Shown: positions 1-64,000, counted from the first letter of the stretch. The stretch: 64,000 nt of DNA from Chloroflexi bacterium HGW-Chloroflexi-8 (GCA_002841995.1 PHBS01000001.1:13277-77276), one strand, 5' to 3'. Notes: generated by a model from the letters alone, not told the origin. Made by a program: numbers and translations.

Positions 1-1
1 A

Positions 2-280
2 CCTCAGCTAATTAATATATTAATAGGGGAGATGAGTATTGTTGGTCCCCGTCCTATTGTAGAGGATGAAATACCACATTATAAGGATGTTTTTGAACTT
101 TATAAACAAGTCGAGCCAGGTCTAACCGGCATGTGGCAGGTATCCGGTAGGTCAGACACCTCCTATGAAAATAGAGTTCAATTGGATGAATATTACATTC
201 GCCATTGGTCTATTTGGATGGATATTTATATTATTGTTAAGACTTTTTGGATTCTAATTAAAGGCAAAGGGGCATATTAA
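2..280 (+). CDS. Bacterial sugar transferase (monotopic phosphoglycosyl transferase), C-terminal fragment; 5' end lies outside the window
   Basis: The frame is open from nt 2. The sequence ..QLINILIGEMSIVGPRP..LTGMWQVSGRSD..DIYIIVKTFWILIKGKGAY is the conserved C-terminal core of WbaP/PglC-type transferases. It has the same ending as the domain at 8400-9020. Confidence 0.85.
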   Translation, partial: PQLINILIGEMSIVGPRPIVEDEIPHYKDVFELYKQVEPGLTGMWQVSGRSDTSYENRVQLDEYYIRHWSIWMDIYIIVKTFWILIKGKGAY

Positions 281-332
281 TCAAGAAAAATTAAACATCA
301 ACTTCTTCAAGAATCAAGCCCAATGGATTTTG

Positions 333-1244
333 ATGAGTGATGATATTCGCAAGGTTTTTGAACAGCTAAATGAAGTTCATATACCTTTTATCGTTTTAAA
401 GGGATGGGCTTTTGGGGGGGATCTATACCAAAAACTAGGCGATCGAGGTATTAGTGATTTGGATATTCTGGTTAAATCGGACCAATTAAAAGATGTTATC
501 TCAGCACTAAAAAAAGTTGGTTTTTACATGGTTGAACCTAAATCCGTATTTTCTGGAAGTCAAAAAAACACTAATGACACAATACCATTGGCATTAAATT
601 TTAGAAGTAAATCTGGTGTTTTTATTGACCTCCATACCCATGTTTTTACTTCGCCATGGCTACTGCCAGTCTATCCAATTAAAATGGATGATTTGTGGAA
701 AGAAAAATCTCTTTTTACAGATTGGGATGGGAATTCAATATACCGTCTTTCCCTTGAGCATAATTTCATGCATTTAGTTAGCCATATTATTAGACACGGT
801 CTGACCTCAAATGTTCTAAAATCTTATCAGGATTTGGATATATTAATAAACAAATATTCAAACGAAATCAATTGGACTAAAGTAATCGAGAATTCCATAA
901 ATTGGCGAATGATGAAAGGTACTTATTTTGTCTGCGTCATACTAAATCAGGTTTACAAGACCATAATTCCAGAAGAATTAATTATTTTATTAAAACCTAA
1001 TAAATTGCGAATATGGTTATTTGGATTAACTACATCGGCTCGCAATCTTAAGGATGGATTAAAAAATAAAAAATACAAAATGTTTATTGGAAAATTGGTC
1101 TTAATAGATCGACCGATTGATATAATAATCTCACTTCTTCGACCAATTTTTCCTAGTAAAGAGTTCACCAAATCATTGTATGGAAAACCAACCTCATTAT
1201 TATCACATTGGTTTCAACTAATAAAGTACGGAATACAATATTAA
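333..1244 (+). CDS. Uncharacterised nucleotidyltransferase family protein (NTP_transf_5), AT-rich copy
   Basis: Family blocks are present: IPFIVLKGWAFGGDLY, GISDLDILV, IDLHTHVF, LSLEHNFMHLVSHIIRHG. It is a clear paralogue of 3536-4525. A TTG at 330 is an alternative start. Confidence 0.8.
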   Translation: MSDDIRKVFEQLNEVHIPFIVLKGWAFGGDLYQKLGDRGISDLDILVKSDQLKDVISALKKVGFYMVEPKSVFSGSQKNTNDTIPLALNFRSKSGVFIDLHTHVFTSPWLLPVYPIKMDDLWKEKSLFTDWDGNSIYRLSLEHNFMHLVSHIIRHGLTSNVLKSYQDLDILINKYSNEINWTKVIENSINWRMMKGTYFVCVILNQVYKTIIPEELIILLKPNKLRIWLFGLTTSARNLKDGLKNKKYKMFIGKLVLIDRPIDIIISLLRPIFPSKEFTKSLYGKPTSLLSHWFQLIKYGIQY

Positions 1245-1807
1245 CTAATCATTAAATACTTTCGTTTATCGATTTTGATCAATTTTCAAATTTAGGTAAA
1301 ACTTCCTGACGGCACCCAATTAACAATCCAAAACTCCTCCCAACTGCTATCTTCTACTCCATAAAAACATCCGGATATAGCTCCAAAAACATCCGAATCC
1401 TTTCCAAAACCATCTCAAAACATACTTCAAAGAATTAAAAATCACACCTAAAATCTTCCTGTAAAGATAGGTTGTAAATTACTAAAATATTGTTTCCATA
1501 AATCGGATGTTGGACTATACTTTTTCCACCGCTTTTTCTAATCACTTTTTGTGAAAACCAAAACTTAATTCAAGGCTTGATCTCGCACAAATAATTATCC
1601 TTTTTATGTTTAAAACACCATTTTTTAAAGTTTTTCACATCGAAAAAAGCAACATCATTTTTTTTGTATTCGAATTTGTGAAACGAATACTGTGTAGCAA
1701 ATATGCCCTTGGATTCGCCGAGTTAAGAAATTATTTGTAATCCGGTTCTAATTTATGGGTTCGTTCTGTTATGTTTAATCTTTTATCCTTAAAATTTGGA
1801 GTAATCA

Positions 1808-2959
1808 ATGGACTGGAAAGTGCCGCTCACCGAACTAAGTTATGGACCTGAAGAAGAACAGGCTGTCCTCGACGTCATCAAATCCAAATGGCTCACCATG
1901 GGTGCAGTCACCGAGAAATTTGAACATGACTTCCGCATATTTATGCACAGCAAGCATGCCATCGCTGTTGCCAATGCGACCGAAGCCCTGCACATGGCCT
2001 GCCTGGTGCTGGGAGTTGGTCCCGGGGATGAAGTCATTGTCCCCTCGCTGAGCTTTGTCGCCACTGCCAACGCAGTCCTCTATACCGGAGCCAACGTCGT
2101 GTTTGCAGATATCACCTCACCGCAAAAACCGACCATCTCATTACGCGACATTGTCAAAAAAGCTACCCCCAAAACCAAAGCGATTATCGTCATGCATTAT
2201 GCCGGTTACCCGTGCGACATGGCCGAGATCTATCACTTTGCCCGAACTCACAACATCTTTGTGATCGAGGATGCCGCTCATGCCCCGGGTGCCATTACCA
2301 AAGGGGAGTACATTGGTTCCTACGGCGATATTGGCTGCTTTTCCTTCTTTTCCAACAAAAACATCGCCACCGGTGAAGGCGGTATGCTCACCACGCAGGA
2401 CGATGAGATTGCCAGACGTTTGCGCTTTCTGCGCTCGCATGGTATGACCTCCCTGACGTACGACCGTCACCAGGGGCACGCCTACAGTTATGATGTGGTT
2501 GCGCTGGGTTACAACTACCGCATCGACGAGATCCATGCCGCGCTGGGGATTGAGCAGCTCAAGAAGCTGTTTAATAATAACCACAAGCGCGGGCTGGCAA
2601 ATTATCTTTACCGCATTGGTCTGGCGACCACGGTGGAGGTGCCGTTCACCAAGTTCAAAGAGAGATCCGCCTTCCATCTCTTCCCGATCCTGCTGCCTGT
2701 GGGTGCAAACCGTCAGGCTTTCCAGGAGTACATGAAGGAGCAGGGCATCCAGACCAGCATCCATTACCCGCCCATCCACCTGTTTAGCTATTATAAGAAT
2801 CGCTACCCGATTGATCATGAGCTGCCCATCACCGAGGATTATGCCGCCCGCGAGGTGACCCTGCCGCTCTTTCCCACGATTACCCATGAGCAGATCGATT
2901 ATGTGTGCGAGCATGTAAAGAAGGGGTTAAGTACAGCTCATGAGGTCATAAGCGCTTAA
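1808..2959 (+). CDS. DegT/DnrJ/EryC1/StrS-family PLP-dependent sugar aminotransferase
   Basis: 383 aa. Motifs AIAVANATEALHMA, IVMHYAGYPCDM, EDAAHAPGA and FSFFSNKNIATGEGGML (PLP-Lys region) are present. A GGAG lies 7 nt upstream. Local G+C is high. Confidence 0.9.
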   Translation: MDWKVPLTELSYGPEEEQAVLDVIKSKWLTMGAVTEKFEHDFRIFMHSKHAIAVANATEALHMACLVLGVGPGDEVIVPSLSFVATANAVLYTGANVVFADITSPQKPTISLRDIVKKATPKTKAIIVMHYAGYPCDMAEIYHFARTHNIFVIEDAAHAPGAITKGEYIGSYGDIGCFSFFSNKNIATGEGGMLTTQDDEIARRLRFLRSHGMTSLTYDRHQGHAYSYDVVALGYNYRIDEIHAALGIEQLKKLFNNNHKRGLANYLYRIGLATTVEVPFTKFKERSAFHLFPILLPVGANRQAFQEYMKEQGIQTSIHYPPIHLFSYYKNRYPIDHELPITEDYAAREVTLPLFPTITHEQIDYVCEHVKKGLSTAHEVISA

Positions 2960-2965
2960 GTTGAT

Positions 2966-2989
2966 AAGCTGTTGAGCTCTTAAGCTGTT
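2966..2989. repeat. Left arm of a 24-nt inverted repeat flanking the four-helix-bundle gene (AAGCTGTTGAGCTCTTAAGCTGTT)
   Basis: Direct reading of the sequence. It contains the octamer AAGCTGTT twice. It is complementary at 22 of 24 positions to 3500-3523. Confidence 0.85.
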
Positions 2990-3042
2990 GAAGTGAGACA
3001 CTCAGAAACCTGAAATATTTACAATTAAAAAAAAGGATATTC

Positions 3043-3438
3043 ATGACTGCATCAAACACATTATCCTACAAAGATCTGGTTGTATGGCAAAAAAGCCTGG
3101 AATTTGCAAATAAGGTTATAGAAATTACTGAGACCCTAAAAACACAAAATGTAAATTTCCGTTTACTCGATCAATTAACAGCGGCTTGTACTTCCATTCC
3201 AATGAACATCGCCGAAGGAAAAGGTCGTTTTTCCAACAAGGAATTCAAGCACTACATGGTTATTGCTCGTGGATCTTTGTTTGAAACAATGACACTCATT
3301 GAGATTTTCAAACTTCGTAATTGGATATCACAGGAAAACTATAATACACTTCAAAATGAAGCAATCCAAATCACGAAGATGATCAATTCTCTTAACAGAA
3401 GCATCACCCCAATCGAAAGAGCCACCAAAACTGAATAA
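3043..3438 (+). CDS. Four-helix-bundle protein, 23S rRNA intervening-sequence protein family (Avd-like)
   Basis: 131 aa. LVVWQKSLEFANKVIEIT ... NIAEGKGRFSNKEFKHYMVIARGSLFETMTLIEI is typical of the family. An AAAGGA RBS is present. G+C is about 30%, within flanks of 52-57%. Confidence 0.85.
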   Translation: MTASNTLSYKDLVVWQKSLEFANKVIEITETLKTQNVNFRLLDQLTAACTSIPMNIAEGKGRFSNKEFKHYMVIARGSLFETMTLIEIFKLRNWISQENYNTLQNEAIQITKMINSLNRSITPIERATKTE

Positions 3439-3499
3439 ATGTGTAAAGTTCCCAAGTTTCCTGTGGGCTATCTAAATCCCATTTCTTTCTTAACAGCCT

Positions 3500-3523
3500 A
3501 ACAGCTTATGAGCTAAACAGCTT
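3500..3523. repeat. Right arm of the 24-nt inverted repeat (AACAGCTTATGAGCTAAACAGCTT), with a third degenerate octamer at 3492-3499
   Basis: Direct reading. The reverse complement AAGCTGTTTAGCTCATAAGCTGTT differs from the left arm at 2 positions. Confidence 0.85.
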
Positions 3524-3535
3524 GCCAATCCAACA

Positions 3536-4525
3536 ATGATTATGACACATCAACTTATCGCCCAATACATCCACTGGCAGCCGCACCTGAATGCCCTTTT
3601 TAGCGCTTTGGAAGCTGCCGAAATCCCATTCCTGGTGCTCAAAGGCTGGGCATTCATCCCGGACTTGTATCCCGACCCTTCTATCGGCCGCCCATTGGGG
3701 GATGTTGACCTCCTGGTTCAGCCGCAAAAATTTTCGAAGGCAGTTCGGCTGATATTAAACCTTGGATACCAACCGGGGTCCAAACACTCAAATTACGGTT
3801 ATGATCGGAAAAGCAGCTACACTCCCAAAGAACTCGCTTTTTATAATGCTGCTGGTGTGTCGATTGATCTGCATAGCCACATTTTTCCGACATTTTGGTC
3901 GCAGGCAGCCTACCCGATGGATATGGACGTGGTGTGGGAGTCCCGTCAACTTTTCACGGATTGGGGTGGCAATTCGCTTGAGCGTCTTTCCGCGGAGCTC
4001 AACTTCCTGCACCTGATCACCCATATCGTCCGGCATGGGCTGCTCGACATGAACCAGAACTCCTATCGGGATCTTGTTCGCCTTTTGGAAAAGTATGGAT
4101 CCGTGCTGGATTGGGTTCAAATCCGTAAGCTGGTGGTGGATTGGCGCCTGCAAAGTGCCTTCTTTTTTGTCCGCCGAACTTGTGAAAAAGGCTTTCAGAT
4201 CCAATTTCCGGCTGCGCTCAAAGATGATTGGCAGCCCGGGTCCCTGCGACTGTGGTTTGTGGATCGCATTCTAACGCCACTGTGGAACCTTCATCCGGGC
4301 GGGGAACATTGGCTGCTCAAATCTTTGCTGACCCTTGCGCTGGTCGATCAACCCGGGCAGGCATTCGGGCTGGTTTGGGATGTCCTCTTCCCAACCGATG
4401 AAGCGCGTTATCATTTGCACGGTTATTCGCTCTCATTGTTTCGGCATTACCAGGTTTTACTGAGCCGAAGTTTCGGCTGGAAGCGGAAAGAGCTTTGGCC
4501 ATTAACTCCCCCAATGGGTGATTAG
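3536..4525 (+). CDS. Uncharacterised nucleotidyltransferase family protein (NTP_transf_5), GC-rich copy
   Basis: 329 aa. Blocks IPFLVLKGWAFIPDLY, LGDVDLLV, IDLHSHIF and LSAELNFLHLITHIVRHG align block-for-block with 333-1244. Confidence 0.85.
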   Translation: MIMTHQLIAQYIHWQPHLNALFSALEAAEIPFLVLKGWAFIPDLYPDPSIGRPLGDVDLLVQPQKFSKAVRLILNLGYQPGSKHSNYGYDRKSSYTPKELAFYNAAGVSIDLHSHIFPTFWSQAAYPMDMDVVWESRQLFTDWGGNSLERLSAELNFLHLITHIVRHGLLDMNQNSYRDLVRLLEKYGSVLDWVQIRKLVVDWRLQSAFFFVRRTCEKGFQIQFPAALKDDWQPGSLRLWFVDRILTPLWNLHPGGEHWLLKSLLTLALVDQPGQAFGLVWDVLFPTDEARYHLHGYSLSLFRHYQVLLSRSFGWKRKELWPLTPPMGD

Positions 4526-4570
4526 TTTGCATAAAACTCCGTCTCTTCCCTAAAGTTTTCATAATCAATT

Positions 4571-4605
4571 CGCTACCCGCTACCCGCTACCAGCTACTCG
4601 CTATT
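4571..4605. repeat. Heptanucleotide tandem repeat (CGCTACC x3 plus two degenerate units)
   Basis: The sequence reads cgctacc cgctacc cgctacc agctact cgctatt. It lies in the intergenic gap after the NTP_transf_5 gene. Confidence 0.8.
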
Positions 4606-4665
4606 CTCCTGTTCTTTTCCACAATATAGTATGATTAATTCAAATTATTATTTCCCCCAATTCTC

Positions 4666-4959
4666 ATGTCCCTGATTGATTTTCCTTCCCTGATCTCCAA
4701 CTTTATCTGGATCCTGGCGCTGGCCTGGCTGCTGGTGGTTGTTTCCATGGCGCGCTGGGAGGCACATCGCCTTGGCATCCGGTTGCGGGAACAGCTGGAC
4801 AAATCCACACAGCAGGTTCAGCTCAATATTGGGGGACTGCTTTTCTGTTTGGGCATGGGTCTGGTCACAGACAAAACATGGCAAATTGTGTTGTGGTTCA
4901 TCCTTGCATTTGTATTCCTTATTCAGATTGTTTTGGCAGCACGCAGCTCGAATTCCTGA
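4666..4959 (+). CDS. Hypothetical small membrane protein (about 3 predicted TM segments)
   Basis: 97-aa ORF with hydrophobic stretches (FIWILALAWLLVVVSM, GGLLFCLGMGLV, IVLWFILAFVFLIQIVL). No clear RBS. The region is GC-rich and also yields overlapping spurious ORFs, so coding status is uncertain. Confidence 0.3.
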   Translation: MSLIDFPSLISNFIWILALAWLLVVVSMARWEAHRLGIRLREQLDKSTQQVQLNIGGLLFCLGMGLVTDKTWQIVLWFILAFVFLIQIVLAARSSNS

Positions 4960-5080
4960 AATCCGCCCGTTTCTACCTCTGAACTCATCAATTTTTATAT
5001 TTTTCGTCCCGGAATTTTTTTTGTGGCATAATATATGCACGGGTTTTTCGCGGTTTTTGCGCGGCCAGTAGGAGAGCGTT

Positions 5081-6241
5081 TTGCCATCTGTTCAGAGATG
5101 CCCATTATTGGGTTTAAAGGATGATGATCAATCACGCCTGGCTTTTGCCAGCGAGAGCCATGCTTGTTATCGATCCGGAAAAGGCAAACCGATCTCAATC
5201 GCGCACCAGCGTGAATTCTGCCTGGAAAAAGAACATATTACCTGCCCGATCTTCATAAATGCCGGTTTGAACCCGCCAAAACCAATCGCAGTCATTCCTC
5301 CAAAATTAAGAACAGAAGAACAGGCTGTTGTCGCAGCTACCACGCAGGTTGATGAAAAAGATGAAATTTCGGAAGAGTTTTCAGAAGAACCAGGTCTTCA
5401 ACCCCGTTTTGCGCATATTTGGGAGATTGCAGGTGTGGCAATATTTGCGATCATATTGTTAGTCGGGTGGTGGCTATTTAATAACCGGGACTTGTTTTTC
5501 CCCAACCATACTCCGGTGCAGGCTTTCATTGCAAAAACTGCCCAAATCAGCCCGACGGTCACCAGTACAGATATCTTTGTCCCGAACGCAGCTCATGTCC
5601 TTGCGCTCACAACCACACCCATCGTAACGGATCCCAGTGGTGTTGTTGTTACTCCCAGTCTCACGATTTTGCCTTCCGTAACCGCGACTGTGACCGTAAC
5701 AAGAACCAGAACTCGCACGGTTTCTCCATCACCCAGTACATCACCTTCACGAACGCCAACGCCAGATTTGCCAGGCTCGACCGCCAGCACAAGTTGTAGT
5801 TTGCCGGGTGGTTGGACTACTTACACCATTGTCTCCGGGGATACCTTGTTTTATTTTGCAAATGTCTTCAACACAACCGTGGAAGCGATCATACAAGCGA
5901 ATTGTTTGACCAGCACCACGATTTATCCGGGACAGTCCATCTTTCTTCCAGGTGTACCACGTTCATCGACGGCTACATTCACCCCCACACCAACGCGCGA
6001 AGAAGCCCATAGTACCAATACGCGGACACCCACACGAACCTTTACGTCCACTTTTACTTTTACACCGCTTCCTACCCTCACTTACACGCCTTCGAATACA
6101 CCCTCACCAACGAACATTCCGCCAACAGCCACCCATACGCCAACGAATATTCCGCCAACAGCTACACCGACGCCAACGGAGACATTCACACCATTACCAC
6201 CAACCGACACACCTTTTCCATCCACCAGTACAACCCCGTGA
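5081..6241 (+). CDS. Single-pass membrane protein with an N-terminal Cys/His-rich segment, Thr/Pro-rich linkers and a LysM domain
   Basis: The start is a TTG preceded by AGGAGA. A TM helix (IWEIAGVAIFAIILLVGWWLF) is present. The LysM block is YTIVSGDTLFYFANVFNTTVEAIIQANCL..IYPGQSIFLPG. Long TP/ST-rich tracts flank it. Confidence 0.8.
   Translation: MPSVQRCPLLGLKDDDQSRLAFASESHACYRSGKGKPISIAHQREFCLEKEHITCPIFINAGLNPPKPIAVIPPKLRTEEQAVVAATTQVDEKDEISEEFSEEPGLQPRFAHIWEIAGVAIFAIILLVGWWLFNNRDLFFPNHTPVQAFIAKTAQISPTVTSTDIFVPNAAHVLALTTTPIVTDPSGVVVTPSLTILPSVTATVTVTRTRTRTVSPSPSTSPSRTPTPDLPGSTASTSCSLPGGWTTYTIVSGDTLFYFANVFNTTVEAIIQANCLTSTTIYPGQSIFLPGVPRSSTATFTPTPTREEAHSTNTRTPTRTFTSTFTFTPLPTLTYTPSNTPSPTNIPPTATHTPTNIPPTATPTPTETFTPLPPTDTPFPSTSTTP
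6107..6172 (+). repeat. In-frame 33-bp tandem repeat x2 (plus a partial third) encoding PTNIPPTATHT/PTNIPPTATPT
   Basis: Direct reading: ccaacgaacattccgccaacagccacccatacg / ccaacgaatattccgccaacagctacaccgacg. Confidence 0.85.
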
Positions 6242-6312
6242 GCATTTTTCAATCAACCCGAGTTGGATGGATGTGAATTATTGTCAAAATTAATCATTCA
6301 AGTAAAGAAAAA

Positions 6313-6335
6313 GTCTCTGAGTTCTCAGAGTTTTT
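6313..6335 (+). terminator. Weak candidate intrinsic terminator after the LysM gene
   Basis: A 6-bp stem ctctga/tcagag with a 4-nt loop is followed by TTTTT. Confidence 0.3.
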
Positions 6336-6344
6336 GTGTTTAAA

Positions 6345-7328
6345 ATGAAAGATTTTAACCTCCGTAAAAAAATCTTCCAAATCATAAAGATCCTGATTGG
6401 ACTTCTCTTGCTGTTTCTCTCCTTCCGCAGCATAGACTGGGGATTATTTGCCAAGGCTTTATTTTCCGCATCTCCAATTTTTATATCGCTCGCTGTACTG
6501 AGTGTTACACTCAGTCTGGGACTTAAACTCTGGCGCTGGCATCTCTTGCTGGAAAATTTCAAGGTCAAAATTCCGTTTTCGCGCCTGGTTACATCTTATT
6601 TCCTCGGGCAGGCTGCTAATATTTTACTGGTTTTACGTGCCGGAGAATTGGTTCGGATTGGATGGGCGCATCAGGCTAAAGAACAGGATCTGGTTGAAAT
6701 CACAGGTTCAATTGCGATCGAGAAATACCTGGATTTATTGATGTTTGTCCTCTCCATGTTGGTCGTTTCGACTGCTTTACCTGAGATTGTTCAGGATTAC
6801 ATTGGTACCTATCAGACGATGGCTATCGTTGCATCGCTGGGATTCGTGTTTGCAGTGCTTCTGGGTCCGTGGGTCTGGAAAAAGTTATTTGCCGGTCGGG
6901 TATGGAAAGGCTGGATGGGAAAAATTGCAGACAGACTGGATTTGTTCATTAATGCCAGCAATTGGCTTCGACATCCTGAAAAAGTTGGTTTACTGATCAT
7001 TTGGAGCACCATTATCTGGATCGTTATGGGAATGACGAACTGGTTATTATTCAATTCGCTAAAGCTCTCACTTGGGTGGCAGGCAGCAGGGCTGGTGCTC
7101 ATATTTGTCTATATTGGTGTACTTCCAGCATTGATGCCGGGTAACATTGGACCTTTCACTTACTTTGCACAGTTGGCTTTGCTTCCTTTCGCTGTGGAGT
7201 TATCTTCAGCGGTCGCATTTGCAGTCCTGTTGTACGTGATTGTTAATCTACCTCCGCTGCTCATAGCCGGTGTGATGATGCTGGCACCGAAGTACAAGAA
7301 TAACGTTTCGAGTAAATTGTTGATTTGA
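6345..7328 (+). CDS. Flippase-like membrane protein (LPG_synthase_TM / UPF0104 family)
   Basis: Polytopic membrane protein. The N-terminus KILIGLLLLFLSFRSIDWGLFAKAL and the block RAGELVRIGW are typical of the family. A GTG at 6336 is an alternative start. Confidence 0.7.
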   Translation: MKDFNLRKKIFQIIKILIGLLLLFLSFRSIDWGLFAKALFSASPIFISLAVLSVTLSLGLKLWRWHLLLENFKVKIPFSRLVTSYFLGQAANILLVLRAGELVRIGWAHQAKEQDLVEITGSIAIEKYLDLLMFVLSMLVVSTALPEIVQDYIGTYQTMAIVASLGFVFAVLLGPWVWKKLFAGRVWKGWMGKIADRLDLFINASNWLRHPEKVGLLIIWSTIIWIVMGMTNWLLFNSLKLSLGWQAAGLVLIFVYIGVLPALMPGNIGPFTYFAQLALLPFAVELSSAVAFAVLLYVIVNLPPLLIAGVMMLAPKYKNNVSSKLLI

Positions 7329-7403
7329 TCGTGTGATAGTATTTTTTGAATGAACGGTTCAATCTTTATTCCAATTATTCATGTTCGTAAGTAATTCAAA
7401 GCG

Positions 7404-9020
7404 ATGAATTCACAATATTCTTTCTCAGTCATTATTCCAGCCAAAAATTCAGCCAAATCATTGCCTGCCTGTCTGCAATCCTTGCTTCATCAGGATGGTT
7501 TTCAGTTTGGTGAGAATTATGAAGTGGTTTTGGTGGACGATGGTTCGAGCGATGAGACAGCGTTCATTGGTGAACAGATTGGTGTACGTGTAATCCGTCA
7601 GGCTAATTCCGGACCGGCTGCTGCCCGAAATTGTGGTGCAAAAGCTGCCCAATCGGAGTTACTCCTTTTTACCGATTCAGATTGCATTCCTCAATCAAAT
7701 TGGTGCCTGGAAATGAATAAACCTTTCAAAGATCCCGAAGTCATGGGTGTTAAAGGAGCTTACCTTTGCCAGGAACATAATCAAGTGGCAAGATTTGTAC
7801 AACAGGAATTTGAATATAAATATATGGGAATGTCCAAACTCCCGCAAATTGATTTTATTGATACTTATTCTGCTGCATATCGAAAATACATATTCCTGGA
7901 GAATAACGGCTTTGATGAGAACTTTCCCATCCCATCGGTGGAAGATCAGGAATTATCTTTTCGGTTATCCAGAAAAGGGTATAAACTTGTCTTCCAACCA
8001 ACGGCCAGGGTTTATCACTCGCATGACGCTGATTTTAGCGAATATGCAAGACGTAAGTGGGGAATTGGTTATTGGAAGGCGTTTATGCTGCGGTGGCTAC
8101 CGGAAAAGGCTTTATCTGATACTTACACGCCAGCATCCCAACGCTGGCAGATCATTATTCTGGCAGTTTTCTTATTGAGTTTGATTTTTGGTTTATTTTG
8201 GCATTGGCTTTGGATTTTGGCCAGTTTTTCACTGGTTTTATTTTATCTTTCGGCTGTACCTTTTATCAAATTACTCCTCAAAAATGACAACAAAATAATC
8301 GCTGCAAGTCTGATTCTTCTCATCGTTCGGGCGGGTGCTTTAGGTTTTGGTCTTTTGTATGGTTTTCTATTTCCTCCAAAGACAGTGACTCCATATGAGC
8401 AAGGGCCAGGAATACTTGAAAGTGCGACAAAACGATTGATGGATATTCTTGGATCTATAATTGGGATCTTTTTATGTGCTCCATTCGTGGGAATTGCAGC
8501 GGTATTTATTGCAATCGACAGCAAGGGTAGTGTTTTTTATACGCAAATGCGGGCTGGGAAAAATGGGAAACCATTTCGGCTTTATAAACTTCGAACGATG
8601 GTGGTTGAGGCAGATCAAATGGTTGAAGAACAGCTCAAGCAAAATAGTTTGATTAATGAAAACTCCACCCATAAAAATGCCAATGATCCACGGGTTACCA
8701 GAGTCGGCCGTTTTCTACGACGATGGAGTTTGGATGAAATTCCTCAATTTTGGAACATTCTAAAAGGTGAAATGAGCCTGGTTGGACCACGTCCGGAAGA
8801 GACACGGTTGGTGGAAAAGTATACAGATCATCAGCGCCAACGTCTTGTCGTAAAACCCGGGTTAACAGGTCCAATGCAGATTTCTGGAAGGGCAGATCTT
8901 GGATTCGATGACCGGCTGGCATGTGAGTTGGACTATATTAAGGATTACTCCTTATGGAAGGATGTAAAAATTCTATTGAAATCGATAAAAGTTGTACTTT
9001 CTGGAAAAGGCGCATATTAA
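7404..9020 (+). CDS. Fusion protein: N-terminal family-2 glycosyltransferase, a TM region, and a C-terminal bacterial sugar transferase (phosphoglycosyl transferase)
   Basis: GT2 blocks FSVIIPAKNS, VVLVDDGSSD and LLFTDSDCIP are present, then about 4 TM helices. The PGT core follows: RLMDILGSIIGIFLCAPF...FYTQMRAGKNGKPFRLYKLRTM...SLDEIPQFWNILKGEMSLVGPRP...GKGAY. Confidence 0.9.
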   Translation: MNSQYSFSVIIPAKNSAKSLPACLQSLLHQDGFQFGENYEVVLVDDGSSDETAFIGEQIGVRVIRQANSGPAAARNCGAKAAQSELLLFTDSDCIPQSNWCLEMNKPFKDPEVMGVKGAYLCQEHNQVARFVQQEFEYKYMGMSKLPQIDFIDTYSAAYRKYIFLENNGFDENFPIPSVEDQELSFRLSRKGYKLVFQPTARVYHSHDADFSEYARRKWGIGYWKAFMLRWLPEKALSDTYTPASQRWQIIILAVFLLSLIFGLFWHWLWILASFSLVLFYLSAVPFIKLLLKNDNKIIAASLILLIVRAGALGFGLLYGFLFPPKTVTPYEQGPGILESATKRLMDILGSIIGIFLCAPFVGIAAVFIAIDSKGSVFYTQMRAGKNGKPFRLYKLRTMVVEADQMVEEQLKQNSLINENSTHKNANDPRVTRVGRFLRRWSLDEIPQFWNILKGEMSLVGPRPEETRLVEKYTDHQRQRLVVKPGLTGPMQISGRADLGFDDRLACELDYIKDYSLWKDVKILLKSIKVVLSGKGAY

Positions 9021-9022
9021 CT

Positions 9023-9469
9023 ATGCTTCCTAATCGATTCCCGACTTTGTTTTTATTTCTGTGTTCATTAACTTTATTGAGTTATGGGGGATGGCGATTT
9101 TTTAATCCTCAAGTCATAATCCAATGGTCAACTGCAAGTGAGGTGGATACGCTTGGTTTTTCTATCTATCGTGCAGAAGATCCTGGCGGACCTTTTACTT
9201 ATATTGTGAACGAAGAGCTGATCCCAGCTGAGGGTGAATTGGTAAGCGGTGCAGATTATCAAACCTTGGACCGGAATGTGATCTCTGGTACTACCTATTA
9301 TTATCAGTTGCACGAAATTCAGATAGATGGGGAGAAAGAAACCTTTGGTCCAATCACGATAACAGCGAAACGAAGTGGTTTACTCGAGATAATCTTATCG
9401 CTTATCCTGATCCCAGGAATTCTTTCTACAATGAAAATAAATATTCCCAGAAAAACGGAAGAGAATTGA
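9023..9469 (+). CDS. Hypothetical membrane-anchored protein with an FN3-like beta-sandwich domain
   Basis: The ATG lies 3 nt after the upstream stop. An N-terminal hydrophobic segment is followed by QWSTASEVDTLGFSIYRAED...TTYYYQLHEIQIDGEKETFGPITI and a C-terminal TM. The upstream part of the 8954 ORF overlaps the preceding gene. Confidence 0.6.
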   Translation: MLPNRFPTLFLFLCSLTLLSYGGWRFFNPQVIIQWSTASEVDTLGFSIYRAEDPGGPFTYIVNEELIPAEGELVSGADYQTLDRNVISGTTYYYQLHEIQIDGEKETFGPITITAKRSGLLEIILSLILIPGILSTMKINIPRKTEEN

Positions 9470-10266
9470 TTTTTTATAATATAAAGATCCAAATTGGGTA
9501 TTTTGTAATCGCGATCGAAACCGAAAATATTCATTTTTTTCAACGGTTGGAAGACCGATTTTCCAGGTTTTTGTCTTGTGATTCAAATTCAAACGGAACG
9601 ATTCGACTTGTATTGACAAAAGATTGGAATAAGGACCCATGGGTTGAACCCACACTCACCAAAGGGTTTGATTATTGGGAATTGAAAGCGTCAGGCATTA
9701 TTGGCAAAATCAGGTACAAGGAGTTTATTGCCGAGTATCAAATATCTCCTGCCAGATCGATGCAAGAGGTGGATCATATAATTCGGATTGCGAGTGCTTT
9801 TTGGGTTTTTGAAAGTGGCGGAATTCTTGTTCATGGGGCGGCATTAGTGAGAAACGGGAATGGTTATCTGTTTACCGGGCATTCCGGAGCAGGAAAAAGC
9901 ACTGTCTGCAAAGTGACAAAAGATGGATTGGTTCTGAACGACGATTTGGTAATCCTGAAAGAATCCGAATTTGGGTGGGAGGTCTGGGCAACACCATTCA
10001 CTAATCCTAAGCAAAATATACCAAACCCAGGAAAAGCAAAACTGAAAGCGATCATTAATTTGGAGCAAGCCAAACGTCACAGGGTGATCTTAGAAAATGA
10101 AGCTATTTCTTTGGCTGACCTGATAACTCATATACCGGTAGTATCAAGCTGTCCTGAAAACACGCAAAATTTAATGGATCAGTGTCATAATATTCTCAAC
10201 AAGGTAAAAGCTTACCGACTTTATTTCTTACCGGATGATCAATTCTGGCCTTTGATTCCGGATTAA
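9466..10266 (+). CDS. HPr kinase/phosphorylase-like P-loop protein (HprK-related kinase)
   Basis: ILVHGAALVRNGNGYLFTGHSGAGKST resembles the HprK C-terminal domain P-loop. The start is a TTG that overlaps the upstream stop. There is no in-frame ATG for about 100 codons. Confidence 0.65.
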   Translation: MIFYNIKIQIGYFVIAIETENIHFFQRLEDRFSRFLSCDSNSNGTIRLVLTKDWNKDPWVEPTLTKGFDYWELKASGIIGKIRYKEFIAEYQISPARSMQEVDHIIRIASAFWVFESGGILVHGAALVRNGNGYLFTGHSGAGKSTVCKVTKDGLVLNDDLVILKESEFGWEVWATPFTNPKQNIPNPGKAKLKAIINLEQAKRHRVILENEAISLADLITHIPVVSSCPENTQNLMDQCHNILNKVKAYRLYFLPDDQFWPLIPD

Positions 10267-10284
10267 TAACAAAAATCAAATATA

Positions 10285-10319
10285 AAAAGCACCACAGCTA
10301 ATAAAACTGTGGTGCTTTT
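10285..10319. terminator. Bidirectional intrinsic terminator between convergent genes
   Basis: Perfect 13-bp stem aaaagcaccacag / ctgtggtgctttt with a 9-nt loop. The A/T runs allow it to work on both strands. Confidence 0.6.
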
Positions 10320-10322
10320 CAT

Positions 10323-11414
10323 TTAATTATTTGGTTTAGCACGTTTCATTGCAGATTGGATCATTAAAAATTCTCCCATATTTTCCATGGTGATCAATCC
10401 AATTAAAGCGCCATTCTCAAAAACAGGAACAGATGTACAACCGCAAGTCTGCAACTTTCCCATAACCACATCCAACATTTCGTCGGAATTGACCGAAACG
10501 AAATTTTTCTCCATAACACTGGCGATATTTATCGTTGCACCTTCTCTTGCAATTGCTTGCATGATTGCAGGTCGTGTGAGAATGCCGACCATCTGGTCAC
10601 CGTTTAGAATCGGAAAGTCCTGCTGATACCCGGAAAGGATGGCAGTGATCGCATCACTGATTCGCTGCGTTGGAGAAAGCGTTTGAAAATTCGTTACCAT
10701 CGCCTGGCGAACTGGAATTCCTCCGATGGACTCTTTTATCTGAACACTGCTGCTTTCCTGTCCGGCTCCGATCCAGACAAATAGTGCAATGAAAAGGAAA
10801 AATGGGTTGCTAAACAGACCAATGATTCCAAAGATTAATGCAAATCCCTGACCAAAAGTTGCTGCGGTTTGAGTGGCGCGAGCATAATCCATTTTTGTTG
10901 CTAACAATGCTCTTAAGACCCTGCCGCCATCCATGGGGAAAGCCGGGATTAAATTAAAGAGGAATAACGAGAGGTTCACAAAGGCTAACCGTTCCAGCAA
11001 CGACCCACCTGTTAAAGAAAGCTGACTAATACTGGGTAACCCATTGCTTATAAAAAGCCAGAAAAAGAGAATGACTGCTAATACTAAATTTACTAGAGGT
11101 CCAGCCAGCGCTACGCGTAATTCCTGACGAGGCTCTTTCGGCATTTTCTCAATTCTGGCAACACCTCCGATTGGAAGCAAAGTGATGTCTTTGGTTGCGA
11201 TCCCAAATTTGCGAGCTGCTAACGCATGACCAAATTCATGCAGAATAACGAAAAAGAACAATAATAAGATGAAAAGGATCCCATTCAATACTGCAACAAT
11301 TGATTTTTGCGAAATCCAGTATGAAAACCCGATCCATGCAATTAATAACAAAAAGGTTGAGTGAATTCTCACGTCAATCCCTGCGATACGCGCAATTTTA
11401 AATGACCATTTCAT
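10323..11414 (-). CDS. Site-2 protease family (peptidase M50) with a C-terminal CBS domain pair
   Basis: HEFGHALAARKFG (HExxH) and NLIPAFPMDGGRVL motifs are present. The C-terminus is CBS-like (VRQAMVTNF..., VMEKNFVSVNSDEML...VPVFENGALIGLIT). The start was chosen at MKWSFKIARI. Confidence 0.85.
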   Translation of the reverse strand: MKWSFKIARIAGIDVRIHSTFLLLIAWIGFSYWISQKSIVAVLNGILFILLLFFFVILHEFGHALAARKFGIATKDITLLPIGGVARIEKMPKEPRQELRVALAGPLVNLVLAVILFFWLFISNGLPSISQLSLTGGSLLERLAFVNLSLFLFNLIPAFPMDGGRVLRALLATKMDYARATQTAATFGQGFALIFGIIGLFSNPFFLFIALFVWIGAGQESSSVQIKESIGGIPVRQAMVTNFQTLSPTQRISDAITAILSGYQQDFPILNGDQMVGILTRPAIMQAIAREGATINIASVMEKNFVSVNSDEMLDVVMGKLQTCGCTSVPVFENGALIGLITMENMGEFLMIQSAMKRAKPNN

Positions 11415-11538
11415 ATAAAACTCCCAGAGTATTGTAAAAAATCTAACACTTTCAATAAATGTACACATTAATTATTTGAGAATGATTAGATTTTTGTGCT
11501 TATGGATTGTTTCTAATGAAACTCTTATATATCGTTAA

Positions 11539-11567
11539 TTGACTTCAAAGGTAAAAAGTCTTAATAT
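11539..11567 (+). promoter_or_regulatory. Candidate sigma70-type promoter for sodA (TTGACT-17 nt-TAATAT)
   Basis: Hexamers read directly, about 70 nt upstream of the sodA ATG. The -10 element is imperfect. Confidence 0.3.
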
Positions 11568-11635
11568 AATAAATAACATAAAATTTATCATATTTCCTCG
11601 AGTCTATTGAGGATGCAAAAGAAAAGGATTACGAA

Positions 11636-12253
11636 ATGACAGAAAAATTTGTACTACCGGAATTAGGATTTGCTTATAATGCTATAGAATCAGCAATTGA
11701 CGCGCAAACAATGGAAATTCATCATGGAAAACATCATGCCGCATACGTTAACAATCTCAATGTTGCCTTAGAAAAAGCCCCTGTGTTTTTTGGATCATCA
11801 ATAGAAGATATTCTTCGCAATCTAAATGATATCCCGGAAGATATTCGTGTGGCTGTTCGAAACAATGGTGGAGGACATGCAAACCACAGTTTGTTTTGGC
11901 AACTCCTGAAACCCGGTGGAAAAAATATGCCATTTGGTGATTTGGCAAAAGAAATTGATGCGACTTTTAGCAACTTTGATGGATTTGTGGATACATTTTC
12001 TAAGGCTGCCGTTTCCCGATTTGGATCTGGTTGGGCATGGTTAGTACTAGACGATCACAAAAAGTTGCAGGTCTATTCAACTGCTAATCAGGACAGTCCG
12101 CTTACGCTCGGTCATACACCAGTACTTGGGATTGATGTATGGGAACACGCTTATTACTTGAGATATCAGAATCGTCGCCCAGATTACATTAAGGCTTTTT
12201 GGTCAGTTGTTAATTGGAACACAGTCAACGACTTATATCAGTCTGCCAAATAA
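11636..12253 (+). CDS. sodA: Superoxide dismutase (Mn/Fe family, Mn-type motifs)
   Basis: 205 aa, collinear with Bacillus SodA. Motifs HHGKHHAAYVNNLN, NNGGGHANHSLFW, FGSGWAWLV and DVWEHAYYLRYQNRRPDYI are present. Confidence 0.95.
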   Translation: MTEKFVLPELGFAYNAIESAIDAQTMEIHHGKHHAAYVNNLNVALEKAPVFFGSSIEDILRNLNDIPEDIRVAVRNNGGGHANHSLFWQLLKPGGKNMPFGDLAKEIDATFSNFDGFVDTFSKAAVSRFGSGWAWLVLDDHKKLQVYSTANQDSPLTLGHTPVLGIDVWEHAYYLRYQNRRPDYIKAFWSVVNWNTVNDLYQSAK

Positions 12254-12277
12254 AAACTTCAATTTATTGATTATTAA

Positions 12278-12315
12278 GAGATCCAAGCCCTTGAAACTTG
12301 GATCTCTTTTATTTT
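12278..12315. terminator. Intrinsic terminator after sodA (shared with the convergent gene)
   Basis: 10-bp stem gagatccaag / cttggatctc with a 9-nt loop, followed by TTTTATTTT. Confidence 0.65.
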
Positions 12316-13441
12316 ATGGGGCTGGTACGGCGTAAAAACTCACAGAAAGGTTGTCCCCACTCACTGCAAGAACATCTCCATGTGGAGAAAATTTTGCATC
12401 GGTTACCCTTTCTGGATCGCCTTCAAATTGATGCACCTGAGAGATTACCGAGGTATTGATAAATGTGACCAGATTGCCAGTAGACGCCACTAGCAACTGG
12501 TTGTTTGGTGAAAAATCCAAACTAGATGCTGGTGAGGGGATTTCAAGACTACCGGACATTTCGCCACTTTCTGCAGAATAAAAGAAAACAAGGGGAACGA
12601 TTGAATTATCTTTTGTTCCCAAAGTTGAGGTGGCTAAAATTACTCCATTTGGGCTTAAAGTGTAACTGGTCAAAAAATCCTCATGGAAGATTGGGTCTTT
12701 AATGGTGTTATTTGCAATATTGCTCAACCGAATGGTTGCTCGTGCATGCCAGATCGCCTGCTCACCATCTTCACCAAAAACAATACTATAGACCGGTGCT
12801 GCAGTTTCAAATCCTGTCAGAGTAGTGATGTGATTACCGCTAGCCAGGTCAAATATTGGTCCAGCCCATTCATCTTGCTGTGTCAAAATTATTTTCGTAC
12901 CGTCTGGTGAAATATCACCTGCCATGAAATTAATGTTGGTTTGAATGGTATGACTTTCATTCGTTTGCCAATTCTTAACTAAAAGAGAGCTTTGATTGAG
13001 TGTGAGAACATATGTGGCACCATTAGGAGAAACATCTACCAACATCTCGTCTGGCTGTGAGTTAAATTCAAAAAGCAAATTTAATTCTGGATATGAATAA
13101 ATCCGGAATCCTTGAAAACTACTCAAAATGATGGACTGTTGATCCAGACTCCATTTAATACTGACTTGTGATGGCAGAGTAATGGAATTCATTAACGTCA
13201 AAGAATTAACGTTTTGCACAGTTATTGTCTGAAAATCGCTCAAAGGCGTTTCAGTGATGATTTCAGTAGGAGAAAGAACTGTTGGTTCGATCGTGGGTAA
13301 TTGGACTTGCGTGTCCGTAACAGTCGGATTAATAGTTGAAGTTGCAGTTGGAGAAGGAGAGAGTGTCTTACAACCAATTATTAACAAAAAAATAGTCATT
13401 ATGATAAAAAATTTCGCCGACCTGGTTAGCATTTCCTTCAC
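12314..13441 (-). CDS. Lipoprotein with a Thr/Pro-rich linker and a beta-propeller (WD40/PD40-like) repeats
   Basis: Lipobox LLIIGC is present. A motif recurs: VSPNGATYVL, ISPDGTKIIL, LSPNGVILAT, FSPNNQLLVA, FSPHGDVLAV. Confidence 0.65.
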   Translation of the reverse strand: MKEMLTRSAKFFIIMTIFLLIIGCKTLSPSPTATSTINPTVTDTQVQLPTIEPTVLSPTEIITETPLSDFQTITVQNVNSLTLMNSITLPSQVSIKWSLDQQSIILSSFQGFRIYSYPELNLLFEFNSQPDEMLVDVSPNGATYVLTLNQSSLLVKNWQTNESHTIQTNINFMAGDISPDGTKIILTQQDEWAGPIFDLASGNHITTLTGFETAAPVYSIVFGEDGEQAIWHARATIRLSNIANNTIKDPIFHEDFLTSYTLSPNGVILATSTLGTKDNSIVPLVFFYSAESGEMSGSLEIPSPASSLDFSPNNQLLVASTGNLVTFINTSVISQVHQFEGDPERVTDAKFSPHGDVLAVSGDNLSVSFYAVPAP

Positions 13442-13503
13442 GCTTTCTAATTGCTATAGGTGTTTGGGCAGTAAAGCAAATTTTATTGAATTACTAAATT
13501 ATA

Positions 13504-15153
13504 TTAATCACCAGAAATCTTGTCTACAACTTTATTTAACAGGTTTAAAAATGATTCTTCTGCCCAATTCATTGCCTTATCAATTAATTTCTTTTTTTGT
13601 TGATCTACCCATGTATTAACATTTTCTTTTTGATTACTAAACCAACGCGTCATCCCATCTTCAATTCTGTATTTAATGCTGGAAATCAAATTTGACTTTT
13701 CTTCAATTAACAACGCAGGTATTTCATTGACATAAATCGTGATTGATTTGTCATCTTCAACTTTGAGTTCCATACCATTTTCTACGCTTAAATCAAGTGT
13801 GTCAATCGGATAAGCGCGATAGCTCTTTCCAGACAGATTCTTCAATGTGATGGGGTAAGGGATTTCTCCACCATTTGCAGCCCAAGCATAGATAATGGTT
13901 CTCCCTTCTTTTCTGAATCGATATTCAAATAAACCTAATTCATCAGGGGAACCTATACCACTGTACTCCTGGAACTGACCTAAGGGTCGTGCATTACCTA
14001 ACAGACGGCCAAGATTTTTTAGCGCGATCTGTCCCTGAGTGTTTAGTGAAAAACCAGGATTGGATGGATCTTCAAAAAATGTGTACCAAAATACCTTATC
14101 AACCTGCTCTTCTGTAATTAGTGGAATAATACTTCTGACAAGAAAATTTGATTCAATCTGGTCTGAACCAAACCCATTTTGATCACCGATTGTAGAAAGC
14201 CATCCCTCTTTCCAACCAAGTTCAGTGATCCAAATTGGTTTACCGCCATGTTTTTTCGCAAATTCATTCACATTCCGAATCTCACCAACTAAATTTGTTT
14301 GAATTGGATTATCTGGCTTGCATTCACCTGTAGAAAGTTCTGTTGAAGGTCCTCTTTGCATCCAGACTTCAGGGGGATTATTTTGCCAAAATGGATGGAT
14401 CGCGATGATATCAAAATCATTCCACGCACCTGCATTCACTAAATCGGCCATGAATGCAATAGGATTGGTTTGGCAATCGGAATTGGAGGAATTGTATAGT
14501 CCGCCGAGAATGACTTTATCATGACTATTGTGCTTTTTAATAATTTTCTCTGCTGTGGTTAGCATACGGGCGTATAAAAATGGAGAAGGTGAGCTGACAG
14601 CATCCGAAACGGTTGGAAACATAACTTTACCCCACTCAAGCGGATTATTAGGTTCTGAACCAATTTCCCAATAATCAATTTGATCTCCATAGCGGTCGAC
14701 AACAGCCTGAACAAATTCCCCCCAATAACTGATCAACTCATCAGCATCAACAGATTGATCCGGGTAATTATGGTAAAGAAAGACCGGACCGGAACTTAGA
14801 ACCGCCACAACTTCTAATCCATGCCTTTTGGCTAAAGCAAGCATCGAATCGAAATCACGGTAGGATTCACCAATTCCATAATTGAATACATATTCCCCGG
14901 GATTTTGTTCAATTTCTGACCAGGGAAACTCTTCACGAATCCAATGAATATTCATTTCCTCCATCTGCTCAAAGGCTTTTCCTAAATCGTCAATACCAAC
15001 ACGCAGATGGGTGGATGTCCCCATTCCAATACTATCAATCCGGCTTTGGCTGATCTCACCTTTGGGATTGATAACTGAACCAATTGATAAAAGGATTGCG
15101 ATAACCAGCCCGACCTTAAGGATGAATGAACCAATACGAAAATTTAGGAGCAT
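13504..15153 (-). CDS. Membrane-anchored clan GH-A (TIM-barrel, GH5/GH39-like) glycoside hydrolase
   Basis: N-terminal signal anchor. YWEIGSEPNN (acid/base Glu, NEP-like) and KPIWITELGW (nucleophile Glu) motifs are at the usual spacing. Confidence 0.7.
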   Translation of the reverse strand: MLLNFRIGSFILKVGLVIAILLSIGSVINPKGEISQSRIDSIGMGTSTHLRVGIDDLGKAFEQMEEMNIHWIREEFPWSEIEQNPGEYVFNYGIGESYRDFDSMLALAKRHGLEVVAVLSSGPVFLYHNYPDQSVDADELISYWGEFVQAVVDRYGDQIDYWEIGSEPNNPLEWGKVMFPTVSDAVSSPSPFLYARMLTTAEKIIKKHNSHDKVILGGLYNSSNSDCQTNPIAFMADLVNAGAWNDFDIIAIHPFWQNNPPEVWMQRGPSTELSTGECKPDNPIQTNLVGEIRNVNEFAKKHGGKPIWITELGWKEGWLSTIGDQNGFGSDQIESNFLVRSIIPLITEEQVDKVFWYTFFEDPSNPGFSLNTQGQIALKNLGRLLGNARPLGQFQEYSGIGSPDELGLFEYRFRKEGRTIIYAWAANGGEIPYPITLKNLSGKSYRAYPIDTLDLSVENGMELKVEDDKSITIYVNEIPALLIEEKSNLISSIKYRIEDGMTRWFSNQKENVNTWVDQQKKKLIDKAMNWAEESFLNLLNKVVDKISGD

Positions 15154-15304
15154 CTACTAATCTCACCTTGGTTTTGAAAGAATATATAAAATTATTGGTG
15201 CAAGATTGATACCGTTGGGGATAGAATTCATTCTTTCTGGAATTCAGCGGTAAAATTTATCATATCAATAGATGCAATCTGTAAGTTTCAAAAATTAGGT
15301 GGAT

Positions 15305-17752
15305 ATGAATCGAATTTGGAAAATCAGATATTTGATTATCACATTTCTTTTATCAACGATTTTCTTAAATTCGTGCTCTTTCGTTCAAGGGTCTGGTCAA
15401 CCTGTAGTTAATTACCAAGATCTCCAGCTATACGATGGTGTGACTTATGGACAGAGTTTTTATGCAAAGCATAATGGACTTCAATCGATTAAGATCTATT
15501 TTTTACCGGAAGAAATGGGTGAAGGGGAAATTCATTTATACTTGCGGCACACTTCAACTGATGTCACAAATATCGCAGAGTCAACCATCTTGCGTTCAAA
15601 AATAAATTCAGCAGGGTATTATGAGTTTGTTTTTACAGAACCAAACGAATCATACCTGGCAGGTTTTTATGTATTGATTGACTATGAGGGCAGTGGTAGT
15701 GTAATTGTTGGGTCTGCAGATCAGGCCAATTATGAAGATGGGGCAGGTTTTCTAAATGGTGTAAGTTTTCCACGGCAATTATCATTTACGCTCTCCTACG
15801 CTTTAAAACCAATGTTGATTAGCCTCATGGAGTTATTTCTAACGAAATGGCTTGTCTGGATAATATTATCCTTATTGTTATTTGTATTGCCTGGTTACAC
15901 CATCTTATCATTAGCTCATGTTGATTTTAGAGAAAAATTATTTATTGAGAAGATTGTCTTTTCTATCGGGATAAGTTTATCAATCACACCAATTTTGTTT
16001 TTATGGACATATTTGGTAGGAATCAAATTAGGTTTTTTCTATGCAATTCTTCCAATTATTGGTTCACTCGGCTACTTCATTTACAGACTTATTAAAAACA
16101 AACCAGCATCATCAAAGACGCATTTGAAGGAATTTTTTCATCGAATTGAATTACCAGACCTCATCTTATTTGTCTTGATTGTGCTTTTAATTTTTATCCG
16201 GTTTTGGATTATCCGACCATTGCCATTGCCATTATGGGGAGATTCTTATCAGCACACTCTAATTACTCAATTACTTTTTGAAAATAAGGGTCTTTTTCAA
16301 TCCTGGGAACCGTATTCTGATATTCCCCGATTTACATACCATTTTGGTTTTCATTCAAATGCAGTCAATTTTCAATGGCTGAGTGGTGAGTCAGCAGCCC
16401 AGGCCGTATTGGTATTTGGGCAGATTATTAATATATTGTCCGTCATTGTTCTATATCCAATTGCTGTTTATTTGACTCCCAATAAAAATAAATGGGCAGG
16501 AGTTGTAGCAATTTTAATCGGTGGTTTTTTCTTAAATATGCCCAATTTCTACACAAACTGGGGAAGGTACACCCAATTACTTGGGCAGGTGATTTTACTC
16601 CCTTGTATATTATTTCTTTGGAAAATATTTGATGAAAGAAAATTAGATTGGAAACACCTTGGTATAGCTGCCATTCTGGTTGCGGGAATAGCATTCTCCC
16701 ATTATCGGATATTAGTCATCTTTGTTCTTTTTATCCCAATATTATTGGTAAATAATTTTAGAAATCAAATCAAGAAGAATGTTTTAAATCTGATTTTGAT
16801 AGGATCTGCATCATTTCTTTTATTTCTACCGTGGTTTATCAATGCATTTGGGGGTACCATGGATGAGTTGTTTACGGGGATTTTTCGGTCTTCTCAATCC
16901 CAACTGGTTTCAAGCCCGATGAATTCAATTATTCGTCCAACTTTAGAATCGTCAGGTTTCTATAATTACATTTCTAAAGGTCTTCTGAGTATTCTACTTT
17001 TGGCTGTGGTTTATTTTTTATTCAAAAGAAATGGCAAGGTAGTATCATTTGTAGTCTGGTGGATTTTAGCTTTCATCGCAGGATTTCCTCTCATGTTTTA
17101 CCTTCCAGGAAAAGATATCATCACCGGATTCGCTCTATTAATAGCTCTATACATACCAGCGTCGATTATCTTGGGTAGCTTCATTGGGAGCTTGATTCCT
17201 TCAAATGAAAAATTCCGAAACTTGATTTATTATTCAGGTGCCATAACTTGTATTTTTTTGGCTGTTTGGTTTGGTCGCCAAAGGTTATACGATATTGATC
17301 CAAAGACTTACGCTTTAGCAACTTTTCCGGATCTTAGAGCAGCGGAATGGATTAATGAAAATGTGCCAGATACTGCAAAGATATTTATAAATTTCTTCCC
17401 GGCATTTAATGATTCAGTCATTGTTGGCTCAGATGGGGGATGGTGGCTACCGTATTTGACAAAGAATAAAGTAAATGTGCCTCCATTAAATTATGGCTTT
17501 GAGTTAAGCATTGAACAAAAAAAGATAATCATAAAGGATGCTCTTGAAATGTGGGAAAATGGTCTGGTTTCAGATTTTGGATTAGCAATGCTTGAAAAAG
17601 GAGGCTACGACTATATTTTTATAGGGCAAAAACAAGGCCAAGTAAATAGCCCAATCACTTTTCGGTTAACGGACCAAATGATAAGAGATTCAAATAGATT
17701 TGAATCAATCTATCTTCAAGATCATATCCAATTTTTTAAGGTGGATAAATAG
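15305..17752 (+). CDS. Large polytopic membrane protein, GT-C-like putative glycosyltransferase with an N-terminal extracytoplasmic domain
   Basis: About 815 aa. A signal/lipobox-like N-terminus (FLNSCS) is followed by a soluble domain of about 150 aa, more than 12 TM helices and a C-terminal soluble domain. A GTG at 15299 is an alternative start. Function is inferred from architecture only. Confidence 0.45.
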   Translation: MNRIWKIRYLIITFLLSTIFLNSCSFVQGSGQPVVNYQDLQLYDGVTYGQSFYAKHNGLQSIKIYFLPEEMGEGEIHLYLRHTSTDVTNIAESTILRSKINSAGYYEFVFTEPNESYLAGFYVLIDYEGSGSVIVGSADQANYEDGAGFLNGVSFPRQLSFTLSYALKPMLISLMELFLTKWLVWIILSLLLFVLPGYTILSLAHVDFREKLFIEKIVFSIGISLSITPILFLWTYLVGIKLGFFYAILPIIGSLGYFIYRLIKNKPASSKTHLKEFFHRIELPDLILFVLIVLLIFIRFWIIRPLPLPLWGDSYQHTLITQLLFENKGLFQSWEPYSDIPRFTYHFGFHSNAVNFQWLSGESAAQAVLVFGQIINILSVIVLYPIAVYLTPNKNKWAGVVAILIGGFFLNMPNFYTNWGRYTQLLGQVILLPCILFLWKIFDERKLDWKHLGIAAILVAGIAFSHYRILVIFVLFIPILLVNNFRNQIKKNVLNLILIGSASFLLFLPWFINAFGGTMDELFTGIFRSSQSQLVSSPMNSIIRPTLESSGFYNYISKGLLSILLLAVVYFLFKRNGKVVSFVVWWILAFIAGFPLMFYLPGKDIITGFALLIALYIPASIILGSFIGSLIPSNEKFRNLIYYSGAITCIFLAVWFGRQRLYDIDPKTYALATFPDLRAAEWINENVPDTAKIFINFFPAFNDSVIVGSDGGWWLPYLTKNKVNVPPLNYGFELSIEQKKIIIKDALEMWENGLVSDFGLAMLEKGGYDYIFIGQKQGQVNSPITFRLTDQMIRDSNRFESIYLQDHIQFFKVDK

Positions 17753-17787
17753 AGCCTCTAGAGGTTTAATAACTTGGATTAGAACCT

Positions 17788-18927
17788 ATGGATAATTTGA
17801 CTATTTGTTATTTTGGTACTTATCGAGAAGAATATTCTCGAAATAAAATTATGATTAAAAGCTTAGAAAAACAAGGTGTGAAAATCATATATTGCCACAA
17901 AAGAGTTTGGAATGATATTGATGAAAGGGTTGATGCAGTTAAAAAGGGTTGGTTCAACCTTGGATTATTATTAAGATTCATATCAACATATTTTTCATTA
18001 ATTGTAAAATTTTTTACATTACCAGAATTTGATATATTAATGGTTGGATATCCTGGGCAATTAGATCTTCATGTTGCAAAAATACTAACTTTATTTCGAA
18101 AAAAACCAGTTGTTTGGGATGTTTTTATGTCGATTGCTTTAATTTCTATTGAACGAAATTTAGACAAATACAACAAACCTTTCATCAAGTTCTTGCAAAT
18201 AATAGAAAAAAAAGCTCTCAAATTAGCTGATCTATTAATTTTTGATACTGAAGAATACGCAAATTGGTTTATAAAAACTTACAATCTTAAGAAAATGAAA
18301 TATTTTATAATTCCAACAGGTGCAGATGAAGAAATATTTTCTCTTTGTGAAAACCAATCCAAGAGAAATATCGATCAATTTAAATTAATATATTATGGCA
18401 CTTTCATCCCAAATCATGGTGTACCTTATATTATTGAGGCATCCAAATTCCTGACTTTAGAAAAAAGTATCAAATTTCAATTTATTGGAGAAGGACCGGA
18501 ATTAGAAAAATGCAAGAACTTAGTTGATAAGTATAATTTATCAAACGTAGAATTTATTCCTTGGCAAAACCCGAACCAAATTAAAAAATTTATTGGTGAT
18601 GCTGATATAGTATTAGGAGCTTTTGGCAAAACCCCTCAATCATTGATGACGGTCCAAAATAAAATATATGAAAGCCTTGCAATGGGTAAATTGGTGGTGT
18701 CTGGTGATAGTCCCACTGTAAGAAATCACTTTATTAATGGGCAGGAGATAGTTCTTTGCGACAGAGACAACCCATCAGATTTTGCCAACAAGATAATTGA
18801 ATTAAGAGATAATAAGGAGAAAAGATTCCAAATCGCAGAAAACGGTCATAAGAAATTTACTTCAATGTATTCAATCTTGAAAATAGGTGGAATTCTTGAT
18901 GAAAATCTTCGAGATCTTATTAAATGA
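17788..18927 (+). CDS. Glycosyltransferase, group 1 (GT4-like)
   Basis: GT-B C-terminal block: IGEGPELEKCKNLVDKYNLSNVEFIPW...IYESLAMGKLVVSGD. Confidence 0.8.
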   Translation: MDNLTICYFGTYREEYSRNKIMIKSLEKQGVKIIYCHKRVWNDIDERVDAVKKGWFNLGLLLRFISTYFSLIVKFFTLPEFDILMVGYPGQLDLHVAKILTLFRKKPVVWDVFMSIALISIERNLDKYNKPFIKFLQIIEKKALKLADLLIFDTEEYANWFIKTYNLKKMKYFIIPTGADEEIFSLCENQSKRNIDQFKLIYYGTFIPNHGVPYIIEASKFLTLEKSIKFQFIGEGPELEKCKNLVDKYNLSNVEFIPWQNPNQIKKFIGDADIVLGAFGKTPQSLMTVQNKIYESLAMGKLVVSGDSPTVRNHFINGQEIVLCDRDNPSDFANKIIELRDNKEKRFQIAENGHKKFTSMYSILKIGGILDENLRDLIK

Positions 18928-19811
18928 ATGTATCTATAATAATCCCAACTTATAAATCTCCTACCTTATTGGAAGCTATTGAATCAGTAATCAATCAATC
19001 AAATCTTATAGATTTTGAAATAATTGTTGTCGGGGTTGATGAAATGTCATCAATGAGCCGATATAAACAGGTGAAATTTGTAAACACTGAAGAAAAGTGT
19101 CCACCTGCAAAAGCAAGAAATATTGGATCTACAAACTCTGTTGGTGAAATTCTCGTATTTTTGGATTCGGATTGTGTAGCACCAATTGGTTGGTTGGAAA
19201 AATTAATTGAACCATTTATTAATTCAGATATTATAGCAGTTGGTGGAGGAGTAAAATTCTTTATAGATAAGTATTGGGTGGTCGCAGATAATTTGTCAAT
19301 GTTTCATTCATTTTTGTGGACAGGAGATTATAAAAAGGTAACCCAATTACCAAGTTTAAACTTAGCAATAAGGAAAAATCATTTTATTTCAATTAATGGA
19401 TTTGATGAAAAGTTTGAATTTCCATCAGGAGAAGATTTTGAAATGATGACCCGATTATCTCAACTTGGTCAAATTATCTTTTCTCCTGATGCATGGGTTT
19501 TTCATAAACCGCAAAGGTCAAATTTAATTGCCCTAGTTAGACATTCTTTTTTGCAAGGAAAATTTTCAACCAAAATTTTATATAATGACAAAAATATTAT
19601 ATCTAAAATGTTATTTAACCGAATTTCCATATTATTTTTTGCAGTTATTTTTGCCCTAGTAAGAACGATTGTTATTTTTTCAAACAAAGCTGCATTGAAA
19701 TATTTTTACGTTTTTCCAGCCATTTTTATTTCTAAACTCTCTTGGTGTGTGGGAGCTTTTTTTTCACCATGGCATAATAAGGAAAATATAAGTGACAAAA
19801 GTAATTTATGA
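18924..19811 (+). CDS. Glycosyltransferase family 2
   Basis: VSIIIPTYKS, ARNIGS and LVFLDSDCV (DxD) motifs are present. There is an ATGA overlap with the upstream gene. Confidence 0.85.
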   Translation: MNVSIIIPTYKSPTLLEAIESVINQSNLIDFEIIVVGVDEMSSMSRYKQVKFVNTEEKCPPAKARNIGSTNSVGEILVFLDSDCVAPIGWLEKLIEPFINSDIIAVGGGVKFFIDKYWVVADNLSMFHSFLWTGDYKKVTQLPSLNLAIRKNHFISINGFDEKFEFPSGEDFEMMTRLSQLGQIIFSPDAWVFHKPQRSNLIALVRHSFLQGKFSTKILYNDKNIISKMLFNRISILFFAVIFALVRTIVIFSNKAALKYFYVFPAIFISKLSWCVGAFFSPWHNKENISDKSNL

Positions 19812-20529
19812 TAATGATTTTTTTTCAAAACACGATCTTATTTCATATAAGTCTGCTGTTTCTTTTGTTCCAATATTATTTGATTTGTTTGAAATCAATT
19901 CGGTCGTTGATATAGGCTGTGGAATTGGTTCGTGGTTAAAAGCTTTTCAGGATCATGGAGTAACAAATATTAAAGGTTACGATGTATCAAATCTTCAAAA
20001 AAGTGATTATCTTGTACCCTATGAAAACCTAGAACTGAATTTTGATTTTATCTCAAGAGATTTTCCAAATGATAAAAAGTACGATATTTTATTGTGTTTA
20101 GAAGTTGTTGAACATTTGCCAGAAAAAAAATCATTTGAGTTTATTAAGAAGTTAACAGAACTGTCGCCAGTAATCTTGTTCTCGGCTGCTATTCCTGGGC
20201 AATCTGGACATGGTCACATTAATGAGCAATATCCAAGTTTTTGGAATGAAATATTTCAAAAGTTTAGTTTTATAGAAATTGATTTTATAAAACCTCTCAT
20301 TTGGAATAATTACGAAATTGCTTGGTGGTATCGTCAAAATATGACAATATATGTTAATAGAGAGTTATTAATCCAATATCCAAAACTATATCAAATTTCC
20401 AAAAAAATCAATGAACAAACAAATGAGCCAAAATTGATTTTGGTATCCGAGACTATTTTCAAAGAATATAACAAGAAAATAATCAGAAAGATTTTGAATA
20501 AACTTATCAAAAGAAACACTAAAATATGA
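19792..20529 (+). CDS. Class I SAM-dependent methyltransferase
   Basis: VVDIGCGIGSW (motif I) and ILLCLEVVEHL are present. GTG start. Confidence 0.8.
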   Translation: MTKVIYDNDFFSKHDLISYKSAVSFVPILFDLFEINSVVDIGCGIGSWLKAFQDHGVTNIKGYDVSNLQKSDYLVPYENLELNFDFISRDFPNDKKYDILLCLEVVEHLPEKKSFEFIKKLTELSPVILFSAAIPGQSGHGHINEQYPSFWNEIFQKFSFIEIDFIKPLIWNNYEIAWWYRQNMTIYVNRELLIQYPKLYQISKKINEQTNEPKLILVSETIFKEYNKKIIRKILNKLIKRNTKI

Positions 20530-21389
20530 TGGTTAATTTGACTTATACAGTAGTAATTCCTTTTTATAAAAATAAAATTTTTCTGGAAAAAATTTTAGAA
20601 TTGTTATTTGTCCAAACAAAAATTCCTGATGAAATAATTGTCATTGATGATGAATCGAAGGAAGATATAAGAAATATAATTCAGAAATTTAAAGTTAATT
20701 ATTTTAGACAACCGAAAAATAGTGGTGTTGCATCAGCCAGAAACAAGGGGCTTCAATTATCTTCAAGCGATATTACTATATTTTTGGATTCCGACGCAAT
20801 ACCTGAACCCATGTTAATTCAAGCAATTGATAATATTTATAACGAGTTTGGGGAGGATTTTATTGGAGTTGGGGGTAGATCAATTGAATGTAGGATATTG
20901 ACAAAATCTGATAAATGGAGAGCTATTCACCTTTCACAAGATTTTGGTTATTCAATGAAATTAAAAGTACCGTATTTATATGGTGTCTGTTGTTCATACA
21001 AAACTAAAATCTTGTTGGAAATAGGAGGTTTCGACACCTCCTTTAACCAAAATGTTGGTGAGGATTATGAGTTAGGAATTCGACTAAATAAAATGGGTTA
21101 TAAATTATTCTATTCCCCGAATATAGTTGTGAATCACCAACATATGGATTCTTTGGAGTCATTAACTAGATCACAATATCTATGGTCGTATTGGGGTTAC
21201 AAAGCTAACGATAAGGGAAGGATTTCTACAATTCTTCCCTGGCTTGGTCATATCTACCGGGCGATTTGTTTTTCCTTTGAAGATTTGATTATTCATCATG
21301 ATTTTGAGTTATTTATGGTTGGGATTAAAGTATTTACTAACAAGTTTGTTGGATTATTTCATGCTCTTAGAAATAAAAAAAATGATTGA
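20526..21389 (+). CDS. Glycosyltransferase family 2
   Basis: YTVVIPFYKN, IIVIDDESKED, ARNKGL and IFLDSDAIP motifs are present. Confidence 0.85.
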   Translation: MMVNLTYTVVIPFYKNKIFLEKILELLFVQTKIPDEIIVIDDESKEDIRNIIQKFKVNYFRQPKNSGVASARNKGLQLSSSDITIFLDSDAIPEPMLIQAIDNIYNEFGEDFIGVGGRSIECRILTKSDKWRAIHLSQDFGYSMKLKVPYLYGVCCSYKTKILLEIGGFDTSFNQNVGEDYELGIRLNKMGYKLFYSPNIVVNHQHMDSLESLTRSQYLWSYWGYKANDKGRISTILPWLGHIYRAICFSFEDLIIHHDFELFMVGIKVFTNKFVGLFHALRNKKND

Positions 21390-22308
21390 TTTTATTAAAA
21401 GACACATATATTCCAAAAGAATAAAAAGATTAATTAGCATACTGCTGGTTTTCATTGTGGTTCTAATCTTGGGATACTCTTTGTTTATTTCCAAAAATAG
21501 CTTAAAAAATGTTGAATGGAATTTTAATTTTGTATTGTTCCTAAAAACATTCATTTTTTATTCAATTGGCTTAAGTATGATATCAATTGCTTGGTTGTCA
21601 ATAATGAAAAAATTGGGTAATAATGAAAAAACAACAAAGCATTTAATGGTTTTTTTGGGTTCTATTGTTGCCAGGAGAATTCCTTTGCCTATCTGGTATA
21701 TTGGAAGCAGGTTTTATTTTTATGATAATTCATCAGTTACCAAAAAAAAAATTGCTTTCGCTACATTTATAGAAACAGCACTTACAGGTCTTTCTGGAGT
21801 GTTTGTCTTAATTATATTCATGGGTTTTTTTAAAAAAGAAATTATTTTTGGGATAATCTTACTTGTATTTTTGTTCTTATTAATGTATTTTTTTAAAAGA
21901 CGAGGTTTAATTCAATCTTCAATAAATTTTCTTTTAATAAAAATTCATAAAGAACCAATAGAATTAAATTTTCTCACAAAAGATTGGTTAAAATTGTTTT
22001 TCCTCTATGCTACGAGTTGGTTGTTTGCAGGATTTTCATTTTATTTCAGTGTAAAGACAGTTGTTGAAATCACTTTATCTCCCACAACAGGTATATTGTT
22101 TTCAATAATATCAGGTTTGGTAGGTTACATGAGCATGTTGTTACCTGCCGGATTTGGATTAAAAGAATTGACGACAGGTTTTTTGTTTTCCCAGTCAATC
22201 CCAATTGGTTTAGGTATTATTTTAGGAATAATAAATAGAATATTTACCACAATTATTGAAATCGTTTGGAGCCTTATTTTTATGTTCATTAGTCGAAATA
22301 ATCCATAA
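21382..22308 (+). CDS. Flippase-like membrane protein (LPG_synthase_TM / UPF0104 family), second copy
   Basis: Polytopic membrane protein. The start at MIDFIKRHIY overlaps the upstream stop. The topology and length match 6345-7328. Confidence 0.6.
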   Translation: MIDFIKRHIYSKRIKRLISILLVFIVVLILGYSLFISKNSLKNVEWNFNFVLFLKTFIFYSIGLSMISIAWLSIMKKLGNNEKTTKHLMVFLGSIVARRIPLPIWYIGSRFYFYDNSSVTKKKIAFATFIETALTGLSGVFVLIIFMGFFKKEIIFGIILLVFLFLLMYFFKRRGLIQSSINFLLIKIHKEPIELNFLTKDWLKLFFLYATSWLFAGFSFYFSVKTVVEITLSPTTGILFSIISGLVGYMSMLLPAGFGLKELTTGFLFSQSIPIGLGIILGIINRIFTTIIEIVWSLIFMFISRNNP

Positions 22309-22369
22309 GCATTATTGGAACAACAACAAGTTCAGGATATTATTATCAGAGATCAATAAGGAGAGAAAT

Positions 22370-23923
22370 ATGAAAAAGTTCAAATTATCAATAATCATTT
22401 CAATGTTACTTGTAGCGATAATCGTTTCAACATCATCTGCTCAATATTCAGGATTTTCATGGGGAACGACGTATCAAATCGTGAATATTGGTTCGGGCGC
22501 TACCGATATTAGCGTTCGATATTATGATAGTGCAGGAGCAGAAGATGCAGATGCGGCAAGAACGTTCACCGATGTTAATGCTGGTGCTTCGGTGAAGGTA
22601 ATTCAAGTCCGTGATGATACCAGTTTAGGAAATGGATCTTATTCGGCTTTAGTAAGTGCTGGACAACCAGTTGCTGCTATAGTAAATCAGGAGCTTTATC
22701 CGGTTGGGTCTACTAGTCCTCAACCACCCTTTTCTAGTTATTCTGGTATTACTCCAGAACAATCTGGAAATGAAGTATTTCTTCCTGTAGCTATGTATAA
22801 TTATTATACGTATTATACTGAAATAATTATCATGAACACTGAGGGATCTGATGCAACTGGAATTACGATCGATTATTATCCCACGACTGTAAATGGAACC
22901 GTCATGGGAAATCAAGTTCTAAATGTTGCTGTCGATACGCTTAAGCCAAACCAATCTATTACTGTCAGTCAAAAAGAAATGTCCCAATTAGGAATTAGGT
23001 TCTTGGGAAGTGCAGTGGTAGATTCACCAAACGCAAAAGTTGCAGTAGTTGTAAATCAGCATTCTCCTACAAACTACAAATTAATGACCTACAATGGATT
23101 TGTTCAAGGTACAACGAAAGCATATATACCTAACCATATGCGCGGATATTTTGGTTATTACAATTCACTAACGATAGCTAATCCAAATTCATCATCGGCA
23201 TGTGTTAGATTAACTTATTCACCTTCAGGATCGTACAATGTCGTATCAAGTGGATCTGTAGGTTCTGTCAGTGTGGACTACAAGATTGATGGATATAAAA
23301 ATCTAAATCGTTATGATGGACCAACAGCATCTGATAACCAAAGCGATTTGGATGATAGCAATGTGTATACCCGTTTCTTTGGTTCAGTAACAATTGAATC
23401 TATCACGAGTAGTACAACAGTTACGGGCTGTCCCGCATCGGCATTACCAATTGTTGCAATAACAAATGGGGAATCTATATCTGGTTCAAATTTGGATAGC
23501 CAATCGGGTTCTTTCAATGGAATCTCAAATTCTGATGCAACAACCAAATTAGCAAGTCCTATGATTTATTCGGGTTTCTATGGCTATTACACATCGACCG
23601 TAGTCCAAAATACAACCAATATCGAGACTTCTTGTACCTTCACATATACTTCAGATAGTGTCGAAAGCACAATCAAAAATCGAACTGAAGCTTATGTAGC
23701 TACATTACCTGCAAATGGTATCATCAATATTTATGAAGGTACTAAAGGTGGGGCGCGTGGCCATATAAATACAGACACTGACTGGAGTAATGGTACTTAT
23801 GCAAGGTTTAATGGCTCAGTAGTGATTGAATGTGGCCAACCAGTTGTGGGATACGCGAATTTAGAAGCTGATATCTTAATGAAAGATTCGATGTATTCAT
23901 TCAATTTGGTCAACTTGCCTTAA
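22370..23923 (+). CDS. Secreted protein of unknown function built from four tandem repeats of about 110-140 aa
   Basis: An AAGGAG RBS and a signal peptide (MKKFKLSIIISMLLVAIIVSTSSAQ) are present. Recurring blocks are YQIVNIGSGA / YYTEIIIMNTEG / YYNSLTIANPNS / YYTSTVVQNTTN. Each is followed by Y/F-x-(G)S-A/V-V-hydrophobic..PV.A.VNQ-like endings. Confidence 0.75.
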   Translation: MKKFKLSIIISMLLVAIIVSTSSAQYSGFSWGTTYQIVNIGSGATDISVRYYDSAGAEDADAARTFTDVNAGASVKVIQVRDDTSLGNGSYSALVSAGQPVAAIVNQELYPVGSTSPQPPFSSYSGITPEQSGNEVFLPVAMYNYYTYYTEIIIMNTEGSDATGITIDYYPTTVNGTVMGNQVLNVAVDTLKPNQSITVSQKEMSQLGIRFLGSAVVDSPNAKVAVVVNQHSPTNYKLMTYNGFVQGTTKAYIPNHMRGYFGYYNSLTIANPNSSSACVRLTYSPSGSYNVVSSGSVGSVSVDYKIDGYKNLNRYDGPTASDNQSDLDDSNVYTRFFGSVTIESITSSTTVTGCPASALPIVAITNGESISGSNLDSQSGSFNGISNSDATTKLASPMIYSGFYGYYTSTVVQNTTNIETSCTFTYTSDSVESTIKNRTEAYVATLPANGIINIYEGTKGGARGHINTDTDWSNGTYARFNGSVVIECGQPVVGYANLEADILMKDSMYSFNLVNLP

Positions 23924-23944
23924 TTCTTCAATTAATGAGAAAAA

Positions 23945-23979
23945 ATATAGGCTATCATTTGATGATAGCCTATATTTTT
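23945..23979 (+). terminator. Intrinsic terminator after the repeat-protein gene
   Basis: Perfect 14-bp inverted repeat atataggctatcat / atgatagcctatat, followed by TTTT. Confidence 0.65.
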
Positions 23980-23992
23980 GGGAGAAAATCAA

Positions 23993-25027
23993 TTGAAAAA
24001 GAGTTTACTTCTAATTTTTTTGCTTTTTTTGCTTTCATCTTGCACGATGACAAGTAATTTAAATATCAAAAGTGGTGGGGACCAAATATATTACATTTCA
24101 AAACAAAATGAATCAATTAATATTGAGATTCTTAATATCGAAACACGAGAAAAAAACAAACTTATAATTGATGAAGCACCTTTAGGAATGAATCCCTCGG
24201 TACCTGTGTGGTCTAATAGCTTACAATCTTTTCTTATATGCTATTCAAATGACTCAAATTCTGATATTTATTCATTTGATAAAAATGGTAAAAATTTAAA
24301 AAATTTGACAAAATCTGAACATGTATTTGAGAGTACTCCCATTCCCTCCCCAGACGGAAGGTGGATTGCATTTGAACGATTTGAAACAAAATCAGATATT
24401 TGGATAATGGATAAGGATGGGAAGAATGCTAGAAATTTAACAATAAATATGCCCCAAAATCATAATCCTATGTGGTCAAATAACAGCAATGAACTATACT
24501 TTTCATCTAATAAAGAAGGGACTCCAAACATATTTAAAATTAGTTTAGATGGTACCCTTACAAACATTAGTCTTGGAAAGGGTGTTGATGGCACTTTTTC
24601 ATTATCAAGTGACTTAACAAAGATAGTTTTTGATAGTGATAGAGAAGGAAATATGGATATTTTCCTAATGGATTTGGTAACATCAGAAATAATCAATTTG
24701 ACTAAATCCGTTACTGCAGAAAGTGAACCAGTATTCTCAACAGATAATAAATTTATATTATACAGAACTCTTCATGGTATGGTTTTTGATTATTCAGTTT
24801 TTAATATTGACACCAAGGAAATTATGAATTTATCTGTCACTCCAGACAATTTTAGTGGAAATGCAATCTGGAATAATGACTCTTCAAGAATATATGCAAG
24901 TGTCAAAACAAATAATCAATTAGATATATTTTCAGTTAGCATTGAAGATAAAAAAATTCTCAACCTCACAAATACGACAAAAATCGATGAATTTCCACCT
25001 TTATTAGTCAATTTTATTGGAAAATAG
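23993..25027 (+). CDS. TolB-like (PD40 beta-propeller repeat) lipoprotein
   Basis: The start is a TTG 8 nt after a GGAG. Lipobox LLSSC is present. PD40-like repeats are PSPDGRWIAFER..DIWIMDKDGKN, ELYFSSNKEGTPNIFKISLDG and IVFDSDREGNMDIFLMDL. Confidence 0.7.
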   Translation: MKKSLLLIFLLFLLSSCTMTSNLNIKSGGDQIYYISKQNESINIEILNIETREKNKLIIDEAPLGMNPSVPVWSNSLQSFLICYSNDSNSDIYSFDKNGKNLKNLTKSEHVFESTPIPSPDGRWIAFERFETKSDIWIMDKDGKNARNLTINMPQNHNPMWSNNSNELYFSSNKEGTPNIFKISLDGTLTNISLGKGVDGTFSLSSDLTKIVFDSDREGNMDIFLMDLVTSEIINLTKSVTAESEPVFSTDNKFILYRTLHGMVFDYSVFNIDTKEIMNLSVTPDNFSGNAIWNNDSSRIYASVKTNNQLDIFSVSIEDKKILNLTNTTKIDEFPPLLVNFIGK

Positions 25028-25034
25028 ATCTCAG

Positions 25035-25844
25035 ATGAAACTAGAATTTTTTGATTTTTATAAATTAGGTCATGAAAGTCACACCATTTTTAAAAATTAT
25101 TTTGCACAAACGTTCATAAAATATTTCGGACCTTTAGGTATAAACGCAAAAATTAGAAGTGCACATGTCCTTAATAATTTTTTAGAAATGAATATTTCGA
25201 GGGAATCTAAAGTAAACACATTAGATGTTGGATGTGGGGTAGCTTATGTTGATATTTGGTTAGCCAGAAAATATCCAAATTGGAATATTATTGGAATAGA
25301 TATTGATTCTTCAGCGATTAATAAGGCGAATATTATAAAAGAGTCATATTCACTGACTAATGTGATGTTTGAACAAAAAAATATTCTCGAGTTAAATTTA
25401 TCGGATACTTTTGATATTATCTATAGTATGGATGTGTTAGAACATATCTACGATGATTTAACTGCATTAAAAAATATTCAATTAGCTTTAAAAAAAGGTG
25501 GAAAATTAATTTTACATTTACCCCTAAGATATAGTTTAAATTTTCGTCTTTTACCAGGTTTTTTGAATTTTAAAACGATTGATCATGTTCGTCCTGAATA
25601 TACCTATAAAGAAATTTGCGAGAAATTACTTAGTACTGGTTTTGTGATAGAAAAGCATTATTTTTCTTATTCAGTTTGGGGTGAGTTGGCGTTTGAGTTA
25701 AATTATTTATTTTGGAGATATCCAAAAATAAGAATGATTTTTGCTTTTTTGTCACATTTTTTTTCAAATATTCTTGGATATATCGATTTGAAAAAAGAAA
25801 ATAAATATGGAAATGGGTTAGTAATCCGCGCAATTAAAAAATAA
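25035..25844 (+). CDS. Class I SAM-dependent methyltransferase
   Basis: LDVGCGVAYVDIW (motif I), IIGIDID, IIYSMDVLEHI and KKGGKLILHLP are present. A TTG at 25017 is an alternative start. Confidence 0.8.
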   Translation: MKLEFFDFYKLGHESHTIFKNYFAQTFIKYFGPLGINAKIRSAHVLNNFLEMNISRESKVNTLDVGCGVAYVDIWLARKYPNWNIIGIDIDSSAINKANIIKESYSLTNVMFEQKNILELNLSDTFDIIYSMDVLEHIYDDLTALKNIQLALKKGGKLILHLPLRYSLNFRLLPGFLNFKTIDHVRPEYTYKEICEKLLSTGFVIEKHYFSYSVWGELAFELNYLFWRYPKIRMIFAFLSHFFSNILGYIDLKKENKYGNGLVIRAIKK

Positions 25845-25966
25845 ATTATTTTCAGAATGCTACTTTTTATATATATTTAATACCCCAAGCGTAATTAAAT
25901 CTTGATAAGATTGAATATGACTAATTAATTGTAGATTGACGACGGGGAGTAATAAGTCTTTAATTA

Positions 25967-26893
25967 TTATTTATTTGTTTTTGAATTTATTTCTTCCAAC
26001 AACTTTCGATTACTCGCAATCAGATCCGCCAGCAAACCATTCAACATTGTCTGAAACCCGACAATCAATAAAATGGCTGCCAGAATTACAGACTGAACAT
26101 GCCCGGCTCCTTGCCCTTGAACATAAAAGATAAAATATCGGATTGCTAAAAAGCTTCCGAAGCCGAGTAAAACTAAACCAATTGTAAAGAATACTCTAAT
26201 TGCCCGGTACATTGCATATGCCCGAATAATCGTAATACCGGAACGCAACAAATAATCCCACATCCCATTCATGAGACGGGATGGTCTTCTGGGTGGATTT
26301 GTACGTACTGGCACGCTTGCAACGCTGATATTCCGATTGCCGGCTTGAATGATTGTTTCGAGGGTATAAGAATAATTGGATAACACATTTGTCTTGAGTG
26401 CCGTATCTCTGGTCATTGCGCGGAAACCGCTGGTGGCATCCGGTATTTTTAATCCGGATGCTTTTGAAACCACGTAGCTCCCAAAGGTTTGCAATTTTCT
26501 TTTAAGCGGGGTAAAGCTCTCTTCATTTGCCACCCCACGATCTCCGATTACAAGTTCTGCATCACCATTTAAAATGGGCTGAATCAATTTCTCGATATCT
26601 GCTGAAAAATATTGATTATCTGCATCCGTGTTGACGATAATATCAGCTTCAAGCCGGATGCAGGCGTCCAAACCTGCTTTGAATGCACCAGCCAAGCCCT
26701 GATTTTTTTTCAAGCGCACAACATGATCCGCACCACTTTGTTTTGCTATCTCACTGGTATTATCCTCGCTTCCGTCATCGACTACCAGAATTTCAATTTG
26801 GTCGACGCCCGATATATGTTTTGGGAGGCTTTTTAGTGTTTCGGGCAGTGTCAGTGCTTCATTAAAACAAGGAATTTGAATGATGAGTTTCAT
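25967..26893 (-). CDS. GT2 polyprenyl-phosphate glycosyltransferase (DPM1/GtrB/ArnC-like)
   Basis: [24 protein letters not shown] and NTDADNQY motifs are present. Two C-terminal TM helices are typical of lipid-phosphate sugar synthases. Confidence 0.8.
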
Positions 26894-27023
26894 TAATTAA
26901 TTTGTCCATTAACTTTGAAATCTTATTTGCTAGTATATCATAGCAAAAATTAATTTATTTCGGCACAGGTCTTGCAAATAAATAATCATAGAAAAGTTAT
27001 TTTTGAGAATGGTGTTTAATTAA

Positions 27024-27746
27024 ATGAAACGACTTTGGATAATTTTGCTATTTATCTTCATTTTAGGGATTGCTTGTTCGTTTATTCCTTTATCTATAAA
27101 TTTATCGATAAGGAATTTAAAAGATCACACTGAACCTGCTGTAAAAACTGTTTCTACACAAGAAACTTCTCTTCCTCCAATCGATAAAATGGTCCCTACC
27201 TCAGTCGCTTCGGGAGTACTGGAAAAAATCAATGAAATAACAAATCAGTCATCTACAATAAAATTTCCTACTCCGGAAATATCAACCATTCCATTCCCGA
27301 AAGATCCATTAAGCAAATCTAAAGGTATGGAAAATTCCAAAACTTTCAACTATCACACACAAAATCCAGCTTACCTTTCTAATTTTCTGAATCCTGAAGA
27401 ATCTTGTGAAATTGTGGAGGTAGTTGGCCAGGTTTTTGGAGAGCATGGGGAACCGCTAGATGGAATGGTTGTAATTGTAAAGGATCCTGAAACCGAATTA
27501 CCGCTTGAATTCATCGGTTATTCAGGTACCTCACAATCAATAGGTCCAGCTGGTTATGAGATTCAATTAACTCCAATTACATCGCAGGAAAAATTGTCGA
27601 TCCAATTATTCAATAAAGATGGTGAAATATTATCGGATTCATTTGAGTTTGATATTTTCCCCGATTGTGAGAAGAATTTGGTGATCATCAATTTTTATTT
27701 TAATGACAAAAATCTGCATATTTATTTCCCATTGATTAGTGATTAA
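27024..27746 (+). CDS. Hypothetical secreted or anchored protein with a CarboxypepD_reg-like beta-sandwich
   Basis: Signal anchor MKRLWIILLFIFILGIACSF is present. VVGQVFGEHGEPLDGMVVIVKD resembles the G-x-V-x-D-x-x-G-x-P-L-x-G motif. Confidence 0.5.
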   Translation: MKRLWIILLFIFILGIACSFIPLSINLSIRNLKDHTEPAVKTVSTQETSLPPIDKMVPTSVASGVLEKINEITNQSSTIKFPTPEISTIPFPKDPLSKSKGMENSKTFNYHTQNPAYLSNFLNPEESCEIVEVVGQVFGEHGEPLDGMVVIVKDPETELPLEFIGYSGTSQSIGPAGYEIQLTPITSQEKLSIQLFNKDGEILSDSFEFDIFPDCEKNLVIINFYFNDKNLHIYFPLISD

Positions 27747-27763
27747 TCCTCATTTATACGGGA

Positions 27764-27804
27764 GAAAATAGGGAGTTTGTGGGCTCCCTATTTTCATTAT
27801 TTTT
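27764..27804 (+). terminator. Intrinsic terminator
   Basis: 12-bp perfect stem gaaaatagggag / ctccctattttc with an 8-nt loop, followed by ATTATTTTT. Confidence 0.65.
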
Positions 27805-27901
27805 GGCTTCTGCAATGTATTAAGAGCATTATGTAATTATTATTTAGCGATGTTAATCATTAAGAATAATTTGTTGTTTGTGAATCCGAATCAGTGAATC
27901 C

Positions 27902-27930
27902 TTGACCTGATGTCCGTACGGGTTTATAAT
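27902..27930 (+). promoter_or_regulatory. Near-consensus sigma70-type promoter (TTGACC-17 nt-TATAAT) for the regulator and super-operon
   Basis: Hexamers at 27902-27907 and 27925-27930 with an exact 17-nt spacer, 21 nt upstream of the ATG at 27952. Confidence 0.55.
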
Positions 27931-27944
27931 TCAGCAACTGAATT
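27928..27944. promoter_or_regulatory. 17-bp perfect palindrome AATTCAG-CAA-CTGAATT overlapping the -10 and TSS (candidate operator)
   Basis: Direct reading. The position suggests autoregulation by the adjacent wHTH regulator. Confidence 0.35.
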
Positions 27945-27951
27945 TTGAATT

Positions 27952-29389
<1,438 letters not shown>

Positions 29390-29409
29390 ATCACAAAAGA
29401 TTGCGATCT

Positions 29410-30261
29410 ATGGAGATAGAACAAACACATGTCCCAGTTACATATCTGAAGCCGCCCAAAGGTTTGGCTTCATTAAATTTGCGTGATTTATGGGAATATC
29501 GCGAATTAATCTATTTCCTTACCTGGCGCGATGTAAAAGTTCGTTATAAACAGACCTTACTTGGTTTTACCTGGGTTGTATTACAACCTTTAATAAATAT
29601 GGTTGTATTTACGATACTTTTTGGAGAATTATTAAAAGTTCCCACGGGCGGAATTCCATATCCAATATTTTCTTTTGCCGCATTACTTCCCTGGACATAT
29701 TTTGCTACATCGCTAACCCGCTCTTCTACCACCCTGGTGGGTAGTGCAAATTTAATCAGCAAAGTCTATTTCCCACGAATGGTTATACCCATTTCAGGTG
29801 TCATCTCTGGCTTTATTGATTTTGGAATCTCTTTTGTCATTTTAATTGTTATGATGCTGATCTATAAAATAATTCCTTCCTGGAATTTATTACTATTACC
29901 AATTTTATTGCTTTTGGCAATGTTGACAGCCCTTGGTTTTGGATTGTGGCTTTCGGCATTAAATGTACGATTTCGGGATATCAACCATTTAGTCCCATTT
30001 ATTATCGAAATCTGGAAGTATGCAACGCCTGTAATCTATGGAAGCACATTAATTCCGGAGAAATACCGATTTATTTTGGGGCTTAATCCTCTAACAGGGG
30101 TTGTGGAAGGATTTCGTTGGGCGATTCTGGGTGGCAAATATGTTGACACTTTTAACCCGGGACCTTTATTTGTAATATCGATTGCGATTACCTTTGTTGT
30201 CCTAATATCGGGAATCATCTTCTTTAGAAATACTGAAAGAACTTTTGCGGATATCATATAA
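29410..30261 (+). CDS. wzm: ABC-2 type polysaccharide export permease
   Basis: YRELIYFLTWRDVKVRYKQTLLGFTWVVLQPL is the ABC-2 signature N-terminus. Six TM helices are present. A TTG at 29401 is an alternative start. Confidence 0.9.
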   Translation: MEIEQTHVPVTYLKPPKGLASLNLRDLWEYRELIYFLTWRDVKVRYKQTLLGFTWVVLQPLINMVVFTILFGELLKVPTGGIPYPIFSFAALLPWTYFATSLTRSSTTLVGSANLISKVYFPRMVIPISGVISGFIDFGISFVILIVMMLIYKIIPSWNLLLLPILLLLAMLTALGFGLWLSALNVRFRDINHLVPFIIEIWKYATPVIYGSTLIPEKYRFILGLNPLTGVVEGFRWAILGGKYVDTFNPGPLFVISIAITFVVLISGIIFFRNTERTFADII

Positions 30262-30262
30262 C

Positions 30263-31522
30263 ATGTCTGAAATAGCCATACACGTAAGAAACATCACGAA
30301 AAAGTATCAAATTGGCGCATTGCAAGAGCGCCAGGATACGCTGCGTGATTTACTCGTTGCATCATTTAGAGCACCATTCAAAAAAAGGGAAAAATCCGAT
30401 AATCAAACATTGTGGGCGCTTCGCGATATCAGTTTTGATATTGAAAAAGGCTCTGTTGTGGGTATTGTTGGAAGAAATGGTGCAGGGAAAAGCACATTGT
30501 TAAAAGTTTTATCCCGTGTGACAGAACCAACCAGTGGGTATGGGGAAATTCGTGGACGTGTTGGATCTTTATTGGAAGTGGGAACAGGTTTTCATCCTGA
30601 ATTAACGGGCAGAGAAAACATTTATCTCAATGGCGCAATTTTAGGAATGAAACGGATTGAGATTGAAAAGAAATTTGACGAAATCGTTGAATTTTCTGAG
30701 GTCTCAAAATTTATTGACACACCCGTGAAAAGGTATTCCAGTGGAATGTATTTACGTCTGGCATTTTCCGTTGCAGCGCATCTTGAACCGGATATCCTTG
30801 TGGTTGATGAAGTGCTAGCAGTTGGTGACGCAGAGTTTCAACGTAAATGTCTGGGAAAAATGAGTGATGTAGCAGATCAGGGTCGCACTGTTCTTTTTGT
30901 CTCCCATAATATGTCAGCAATTCTTCGTCTTACTTCTGAGACTTTGGTGTTAGAAAAAGGGCAAATTGTTAAACGTGCTCCCTCTACAGAGGCAGTTGAT
31001 TTTTACCTCTCATCTGGATATGCGGAATCCGGAGAAAGATATTGGGATGAGGACGAAATTCCTGTTTCCTCTGCACCATTTAAACCAATTGCTTTAAGAG
31101 TGAAAAACGAACAGGGTTTGGTTGTGAACTCGATTCGTTCGGTCGAAAACATGACAATTGAGTTTGAATACAATTTATCTGCACCTATAAGTGGTTTGCG
31201 AGTAGGTCTCTACGTTCTGAGTACACGCGGCGAATTTATTTTCACAACTTTTGATACAGATGAGCCATCAATGTACGAAAACTATACCGTTAGAAATTCT
31301 GGACATTATTTCAGCCGGTGTACCATTCCTGCTAATACTTTTAACGAGGGAAGATTTGTGATTGGTGTCAACGCCAGTACATACCGGATAAAAAGATATT
31401 TTCAGGATGAACAGGCAATGACCTTTACGATTGACCCGGCTGGGGCACCAGGTATGCAATGGCCTGAACAAAGACAAGGACCCATTCGTCCACGCTTATT
31501 TTGGCAAATTGAGGGATTATGA
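30263..31522 (+). CDS. wzt: Polysaccharide ABC transporter ATP-binding protein with a C-terminal Wzt_C-like carbohydrate-binding extension
   Basis: Walker A GRNGAGKST, signature YSSGMYLRLAF and Walker B ILVVDE are present. An additional beta-rich C-terminal domain of about 170 aa follows. Confidence 0.9.
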   Translation: MSEIAIHVRNITKKYQIGALQERQDTLRDLLVASFRAPFKKREKSDNQTLWALRDISFDIEKGSVVGIVGRNGAGKSTLLKVLSRVTEPTSGYGEIRGRVGSLLEVGTGFHPELTGRENIYLNGAILGMKRIEIEKKFDEIVEFSEVSKFIDTPVKRYSSGMYLRLAFSVAAHLEPDILVVDEVLAVGDAEFQRKCLGKMSDVADQGRTVLFVSHNMSAILRLTSETLVLEKGQIVKRAPSTEAVDFYLSSGYAESGERYWDEDEIPVSSAPFKPIALRVKNEQGLVVNSIRSVENMTIEFEYNLSAPISGLRVGLYVLSTRGEFIFTTFDTDEPSMYENYTVRNSGHYFSRCTIPANTFNEGRFVIGVNASTYRIKRYFQDEQAMTFTIDPAGAPGMQWPEQRQGPIRPRLFWQIEGL

Positions 31523-33129
31523 CAATTGTAGGCAAAGAAGCAATCAAAAAGATTTTAGGAAATGTTCCATACACAGCAGAGTTATATTGGTTATTTCGCC
31601 AAAATGGGAAGCCAATCAGCCGTTTTTCTTTACACCAGCTGGAAAAAAACTTACCCAATATCATTGAGCAGGTAAAAACGCTTCGGGAAACTGCTCAACC
31701 CGGAAAAAAAGTATTCATTTTTGCGACGCTTCATTATTGGATTGAGCATGCCACATTGTTAGGCTTAGCATTAGCGAGTCAAGGGCATGATGTTACATTA
31801 GCTTACTTGCCCTTTAGTGAGTGGCGTTCACCCATAAACCGGTTTGATTTACGACGACAGAATATATATGCCAAAAGATTATTAACAAAAACAGAACCAT
31901 TCCTCAAGGCAGTTTCTTTCCTGAGTAAACGCAAACCTTATGTGGCTTTAAATTCGGAATTGGAAGAAATGGTTCGCCAAATTAGTGTTTTTGATTCCCA
32001 ATACACAGAGCAAATTGAAGAAATTGATATAAACAGTGACCTTTACAAATTGCGATATAGAAGAAATCGAGATGCTGCACAGACAATTTTAGGATGGCTA
32101 AAAGCAGATCGCCCTGATGTAGTCATTGTTCCAAATGGCACCATCATGGAGTTAGGGGTTTGCTACAACGTTTCCCGTTCGCTAAAAATTCCTACTACAA
32201 CCTATGAATTCAGCGATCAAAGAAATCGTTTTTGGATTGCCCAAAATGCAGAAGTGATGCGTCAAAACACACATGGCTTATGGGAAGCGCGTAAAGAAGT
32301 TGTACTTAATAACGATCAAATGGACAGAGTAAAATCCTTGATGGCGGCACGCCATAGCGCGAGTTTATGGGAAAATTTTTCTCGAATGTGGCAAGGAACT
32401 CCAACAGAAGGTGGCGAAAAAATTCGCCAATCTCTGGGGTTGGATAATCGCCCCATCGTACTTCTAGCAACAAATGTTTTGGGTGATAGTCTTACTTTAG
32501 GACGTCAGGTATTTACCAAGAGTATGGCAGAATGGATTGAACGAACAGTTCAATATTTTGTTCCACGTAATGACACACAACTGGTAATTCGTGTTCATCC
32601 AGGCGAGATCCTGACGCGTGGTGTTTCAATTGTCGATATTATTCACAATCTCATGCCAGAACTGCCTGAACATATTCATCTTATCAAACCTAAAGAAAAG
32701 GTGAATACTTATGATTTAATGGAAATTGCGGACCTGGGGTTAGTATATACAACAACTGTTGGACTCGAGATGGCGATGAGTGGAATCCCGGTGATTGTGG
32801 TTGGAAATACACATTATAGAAATTTGGGATTTACACTTGACCCGGACTCTTATGTAAGTTATTACAAATTATTAGGTTCTATGTTGGAAGATCCTACCCA
32901 ATACCGGATGTCAAAAGAGAAGATTGATTTGGCATGGAAATATGCTTACCACTTTTTCTTTGATTTTCCTCGACCTTTTCCATGGCATCTTGTACACATG
33001 TGGGAAGACTATCGTGAAAAAGACTTAATGCATGTTTTCACCAATGAAGGTATTGAAGAATACGGAGATAGTTTCAAATACCTGGTAGGAGAAAAATTGG
33101 ATTGGAATAAAATCCATTTTGATCCATAA
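31519..33129 (+). CDS. KpsS/KpsC-like (Capsule_synth family) GT-B protein, copy 1; candidate CMP-ulosonic-acid transferase
   Basis: Blocks IVLLATNVLGDSLTLG, LVIRVHPGE and LVYTTTVGLEMAMSGIPVIVVGNTHY resemble the Q-V-x-x-D-S / K-x-H-P / S-T-V-G-L-E-A blocks of the capsule-synthesis family. There is an ATGA overlap with wzt. Confidence 0.55.
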   Translation: MTIVGKEAIKKILGNVPYTAELYWLFRQNGKPISRFSLHQLEKNLPNIIEQVKTLRETAQPGKKVFIFATLHYWIEHATLLGLALASQGHDVTLAYLPFSEWRSPINRFDLRRQNIYAKRLLTKTEPFLKAVSFLSKRKPYVALNSELEEMVRQISVFDSQYTEQIEEIDINSDLYKLRYRRNRDAAQTILGWLKADRPDVVIVPNGTIMELGVCYNVSRSLKIPTTTYEFSDQRNRFWIAQNAEVMRQNTHGLWEARKEVVLNNDQMDRVKSLMAARHSASLWENFSRMWQGTPTEGGEKIRQSLGLDNRPIVLLATNVLGDSLTLGRQVFTKSMAEWIERTVQYFVPRNDTQLVIRVHPGEILTRGVSIVDIIHNLMPELPEHIHLIKPKEKVNTYDLMEIADLGLVYTTTVGLEMAMSGIPVIVVGNTHYRNLGFTLDPDSYVSYYKLLGSMLEDPTQYRMSKEKIDLAWKYAYHFFFDFPRPFPWHLVHMWEDYREKDLMHVFTNEGIEEYGDSFKYLVGEKLDWNKIHFDP

Positions 33130-33138
33130 AGGCAAAGA

Positions 33139-34008
33139 ATGAGCGATTTTGAAATAAAACAACAAGTCAGAAATTTTTATGATCAAGTCGGTTGGCAAAT
33201 TGTATCCGATGGGTTTTACCAAAATGCCCGGTATGAGGATTTACGATCTGTTTCAAAAGACTATATATGGAAATGCCATATGAGAATCAACAGGCATCTA
33301 TCACGACCAGGCAAATATCTTCTGGATGCTGGCTGTGGTCCTATTCAATACCCGGCTTACCTTACTTACTCAGACGGATTTCAATTTCGAGTTTGTTTGG
33401 ATATTTCAATTGTGGCATTAAAAGAAGCCAGAAAACGAATTGGTGAAAAAGGGTTATTTGTTGTTGCAGATGTCGCTCATTTGCCTTTTTGTTCCAATGT
33501 AATGGATGGGATTGTTTCATTACACACTTTACATCATTTACCGTTATCCGATCAAAAAACCGCATATCAGGATTTATATCGCGTTCTTGCTCTTGGAAAG
33601 AGTGCTGCTGTTGTAAATGGTTGGACTGAATCGAAATTAATGAATCAATGGCAATGGTTGGTTCGGTTAATGGAAGGAGTAGGTGGTTTTGTTGCAAAAA
33701 TCCGCGGGAAAAAACCAGCTGAGATTACATTAATCAATAATAAAAAAACCGACGAGAAACGAAAACCTACTGGAACTTTTGTTGAAAAATTAGACGCAAA
33801 TTGGTTGAGACAAGAATTGCATGTACAAGATCTTCAGATTCTTGTCTGGAGAAGTGTGAGTGTAAGGTTTTTACGGGCTGTCATCCATTCAATTTCTGGT
33901 GGAAAATTATGGTTAAGCATTTTATACAAGTTGGAAGAAAAATATCCTAAGTATTTCGGGGAACGTGGTCAATATCCATTGATTGTTTTTAGAAAATCGA
34001 TTTCGTGA
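33139..34008 (+). CDS. Class I SAM-dependent methyltransferase
   Basis: LLDAGCGPIQY (motif I), VADVAHLPF and IVSLHTLHHL are present. Confidence 0.8.
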   Translation: MSDFEIKQQVRNFYDQVGWQIVSDGFYQNARYEDLRSVSKDYIWKCHMRINRHLSRPGKYLLDAGCGPIQYPAYLTYSDGFQFRVCLDISIVALKEARKRIGEKGLFVVADVAHLPFCSNVMDGIVSLHTLHHLPLSDQKTAYQDLYRVLALGKSAAVVNGWTESKLMNQWQWLVRLMEGVGGFVAKIRGKKPAEITLINNKKTDEKRKPTGTFVEKLDANWLRQELHVQDLQILVWRSVSVRFLRAVIHSISGGKLWLSILYKLEEKYPKYFGERGQYPLIVFRKSIS

Positions 34009-34034
34009 ATTTGTTTAATGATTTGGAGAGTAAG

Positions 34035-35039
34035 ATGGACTGGTCAAATAAAGTTGTTTTGGTGACAGGTGGAACAGGTTCCTTTGGTAAAAAGATGGTC
34101 AGAATATTGTTGGATGAGTATAGACCAGCAAAAGTGATTGTATACAGTCGTGATGAGCTTAAACAACATGAAATGCGTTCTGCAGGATTTGACGCTACAA
34201 ATTTGAGATATTTCATTGGTGATGTTCGAGATCTGGATAGACTACGTCGCGCATTTGAAGGTGTGGATATCGTTGTACACGCAGCCGCATTGAAGCAGGT
34301 TCCAGCCTGTGAATATAATCCAATGGAAGCTATAAAAACCAATATCCTTGGTAGCGGCAATGTAATTGATGCTGCTTTGGATGCAGGTGTTGAAAAGGTA
34401 ATTGCCCTTAGCACCGATAAGGCTGTAAATCCTGTAAATTTATACGGGGCAACAAAACTGGCTGCGGAAAAGTTGTTTGTACAGAGTAATTCGTATGCTG
34501 GAGGACGAAAAACTAGGTTTTCCTGTGTTCGTTACGGTAACGTTGTGGGTAGCCGTGGAAGTGTTGTTCCAGTCTTTTTACGACAAAGAGACGCAGGTGA
34601 AGTCACGGTTACGGATGAAAGAATGACAAGATTTTGGATTTCCCTTGAACAAGGAGTGCGTTTCGTTATTCGCTGTATCGAACAGATGAGTGGCGGTGAG
34701 GTTTTCGTACCAAAGATTCCAAGTATGACTATTCTTGATTTAGCGAAAACCATAGCACCCGATGCAAAAGTCAATGTAGTCGGGATTCGTCCTGGTGAAA
34801 AATTGCATGAAGTACTTATCTCTGAGGATGAAGCACGAACTACTGTAGAGTTGCAGGATATGTTTGTTGTCCAACCAGCTGAAGCATTATGGTTTGGAAG
34901 AGATTGGGAAAATAAAGGCAAACTGATCGTCGAAGAATTTAGATTTGCCAGTAATACGAATGACCAATGGTTAACTGTCGAACAAATAAAGAAAATAATT
35001 GCACCCATAGAAGCCGAATATAATTCCGGGAAACTATAA
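34035..35039 (+). CDS. pseB: UDP-N-acetylglucosamine 4,6-dehydratase, PseB/FlaA1 type
   Basis: Collinear with H. pylori PseB: VLVTGGTGSFGK, VIVYSRDELKQHEM, RYFIGDVRDLDRL, VHAAALKQVPACEYNPMEAIKTNILGS, LYGATKLAAEKLF, VRYGNVVGSRGSVVP and MTRFWI. A GTG at 34005 (overlapping the upstream stop) is an alternative start. Confidence 0.85.
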   Translation: MDWSNKVVLVTGGTGSFGKKMVRILLDEYRPAKVIVYSRDELKQHEMRSAGFDATNLRYFIGDVRDLDRLRRAFEGVDIVVHAAALKQVPACEYNPMEAIKTNILGSGNVIDAALDAGVEKVIALSTDKAVNPVNLYGATKLAAEKLFVQSNSYAGGRKTRFSCVRYGNVVGSRGSVVPVFLRQRDAGEVTVTDERMTRFWISLEQGVRFVIRCIEQMSGGEVFVPKIPSMTILDLAKTIAPDAKVNVVGIRPGEKLHEVLISEDEARTTVELQDMFVVQPAEALWFGRDWENKGKLIVEEFRFASNTNDQWLTVEQIKKIIAPIEAEYNSGKL

Positions 35040-35959
35040 TGTCTCGATTTTTGGTCACTGGAGCGAGTGGACTTTTGGGATTGAATTTATGTATGCAGAT
35101 TTCTTCAAAATCAGAAGTTTTCGGCATCGTCAATGAAGTCTCCCTCGAGAACACACCATTCCGGGTAATCAAAAAAAATCTTTTGGATTTGAACGAAATC
35201 AAATTTCTTATCGATTCTATAAATCCAGATACCATTGTTCATTGCGCAGCAATGGCTAATATTGACAAATGTGAATCTCAACCAGGCTTAGCCTATCGGA
35301 TTAATGCTGAATTACCAGGCGAAATTGCACGGTTGTCTCAAAAACTTGGTATAAAACTGGTGCATATTTCCACTGATGCAGTTTTTGATGGGGTCAAAGG
35401 AAATTATTCTGAAACCGATGTCCCAAATCCGTTGGGAGTGTATGCGAAAACAAAATTAGCTGGGGAAAATCTGGTGAAAGATAATAATCTGGATGCCATA
35501 ATTGCAAGGGTAAATTTCTATGGTTACAGTGTTACCGGACAAAGAAGTCTATCGGAATTTTTTCTGAATAATTTACTTAACAAGAAACCTATGATGGGTT
35601 TCACGGATGTTTATTTTTGTCCCCTTTTCGTTAATGACTTAGTCGATGTTCTGTTGGAAATGGTTTCCGTTGACCTTAAAGGGATTTTTCATACATTGAG
35701 CAGCGAGTCACTTTCAAAATATGATTTTGGCTGTCGGATTGCAAAATGTTTTAATCTTGATCAGAATTTAATCAAACCTGTATCTGTCAATGACAGTAAT
35801 TTACAAGCCACCCGATCTTTGAACTTGACTCTCCAAACACAAAAATTGAGTTCAATGCTAAACAGAAAGTTACCAGATCAACAAACAGGTATTAATCATT
35901 TGTTTTCACTTTATAAAGATGGTTATCCGGAAACTATAAAAGCGTTAGGAAATCATTAG
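35039..35959 (+). CDS. RmlD-like NAD(P)-dependent sugar reductase/epimerase (SDR, RmlD substrate-binding family)
   Basis: FLVTGASGLLG, VHCAAMANIDKCE, HISTDAVFDG and YAKTKLAGE are present. Confidence 0.75.
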   Translation: MSRFLVTGASGLLGLNLCMQISSKSEVFGIVNEVSLENTPFRVIKKNLLDLNEIKFLIDSINPDTIVHCAAMANIDKCESQPGLAYRINAELPGEIARLSQKLGIKLVHISTDAVFDGVKGNYSETDVPNPLGVYAKTKLAGENLVKDNNLDAIIARVNFYGYSVTGQRSLSEFFLNNLLNKKPMMGFTDVYFCPLFVNDLVDVLLEMVSVDLKGIFHTLSSESLSKYDFGCRIAKCFNLDQNLIKPVSVNDSNLQATRSLNLTLQTQKLSSMLNRKLPDQQTGINHLFSLYKDGYPETIKALGNH

Positions 35960-36005
35960 ATTGGTTAAAGATTTGAATTGCAGAGAATTTTCGAAAGGAT
36001 TTGAT

Positions 36006-37076
36006 ATGGAAATAAAAATTGGTTCAAGAACTATTAGTCCAAATCATCCGACTTATTTTATTGCTGACATTGCTGCGAATCATGATGGCAGTCTGGAGCG
36101 TGCAAAACTGCTAATACGTCTAGCAAAAGATGCTGGGGCGGATGCAGCAAAATTCCAAAATTTCCAAGCCCCAAAAATTGTGTCTGATTATGGATTTCAA
36201 AATCTGGGATCTCAGCAATCTCACCAATCCAAATGGAAAAAATCTGTTTCAGAAGTTTATAAGGATGCGACGGTGCCATTCGATTGGACGCCCGAATTAA
36301 AGGCAATATGTGATGAAGTGGGTATTGATTACTTTTCTTCTCCGTATGATTTTGAAGCGATTGACTACCTGGATCAATATATGCCTGCCTACAAGGTTGG
36401 TTCGGGTGAAATCGATTGGATAGAAGCGCTTGAGAAAATGGCGTTTAAGGGAAAACCAGTGATTCTAGCAACTGGTGCGGCTAATATTGGTGAAGTTCAA
36501 AGAGCTGTCCACACTATTTTAAGAATCAACACACAGTTAATTTTATTGCAATGCAATACCAATTACACTGGCAGCCTGGAAAACCTGAAATTTGTAAACT
36601 TAAATGTACTCAAAACCTATGCAACGATGTTCCCAACCCTGAACCTTGGCTTATCAGACCACACTCCAGGTCATGCGACTGTGCTTGGAGCGATTGCTCT
36701 GGGTGCACGTGTAATTGAAAAACATTTTACAGATGATAATGATCGTGAAGGTCCGGATCATCCATTTGCAATGAATCCTTCTTCCTGGGAAGAAATGGTT
36801 AAGAGATCCAGAGAATTAGAAGCCGCTTTAGGCTCAGCAGATAAAGTGGTAGCAGATAACGAAAAAGAAACCGTTGTAATTCAGCGAAGATGCCTTAGAG
36901 CTGCTCGCAATTTATCCAAAGGTGAGGTGGTCACCAGGGAATTGTTGGATGTTTTACGTCCAGCAACGCTTGGTGCCATTAAACCTGACGTAATTGACGC
37001 AGTAATTGGGACAAAATTGATTAATGATCTTCCCAAAGGAAAAGAACTTAATTGGACAGATCTCACAAAGGCTTGA
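36006..37076 (+). CDS. NeuB-family nonulosonic acid synthase with a C-terminal SAF domain (SpsE/PseI/LegI-like)
   Basis: TYFIADIAANHDGSLERAKLLIRLAKDAGADAAKFQ, GLSDHT and IEKHFT are present. The SAF-like tail is RCLRAARNLSKGEVVTRELLDVLRP. An AAAGGA RBS is present. Confidence 0.85.
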   Translation: MEIKIGSRTISPNHPTYFIADIAANHDGSLERAKLLIRLAKDAGADAAKFQNFQAPKIVSDYGFQNLGSQQSHQSKWKKSVSEVYKDATVPFDWTPELKAICDEVGIDYFSSPYDFEAIDYLDQYMPAYKVGSGEIDWIEALEKMAFKGKPVILATGAANIGEVQRAVHTILRINTQLILLQCNTNYTGSLENLKFVNLNVLKTYATMFPTLNLGLSDHTPGHATVLGAIALGARVIEKHFTDDNDREGPDHPFAMNPSSWEEMVKRSRELEAALGSADKVVADNEKETVVIQRRCLRAARNLSKGEVVTRELLDVLRPATLGAIKPDVIDAVIGTKLINDLPKGKELNWTDLTKA

Positions 37077-37093
37077 TTTAAGAGAGGTAATGA

Positions 37094-38209
37094 GTGCGAA
37101 TTTTATACTTTAGCCGCGATTATACTCCTCATGACTTTCGGTTTTTGTCCTCTTTGGCAGAAACATCTCATGAGATTTTCTATTTGCGACTGGAGCGAAA
37201 TTCTCCTCTGTTAGAGGACCGCGTTCTCCCCAAAAATATAAAACAGCTCTCGTTAAATGTTGGCGACCAGAAGTTTTCTTATGGAAATATAATTGCGTAT
37301 AGACGTAAATTAAAGCAAATAATTCTTGAGCTCAAACCAGATATCATTCATGCTGGTCCTATTCAAACTTGCGCTTTCTTAGTTTCCACCACTGGTTTTA
37401 AACCATTGGTCACCATGTCCTGGGGATCCGATATCTTAAAAGAAAGTCAAAAAAACAAATTACTTAAATGGATTACAAAGTTTACATTAGATCGCTCTAC
37501 AGTTTTACTAGGTGATTGTGATGCTGTGAGAGAAAAATCCATCGAGTTTGGATTTCCTGTCGACCATTTTGTTCAATTTCCTTGGGGCGTAGATTTAAAT
37601 CAATTTTCACCAGCACGGAATAATTCGTTTCGGGAGCGAAGAGGATGGCAAGAAAATTTTGTCATTTTATCTCTACGATCCTGGGAACCCATTTATGGCG
37701 TCGATGTTGTTGCAAAAGCTTTTAGCCTTGCAGCCAAAGAAGTGCCTGATTTGCGACTTATATTACTTGGCAACGGGTCGCAAGCCAGCTTAATTAGATC
37801 TATTATAGAAAACGAAGGCGTTTCAGACAAAGTGTTTTTTGGAGGGCAGGTAACTCAAAAAGATTTGCCAGTCTATTACCAATCTTCCGACCTCTACATA
37901 TCTGCTTCTCAAAGCGACGGATCTTCTGTGTCATTGATGGAAGCCATGGCATGTGGGATACCTCCACTAGTTTCAGATATTCCAGGTAATCGGGAATGGA
38001 TCATTCCCGATCATAATGGATGGTTATTCCCGAACGGTGATGTTCTTAATCTAAGAGATCAAATCTTAAATATTTACAAAATCAGGAACGATCTTCAGGA
38101 AATATCACTTAATACTCGGCAGCAAGCAGAGCAGAAAGCGGATTGGACTCGGAATTTTAAAGAATTGTTGTTTGGTTATCAATTAGCAAAGAAAATAACC
38201 CATGGGTGA
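37094..38209 (+). CDS. Glycosyltransferase, group 1 (GT4-like)
   Basis: GTG start. LYISASQSDGSSVSLMEAMACGIPPLVSDIPGNREWI is the E-x7-E region. Confidence 0.8.
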   Translation: MRILYFSRDYTPHDFRFLSSLAETSHEIFYLRLERNSPLLEDRVLPKNIKQLSLNVGDQKFSYGNIIAYRRKLKQIILELKPDIIHAGPIQTCAFLVSTTGFKPLVTMSWGSDILKESQKNKLLKWITKFTLDRSTVLLGDCDAVREKSIEFGFPVDHFVQFPWGVDLNQFSPARNNSFRERRGWQENFVILSLRSWEPIYGVDVVAKAFSLAAKEVPDLRLILLGNGSQASLIRSIIENEGVSDKVFFGGQVTQKDLPVYYQSSDLYISASQSDGSSVSLMEAMACGIPPLVSDIPGNREWIIPDHNGWLFPNGDVLNLRDQILNIYKIRNDLQEISLNTRQQAEQKADWTRNFKELLFGYQLAKKITHG

Positions 38210-38247
38210 GGATAATTTGTTCAGGAAGGGTTCCTTCTTATAAAGTT

Positions 38248-39045
38248 ATGATAGAAAAAAACCAAAAGAAAGTAGCAATAATACAAGCACGCATGGGATC
38301 CAGTCGTTTACCCGGCAAAGTATTGAAAAATATCGCTGGTAAACCAATGCTGGCTTATGTTTGTGAGAGAATTTGTCTTTCAAAACTGATTAACCATATT
38401 GTCGTTGCAACAACAGATGAAACTTCAGATGATCCAATAGCGAATTATTGCATGGAAAATGATATCTCTTGTTTCCGTGGGAAACAGTTTGATGTTTTAG
38501 ATCGATTTTACCAGGCAGCGTTAATATTCAAAGCGGATATCATTGTAAGAATCACAGCAGACTGTCCCTTAATCGATCCAGAAATGATTGACGATGTTAT
38601 CGAATCATTTATCAACCAGGAAGTGGATTTTGCAGCAAACAGATTGCCACCCCCGTGGAAACGTAGCTTTCCGATTGGATTGGATATAGAAGTAAGTACT
38701 TTTTCAGCTTTGGAAAAAGCCTGGAAAGAAGCAACTCTTGAATTTGAGCGTGAGCATGTAATGCCCTTTCTTTATGACCATCCAAATCGGTTTAAAACCT
38801 TGTTAATTCACCATGAACCGGATTATGGAAATAAACGCTGGACAGTCGACACTCAACAGGATTTTGATATGGTTGAGAAAATCATCGAGCATTTCTTTCC
38901 CACAAATGATTTTTCCTGGTTAGATGTATTGGATTTTGTTCATTTAAATCCAGAGATCGAGCTGATAAACAAGCAAGTGGCTGCGAAATTTGTGCAGTCA
39001 GTTGATGAAAGAGTTATCGCAAATAATAGAAAAGACAATCTATGA
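38248..39045 (+). CDS. SpsF-like cytidylyltransferase (CTP_transf_3 family); candidate CMP-nonulosonate synthetase
   Basis: KVAIIQARMGSSRLPGKVLKNIAGKPML and RITADCPLIDP are present. A GTG at 38206 is an alternative start. Confidence 0.75.
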   Translation: MIEKNQKKVAIIQARMGSSRLPGKVLKNIAGKPMLAYVCERICLSKLINHIVVATTDETSDDPIANYCMENDISCFRGKQFDVLDRFYQAALIFKADIIVRITADCPLIDPEMIDDVIESFINQEVDFAANRLPPPWKRSFPIGLDIEVSTFSALEKAWKEATLEFEREHVMPFLYDHPNRFKTLLIHHEPDYGNKRWTVDTQQDFDMVEKIIEHFFPTNDFSWLDVLDFVHLNPEIELINKQVAAKFVQSVDERVIANNRKDNL

Positions 39046-39965
39046 GCGAAATACTTACGATCTTTACTGCCCCCAAATCTTTTGTAGATCCGCATATCAT
39101 CAATATTCAGCTAAATGCGATCCGATCATGGAAAGCATTAGGACAGGAAGTCTCTATTGTATTGATTGGAAATGAAGAAGGAATTGAGCAAGCTGCGAAT
39201 ACGATTGGGACGAGTTATATTCCAAATGTTGAGCGAAATAATCAGGGAACGCCCTTAATTTCATCAATTTTCAACCTCGCTCGAAATTTAAATAACAGTC
39301 CATTATTGGCTTATGTAAACGCTGACATCCTATTATTTCAAGATTTTCTGGAAACGGCCAAAAGTATATTTAAACTAGAATCGAAATTTCTAATCGTCGG
39401 CCAGAGATACGATATAGAAGTCCATTCCAGAATCAATTTTGATAACGATTGGGATAAAAGGATTAAGTTGGAATGTACAGAGATCGGAAGTCTCCATTCT
39501 CGCGGTGGTAGCGATTATTTTATTTTCCCTCGTACAACATTTATAAAAATACCTGATTTTGCTGTTGGTCGGGCTGGGTGGGATAATTGGATGTTTTATG
39601 AAGCAAGAAAGAATAAATGGAAAACGATTGATGCTACCTCCTCCATCCAGATCATCCATCAAAATCATGATTATTCACATCTCCCAGGAGGGCAACCGCA
39701 TTATCGCATGCCAGAAACAAATGAAAATGTAAAATTGGCAGGTGGGCGAAGAACCATTTTTTCATTAATGGATGTGAATTACGAATTTCACCAGGGAAAA
39801 TTGAAGAAATATCCAACGAATTGGAAAAAGTTTTGGAGAGAAGTAGAAATTTTCCCTTTAATATCCTTAAATTCCAAAACAATCGCTCAAATATTCTTTG
39901 GGTTATTTCATCCGAAAAAGGCATATCTGGAATTTCGTAAATGGTTGAACACGAGAAATGATTGA
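39042..39965 (+). CDS. Hypothetical protein, possibly a GT-A-fold glycosyltransferase
   Basis: 307 aa. ILTIFTAPKSF..., VSIVLIGNEEG and LAYVNADILLFQDF (DxD-like) are present. I cannot name a family. Confidence 0.4.
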   Translation: MSEILTIFTAPKSFVDPHIINIQLNAIRSWKALGQEVSIVLIGNEEGIEQAANTIGTSYIPNVERNNQGTPLISSIFNLARNLNNSPLLAYVNADILLFQDFLETAKSIFKLESKFLIVGQRYDIEVHSRINFDNDWDKRIKLECTEIGSLHSRGGSDYFIFPRTTFIKIPDFAVGRAGWDNWMFYEARKNKWKTIDATSSIQIIHQNHDYSHLPGGQPHYRMPETNENVKLAGGRRTIFSLMDVNYEFHQGKLKKYPTNWKKFWREVEIFPLISLNSKTIAQIFFGLFHPKKAYLEFRKWLNTRND

Positions 39966-39992
39966 TCCTTTTCAAAAAATTATGGAGAGATT

Positions 39993-40949
39993 ATGCGAAT
40001 AGGGCAAAACCCGGCAAAGTTTGTAAATAAAGTATCAAAACCAGCCGAAATTACAGTCTCGGTATTAAATTACATTCCTTACCAACAAGGTTTTTATGCT
40101 GAAGCTTTGGATGTATTGAAAGCCTGTTTGAATAGTATTCGGTCGGAAAGCAAACAATCTTTTGATTTAATGGTTTTTGATAATGGAAGCTGCGAAGCTG
40201 TTCAGGATTTTTTGTTGCAGGAATTCCGAAATCACAATATACAATTTCTAATCCTTTCAGAAAAAAATCTTGGGAAAGGCGGTGCATGGAATATCATTTT
40301 TGATGCTGCACCCGGAGAATTTATTGCTTATGCGGATAGTGATGTTTATTTCCATAAAGATTGGCTGGACGAGAGTTTGAAGATCATGAAGGCATTTCCA
40401 AATGTTGGAATGGTCACTGCACGCCCATTTTTTACAAAAAAAGAGTTCAGCACAAATACTATTAATTGGGCTAAAAGTCAGCCAAATGTGTTATTTGAAA
40501 CGGGTAAATTAATCCCTTGGGACACATTTTTAGAATTTGATTTAAGTTTAGGACAGGAATTAAGTGCGATTGAAAGTGAATATCAGACGAATGATATTGA
40601 AAAAGTAACTTTGAATGGAGTGTCTGCAATTATCGGTGGTTCACATTGGCAGTTCCTTACAAGAAAAAATATCATTAAAGAATTTCTCCCATTTGATATG
40701 GAGCGACCGATGGGTCAGGTTAAACTCCTGGATAAACGCATGAATGAACTTGGTTTTATGAGATTAATGACCCCTGAACCCTATGCTGATAATATGAGCA
40801 ATACACTCAAGGTCAATTCAATTGAAAAAACACAAAATAAAAAGAATTCAAAAAACAAATTTATTTTTAGTTTATTGGACTTTCCAATGGTGAAGAAAAT
40901 ACTTTTAACAATTCACCATCGCATATTCATGTTCTATTATGATCGCTAA
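39993..40949 (+). CDS. GT2-like glycosyltransferase
   Basis: ITVSVLNYIPY, LMVFDNGSCEAV and IAYADSDVYFHKDW are present. A GGAGAG RBS is present. Confidence 0.6.
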   Translation: MRIGQNPAKFVNKVSKPAEITVSVLNYIPYQQGFYAEALDVLKACLNSIRSESKQSFDLMVFDNGSCEAVQDFLLQEFRNHNIQFLILSEKNLGKGGAWNIIFDAAPGEFIAYADSDVYFHKDWLDESLKIMKAFPNVGMVTARPFFTKKEFSTNTINWAKSQPNVLFETGKLIPWDTFLEFDLSLGQELSAIESEYQTNDIEKVTLNGVSAIIGGSHWQFLTRKNIIKEFLPFDMERPMGQVKLLDKRMNELGFMRLMTPEPYADNMSNTLKVNSIEKTQNKKNSKNKFIFSLLDFPMVKKILLTIHHRIFMFYYDR

Positions 40950-40992
40950 TTAATTTATTTGGAATAATTTCTTTTTATCGGAGTATTTGTAA

Positions 40993-42453
40993 ATGAGCCC
41001 CAAACGAATTTTTATAAGTGCAGATCATGGGCTGGCGATTGTCTATTTCCTTCAGACTTCTCTGGTACCCAATCTATTAAAGAATGGAATTGAAATTGTC
41101 TTATTAACAGATGAAGGATTGGTTGATCGCATAAAAGATCAATTTGACCAACCAGGTATTTATTTTGAAAGCCTTCGGCTTAAAGAAGCCAGAAAATATA
41201 GTGAGACGGTATCACCACAAAAACAATATTGGCTTCATTATTTACGACGTTTCGGATCCTCGAATCAAATCAATACAAGGGCATTGGATGATCAAATCCC
41301 ACAAGTCGAGTTTGAAGCACATGGAAAACGAAAATTGCTTAAACCTTTAATGCGTTTGATGATTTGGGCGATGCGCCACTTCAAATGGGCTCGCGATTGG
41401 GTACAAACGCAACAATCAAAATTTGTCCCGAATTTATATAAGGATTTATTTGAAAAATATCAGCCAGAGTTGGTTGTGGCCAGTACGCCTGGATGGCGCT
41501 TGGATCGTTATATTTTGAGGGAGGCAAATCAAAGAAATATCCCAACCGCTGCTGTAATTGTGGGATGGGATAATCCGAGCAGTTATAGTCTCTCGGGGGC
41601 ACCAATGGATTGGATCAATTGCTGGTCAGCTATACAAAAGGAAGAGCTAATTCAAGGTTCCGATTGGCAAAGTGATCAAATAAATGTTGGTGGTATTCCT
41701 TCCTATGATGGTTATTTCCAAAAGAAATGGTTGATGAAAAAAGAAGAGTATTATCAGCTACATCAATTGGATCCAGATCGTAAATTAATCGCTTATGCGA
41801 GTAGCTTTGTCACATATGCACCTAATTATGACAATATTAAAACCCTGGCAGATCTGGTTGAAAACGACGAATTGGAGGTACCCTGCCAATTATTGATTCG
41901 TCTTCATCCAAATCATTTCCTGGCAGATCCATTATATGAGGGTGAAAGAGAAAAAGTTCGTCAACTCGTTGATAATTGCCGCTTTGTTAAGCTTGTGGAA
42001 CCAGTCCCTTTAGGTGGTGAACTCGGATACTATTCAGGCGAAGATATGCCGGAAAAATCTTCTATGATGGAATTTGCAGATGTATTCACAACAGTATATT
42101 CAACAATGGTTGTTGAGGCTGCAATTCATAATCGTCCGATTGTTAGTGTATGTATTGATGCTCCTGGAGGATGGAATCGACCTGATAAATTCTCATTATC
42201 TTTAACAAAAATTGGTGGATGGCCAACACATGATCGATTTCGACAGGCTAAAGCCGGACAAGTTGCATTTAATAAACTTGATTTGTTGAAAGCATTGAAT
42301 ATCGCACTAAAGGACTTACCTCAGGAAGCATTGAATCGGAAGCAATTTGTAAAAAATGAAATCACATTTACAGATGGTCAATCCGGAGACCGTGTATGTG
42401 ATTTTCTTTTGACTTGTGTTGGGAAACAATCCAAAGAAGGGCAACTAAAATGA
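40993..42453 (+). CDS. GT-B-fold protein, distantly KpsS/TagF-like, copy 2; function unclear
   Basis: LLIRLHPNHF and FADVFTTVYSTMVVEAAIHNRPIVSV parallel the R-x-H-P and S-T-x-x-x-E-A blocks of 31519 and 46432. The N-terminal half differs from both. Confidence 0.4.
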   Translation: MSPKRIFISADHGLAIVYFLQTSLVPNLLKNGIEIVLLTDEGLVDRIKDQFDQPGIYFESLRLKEARKYSETVSPQKQYWLHYLRRFGSSNQINTRALDDQIPQVEFEAHGKRKLLKPLMRLMIWAMRHFKWARDWVQTQQSKFVPNLYKDLFEKYQPELVVASTPGWRLDRYILREANQRNIPTAAVIVGWDNPSSYSLSGAPMDWINCWSAIQKEELIQGSDWQSDQINVGGIPSYDGYFQKKWLMKKEEYYQLHQLDPDRKLIAYASSFVTYAPNYDNIKTLADLVENDELEVPCQLLIRLHPNHFLADPLYEGEREKVRQLVDNCRFVKLVEPVPLGGELGYYSGEDMPEKSSMMEFADVFTTVYSTMVVEAAIHNRPIVSVCIDAPGGWNRPDKFSLSLTKIGGWPTHDRFRQAKAGQVAFNKLDLLKALNIALKDLPQEALNRKQFVKNEITFTDGQSGDRVCDFLLTCVGKQSKEGQLK

Positions 42454-43439
42454 AATTCCTGATTGTTGGCTTTGGCTCAATAGGACGCCGGCATTTTCAT
42501 AATTTATTATCTTTGGGTGAAAAAGACATCTTACTTTTAAGGTCATTAAAAAGCACCATCAATACAGATGAATTAAAGGATTTTATAGTGGTTAATCAAC
42601 TGAAGGATGCTTTATCGTTAAAACCCGATGCCGTAATCCTTGCCAATCCGACAGCGTTACATTTGGAGGTTGCGATTCCTGCTGCAAAGGCTGGTTGTCA
42701 CTTGTTTTTTGAAAAACCAATTTCTGAGAGTATGAATAATATTGGTACATTAATTAAAGCTTTAAGGGTTGGCGGTGGAAGAGCAATAACTGGATTTCAA
42801 TTCCGATTTCACCCAGGTCTGCAAAAAATAAAATCAATTATTGACAGCAATCAAATTGGGGAAGTGATATCTGCACGAGCGCATTGGGGAGAATATTTGC
42901 CTGGATGGCATCCTTGGGAGGACCACAGAAACAGTTATAGCGCGAAAAAAGAATTAGGTGGCGGTGTTATTCTGACATTGTGTCACCCAATTGATTATCT
43001 ACATTGGATGTTAGGCCCAGTGAATACAGTTTGGGCTCACCATCGTCAAATAGAACGGCTTGAAATTGATGTAGAAGCCTCTGCAGAAGTTGGTTTGGTA
43101 TTCAAAAGTGAAGCTTTTGCCAGCATTCATCTAAATTACATTCAAAGTCCAGGCAAGCATGATTTAGAAATAATAGGCGATCAAGGTACAATTAGGTGGG
43201 ATAATTCGGATGGAATTGTTCATCTCTATCGAGCGAAAACGCAAATATGGGAAACATTTGAGCCTCCGGTACATTTTGAGCGAAATGACCTTTTTATAGC
43301 TGAAATGAAACATTTTATTGATGTGGTAAAAAATAATAGTACCCCAATCTGCTCACTTGAAGATGGAATTGAAGTTCAAAAAATTGTGGATGCAGCTTAT
43401 TTATCATCGAATGAACAAAGGTTTATTAAATTAACATAA
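42450..43439 (+). CDS. Gfo/Idh/MocA-family oxidoreductase
   Basis: MKFLIVGFGSIGRRHFHNL (Rossmann fold) and the EKP motif FFEKPIS are present. There is an ATGA overlap with the upstream gene. Confidence 0.8.
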   Translation: MKFLIVGFGSIGRRHFHNLLSLGEKDILLLRSLKSTINTDELKDFIVVNQLKDALSLKPDAVILANPTALHLEVAIPAAKAGCHLFFEKPISESMNNIGTLIKALRVGGGRAITGFQFRFHPGLQKIKSIIDSNQIGEVISARAHWGEYLPGWHPWEDHRNSYSAKKELGGGVILTLCHPIDYLHWMLGPVNTVWAHHRQIERLEIDVEASAEVGLVFKSEAFASIHLNYIQSPGKHDLEIIGDQGTIRWDNSDGIVHLYRAKTQIWETFEPPVHFERNDLFIAEMKHFIDVVKNNSTPICSLEDGIEVQKIVDAAYLSSNEQRFIKLT

Positions 43440-43488
43440 CGGTCTTTACACCTCCGGAATAAACTTTAAGATTATGTAGAAGGAAAAA

Positions 43489-44313
43489 ATGTCAGAAACG
43501 ATTTTTGATAAATTCAGTATGAAGAATAAAGCAGCCATCATAACTGGTGGTGCAGGTCTTCTTGGAAAACAATTTTCCAGAACGCTTGCTGAAGCAGGTG
43601 CAGGTGTTGTTGTTGCAGATCTATATGGTGACAAAGCAGAAGTTGTAGCCGAGGATCTTCGCAAAAAGGGGTTTGATGCCTTTGCGATTGAGTTTGATGT
43701 TACCGATCCAAAATCTGTAAAAGCATTGATTGAAAAAACCACAAAACAGTTTGGCCGTTTGGATGCAATTGTCAACAGCGCTGCAATGGATCCAAAATTT
43801 GATTCTGAACATTCTGGTCAACATAAGAATAGTTTTGAAGATTATCCTGTTGAGGCTTTTCGTTCTGCATTGGATGTGAATTTAACAGGAATGTTCCTGT
43901 GTGCTCAAGCAGCGGTTGTTCCAATGCTAAAACAAAAGTCTGGTTCAATCATTAATATATGTTCCACTTATGGTCTGGTAGGACCGGATCAGCGCTTATA
44001 TGAACGTGAAGGTCAACCTAGACAATATAAACCGGTATTTTATTCTGTAACAAAGGCTGGAGTTTTAGGATTCACTCGATATTTAGCCACTTATTACGCA
44101 GGTACCCAAATTCGGACAAATGCATTAACACCTGGTGGTGTTTTTAACGACCACGATTCTGTCTTTTTGGAGCGATATTCTGCCAGAACAGTTTTGGGTA
44201 GAATGGCAAAACAAGACGAAATGAATGGTGCTATTTTATTCCTTGCATCTGATGCTTCGTCATATATGACTGGCGCAAATCTGGTTGTCGATGGTGGGTG
44301 GACAGCATGGTAA
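43489..44313 (+). CDS. SDR-family oxidoreductase
   Basis: AAIITGGAGLLGKQF, NSAA and YSVTKAG (YxxxK) are present. Confidence 0.85.
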   Translation: MSETIFDKFSMKNKAAIITGGAGLLGKQFSRTLAEAGAGVVVADLYGDKAEVVAEDLRKKGFDAFAIEFDVTDPKSVKALIEKTTKQFGRLDAIVNSAAMDPKFDSEHSGQHKNSFEDYPVEAFRSALDVNLTGMFLCAQAAVVPMLKQKSGSIINICSTYGLVGPDQRLYEREGQPRQYKPVFYSVTKAGVLGFTRYLATYYAGTQIRTNALTPGGVFNDHDSVFLERYSARTVLGRMAKQDEMNGAILFLASDASSYMTGANLVVDGGWTAW

Positions 44314-45536
44314 AGACAAGCATGGAGATCCTGGCAATCATTCCAGCACGTGGTGGTTCCAAAGGAATTCCACGAAAGAATATTCGTGATTTCGCTGGTT
44401 ACCCATTAATTGCCTATAGTATACAGGCTGCTTTAACATCAAAATATGTTACACGAACAATTGTCTCTACAGATGATTTGGAAATCGCAGAAGTTGCCCG
44501 TCAGTTTGGTGCAGAAACACCATTTATTCGACCAACGGAGTTTGCTCAGGATCGAAGTCTGGATTTGCCGGTGTATAAACATGCTTTGGAAACATTGCGT
44601 GATCAAGAAGGATATTTACCGGACTTGGTTGTTCAGCTCCGGCCAACTTCACCAATTCGCCCTATCAATTTGGTTGATGATGCGATTGAAGCTTTTTTGA
44701 ATAATCCGATTGCAGATTCAGTTCGGGGTGTGGTCCCTTCAGGACAAAATCCACATAAAATGTGGAAATTCAACCGTGAATTGGGAACGCTGGAGGGATT
44801 GATTAAGGTCGAAGGTATTCAGGAACCTTATAACGCTCCACGTCAGGTTCTACCAGAAACATTTTGGCAAACGGGTCATATTGATGTAATCAAACCGAGT
44901 GTTATCCTTGAACAAAATTCAATGTCAGGAAATAATATTATTCCAATATTCATTGATCCCGATTTTACAGTGGACCTGGACAAACCATCCGATTGGATAA
45001 AGGCAGAATGGATTGTCTGGTATGGTGGTCTGAAAATGGTAACTCCGGGAAATCAACGAAGAAAATTACCAGAAAAAGTTGAATTAATCGTCTTTGATTT
45101 TGATGGGGTGATGACGGACAATCGTGTTTTTGTCAATCAAGACGGTGTCGAATCGGTCGCTGCTCATCGCGGTGATGGAATGGGAATTTCGCTCTTACAC
45201 AAGGCTGGGATCAATGCAATGGTTTTATCAAAAGAGGTAAACCCCGTTGTTCAGGCACGATGCAACAAGCTCAAATTGCCTTTCATTCAGGGAATCGATG
45301 ATAAACCTGCAGCATTGAATAAATATTTAAGTGAAAAAAGAATTAATCCCGCACATGTAATTTTTGTTGGAAATGATATTAATGACGTACCTTGTTTTCC
45401 AATTATCGGTTGTGCGGTTGTGGTTGCAGATTCTCATCCTTCTGCCTTAAGACAGGCGGATATTATTTTGCAAAATAAAGGCGGTTATGGCGCAGTTCGA
45501 GAAATTTGTGATCTGGTTTTACAGATAACCAAATAA
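44307..45536 (+). CDS. Bifunctional fusion: acylneuraminate cytidylyltransferase (NeuA-like) and a KdsC-type HAD sugar-acid phosphatase
   Basis: The N-terminal part has ILAIIPARGGSKGIPRKNI and LRPTSPIR. The C-terminal part has IVFDFDGVMTDN (DxDG), VGNDINDVP and GGYGAVREICDLVL, which is the KdsC/YrbI signature. Confidence 0.85.
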   Translation: MVKTSMEILAIIPARGGSKGIPRKNIRDFAGYPLIAYSIQAALTSKYVTRTIVSTDDLEIAEVARQFGAETPFIRPTEFAQDRSLDLPVYKHALETLRDQEGYLPDLVVQLRPTSPIRPINLVDDAIEAFLNNPIADSVRGVVPSGQNPHKMWKFNRELGTLEGLIKVEGIQEPYNAPRQVLPETFWQTGHIDVIKPSVILEQNSMSGNNIIPIFIDPDFTVDLDKPSDWIKAEWIVWYGGLKMVTPGNQRRKLPEKVELIVFDFDGVMTDNRVFVNQDGVESVAAHRGDGMGISLLHKAGINAMVLSKEVNPVVQARCNKLKLPFIQGIDDKPAALNKYLSEKRINPAHVIFVGNDINDVPCFPIIGCAVVVADSHPSALRQADIILQNKGGYGAVREICDLVLQITK

Positions 45537-45553
45537 TAAATAAGGAGGTCTTC

Positions 45554-46432
45554 ATGACGAAGGCAGTTCAAATTGGAAATACTTGGGTTGGAGAAGGATA
45601 TCCAGTTTATATCGTAGGTGAAATTGGTATCAACCATAATGGTGATGTTGAAATTGCAAAAAGACTTATTCAGGAAGCACACCATGCCGGATTAAACGCA
45701 GTAAAATTTCAAAAGAGGACGCCAGAAATATGTGTCCCCAAAGAACAACAATCCTTAATGAGAGACACACCCTGGGGATATATCAGTTATTTGGATTATC
45801 GCTATAAAGTTGAATTTAACGAAGCCCAATATCATGAAATCGATCAGCTTTGTAAGTCGTTAGGCATTTCCTGGTTTGTTTCAGTCTGGGATGAGCCTTC
45901 GGTAGATTTTATGGAACAATTTTCTCCTAGCTGTTATAAAGTCCCATCAGCATCATTAACGGATCTTCCTTTATTACGAAAACTTCGATCAACAGGCAGA
46001 CCGCTGGTTTTATCTACTGGGATGTCAACTTTTGATCAGATAAAATATGCTATCAGTCAGATTGGAACTGAAAATCTTCTGATAACCCATGCTACAAGTG
46101 CTTATCCTTGTGATCCTGAAGAACTAAATCTTCGCATGGTTCAAACACTGAAACAGGAATTTGACTGCCCGATTGGTTATTCAGGTCACGAAGTTGGTCT
46201 GGTCCCATCGGCAGTGGCGGTCGCTTTAGGTGCTTGTTTAGTTGAACGGCATATTACACTGGATCGTGCCATGTGGGGATCTGACCAGGCTGCCTCTGTT
46301 GAACCTCAGGGTATGGAGAAATTGGTGAAATATATTCGTGTGACTGAAAAATCCCTGGGTGATGGTGTGAAGAAAGTCTACGAAAGTGAAAAATCCAGTC
46401 TCCAAAAATTACGGCGGGTAAAATCTTTCTAA
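45554..46432 (+). CDS. NeuB-family synthase lacking the SAF domain
   Basis: VYIVGEIGINHNGDVEIAKRLIQEAHHAGLNAVKFQKR, GYSGHE and VERHITLDR are present. The protein ends at 292 aa without a SAF/antifreeze-like tail. Confidence 0.85.
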   Translation: MTKAVQIGNTWVGEGYPVYIVGEIGINHNGDVEIAKRLIQEAHHAGLNAVKFQKRTPEICVPKEQQSLMRDTPWGYISYLDYRYKVEFNEAQYHEIDQLCKSLGISWFVSVWDEPSVDFMEQFSPSCYKVPSASLTDLPLLRKLRSTGRPLVLSTGMSTFDQIKYAISQIGTENLLITHATSAYPCDPEELNLRMVQTLKQEFDCPIGYSGHEVGLVPSAVAVALGACLVERHITLDRAMWGSDQAASVEPQGMEKLVKYIRVTEKSLGDGVKKVYESEKSSLQKLRRVKSF

Positions 46433-48039
46433 TGGTAAAGAAATTAAAACGTCTGAGATTGCGTGTAAATCAAATAATTACTCATACCCAAAACGATCAA
46501 AGAATAGCTAAGATCGCAAAGGGAATTAATAAGCATGCTGCTTTAGCGAATCAATCTCCCATTGTATTTTTTAATGCTTCAACCCGAATAAAAGGGATGA
46601 GCTTGAATGCTGGTTTTTCACTTTTGACAGCATGGATATTGAGATTGCAAGGGGTTCCAGTCGTTCAATTCGTTTGTGATGCTGGTATGTCATACTGTAT
46701 GCTGGGAAGTATATTAAACAATCCAACAGACAAACCTCCTTGTTCAGTGTGTGTGGCGCAATCGAAAAAAATGTATAAAAATTTAGATAGTCGTTGGGTT
46801 AATTTCAAACCTTCATTACAAGTCATTGAAGCAACGAAAAACCTTACTATTGATGAATTGTCAAATTTTCATTTTGAAGAAATGCCATTGGGTGATTTAG
46901 TGCTACCTTCTTTACGGTGGGTTTTAAGACGATATCACTTGACTGACAATGAGGAAACTCGCTTATTATTTCAACAATACATCATTTCTGCAGAAAGCAT
47001 TGCCCGACAATTTTCTGATTTTGTAAAAGAAATCAAACCACAAAAAGTCATTGTTTTTAATGGAATGTCATTCCCTGAAGCAGTGGTTAGATGGGTATCA
47101 ATCCAAAAAAGCATTCCTGTGATAACACATGAAGTAGGGCTTCAACCATTTAGTGCATATTTTTCAAATGATCAGGCTACTGCATACCCTATTCAAATAC
47201 CAGATTCTTTTAGCTTATCGGAGACTCAAAACACTAAATTAGATGAATATCTGGATTTAAGATTTAAGGGAAAATTTAGCATGGCTGGCGTGAAATTTTG
47301 GCCAACGATGAAAGAATTAAGCCCATCTTTTCTTGAGAGGGCTAAGAAATTTAAGCAAATCGTTCCAGTATTTACAAATGTGATTTTCGATACGAGCCAA
47401 TCACATGCCAATGTCATATTTGATCATATGTTTGATTGGTTGGATTGTGTATTGGAGGTCATTATCAAACATCCGGAGACTTTATTTGTTATCCGAGCCC
47501 ACCCGGATGAAGCGAGACCAGGAAAGGCCAGTAATGAAAATGTCGCTTCCTGGGCAAAGTCACATCGAATTGAATCGCATGATAATGTGGTTTTTGTAGA
47601 TGCAACTGAGCATTTTAGTTCCTATGAGCTAATCCAAAAATCCAAATTTGTTCTTATTTATAATTCCACGATCGGAATGGAAGCCACAGTTTTGGGAATT
47701 CCAGTTATCAGTGGAGGAAGATCACGTTTTACGCAAATCCCAATTGTCTTTTTTCCGGACTCCAAAAAAGCATTTGTTGAAAAGGTGGAAGAATTTCTTA
47801 CTTCCAATGAAATTGTTATACCGCAAGAATTTATTACAAATGTTCGCCGATTTTTGTATACCCAGCTTTATAAGGTCTCGCTTCCTTTTGGAGAATTTCT
47901 AGAAGAAGATCATGTTTGGGATGGATATGTAAAAATAAAAGATTTTTCCTGGGATCATTTGTTGCCAGAGAAATCTGTTGTTGCACAAACATTAGTAAAT
48001 GGGATTTTGAAAGATGAGCGTTTTGAAATAGATCAATGA
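46432..48039 (+). CDS. KpsS/KpsC-like (Capsule_synth family) GT-B protein, copy 3; candidate CMP-ulosonic-acid transferase
   Basis: IVPVFTNVIFDTSQSH, FVIRAHPDE and LIYNSTIGMEATVLGIPVISGGRSRF are present. It is a block-for-block paralogue of 31519-33129. Confidence 0.55.
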   Translation: MVKKLKRLRLRVNQIITHTQNDQRIAKIAKGINKHAALANQSPIVFFNASTRIKGMSLNAGFSLLTAWILRLQGVPVVQFVCDAGMSYCMLGSILNNPTDKPPCSVCVAQSKKMYKNLDSRWVNFKPSLQVIEATKNLTIDELSNFHFEEMPLGDLVLPSLRWVLRRYHLTDNEETRLLFQQYIISAESIARQFSDFVKEIKPQKVIVFNGMSFPEAVVRWVSIQKSIPVITHEVGLQPFSAYFSNDQATAYPIQIPDSFSLSETQNTKLDEYLDLRFKGKFSMAGVKFWPTMKELSPSFLERAKKFKQIVPVFTNVIFDTSQSHANVIFDHMFDWLDCVLEVIIKHPETLFVIRAHPDEARPGKASNENVASWAKSHRIESHDNVVFVDATEHFSSYELIQKSKFVLIYNSTIGMEATVLGIPVISGGRSRFTQIPIVFFPDSKKAFVEKVEEFLTSNEIVIPQEFITNVRRFLYTQLYKVSLPFGEFLEEDHVWDGYVKIKDFSWDHLLPEKSVVAQTLVNGILKDERFEIDQ

Positions 48040-48992
48040 AACCAGACTGTTCAATCATTATTCGCGCTTTTAATGAAGAAAAGCACATTGCAAGATTATT
48101 GGAAGGAATTTTCCAACAAACCATAAAAGATATCGAAGTAATTTTAGTTGATTCGGGATCTTTAGACGGTACTGTCGAAATTGCCAAAAAATTTCCTGTT
48201 GAGATCGTTCATATCAAGCCAATCGAATTTACTTTTGGACGGTCACTAAACATGGGGATCAATGCTGCAAAATCTGATTTAATCGTCTTAGCGAGTGCTC
48301 ATATTTATCCTGTTTACCCTGATTGGCTGGAACGACTGTTAGATCCTTTTAGCGATAATCGGGTTGCATTGACTTATGGAAAACAACGAGGGATCGAAAC
48401 GACACATTTTTCCGAGAAAATGATTTTTTCTCATTGGTTCCCAGATATTTCAAATTGGCATCAGGACCATCCGTTTTGCAATAATGCTAACGCTGCCATT
48501 CGTCGTGACTTGTGGGCAGAGCATTCTTATAATGAGAATTTGCCTGGTTTGGAAGATTTGGCGTGGGCTCGCTGGGCATTTGACCAGGGCTATCAAATTG
48601 CTTATGTTTCTGAGGCTGAAATCGTGCATGTTCATAATGAGACCTGGAGGGGAATTTCCAATCGTTACAAAAGGGAAGGAATGGCTTTTAAAACGATTTA
48701 TCCACAGGAAAGCTTTAGTAAAAAAGATTTCTTCAAAGCTTTATTGTCAAATGTTCGAAATGATTTTCAAGCAGCATCTAAAGAAAAATCATTGCCTAAA
48801 CATTGGAAACAAATTATCGCATTCCGCTGGAATCAATTTCTAGGAACTTATCAAGGGTATAATCAGTCTGGGCCATTAACTTGGAAATTGAAACAGACTT
48901 TTTATTATCCTCGCATTTCAGCAGAATCAAAGATGATTAGAAGATCAATTGACCCAATTCAATATCAAGATCAAACAGAAAAAGTAGAGTGA
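48036..48992 (+). CDS. Glycosyltransferase family 2
   Basis: CSIIIRAFNEE and VILVDSGSLDGT are present. The overlap with the upstream gene indicates translational coupling. Confidence 0.8.
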   Translation: MKPDCSIIIRAFNEEKHIARLLEGIFQQTIKDIEVILVDSGSLDGTVEIAKKFPVEIVHIKPIEFTFGRSLNMGINAAKSDLIVLASAHIYPVYPDWLERLLDPFSDNRVALTYGKQRGIETTHFSEKMIFSHWFPDISNWHQDHPFCNNANAAIRRDLWAEHSYNENLPGLEDLAWARWAFDQGYQIAYVSEAEIVHVHNETWRGISNRYKREGMAFKTIYPQESFSKKDFFKALLSNVRNDFQAASKEKSLPKHWKQIIAFRWNQFLGTYQGYNQSGPLTWKLKQTFYYPRISAESKMIRRSIDPIQYQDQTEKVE

Positions 48993-48995
48993 ATT

Positions 48996-49685
48996 ATGAA
49001 TCAAGCAAAAAAAGTTGTTGCGCTTGTACCCATGCGGCATCATTCGGTTCGTGTTCCGGGAAAAAATTATAAATTAATTGCCGGAAAACCATTATTTCAC
49101 CATATTTTGACAACTTTACAGAACTGCCCAGAAATTTCTCAAATAGTTGTCGATACGGACAGTGAGAATATTATTGAGGGGATTCAAAAAGACTATCCCA
49201 ATGTGATGGTTTTTAAACGACCAAATTATTTAACTGCAGACACTGTCCCGATGAATGAGATATTAATGTATGATACTGAAATTGTACCGGCAGATTTATA
49301 TATTCAAACACATAGTACAAATCCTTTATTGAAATCAGAAACTATTTCATCTGCGATACAAACGCTTATTCAGAATTTTCCTGCATATGATTCATTATTT
49401 TCAGTTACACGCCAACAAACACGATATTGGGATAATTTATCCAGACCTATTAATCACAATCCTGCAATTTTAATACGCACCCAGGATTTACCACCAATTT
49501 ATGAAGAAAATTCTTGTATTTACGTTTTTACTCGGGAAACCCTCAAGAATAAACGGAATCGAATTGGAGAACGCCCTTTCCTATTCGAGATAGAGCGATC
49601 TGAAGCTTTTGATATCGATGAAGAACTTGATTTTCTTCTGGCTGATTTGATGTTGAAACACCGCTCTCAAATTGGTCAGAGTTAA
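48996..49685 (+). CDS. Cytidylyltransferase (CTP_transf_3 / acylneuraminate cytidylyltransferase family), third copy
   Basis: VVALVPMRHHSVRVPGKNYKLIAGKPL and IQTHSTNPL are present. Confidence 0.75.
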   Translation: MNQAKKVVALVPMRHHSVRVPGKNYKLIAGKPLFHHILTTLQNCPEISQIVVDTDSENIIEGIQKDYPNVMVFKRPNYLTADTVPMNEILMYDTEIVPADLYIQTHSTNPLLKSETISSAIQTLIQNFPAYDSLFSVTRQQTRYWDNLSRPINHNPAILIRTQDLPPIYEENSCIYVFTRETLKNKRNRIGERPFLFEIERSEAFDIDEELDFLLADLMLKHRSQIGQS

Positions 49686-49727
49686 CCAAACGATTAATTA
49701 ATCTAATAACAAAATATCCAGGTGTCT

Positions 49728-50723
49728 ATGAAATACTCAGTTTTATTATCAGCCCCATATATGTTGCCTACTAAAGATCGTTTTATAAAGATATTGAATC
49801 ATTATGAAATTGATGTTTTAACTCCTGAAGTCCATGAACGTCTGACTGAGCCCGAAATACTTTATTATGCCGGAAATTTCGATGGTGCGATTTGTGGAGA
49901 TGATCCATATACCGATTTGGTTATAAAAGCTTGTCTACCAAGACTGAAGGTTATTTCTAAGTGGGGCACAGGAATTGACTCTATTCACAAGACTTTTGCT
50001 GAGTCAGTGGGAGTCATGGTAGGAAACACTCCGAACGCATTTACTCTTCCAGTATCTGATAGTGTGCTTGGATATATGCTTGTTTTTGCAAGACGATTAA
50101 CCTGGATGGATACAGCTATGAAGGCAGGCGAATGGAATAAAATTCCTGGCAGATCTTTAAGTGAATGTACCCTTGGGGTAATTGGAATCGGTAATGTAGG
50201 CAAAGCAGTGATTCGCCGGGCAAGAGCATTTGGGATGAGATTGCTAGGGAATGATATTCGGCCGATAGAACCCGATTTTATCCTTGAACAAGGGTTAGAA
50301 ATGGTCATTCTGGAAAAGCTTCTCAAAGAATCTGATTTTGTCAGCATGCATTGTGATTTAAATCCAACTAGCAGACATTTAATCAACGAAAAAACGATAA
50401 GTTGGATGCAACCTCATAGTGTATTAATTAATACTGCCAGGGGTCCTGTCGTCAAGGAAAGTGCCCTTGTGGATGCTTTGCTTAACAAGAAAATTGGAGG
50501 AGCAGCCCTGGATGTATTTGAATTTGAACCTTTACCCCAGAATTCTCCTTTATTGAAAATGGAAAATGTCTTACTTGCTCCACATAATTCAAATTCAAGC
50601 CCACAAGCCTGGGAACGTGTTCATAAAAATACTTTACTTAATCTTCTGGAAGGGCTTCATATTCCTCATTCAGATTTTGATGAAATATTCAAATCGGTTA
50701 GTAAAGAGGTGAAAATTGGATAA
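49728..50723 (+). CDS. D-isomer-specific 2-hydroxyacid dehydrogenase (phosphoglycerate dehydrogenase-like)
   Basis: LGVIGIGNVGKAV (NAD fold), INTARGPVV, AALDVFEFEP and APHNS are present. A GTG at 49722 is an alternative start. Confidence 0.8.
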   Translation: MKYSVLLSAPYMLPTKDRFIKILNHYEIDVLTPEVHERLTEPEILYYAGNFDGAICGDDPYTDLVIKACLPRLKVISKWGTGIDSIHKTFAESVGVMVGNTPNAFTLPVSDSVLGYMLVFARRLTWMDTAMKAGEWNKIPGRSLSECTLGVIGIGNVGKAVIRRARAFGMRLLGNDIRPIEPDFILEQGLEMVILEKLLKESDFVSMHCDLNPTSRHLINEKTISWMQPHSVLINTARGPVVKESALVDALLNKKIGGAALDVFEFEPLPQNSPLLKMENVLLAPHNSNSSPQAWERVHKNTLLNLLEGLHIPHSDFDEIFKSVSKEVKIG

Positions 50724-51456
50724 CTCGAAAAAAAGAATTGTTCTAATAACCGGGGCAGCCGGCGGAATCGGAAGTGCAACCGTAAATCTTTTCCATGAAA
50801 AAAATTGGTTAGTAATCGGTGTAGACAGAGCGAAGTTTTCCGGTGTTTTTCCGGATGATGGTGTATTTGTTCAAGCAGATATCTCCGATCCAACTCAATT
50901 GGAAAATATTTATCAAAATGTTAGTAAATTTACGGATTCCCTTGATGCAGTGATTAATAATGCAGCTTTTCAAGTTGTGAAACCTCTTTTGGAGACCAGT
51001 GTGGAAGAATGGGATGCGGTTATGGCATCCAATTTACGCTCTGTGTTTTTAGGTGCAAAACTTTCACATCCATTATTGAAAAACCATGGAGGGGGAGCAA
51101 TTGTAAATGTATCGTCTGTCCATGCAGTTGCAACATCTGCGAATGTGGGCAGCTATGCCGCCAGTAAAGGTGGGCTTTTAGCATTGACGAGGTCTATGGC
51201 AATTGAATTCGCAAAGGATAATATTCGGGTCAATGCAATTTTGCCGGGCGCAGTGGATACCCCCATGCTTTCAGCTCACTTAGATCAGGCACGTTTGGAA
51301 AATTTAGCGCTAAAGACAGTCATTGGTAGAATCGGAAAACCAATAGAGCTTGCACATGCAATTTATTTCTTGGCAGACGAAGAGCAATCTTCTTTTATGA
51401 CAGGTCAATCCATCCTGGTTGATGGCGGAGCGACAGCGAAATTGAGTACAGAATAA
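50716..51456 (+). CDS. SDR-family oxidoreductase
   Basis: TTG start. VLITGAAGGIGSA, NNAA, YAASKGG (YxxxK) and PGAVDTPM are present. Confidence 0.85.
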   Translation: MDNSKKRIVLITGAAGGIGSATVNLFHEKNWLVIGVDRAKFSGVFPDDGVFVQADISDPTQLENIYQNVSKFTDSLDAVINNAAFQVVKPLLETSVEEWDAVMASNLRSVFLGAKLSHPLLKNHGGGAIVNVSSVHAVATSANVGSYAASKGGLLALTRSMAIEFAKDNIRVNAILPGAVDTPMLSAHLDQARLENLALKTVIGRIGKPIELAHAIYFLADEEQSSFMTGQSILVDGGATAKLSTE

Positions 51457-51458
51457 AT

Positions 51459-52283
51459 ATGAAATCAATTATAAAGAAATCCCTACCTGTACCAGTTTTG
51501 GAATTTGTTCGCAACTGTCTGGATGCATCCAAAAGGAGTTTGGAAGTTCCAAATGCATATTTCCACCCTTGGCGGAAACAGACACGGCAGCGCATCGTGA
51601 AATATAAAGATATTCACAAAAATCAACGTTGCTTCATACTCGGGAATGGTCCAAGTCTTAAAAATACTGATCTTTCTAAGTTGAAAAATGAAGTTACGTT
51701 TGGAATGAACCGAATTTATCTTGCATATTCCGATATGGGTTTCTCTTCTACCTATTATGTTTCTGTCAATGATCTGGTTATTGAACAATGTGCAGAAGAC
51801 ATTCAGAATTTAAAACAACCAAGGTTCGTTTCATGGCGGGGTGGAAAGAAATGGTTGCAACCGGATGATGACTTATTTTTCCTTTATACGACCTACACAG
51901 AACCGATATTCGCTAAAGATATTCGTAATCGCATCTGGGAAAGTGCAACTGTTACCTATGTAGCATTACAGATTGCTTTCTATATGGGATTTAAAGAAGT
52001 TATTTTGATTGGTGTTGATCACAATTTTGAAACAAAAGGGAAAGCAAACACGACAATTGTCTCACAAGGCGATGACCCCAATCATTTTCACCCAGAATAT
52101 TTTGGAAAGGGATTCCGTTGGCAATTACCCGATCTGGAAAAATCAGAAATCGGGTACCAAATGGCCAAAAAGACTTTCGAAAAAGCTGGCAGAAAAATAT
52201 TGGATGCTACCATTGGCGGTAAACTGACAATTTTTGAAAAAATTGAATACAATGAATGTTTTTCTCAAAGACCGGTTTATTAA
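51459..52283 (+). CDS. DUF115/MptE-like (Maf family) protein resembling CstII-type sialyltransferases; candidate nonulosonic acid transferase
   Basis: RCFILGNGPSLKNTDLSKL parallels the CstII/Maf GNGPSL motif. ATVTYVALQIAFYMGFKEVILIGVDHNF parallels CstII TSGVYMCAVAIALGYKEIYLSGIDFY. Confidence 0.6.
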   Translation: MKSIIKKSLPVPVLEFVRNCLDASKRSLEVPNAYFHPWRKQTRQRIVKYKDIHKNQRCFILGNGPSLKNTDLSKLKNEVTFGMNRIYLAYSDMGFSSTYYVSVNDLVIEQCAEDIQNLKQPRFVSWRGGKKWLQPDDDLFFLYTTYTEPIFAKDIRNRIWESATVTYVALQIAFYMGFKEVILIGVDHNFETKGKANTTIVSQGDDPNHFHPEYFGKGFRWQLPDLEKSEIGYQMAKKTFEKAGRKILDATIGGKLTIFEKIEYNECFSQRPVY

Positions 52284-54307
52284 TCGCTATTACAGAACGC
52301 TTTCTTTAATAATTCGTTACCATTTTTGAAATTTTCTTTATCGTCATCGGTTTTTGCCGTGAAAATATCACATGCTTGTTTTTGGTAAAATGGAATTTGA
52401 ATTAACTTGTCGATTAATTCATCCGCTTTGTCAATCTCTCCAGCGTAAGCATACGCTTGAATAAATGGCATCAATTCAATATTGTCACTGGGATGAAGAT
52501 TCTTGCTTTCGACCAAAGTTCCAATTTCTTTTACTTTTTCCCATTCGCCAAATTGTCGTGCTAAAGAGGCTTGTTCATAGTAATAACACCAGTTGTCTTC
52601 AGAAACTGCGGTTCGAAATAAGCGAGTAAATGCTTCATAGTTTATTGCATTGTCAGAAGTAATTAAATCGATGGAAGAGTAAGGTGATGCAAGTTGGATC
52701 AATTCGTCATCAAATATAGATAACTCTATTTGTTGGTTGTCTATGATTCGTAAACATGATTTTTCGGTGGGCAATGTAAAAACCAGGGTTTTATTGTAAT
52801 CATGCTCTATTTTCAAAGATCTGAGTTCTTTTTCGTATGGAGCCTTCATCTCGATATCTTTTACGATGCCATTATTCAATACTTCGGCGGAAATCGTTAT
52901 TCTTTGACTTGGAGTGGCGCGATAAATCAAATTCGCAGGGGACCAAATATAATAACCCTCATAAATTGGACTGGATCGTAATCCAACCAATGTCGTGCCA
53001 TTCATTAAATTCGGTGTGCGCCAAATAAAATTCTGCCAAAATTTCTGTGTTAAAGCCCATTCATCTGCAAATCTCACATTATTTGAAAATTGAGTCATGA
53101 CAGAAATAAAAATGATGGCCGAAAAAAATAAAACCTGGATCTTTTTATTTGATATCAATGAAACAAAACCAACGATAAAAATTGATACGCCTAAAGCGGA
53201 AGGGAAGGAAAAACGATTGAAGAATAGATAAGAAACATCCCTTTCAACCAGATTTACACTGAAAAGACAGACCGATGCACCTAGAAAAGCAAGCAATGCA
53301 AAAGTTAAGGACTTTTTGCCCGAATTTTCGATAATGTCTCCATCTTTTGAGTTGTAAACAATTTTTAAATAAATTAAGAAACAACAAACCGATGCAAGTC
53401 CTAATAGAATGGCAGCAATAAATTCTTTCCCGCCTAATTTTGGAATTAATAATGAAATGGGTGTTGTATATGCTCCTATAAAAGTTTCAACCAGATCCGC
53501 AGTGAACCTTTTGAGAACAGTTATTATAGATAATATGATTGATTCGGAAAAATTAGAAAGAAGCAATTCAACACTTGTCGTTACTCTTGTACTGGTAAAA
53601 ATGAAAAGCCTCCAATATGCAAATATTGCTGGGGCAATTAAGAATGGAATAATCGACAAGAGTATCCGAAACAATTTCTTTGCAATTTGATCATCTTTCT
53701 TATCCCACAAATAAAAAAAGATAAATAAAAACCTATATCCTTCCATTGCAATAAAGTATTCCATCAGGAAATAACATATCAAAGCAAATATTGTCGATAA
53801 GACGAAATAAAAAGATTTTAAATAAAAATTCCTGTTGAAATATTTAATGCTGAATACGATTGAAAGAATCATGCATGTCAATGCAATTTGGTGTGCCATG
53901 TAATCCATCGCATTGGGTTGCTCAAGAAATCCTGGATATATTATGAAAATGACTGCTACTATCGTGGCTGAAAGGATCTTGTCTTTCCAAAGAATCAACA
54001 TGAGCCAAAACAAACTCAGTGCCCCTGCGAATCTAACCAAAATTGCTAAAAGATAATAATATGTGATGTTTATGTCAAAAAGATTGAATAACAAGGATTG
54101 CAAAAAACCCCGAAATGGTCGGTCGATGGAAAACATATCAAAATAGCGAATTGCTCCGAAATTAACCCCACCATATAAAAGATACCAATCATCCGAGTAA
54201 AATCCTAATTTATTCATTTTGCCAAAATAAGCGATGATTGTAGTAATCAACAAGAATAAAATGGAGATTAATATCCTTTTATTGTTTTTTTTCAATGAAA
54301 ACTCCAA
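52280..54307 (-). CDS. Large polytopic membrane protein (GT-C-like) with a C-terminal soluble, TPR-like domain
   Basis: 675 aa. About 12-13 TM helices are followed by a soluble tail of about 230 aa. Function is inferred from architecture only. It is the only minus-strand gene in this block. Confidence 0.4.
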   Translation of the reverse strand: MEFSLKKNNKRILISILFLLITTIIAYFGKMNKLGFYSDDWYLLYGGVNFGAIRYFDMFSIDRPFRGFLQSLLFNLFDINITYYYLLAILVRFAGALSLFWLMLILWKDKILSATIVAVIFIIYPGFLEQPNAMDYMAHQIALTCMILSIVFSIKYFNRNFYLKSFYFVLSTIFALICYFLMEYFIAMEGYRFLFIFFYLWDKKDDQIAKKLFRILLSIIPFLIAPAIFAYWRLFIFTSTRVTTSVELLLSNFSESIILSIITVLKRFTADLVETFIGAYTTPISLLIPKLGGKEFIAAILLGLASVCCFLIYLKIVYNSKDGDIIENSGKKSLTFALLAFLGASVCLFSVNLVERDVSYLFFNRFSFPSALGVSIFIVGFVSLISNKKIQVLFFSAIIFISVMTQFSNNVRFADEWALTQKFWQNFIWRTPNLMNGTTLVGLRSSPIYEGYYIWSPANLIYRATPSQRITISAEVLNNGIVKDIEMKAPYEKELRSLKIEHDYNKTLVFTLPTEKSCLRIIDNQQIELSIFDDELIQLASPYSSIDLITSDNAINYEAFTRLFRTAVSEDNWCYYYEQASLARQFGEWEKVKEIGTLVESKNLHPSDNIELMPFIQAYAYAGEIDKADELIDKLIQIPFYQKQACDIFTAKTDDDKENFKNGNELLKKAFCNSD

Positions 54308-54455
54308 ATATTTGTCTACGATGAAAAAATGATCAGATAATGAATCATTGGCATGATATTATTAAGCGGATGGCATTTGATTAAACGCAATTATAAGGTA
54401 AATCCAATAATTTTTTACCATAGTAATTGAATGGGTTCGTGCCAAAATATGATTG

Positions 54456-55436
54456 ATGCATGAAAAACAGAAAGAATTGCAGATCTTGATAAAGCCATTA
54501 ATTTCAATTGTTACTCCTTCTTATAATCAAGCAAAATACTTGGAACAAACGATCCAATCCGTTTTATCTCAGGATTATAGTTCCATTGAATATATTGTTG
54601 TCGACGGCGGATCCACTGATGGTAGTACGGATATCATCCAGAAATATTCAAACAGGCTGGCGTGGTGGGTTACTGAAATAGATCGAGGACAGGCGGATGC
54701 AGTAAACAAGGGGTTTGCGAAAGCACAGGGAAAATACTGCGGATGGGTAAATTCCGACGATCTTTATTTACCGGGCGCTGTTGCACAAGCGGTTGCTATT
54801 TTGGAAGGAAATGATGATATTGGTTTTGTTTTTGGGGACGTTAAATCAATTGACGAAAATAACAAAATTACAAATATTATGCGATATGGAAATTGGAAAT
54901 TAACTGACTTAATGAGATTCAACATCATTGGCCAACCGGGTGTATTTTTTAGAAAAGATCTATGGGAGCGTGTTGGTGGCTTAGATTTGAATTATCATTT
55001 CCTTTTAGATCATCATCTTTGGATACGAATGGCATCTGAAGCAAGAATCGTATATAGTGGGAAAATTTGGGCTGCTGCAAGGTTCCATTCTGCTGCAAAA
55101 AATATTGCAAATACATCTATGTTCGGAGTTGAGGCTATTCAATTGGCACAATGGATTTCCGAATCACCAAAATTTAGAGGTGAATGGGAAGAAAATAAAA
55201 ATAAAATCTGGGCAGGTGCATATCGAATAAAAGGTCGATATTTACTAGATGGTGGAAACGCAAAAGAATCTCTGAAAGCCTATTGGTCTGGATTATTATT
55301 AGATCCGAAGACAATTTGGCCAGAAATGCATCGTTTTATTTATGCAATCTTATGTTTAATTGGCTTGACCTCATTAAAAAAGTTGTTTTTAAAAATGCGA
55401 TTTCAAATAAAAAGACCGGATCGACAAAGAGATTAA
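54456..55436 (+). CDS. Glycosyltransferase family 2
   Basis: ISIVTPSYNQAKYLEQTIQSVLSQDY, EYIVVDGGSTDGS and WVNSDDLY are present. It is a paralogue of 56980-57777. Confidence 0.85.
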   Translation: MHEKQKELQILIKPLISIVTPSYNQAKYLEQTIQSVLSQDYSSIEYIVVDGGSTDGSTDIIQKYSNRLAWWVTEIDRGQADAVNKGFAKAQGKYCGWVNSDDLYLPGAVAQAVAILEGNDDIGFVFGDVKSIDENNKITNIMRYGNWKLTDLMRFNIIGQPGVFFRKDLWERVGGLDLNYHFLLDHHLWIRMASEARIVYSGKIWAAARFHSAAKNIANTSMFGVEAIQLAQWISESPKFRGEWEENKNKIWAGAYRIKGRYLLDGGNAKESLKAYWSGLLLDPKTIWPEMHRFIYAILCLIGLTSLKKLFLKMRFQIKRPDRQRD

Positions 55437-55438
55437 AT

Positions 55439-56983
55439 ATGGAGAAAAATCAATCTGATAAGCTTCCAATCAAAGACCAGCAATTTTTTCGTGACAAATT
55501 CACATGGTTCTACCGGATTTCGATCCTTTTTATATTTTTAGCCGGAATTGGAATTCGTTTATACGACATTAATGATGCACCATTGGATTTTCATCCAACA
55601 AGGCAATTATTCTCAGCCTTAAAAGCAAGAGGAATGTATTATCAAAATTTGCAATCCGCTCCAGATTGGCAAAGGGAGTTAGCTGTACATCAATGGAAAA
55701 TCCAGGGTTTGATCGAACCTCCGGTCATGGAACGGTTGGCTGCATTTTCCTACCAGGTAGCCGGTCAAGAAAACCTGGTGATACCTCGCGTGTATTCAAT
55801 TCTGTTTTGGACATTAGGTGGCTTGGGTCTTCTATTCTTAACGAAGGAATTAACCAATATTAATGGAAGCATCATAGCTTTAGTAATATACTTTTTTACC
55901 CCCTATACTGTTTATGCAAGCCGAGCTTTTCAACCTGACCCCTTGATGGTTTCATTGATGATTTTCGCAATATTGGGTCTGGTCAAATGGGAACGCACTC
56001 AAAAATGGAAATGGGCAATCTTTGCCGGAGTTTTTGCTGGTTTGGCAATTTTCATAAAAACTGTTGTCATTTTTCCCCTGGCTATTGCATTTGTTATTGT
56101 CCCTATCGTAAAGCTGGGATTTCGTTCTGCGATTAAAAATAAACATGTCTGGATAATTGCTGCGCTAGCTTTAATTCCTTATCTCTTGTTTTACATTTAC
56201 GGGTTGTTCATCAGTGGTGAGCTCCAATCGCAATTTAGCTTACGTTTTTTCCCGCAACTATGGATTACTCCTGAATTCTGGCTACAGTGGAACGGGAACA
56301 TTGCAAGAGTTGTTGGCCTTGAAATCTTCCTGGGTTCAATCCTGGGGACATTTATGTTTGAAAAGAAAATCGATCGGTTGATGGTAATCGGTTTATTTTT
56401 TGGATATTTTATTTATGGGATGATTTTTTCTTACCATATCTCAACCCATGATTATTACCAGCTCCCGCTTGTTCCAATTGTTGCTATGGGTATTGCATCC
56501 TTGTTTCAATGGATATTTAAATGTCTTAAAGGGGCAACCTGGTCAAAAGTTTTAATTGTGGTTACGGTCGTTTGTTACTTCATCCTCATAAAGGGCTGGG
56601 ATGTCCGAGTGGAATTAAAACGGAATAACTATAATGATGAAGTAACCGTCTGGAAAGAGTTATCTTCTCTCTTCAAACCGGAGGATTCCATTATTGGTTT
56701 AACTCCTGATTATGGTTATCGATTTGAATACTGGGGTTGGCATAAAATTGAAAACTGGATGTCATCTGCAGATTTTGCGATCAGGGAATTGGCAGGTCAA
56801 GAATTTGATATGGTATCCTGGTTTACTGAACAAGTTAATGGAAAAGATTTCTTTTTAATTACACAGTTCGAAGAATTGGACAGGCAACCTCAATTAAAGC
56901 AACTTCTGGAAGACAACTTCCCTGTTTATTTGTCTACAGGTGATTATTTAGTTTATGATCTTCGAAATCAGTTATCTAAATGA
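55439..56983 (+). CDS. ArnT/PMT_2-like GT-C family membrane glycosyltransferase
   Basis: The ATG lies 3 nt after the upstream stop. About 12 TM helices are present with a C-terminal soluble domain. The upstream part of the 55283 ORF overlaps the preceding gene. Confidence 0.55.
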   Translation: MEKNQSDKLPIKDQQFFRDKFTWFYRISILFIFLAGIGIRLYDINDAPLDFHPTRQLFSALKARGMYYQNLQSAPDWQRELAVHQWKIQGLIEPPVMERLAAFSYQVAGQENLVIPRVYSILFWTLGGLGLLFLTKELTNINGSIIALVIYFFTPYTVYASRAFQPDPLMVSLMIFAILGLVKWERTQKWKWAIFAGVFAGLAIFIKTVVIFPLAIAFVIVPIVKLGFRSAIKNKHVWIIAALALIPYLLFYIYGLFISGELQSQFSLRFFPQLWITPEFWLQWNGNIARVVGLEIFLGSILGTFMFEKKIDRLMVIGLFFGYFIYGMIFSYHISTHDYYQLPLVPIVAMGIASLFQWIFKCLKGATWSKVLIVVTVVCYFILIKGWDVRVELKRNNYNDEVTVWKELSSLFKPEDSIIGLTPDYGYRFEYWGWHKIENWMSSADFAIRELAGQEFDMVSWFTEQVNGKDFFLITQFEELDRQPQLKQLLEDNFPVYLSTGDYLVYDLRNQLSK

Positions 56984-57777
56984 AGAAATTTTCTAATCCA
57001 AAAGTCACAATCGTTACACCATCCTATAATCAGGCACAATATCTGGAAAGAACTATCTTATCCGTACTTAATCAGGATTATGATAACCTGGAATATATCG
57101 TAATCGATGGGGATTCAAGTGATGGATGCAAAGAGATTATTCAAAAATATGCAAATCAAATCAGTTATTGGGAAAGTCAAAAAGATAAAGGTCAGACAGA
57201 CGCAATAAATAAAGGCTTCTCACATGCCAGTGGAGATATCTATGCGTGGATAAACTCTGATGATACTTATGAACCAGGTGCAATTAAGCGTTCTGTAAAT
57301 TACTTATTAACACATCCAGATGTTGGGATGGTGTATGGTGATTGTAATTTTATCGATTCGGAAGATCAAATAATTGGTAAATTTAACGCAAAACAAACAG
57401 ACTATAATCGGTTAAGAAACGGATTCGTTCACATACCCCAGCAGTCTTCTTTTTGGAGAGCGCATCTGTGGAAGAAGGTTTCTCCATTGGATGACTCAAT
57501 TTATTTTGCCATGGATTATGACCTGTGGCTTCGTCTGGCTAGAATTTCGAAAATCATTTACTTTCCTGAACTTTGGGCAAATTTCCGTCTACATGGAGAT
57601 GCAAAAACAGTCGCGGAAGATGATCGTGGCTGGATTGATATGGTCAAGATACATTACCGAGACGGTGGAAAACCATTTTCACCTCTAATAGCAAAATACT
57701 ATATAAGAAAATTGGTCGCCCCGGTGATAAAAGCCAGACGTAAACGAATGATGAATTATTCCAGGATAATCAAATGA
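56980..57777 (+). CDS. Glycosyltransferase family 2
   Basis: VTIVTPSYNQAQYLERTILSVLNQDY, EYIVIDGDSSDG and WINSDDTY are present. Confidence 0.85.
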   Translation: MKKFSNPKVTIVTPSYNQAQYLERTILSVLNQDYDNLEYIVIDGDSSDGCKEIIQKYANQISYWESQKDKGQTDAINKGFSHASGDIYAWINSDDTYEPGAIKRSVNYLLTHPDVGMVYGDCNFIDSEDQIIGKFNAKQTDYNRLRNGFVHIPQQSSFWRAHLWKKVSPLDDSIYFAMDYDLWLRLARISKIIYFPELWANFRLHGDAKTVAEDDRGWIDMVKIHYRDGGKPFSPLIAKYYIRKLVAPVIKARRKRMMNYSRIIK

Positions 57778-57832
57778 ATTTACAAAAATTTTTGTAAGCA
57801 CTTTTGGTTATTATAATGAAGAAGGAGAAATA

Positions 57833-58180
57833 ATGACTGATCGAAATATAAATCCAATAAAATTTAAGTTCCTGAGTGATTTTGTTCTTCAAGTGCGACT
57901 TGTATTGCGCCTGATTAAAGATAAACGAATAAATCCATTCCTAAAAATAATTCCTTTTGCGGGTTTAGTATATTTTATCTTTCCAGATATTTTGATTGGT
58001 CCAATTGATGATGCCGCATTGATTCTGGGAGGCTCTTACTTATTCCTGGAACTCTGTCCAGCAGAGATTGTTGCCGAACACATGCAACAATTACGATTAG
58101 AAGGTTCGAAAAAGAAAGATAAAACCTCAGAAGAAGAAAATATTATTGATGCAGAATTTCATGATGTTGATCGCTCTTAA
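57833..58180 (+). CDS. DUF1232 (YkvA-like) small membrane protein
   Basis: IIPFAGLVYFIFPDILIGPIDDAALILGG resembles the DUF1232 core. A GGAGA RBS is present. Confidence 0.55.
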   Translation: MTDRNINPIKFKFLSDFVLQVRLVLRLIKDKRINPFLKIIPFAGLVYFIFPDILIGPIDDAALILGGSYLFLELCPAEIVAEHMQQLRLEGSKKKDKTSEEENIIDAEFHDVDRS

Positions 58181-58194
58181 CGATTTGGAATATT

Positions 58195-59535
58195 ATGCAA
58201 GGTAGATTTTTTATTGGAATAACCATTTTTTGTCTTGGAATTACCTTATTAGGGTGTCAATCAATTCAAAAATATGAGCAAGTCCCAACAATTCAGGTTG
58301 CTACTATTTTACCAGGAATAATTACATCTACATTGCGACCTGTGGAGACAAAAGAGAAAATTTCCACAGAGACAAAAGTACAAATTGAGACAGATCCAAC
58401 TTCACCCCCAAATTTGTTAAATGTTGAAGTATTTCCGGATCCAACAAAGTATTCATGGAATTTAATAGCTAGTGGTTTTTCGCGACCATTAGGGTTTGCA
58501 GCGATCGATGATAGTTCAAATATCTTATATATTCTTGAACAAGAAGGTGTCATTCGGGTTATCAGTGATGGTGCAATTTCATCAGAATTGTTTCTGGATT
58601 TGCGTGATCGAGTAGGAAGTCGCCAAAATGAACAGGGGCTACTTGGGATTGCCCTGGATCCAGGCTACATGGAAAATCGAATTTTTTATTTGAATTACAC
58701 AAACAAAAGTGGAAATACAACAATATCCAGATTTGTGGCGAATGAAGATTTTTTATCCGCAAATCCTGCCAGCGAACATGTAATCTTAACTCAGGATCAA
58801 CCTTATGCGAACCACAATGGTGGGAATATTGTGTTTGGACCGGATGGTTTCCTTTATATTGGATTGGGTGATGGTGGATCCGGAGGCGATCCACAGGGAA
58901 ATGCGCAAAATAAAGACACTCTTTTGGGGAAAATGTTAAGAATTGCAGTAACTGATCAAGAAGGATATGCAATCCCATCTGATAATCCTTTTGCTGGTGG
59001 TGGTGGTCGAGGAGAAATTTGGGCAATCGGGTTGCGAAATCCATGGCGTTATTCTTTTGATCGATCAACTGGTGATCTTTATAATGCAGATGTTGGACAG
59101 GGTGATTGGGAAGAAATCAATTTCCTACCGAATACCGCTGCGCCTGGAGCAAATTTCGGTTGGGATTATCGTGAAGGCAGCCACCCTTTTGAAGGTACTC
59201 CTCCTGGAACATTAGAATTTATCGATCCAATTTCTGAGTACGATCATTCTCAGGGTTGTTCAGTCACAGGTGGTTTTGTGTACCGAGGTCGAGATTTGCC
59301 AGAATGGAACGGGATTTACCTTTTTGGAGATTACTGTAGTGGAAATATTTGGGGTTTGATACAAAAATCAAATGGTGGTTGGGATTTGAAGCTCTTGTTT
59401 GAAACAAAAGAAAACATCAGCTCTTTTGGCGAAGATTTTTATGGTGAAATCTACATGATTTCTCATAGCGGTTCGATTTTTAAGCTTGAAAAGACAATGA
59501 CAACGTTAGGATATCTACCTCTTATTCGCAATTAG
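58195..59535 (+). CDS. PQQ-dependent sugar (glucose/sorbosone) dehydrogenase-family lipoprotein
   Basis: Lipobox LLGCQS is present. PYANHNGGNIVFGPDGFLYIGLGDGGSGGDPQGNAQNKDTLLGKMLRI and GLRNPWRYSFD are present. Confidence 0.85.
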   Translation: MQGRFFIGITIFCLGITLLGCQSIQKYEQVPTIQVATILPGIITSTLRPVETKEKISTETKVQIETDPTSPPNLLNVEVFPDPTKYSWNLIASGFSRPLGFAAIDDSSNILYILEQEGVIRVISDGAISSELFLDLRDRVGSRQNEQGLLGIALDPGYMENRIFYLNYTNKSGNTTISRFVANEDFLSANPASEHVILTQDQPYANHNGGNIVFGPDGFLYIGLGDGGSGGDPQGNAQNKDTLLGKMLRIAVTDQEGYAIPSDNPFAGGGGRGEIWAIGLRNPWRYSFDRSTGDLYNADVGQGDWEEINFLPNTAAPGANFGWDYREGSHPFEGTPPGTLEFIDPISEYDHSQGCSVTGGFVYRGRDLPEWNGIYLFGDYCSGNIWGLIQKSNGGWDLKLLFETKENISSFGEDFYGEIYMISHSGSIFKLEKTMTTLGYLPLIRN

Positions 59536-59609
59536 TCCTGGCATATCTATATTAACAGGATTTATTTGATAGAATTAGTAAAGTTCTGATTATCGTAAGG
59601 AGAATTTTA

Positions 59610-59837
59610 ATGGCAGAAAAAAGATGGCATTCAATTAAACAACAACATTGTGATCATGTTGGATGTGCGGTAAATTTAGAGGTTCAGGTTGTTTTGCCGT
59701 CCGATTATTTACCTGAACAACCCCCACGGATCATTGGGCATCGATGTTCTAAAGGGCTGCAATGCAGCTTATTTACCAAACCTTCCTGTGTTTGGGCAGG
59801 AACGAACCCGGGCTATGATCCATTTATGGATAATTAG
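59610..59837 (+). CDS. Small Cys/His-rich hypothetical protein
   Basis: 75 aa with an AAGGAGA RBS. Residue pattern is CDHVGC ... HRCSKGLQC ... PSC. Confidence 0.5.
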   Translation: MAEKRWHSIKQQHCDHVGCAVNLEVQVVLPSDYLPEQPPRIIGHRCSKGLQCSLFTKPSCVWAGTNPGYDPFMDN

Positions 59838-59891
59838 TGAGTATTTTATTTAAAAATTTTGATTTAAAACTCACGAATCATAGATAAATTT

Positions 59892-59946
59892 AAAAAGCCT
59901 GAGGATTTTCCAGTTCATTAAGAAAAACAACAGGCTTTATTTTTTC
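59892..59946. terminator. Candidate bidirectional terminator between convergent genes
   Basis: Outer 8-bp stem aaagcctg / caggcttt plus an inner imperfect stem, followed by ATTTTTT. The long loop lowers confidence. Confidence 0.35.
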
Positions 59947-59962
59947 CTTAATTTGGTTGGTT

Positions 59963-61147
59963 CTATTGAATTACACCTAATCTTCGCCCAACTTTTTCGA
60001 AAGATTTCAAGCAAAGGTTAAGGTCGTCCTTTGTATGTGCTGCAGATATCATGACCCGGATTCTTGCTTTACCCAAAGGTACTGTAGGAAACCCTAATGC
60101 CATCGCGAATACTCCATCTTCAAATAATAATCGGGAGAATTCTTTGGCTAATTTTGAATCACCCAGCATGATTGGAGTAATTGGAGTTTGTGAATTACCA
60201 GTATCGAATCCAAGCTTTTTCATCTCAGATTTGAAATAATCGCCATTCTCCCATAACCGATCAACCAAATCAGTTGATTCTTCTAATAGTTCGATCGCTG
60301 CGATACAAGCTGCAACGTCAGGGGGAGTGGAGGCAGATGAGAACAAAAATGGTCGACCTCTCTGTCGGAGCCAATCGATTACAATGGATTTTCCTGCAAC
60401 CATACCGCCCATGACTCCAAATGCTTTCGACATAGTTCCTACCTCTACATCGACCTTTCCATGTAGTTTGAAATGGTCAACAATCCCCCTTCCACCTTTT
60501 CCTAATACACCTTCCCCATGGGCATCATCAACCATTAGCATTACGTCGTATTTGTTCGTTATCTCAAAAATGTTATCCAAAGGGGCAATATCGCCATCCA
60601 TGCTAAAAACGCCATCTGTAATTACAAGAAGCCGACGATATTGTGCCTTGTTTTCGATAATCTGTTTTTCCAAATCTTGTACGTCGGAATGCTTATATCT
60701 AATAATTGTTGCTCCAGATAATCGACTTCCATCGATTATGGAGGCATGATTTAATTCATCTGAAAGAATCGCATCTTCTTTTCCAACTAAGCAGGGTATC
60801 GTTGCCAAATTTGCAGTGAAACCTGATTGAAAAGAGATACAGCTTTCCACGTTCTTAAATTTTGCTAATCGATCTTCTAATTCCAAATGCAAATCCATCG
60901 TACCTGCAATGCTTCTGACAGCACCAGGTCCTGCGCCATATTGATCCAGAATATTTTTAGCTGATTGAACAATTTTAGGGTGGTTTGCTAAGCCCAGATA
61001 ATTATTTGAACAAAAATTAAGTACTTTTTTGCCATCCACGATCAGCCAAGCGCCTTGTGGAGAACTGAGCGTTCTAATATTGTTATAAAGACCATCGGAT
61101 TTTAACTTTTCAATCTCAACCGGTATCCAGTCTAATCGATTTGACAT
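59963..61147 (-). CDS. kbl: Glycine C-acetyltransferase (2-amino-3-ketobutyrate CoA ligase)
   Basis: Collinear with E. coli Kbl: [50 protein letters not shown] (PLP-Lys) and [12 protein letters not shown] BioF-type enzyme cannot be fully excluded. Confidence 0.8.
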
Positions 61148-61257
61148 TGTGAACCTCTTTTATTGAATTTGTGGATAAGATTAATTATAACTCAGGCAAA
61201 AATTGAAAATGTTCGAAATATTTGTTTTGATTTTTTTAAAAAATAAATTGGAAATAA

Positions 61258-62886
61258 TTAATATATTTTCCAATCTGTTAAATATCCCAATTCCAGGATT
61301 GCAAGTCGGATTTTTTCTTCTGAACCATGATTAAGGACTACGATGGTTGGAGAGATTATCTCTTTGAAAAATTTTGAATAGTTGTTTTTTTGAAGGCCAA
61401 CGATGATTTCAGGATTATTTACTCTCAGTAAGGATTCTGTACTCAGAAAACTCTCGGTTCCATGCTTTTCCCAATTCTCAAGCATATTCGAGATTTGGGG
61501 TGGTATAGCTTGTTCGATTGATTTTTGTAAAAGGGTTAGCAGATGATTGGGCTTCAAGCCATATTGACTAACAGCAGTCAAAGAATCGATCGAAATTTGA
61601 TATTCAAACTCTTTTTGTTTCGGAATTTCCCAATCACAAAATCTGGAGATTTGGTAACGAACTGCAAGAGGAACGTTCCGGGAGATTCTTACTTTTCCAT
61701 TACTGGAGATTCTTGGTTTTTCCTCGATCCGATCGATAGATATGTTTGATTCCCTTTTCCAAAATGCTTTTCCTCGATCTGAAACTTTAAATAACTTTAA
61801 TCCTTTCGCACTATTGGAACCACCAAGATCTAAAATGCCAAACCACCGAAAAGGTCCATTCATCATAAACCTGATAAATTGTCCTTCGATTTGGTCCCAA
61901 AATTGAAAACCTCGCATGTATTCATTGGATTTTGAATTTTTGATGATCCACGTGTCAAAATTTCCGGCTGGTCGTAAAAAATCCGGATCGTTTTGATGGA
62001 TGTCAGAAATATAACTGTTTTGGTCCCACCAAACCTGATCATCTAATAAAAATAATTTTTCCAATAAACCTTTTCTAACATTTTTAGAATTTAGTTCAAT
62101 TCTTCCTTCAATCTCCAAATCTGATAAACAAAAAAGTTCATTGATTTGATCGCTATCCATCCATGTCTGAAACAAGAATATCAATGCCTCAGCCCTTGGA
62201 GTCTCTAGTAAAACACGAGTGGCATCCGAATCTACCTGCCCATCTTTAGAAATAATTTTGGCTGATATTAATAACTCAAATAAGAAGCGATATGGGATTT
62301 CTAAAAGATGAGGTGCAGTAAGAGTCTCGTTCATCCCTTTCCTCAAGGCAGCCAGGAAAGTGCAGGTGTCAACAAGAATATTGTCTTCGAAGGGTTTGAT
62401 TTTCACTTGATCCGCAGGAAACGAAAAAATGTTACTTTTCTTTTTAGAGTGAGTCTCAATATGTAAAACTTGAACGATTTCATCCGGAATATAAACATAT
62501 TCTTCGGGTTCATCTTTTATCTTGAGGAATGCTCTTCCTATTAACCCCCGATACCAAAGCATTTCGGAGACAGAAATTGGGTTCAGATCGGGTCTTTCGC
62601 GATCTCTTTTTGAAGGTCCCATTATTCGTATTTCACCAAAATCACGGCGAAATTTTGCCCAAGGAATCTGACCATTATTTTCCAATAATATATTTATTGC
62701 AGCCCTTGCATTTTCAGGGATTGATTCAACCATTTCCAACAGAAGACTCCTGTTTTCTAATGTTTCAATTAAAACGGTTCTCGCTTCTGAAACATTAGTC
62801 GACTCGAATTCAATACCCCAGAGTTCAGTCATCATTTGGAGAAAAAAAAGATCCTGCTCATTAAGCATGTTCTGAATTGTTGGCAT
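61258..62886 (-). CDS. Hypothetical protein (about 540 aa), family not recognised
   Basis: Long ORF with uniform coding character. The start was chosen at MPTIQNMLNEQ. I can name no catalytic motif. Confidence 0.6.
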   Translation of the reverse strand: MPTIQNMLNEQDLFFLQMMTELWGIEFESTNVSEARTVLIETLENRSLLLEMVESIPENARAAINILLENNGQIPWAKFRRDFGEIRIMGPSKRDRERPDLNPISVSEMLWYRGLIGRAFLKIKDEPEEYVYIPDEIVQVLHIETHSKKKSNIFSFPADQVKIKPFEDNILVDTCTFLAALRKGMNETLTAPHLLEIPYRFLFELLISAKIISKDGQVDSDATRVLLETPRAEALIFLFQTWMDSDQINELFCLSDLEIEGRIELNSKNVRKGLLEKLFLLDDQVWWDQNSYISDIHQNDPDFLRPAGNFDTWIIKNSKSNEYMRGFQFWDQIEGQFIRFMMNGPFRWFGILDLGGSNSAKGLKLFKVSDRGKAFWKRESNISIDRIEEKPRISSNGKVRISRNVPLAVRYQISRFCDWEIPKQKEFEYQISIDSLTAVSQYGLKPNHLLTLLQKSIEQAIPPQISNMLENWEKHGTESFLSTESLLRVNNPEIIVGLQKNNYSKFFKEIISPTIVVLNHGSEEKIRLAILELGYLTDWKIY

Positions 62887-63112
62887 AATAATCCTGTAAT
62901 AATTGAAACTTAGAACCCGGTAAGAAACATGCAACTTGAGAAGTGCAATTAATTAAAAATATCTGTTTAGGTATTATAAATGAATCAAAAAAAGAATTTT
63001 AAATTTCCACAAAAAATCTTAAATTGAATAATTTATAAAAAATTTATATAAAGTTTATTATGGTTAGGGAATTATTGGATTATCATGAGTGTAACTTCGG
63101 AGAGGAAAAAAA

Positions 63113-63141
63113 TTGACGAACATTTTGCTTAACTGTATAAT
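63113..63141 (+). promoter_or_regulatory. Near-consensus sigma70-type promoter (TTGACG-17 nt-TATAAT)
   Basis: Hexamers at 63113-63118 and 63136-63141, 35 nt upstream of the ATG at 63176. An AAGGA lies 7 nt before the ATG. Confidence 0.5.
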
Positions 63142-63175
63142 TCCCAAAGTCCCATCCAAATAACAAGGACTCAAT

Positions 63176-63991
63176 ATGGCTCTAAAAGGAAACCTTCGCG
63201 ATTTCACGATTACCCAATTATTAAATTTGGTCAATTTGGCATGCAAAACTGGTACCCTGGTAATTGAGGGTCCTGGTGATGTAGCGCGAATTTCATTTCG
63301 GGAAGGAAAATTGGCGTATGCGCAACTTGGAGAACAAGAGAGTACTTTAGCAGCGATTCTCAGGCGTAATAAGAAAATTAGCGCTCGTCAATATACAATT
63401 CTTCAGGAGCGCGCTCAGAAAATGACTGATAAGGAACTTGGTCTGTTGTTGATCAATGCCGGGTACCTTTCACAGACGGATATTATTGAAAGCCTTCAAC
63501 AATATTTTGTTGCGGTAGTTCGTCAGTTATTTACTTGGGTAGAAGGATTGTTTCAGTTTGATACAAATACATTGACACCGTTGGATAAAATTCCAGTTCG
63601 CATGGACCTCGAAAATCTAATTATCGAGGGTTCCAGACAGCTTCGTGAATGGGAACAACTCAGCCAGGAAATACCAAGTTTGGACATGTCATTAAAGTTT
63701 TCTGATCGTCCTGGAACGAATATTCGAAATGTAAACTTAAGCGTTGAGGAATGGAGAGTAGTCTCTTACGTAAATCCAAAAAACACAATGCGCCAAATTG
63801 CTCGCACGACCAAAATGAATGAATTAGAAATAAGGCGTGTTGTATACGCTCTTTTACAAGCAGGTTTGGTTGAAATCATCCGTCCTGGTGGTGCGTCAGT
63901 CTCCATTCAACCCAGAGCTTTCCCAACAACAGATAAGAAAGAACAAAAATCGTTAGTCTACAGGATAATTGATCGAATTCGTTCGATCTGA
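63176..63991 (+). CDS. DUF4388 (PATAN-like) domain protein
   Basis: MALKGNLRDFTITQLLNLVNLACKTGTLVIEG...ISFREGKLAYA is the canonical DUF4388 N-terminus. Confidence 0.8.
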   Translation: MALKGNLRDFTITQLLNLVNLACKTGTLVIEGPGDVARISFREGKLAYAQLGEQESTLAAILRRNKKISARQYTILQERAQKMTDKELGLLLINAGYLSQTDIIESLQQYFVAVVRQLFTWVEGLFQFDTNTLTPLDKIPVRMDLENLIIEGSRQLREWEQLSQEIPSLDMSLKFSDRPGTNIRNVNLSVEEWRVVSYVNPKNTMRQIARTTKMNELEIRRVVYALLQAGLVEIIRPGGASVSIQPRAFPTTDKKEQKSLVYRIIDRIRSI

Positions 63992-64000
63992 TCTTTTTAG

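What the first reader, a model, noticed from the sequence alone, without database searches (positions are those of the whole stretch)
2966..3523. rRNA-IVS-like cassette: AT-rich four-helix-bundle gene bracketed by 24-nt inverted repeats between two GC-rich genes
**Seen in sequence:**
- The 131-aa four-helix-bundle ORF (3043-3438) has about 30% G+C, by hand count on the line at 3121.
- Neighbouring lines at 1861, 4261 and 5701 give about 52-57%.
- The gene is flanked by AAGCTGTTGAGCTCTTAAGCTGTT (2966-2989) and AACAGCTTATGAGCTAAACAGCTT (3500-3523).
- These arms are complementary at 22 of 24 positions.
- Each arm is built from two copies of the octamer AAGCTGTT. A third degenerate copy lies at 3492-3499.
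- The left arm starts 7 nt after the DegT stop. The right arm ends 12 nt before the next start codon.

**Established knowledge:**
- This protein family was first found as ORFs inside 23S rRNA intervening sequences.
- Those sequences are stem-loops closed by flanking inverted repeats and excised by RNase III.
- The DGR accessory protein Avd is a structural relative.

**Inference, one of two things is true:**
- The same stem-plus-ORF architecture has inserted as a discrete mobile cassette into a protein-coding operon.
- Or the long-range stem is an RNA-processing or stability element that separates the two flanking cistrons.
Basis: partly seen in the sequence, partly recalled or inferred. Interest (0 to 1): 0.62.

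Follow-up and report, generated by a model that had tools for sequence, protein, structure and literature searches.

The report
Helix-bundle gene inside octamer-repeat hairpin
A small gene of the long-unexplained "23S rRNA intervening-sequence protein" family sits between two sugar-pathway genes of an Anaerolineaceae bacterium, looped out by two mirror-image runs of an 8-base repeat; the same packaging surrounds relatives of this gene in many phyla, which makes the family's function testable.

Summary
ORF 3043-3438 is a PF05635/TIGR02436 four-helix-bundle (4HB) protein. It is bracketed by inverted arrays of the octamer AAGCTGTT (2950-2989 and 3489-3523). Their pairing is the strongest of 4,228 equally spaced pairs in the window.

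Two corrections:
- The gene's codon composition (GC3 0.36) equals the genome median. The flanking DegT and NTP_transf_5 genes (GC3 0.65 and 0.58) are the outliers.
- The arms belong to a genome-wide family of short tandem arrays. About eight other sites have them without a gene.

The link to the gene family is nevertheless specific:
- In the genus, 22 of 35 4HB genes are bracketed, against 5 of 105 neighbouring ORFs.
- Units differ between loci but always match between the two arms.
- Unit period (7 or 8) and unit sequence follow the protein tree, across phyla.
- The two empty junctions examined lack arrays.
- At junctions with 90-96% identical flanks, the 4HB proteins are only 54-72% identical.

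My best reading is an intervening-sequence-like cassette, gene plus arms as one unit, whose arms pair in the operon transcript. Print describes this only inside rRNA. This scan has already logged the same design in other genomes.

The parts
1808..2959 (+). Upstream flank: DegT/DnrJ/EryC1-type sugar aminotransferase (383 aa), GC3 0.65
   Evidence: PF01041 at E 2e-114. The best NCBIfam hit, PseC, is below cut-off. Composition.
2950..2989 (+). Left arm: five tandem octamers (AAGCGCTT AAGTTGAT AAGCTGTT GAGCTCTT AAGCTGTT). It overlaps the DegT stop codon (2957-2959) and carries stop codons in all three forward frames.
2990..3042 (+). Left spacer, 28% G+C, with a Shine-Dalgarno-like AAGGA (3033-3037) 5 nt before the ATG. 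No promoter-like site on the + strand.
3043..3438 (+). Four-helix-bundle protein gene (131 aa) of the PF05635 / TIGR02436 family. It is the only copy in this assembly.
   Evidence: AlphaFold model pLDDT 87 with four helices. Top fold matches are 2GSC and 2RLD, then Avd 4DWL/8UBE.
3439..3488 (+). Right spacer, 38% G+C, with no terminator-like site.
3489..3523 (-). Right arm: 4.4 octamers. Read on the minus strand they are AAGCTGTT TAGCTCAT AAGCTGTT AGGCTGTT AAG. Stop codons occur in all three frames when read inward on the minus strand. The arm ends 12 nt before the next ATG.
3536..4525 (+). Downstream flank: NTP_transf_5 nucleotidyltransferase (329 aa), GC3 0.58.
   Evidence: PF14907 at E 8e-34. 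Composition.
4571..4603 (-). Solo heptamer array (CGCTACC x4.7, GGTAGCG on the other strand) 46 nt after the NTP_transf_5 stop. It belongs to the genome-wide TAGCKGG family, has no partner arm and encloses no gene.

Best explanation
This is an intervening-sequence-like cassette lodged between two cistrons of a glycan-biosynthesis operon. It consists of a translated, selectively maintained four-helix-bundle gene and two inverted arrays of a tandem octamer, and these are inherited and exchanged as one unit.

**Shown:**
- The anatomy of the cassette.
- The statistical link between this gene family and inverted 7-8-nt arrays.
- The match of the two arms within each locus despite different units between loci.
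- The coupling of arm type to protein clade.
- Purifying selection on the gene.

**Inferred:**
- DegT, the cassette and NTP_transf_5 are co-transcribed.
- In that transcript the arms pair into a stem of about 35 bp, which loops the 4HB cistron out.
- The stem brings the DegT stop (inside the left arm) next to the NTP_transf_5 start (12 nt past the right arm).
- As in the 23S rRNA IVS, the stem is a double-strand-specific RNase (RNase III) substrate. Cleavage would release a 4HB mRNA and split the operon transcript at a defined point.
- The pentameric, Avd-like protein may bind its own repeat arms.
For: **Anatomy and strength of the stem:**

**Family identity and fold:**
-.
- Solved relatives 2GSC and 2RLD each have five chains.
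- The next fold hit is Avd, including the Avd chains of the DGR ribonucleoprotein 8UBE/8UB7.

**Specific association with the gene family:**
- Genus: 22 of 35 4HB genes against 5 of 105 other ORFs reach score 12 or more.
- Order: 13 of 27 reach 14 or more, against a 99th percentile of 14 for mismatched flanks.
- Cross-phylum: 51 of 70.

**Arms.**
- They average 28.6 nt, close to the 28-bp Coxiella IVS stem that RNase III cleaves (PMC4990558).
- That paper also reports tandem heptamers in the IVS 5' region, with the RNase III 5' site at the start of the first repeat.
- At the orthologous DegT|NTP_transf_5 junction of G001, the unit is AAGYTCTT in both arms. Here it is AAGCTGTT in both arms. That is a change on both sides.
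- Periods are 7 (45 loci) or 8 (9 loci), never 6 or 9.

**Coupling to the protein tree.**
- Period needs 3 changes on the protein tree, against 8.6 for shuffled labels. None of 300 shuffles reached 3.

**Selection and transcription.**
- dN/dS is 0.08-0.26 in the four close pairs that gave a value.
- There is no promoter-like or terminator-like site inside the cassette on the + strand, and an SD-like AAGGA precedes the ATG.
Against: - There is no transcript evidence.
- G.U against A.C mismatches in 55 arm pairs are 42 against 30 (p 0.19). Selection on the sense RNA rather than on DNA is therefore not demonstrated.
- The same arrays occur without any gene at gene 3' ends elsewhere in this genome. 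The arrays must then have a life of their own.
- In G010 each spacer holds a complete local hairpin, so long-range pairing is not the only possible fold.
- The consensus promoter scan is sigma-70 based and may miss Chloroflexota promoters.
Confidence: 0.5

Rival explanations
1. DNA-level mobile or exchangeable cassette. The inverted arrays are the ends at which the unit is inserted, replaced or lost. Possible routes are recombination between arrays, or an unidentified host enzyme acting on hairpin DNA. Any RNA stem is a by-product. This is not exclusive of the best explanation.
For: - Copy number is patchy, 0-7 per genome within one genus.
- At junctions with 90-96% identical flanks (UGDH, CysNC), the 4HB proteins are 54-72% identical and carry different arms.
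- Junctions without the gene (G011 CysNC|UGDH, G002 p316|UGDH) have no arrays.
- Protein clades with the same arm unit span different phyla and one archaeal MAG.
- A decayed 4HB remnant with heptamers lies upstream of DegT in G013.
- Members of the octamer clade sit at four different junctions.
Against: - I found no transposase, integrase or target-site duplication.
- No two near-identical copies occur in one genome. The two adjacent G010 copies have dS 0.67.
- The empty sites come from fairly diverged species (72-78% flank identity), so insertion cannot be told from loss.
- The one syntenic genome for this very junction (G013) has a 100-N scaffold gap there.
Confidence: 0.3
2. Cognate protein-repeat system. 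The 4HB pentamer is the specific binding partner of the 7-8-nt arrays throughout the genome. The gene with its arms is the 'master' copy and the gene-less arrays are its targets. This is formally like a RAYT gene and its REP/REPIN sequences.
For: - Only one 4HB gene, of the octamer clade, is in this genome. About eight gene-less arrays of the same octamer family are present.
- Octamer arrays are abundant only in G000, G001, G010 and G014, and three of these four carry octamer-clade 4HB genes.
- The number of TAGCTSR heptamer hits rises with the number of 4HB genes (Spearman 0.65, p 0.003).
- Period and unit follow protein clade.
- The structural relative Avd is an RNA-binding pentamer.
Against: - This genome holds about 24 TAGCTSR heptamer hits but no heptamer-clade 4HB gene.
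- Genomes without any 4HB gene still have 7-12 hits, apart from G007 with none, against a control of 0.
- G014 has many octamer arrays but no octamer-clade gene in its assembly.
- All of these are incomplete MAGs, and arrays break assemblies, so absences are soft.
- No binding data exist.
Confidence: 0.2
3. Coincidence. The gene simply lies between two generic intergenic arrays that decorate many gene ends in this genome. The complementarity follows from both being copies of one repeat family.
For: Arrays sit right after stop codons at many gene ends without any 4HB gene. In G010, DegT and an NTP_transferase gene are also 'bracketed', because every spacer holds a hairpin.
Against: - The enrichment is 22 of 35 against 5 of 105 in the same loci.
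- Strictly inverted orientation, with a low direct-repeat score, is seen in most loci with high-scoring inverted arms.
- The pattern recurs with other units in other phyla.
- Arm type is coupled to protein clade.
Confidence: 0.06
4. The 4HB protein and the adjacent NTP_transf_5 nucleotidyltransferase form a two-gene module like HEPN-MNT, and the repeats are incidental.
For: Octamer-clade 4HB genes lie next to NTP_transf_5 genes in G000, G001 (twice) and G010.
Against: - A profile of these nucleotidyltransferases finds a neighbour in only the two G001 loci and, weakly, two Nitrospirota loci. That is 4 of 109 other 4HB loci.
- Most other 4HB genes in the genus flank CysNC, UGDH and other genes.
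- There are no PADLOC hits.
Confidence: 0.03

Closest known systems
ORF-bearing intervening sequences of 23S rRNA (Coxiella burnetii helix-45 IVS with S23p; Leptospira)
   Same: - The protein family is the same (PF05635).
- The gene sits in the loop of a stem made by terminal inverted repeats of about 28 bp.
- The Coxiella element has tandem heptamers in its 5' region.
- It is excised by RNase III and has been proposed to be horizontally acquired and mobile (PMC4990558).
   Different: - The host here is an mRNA operon (DegT | NTP_transf_5), not an rRNA helix.
- The arms are entirely tandem octamers.
- The gene is under purifying selection with a good SD. The Coxiella ORF is reported as decaying and untranslated.
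- Excision is untested here.
Avd, accessory protein of diversity-generating retroelements
   Same: It has the same four-helix-bundle fold and is the next fold match after the family's own structures (4DWL TM 0.61/0.73; 8UBE_D TM 0.69/0.81). Avd is a pentamer that binds structured RNA and a reverse transcriptase. 2GSC and 2RLD also hold five chains.
   Different: Sequence identity is 8-12%. I saw no reverse transcriptase or template/variable repeats in the ORFs and Pfam scans of window positions 1-9000, and a DGR was not specifically searched for.
Short tandem intergenic repeats: cyanobacterial STRR and GGGNATC heptamers of Xanthomonas/Nostoc (PMC4692102); paired tandem octa-/heptanucleotide sites of Geobacter metallireducens (PMC2700814)
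   Same: - Units are 7-8 nt in arrays of about 4-5 copies.
- They lie in non-coding DNA close to stop and start codons of co-oriented genes.
- In Geobacter they occur in pairs on opposite strands at variable distance.
   Different: Those papers read the repeats as G-quadruplexes or regulator sites. Neither links them to 4HB genes, and 'four helix bundle' does not occur in the Geobacter paper. Here the arrays enclose a PF05635 gene and their type follows its phylogeny.
REP/REPIN sequences and their RAYT gene (from my own knowledge, not tested against a paper here)
   Same: A single-copy gene is flanked by inverted copies of a repeat that is also dispersed, gene-less, through intergenic regions of the same genome.
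   Different: A RAYT is an HUH tyrosine transposase. The 4HB protein has no recognisable catalytic domain. The repeats here are tandem arrays rather than single palindromes.
Integron gene cassettes with attC (from my own knowledge)
   Same: Small genes are separated by imperfect palindromes. The octamer junction GTTAAGC even fits the GTTRRRY core.
   Different: - The order of the core-like motifs is the reverse of attC.
- Heptamer arms in sister cassettes do not fit the core.
- No integron integrase was sought or seen.
- I regard the match as chance.

Membership tests
PF05635 / TIGR02436 four-helix-bundle (23S rRNA IVS protein) family | Sequence match above the curated cut-offs | tested here: met
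   113.1 bits against a cut-off of 33.8 (Pfam). 111.4 bits against a cut-off of 24 (TIGR02436).
PF05635 / TIGR02436 four-helix-bundle (23S rRNA IVS protein) family | Four-helix up-down bundle like 2GSC/2RLD | tested here: met
   Model pLDDT 87 with helices 13-30, 39-60, 65-91 and 97-120. TM 0.74-0.81 (query) and 0.84-0.92 (target) to 2GSC/2RLD.
23S rRNA intervening sequence (IVS) | Inserted in a 23S rRNA helix (helix 9, 25 or 45) | tested here: not met
   It lies between two protein-coding genes. There is no rRNA or other Rfam family at 2800-4700.
23S rRNA intervening sequence (IVS) | Terminal inverted repeats form a long stem that encloses the element | tested here: met
   29 nt at 86% complementarity, -36 kcal/mol, paired in the MFE and centroid folds.
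23S rRNA intervening sequence (IVS) | Excision from the precursor RNA by RNase III | not testable with these tools
DGR accessory protein Avd | Encoded next to a DGR reverse transcriptase with template and variable repeats | not tested
   The neighbours scanned are DegT, NTP_transf_5, LysM, LPG_synthase_TM and GT2/Bac_transf. No reverse transcriptase was seen among them. No dedicated search for an RT or for template/variable repeats was run.
RAYT/REPIN system | The flanked gene encodes an HUH (IS200/IS605-type) transposase | tested here: not met
   The only Pfam hit of the enclosed gene is PF05635.
Short tandemly repeated intergenic repeats (STRR-like) | Arrays of 7-8-nt units, dispersed in non-coding DNA of the genome | tested here: met
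   19 octamer-pattern hits against 1 control hit in the own genome. 24 heptamer hits against 0 control hits. Positions right after stop codons.
Intrinsic terminator / REP-type local hairpin | Each repeat block folds on itself locally | tested here: not met
   In the window the left block is purely forward and the right block purely reverse, so neither is self-complementary. This differs from C218 and G010, where local hairpins exist.

The most novel reading that the evidence does not exclude
PF05635 four-helix-bundle pentamers and short-period (7-8 nt) tandem arrays form one genetic system.
- Each protein clade reads its own unit and period.
- The gene flanked by inverted arrays is the autonomous form, and the many gene-less arrays at gene ends are its dependants or relics.
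- Together they punctuate operon transcripts. The arms also place stop codons in all three frames for anything reading inward.
- The rRNA intervening sequences would be the special case that happened to be found first.
Probability: 0.22. Interest if true: 0.85.

Novelty: new variant of a known kind. Interest (0 to 1): 0.6.

Why it matters
- PF05635/TIGR02436 proteins are common across bacteria and have had no function since the rRNA intervening sequences were described in the early 1990s.
- Short heptamer and octamer tandem repeats (STRR, GGGNATC, the Geobacter 'regulator sites') are equally unexplained.
- This locus and its relatives tie the two together with a concrete, cheap experiment: does the protein bind its own arms, and does RNase III cut the stem?
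- If the stem is processed, these cassettes are mRNA counterparts of rRNA intervening sequences and a new way in which operon transcripts are cut or insulated.
- For annotation, the arrays also break short-read assemblies. They explain scaffold gaps and under-counted copies in MAGs.

Tried and rejected
1. **Empty site for this very junction.**
   - The only close syntenic genome (G013: DegT 81%, NTP_transf_5 55% identical) has a 100-N scaffold gap exactly there. This is uninformative.
   - G001 has the same DegT-4HB-NTP_transf_5 order, so it is filled.
2. **Empty site with arms retained.** I looked for relatives in which the gene-less octamer hairpin of contig C150 is filled. There are none. 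G006 has a plain terminator there and G017 a weak heptamer array.
3. **The CysNC-UGDH locus of relatives as an empty site in this genome.** The locus is absent from the assembly.
4. **RNA against DNA structure by the G.U/A.C asymmetry.** 42 against 30, p 0.19. This is inconclusive.
6. **4HB/NTP_transf_5 as a module.** Rejected.
7. **Defence-system membership.** No PADLOC hits.
8. **Known RNA family.** Only sub-threshold snoRNA noise.
9. **Integron attC reading of GTTAAGC/GCTTAAC.** The motif order is reversed and sister heptamer arms do not fit. I dropped it without a dedicated search.
10. **duplexfold energy of 150-nt flanks as a bracket statistic.** It is confounded by G+C, so I replaced it with ungapped complementarity scores.
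11. **4HB remnants in the AT-rich gap 1245-1807 and in 4500-5200.** None found.

Full report
**1. What is there**

Window positions 1808-4525 hold three co-oriented genes:
- a DegT-type aminotransferase (1808-2959);
- a 131-aa PF05635/TIGR02436 four-helix-bundle (4HB) protein (3043-3438);
- an NTP_transf_5 nucleotidyltransferase (3536-4525).

The 4HB gene is bracketed by two arrays of an octamer.
- The left array is five units on the + strand: AAGCGCTT AAGTTGAT AAGCTGTT GAGCTCTT AAGCTGTT (2950-2989).
- The right array is 4.4 units on the - strand (3489-3523).
- The DegT stop codon (2957-2959) is formed by a unit junction of the left array.
- The right array ends 12 nt before the NTP_transf_5 ATG.
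- An SD-like AAGGA lies 5 nt before the 4HB ATG.
- No sigma-70-like promoter or intrinsic-terminator-like site lies inside the cassette on the + strand.
- No Rfam family matches.

**2. Is it more than chance?**

- AAGCTGTT occurs six times in the window against 1.9 expected.
- The arms are 86% complementary over 29 nt.
- They pair in both the MFE and the centroid fold of 2930-3545 (z -2.6).
- Their duplex energy is -35.9 kcal/mol (-38.1 at the nearest sampled offset). That offset is the lowest of 4,228 window pairs taken at the same spacing across the 64 kb (mean -12.0, sd 4.3).

**3.

- The assembly is 3.95 Mb in 256 contigs, 93% complete.
- It has 40.7% G+C with a single-peaked distribution.
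- Its long ORFs have median GC3 0.36.
- The 4HB gene has GC3 0.36, so it is typical of the host.
- DegT (0.65) and NTP_transf_5 (0.58) lie at about the 99th percentile or above.
- The same contrast holds around the sister cassettes. 4HB genes are 0.30-0.44 G+C, and most adjacent genes are 0.5-0.6.
- The low G+C is therefore a property of the gene family in this genus, not a mark of recent arrival here.

**4. The arms belong to a genome-wide repeat family**

- The pattern AAGCTGTT-N8-AAGCTGTT (2 mismatches or fewer) hits 19 times in the own genome, against 1 for the reversed control.
- An in-phase scan finds about eleven octamer arrays away from the cassette.
- On C218 a forward and a reverse array abut. 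They form a direct hairpin between convergent genes.
- On C150 two arms enclose 138 nt that contain only a terminator-like hairpin.
- Others are solo arrays that start at or within a few bases of a stop codon.
- Heptamer families (TAGCKGG and others), nonamers and hexamers also occur. One heptamer array is at window 4571-4603.
- Only one PF05635 gene is found in the assembly.

**5. The association with the gene family is nevertheless specific**

Record titles of related loci place the organism in the Anaerolineaceae, Chloroflexota.

In 17 further genomes of the genus, PF05635 genes number 0-7. They sit mostly in glycan and sulfation gene clusters, one every 2-3 kb in places.

| Sample | 4HB genes with inverted arms | Control |
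|---|---|---|
| Genus loci, score 12 or more | 22 of 35 | 5 of 105 other ORFs of 100 aa or more in the same loci |
| Order, score 14 or more | 13 of 27 | 99th percentile of mismatched flank pairs is 14 |
| 80 nearest homologues in public genomes, score 12 or more | 51 of 70 | Inflated, because many loci share an AGCT-cored unit |

- The 80 homologues come from Chloroflexota, Desulfobacterota, Bacteroidota, Nitrospirota, Omnitrophota, Planctomycetota and one archaeal MAG.
- Units differ from locus to locus but are always the same in the two arms of one locus. Examples are AAGCTGTT, AAGTTCTT, AACACCTT, GCTGATG, AGCTGAA, AAAGGCG, GCTCACG, TTAGGGG and ATAGGTC.
- Periods are 7 (45 loci) or 8 (9 loci), never 6 or 9.
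- Arms average 28.6 nt.

**6. Gene and arms go together**

- In the genus tree, all octamer-armed 4HB proteins form one clade with support 92/93. These are this window, G001:C8 twice, G010 three times and G001:C2. Several other clades each carry their own heptamer unit.
- On a 54-protein tree that includes other phyla, the 7-versus-8 trait needs 3 changes, against 8.6 for shuffled labels. None of 300 shuffles reached 3.
- At the orthologous DegT|NTP_transf_5 junction of G001, the unit is AAGYTCTT in both arms. Here it is AAGCTGTT in both arms. That is a change on both sides.
- At junctions whose flanks are 90-96% identical in protein (UGDH, CysNC), the 4HB proteins are 54-72% identical and have different arms. 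The exception is G010/G001, at 87% with the same arms.
- Two junctions that lack the gene have no arrays at all: G011 CysNC|UGDH (146 nt) and G002 p316|UGDH (254 nt).
- G013 keeps a 19-residue 4HB remnant followed by heptamers upstream of DegT.
- The genes are not decaying. dN/dS is 0.08-0.26 in the four close pairs that gave a value.

**7. The protein**

- The AlphaFold model (pLDDT 87) is a four-helix bundle.
- Its best matches are the family structures 2GSC and 2RLD, each deposited with five chains.
- The next match is the DGR protein Avd, including its chains in the DGR ribonucleoprotein.
- No PADLOC defence model matches.

**8. What I could not decide**

- *RNA or DNA.* Among 166 mismatches in 55 arm pairs, G.U outnumbers A.C by 42 to 30 (p 0.19). 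The lean towards a sense-RNA structure is not significant.
- *Empty site for this junction.* It is hidden in a 100-N scaffold gap in G013.
- *Gene-less hairpin of C150.* I found no relative in which it is filled.
- *Mechanism of movement.* I found no recombinase or target duplication.
- *Adjacency to NTP_transf_5.* It is local synteny, not a general pairing.

**9. Arrays and 4HB genes across the genus**

- Octamer arrays are frequent only in G000, G001, G010 and G014. The first three carry octamer-clade 4HB genes.
- TAGCTSR heptamer hits rise with the number of 4HB genes (Spearman 0.65, p 0.003).
- Genomes without any 4HB gene still have 7-12 hits, apart from G007 with none, against a control of 0.
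- This genome has 24 heptamer hits without a heptamer-clade gene.
- A strict 'each array family needs its own protein in the genome' model is therefore not supported. The caveat is that these are fragmented MAGs whose contigs often end in arrays.

**10. Literature**

- The Coxiella IVS paper describes a 28-bp terminal stem cut by RNase III. It also describes tandem GACAGAT heptamers before the S23p start codon, and the old idea that the IVS is mobile (PMC4990558).
- The Geobacter metallireducens genome paper lists pairs of tandem octa- and heptanucleotide sites on opposite strands at variable distance. It reads them as regulator sites and never mentions the 4HB family (PMC2700814).
- Rehm et al. 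describe GGGNATC heptamer arrays close to stop and start codons (PMC4692102).
- Full-text searches for the family names found no paper that links the gene family with such arrays outside rRNA.
- Earlier notes of this scan report the same design in other genomes, including octamer variants and Anaerolineae. I treated these as leads. The tests above were run independently here.

**11. Verdict**

- The finding is real. It is one more member, with octamer arms, of a class of IVS-like 4HB cassettes that sit in operons.
- The published record knows the design only inside 23S rRNA, so I rate it a new variant of a known kind.
- The most likely working model is pairing of the arms in the operon transcript with RNase III-type processing, possibly with the protein binding its own arms. 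This is inferred by analogy and from arm covariation, and I give it about 0.5.
- Exchange of the unit at the DNA level is compatible with the same data and likely in addition.

Noticed in passing
window 1808-6241: A G+C-rich island lies inside a 30-37% G+C contig. It holds DegT, NTP_transf_5 and a LysM protein at 49-53% G+C; DegT and NTP_transf_5 have GC3 0.58-0.65, about the 99th percentile or above for the genome. A second, AT-rich NTP_transf_5 paralogue (330-1244, GC3 0.27, 34% identical) lies just upstream. It looks like a mosaic glycan locus built partly from genes of G+C-richer relatives.
   Followed up: partly
window 4571-4603: A solo heptamer array (CGCTACC x4.7) lies 46 nt after the NTP_transf_5 stop. 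It belongs to the TAGCKGG family, which has about 24 hits in this genome, and has no partner arm nearby.
   Followed up: partly
window 2950-2992 and 3486-3528; 55 arm pairs from other loci: - Read inward from either side, the arms of this cassette carry stop codons in all three frames.
- Across 55 cassettes the left-arm strand does so in 33-42%, against 16% for its complement and 3-7% for shuffles.
- A stop-containing unit of period 7 or 8, unlike 6 or 9, cycles through all frames. This may bear on why only periods 7 and 8 are seen.
- The signal is weak and not controlled for tandem structure.
   Followed up: partly
L060 (G013:C113) about 6790-6870, minus strand: A decayed C-terminal fragment of a 4HB gene (19 residues, 58% identical to residues 103-121 of the window protein) is followed by CTACGAG heptamers, just upstream of the DegT orthologue. 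The PF05635 search finds no gene in that genome.
   Followed up: partly
L058 (G006:C7) 3654-4551: About 900 nt are packed with at least ten heptamer arrays of several families (TAGCTGG, GCTACGA, TGAAAGC, ATTCAGG) and hold no ORF. It looks like a graveyard or nursery of arms.
   Followed up: no
G000 contigs C66:207-268, C197:540 and 7976, C112:25750; G014 C10, C11, C22, C100: Arrays often lie within a few hundred bases of contig ends. The syntenic junction in G013 is a 100-N gap. These repeats seem to break short-read assemblies, so counts of 4HB genes in MAGs are probably too low.
   Followed up: no
L096 (JAOQII010000050.1, Candidatus Syntrophoarchaeum MAG): A 4HB gene with TAGCTGA/AGCTCAT heptamer arms lies in a contig binned as an archaeon. 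In the tree it groups with copies from Syntrophorhabdus and Desulfohalobiaceae. This is either cross-domain transfer of the whole cassette or a binning error.
   Followed up: no
L054 (G010:C34) 7570-8952: A PIN-domain gene and an AT-rich DUF3800 gene lie between the 4HB cassette after DegT and the NTP_transf_5 gene. G000 and G001 have nothing there. The same array-rich stretch has taken up other small accessory genes.
   Followed up: no
G000 contigs C44, C45, C62, C66, C112, C197 (nonamers); C80 (hexamers): Further short tandem families occur in this genome: CACGAAAAA-type nonamers at six or more sites, and long AACCTT hexamer arrays (up to 15 units) on C80. None was seen around a 4HB gene.
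   Followed up: no
L059 (G016:C5) 1360-2628 and 3478-4650: Two larger genes (a Peptidase_C39-like protein and a LysM protein) are each bracketed by non-tandem inverted repeats of 26-27 nt (scores 21 and 23). Bracketing by long-range stems may not be limited to 4HB genes in these loci.
   Followed up: no
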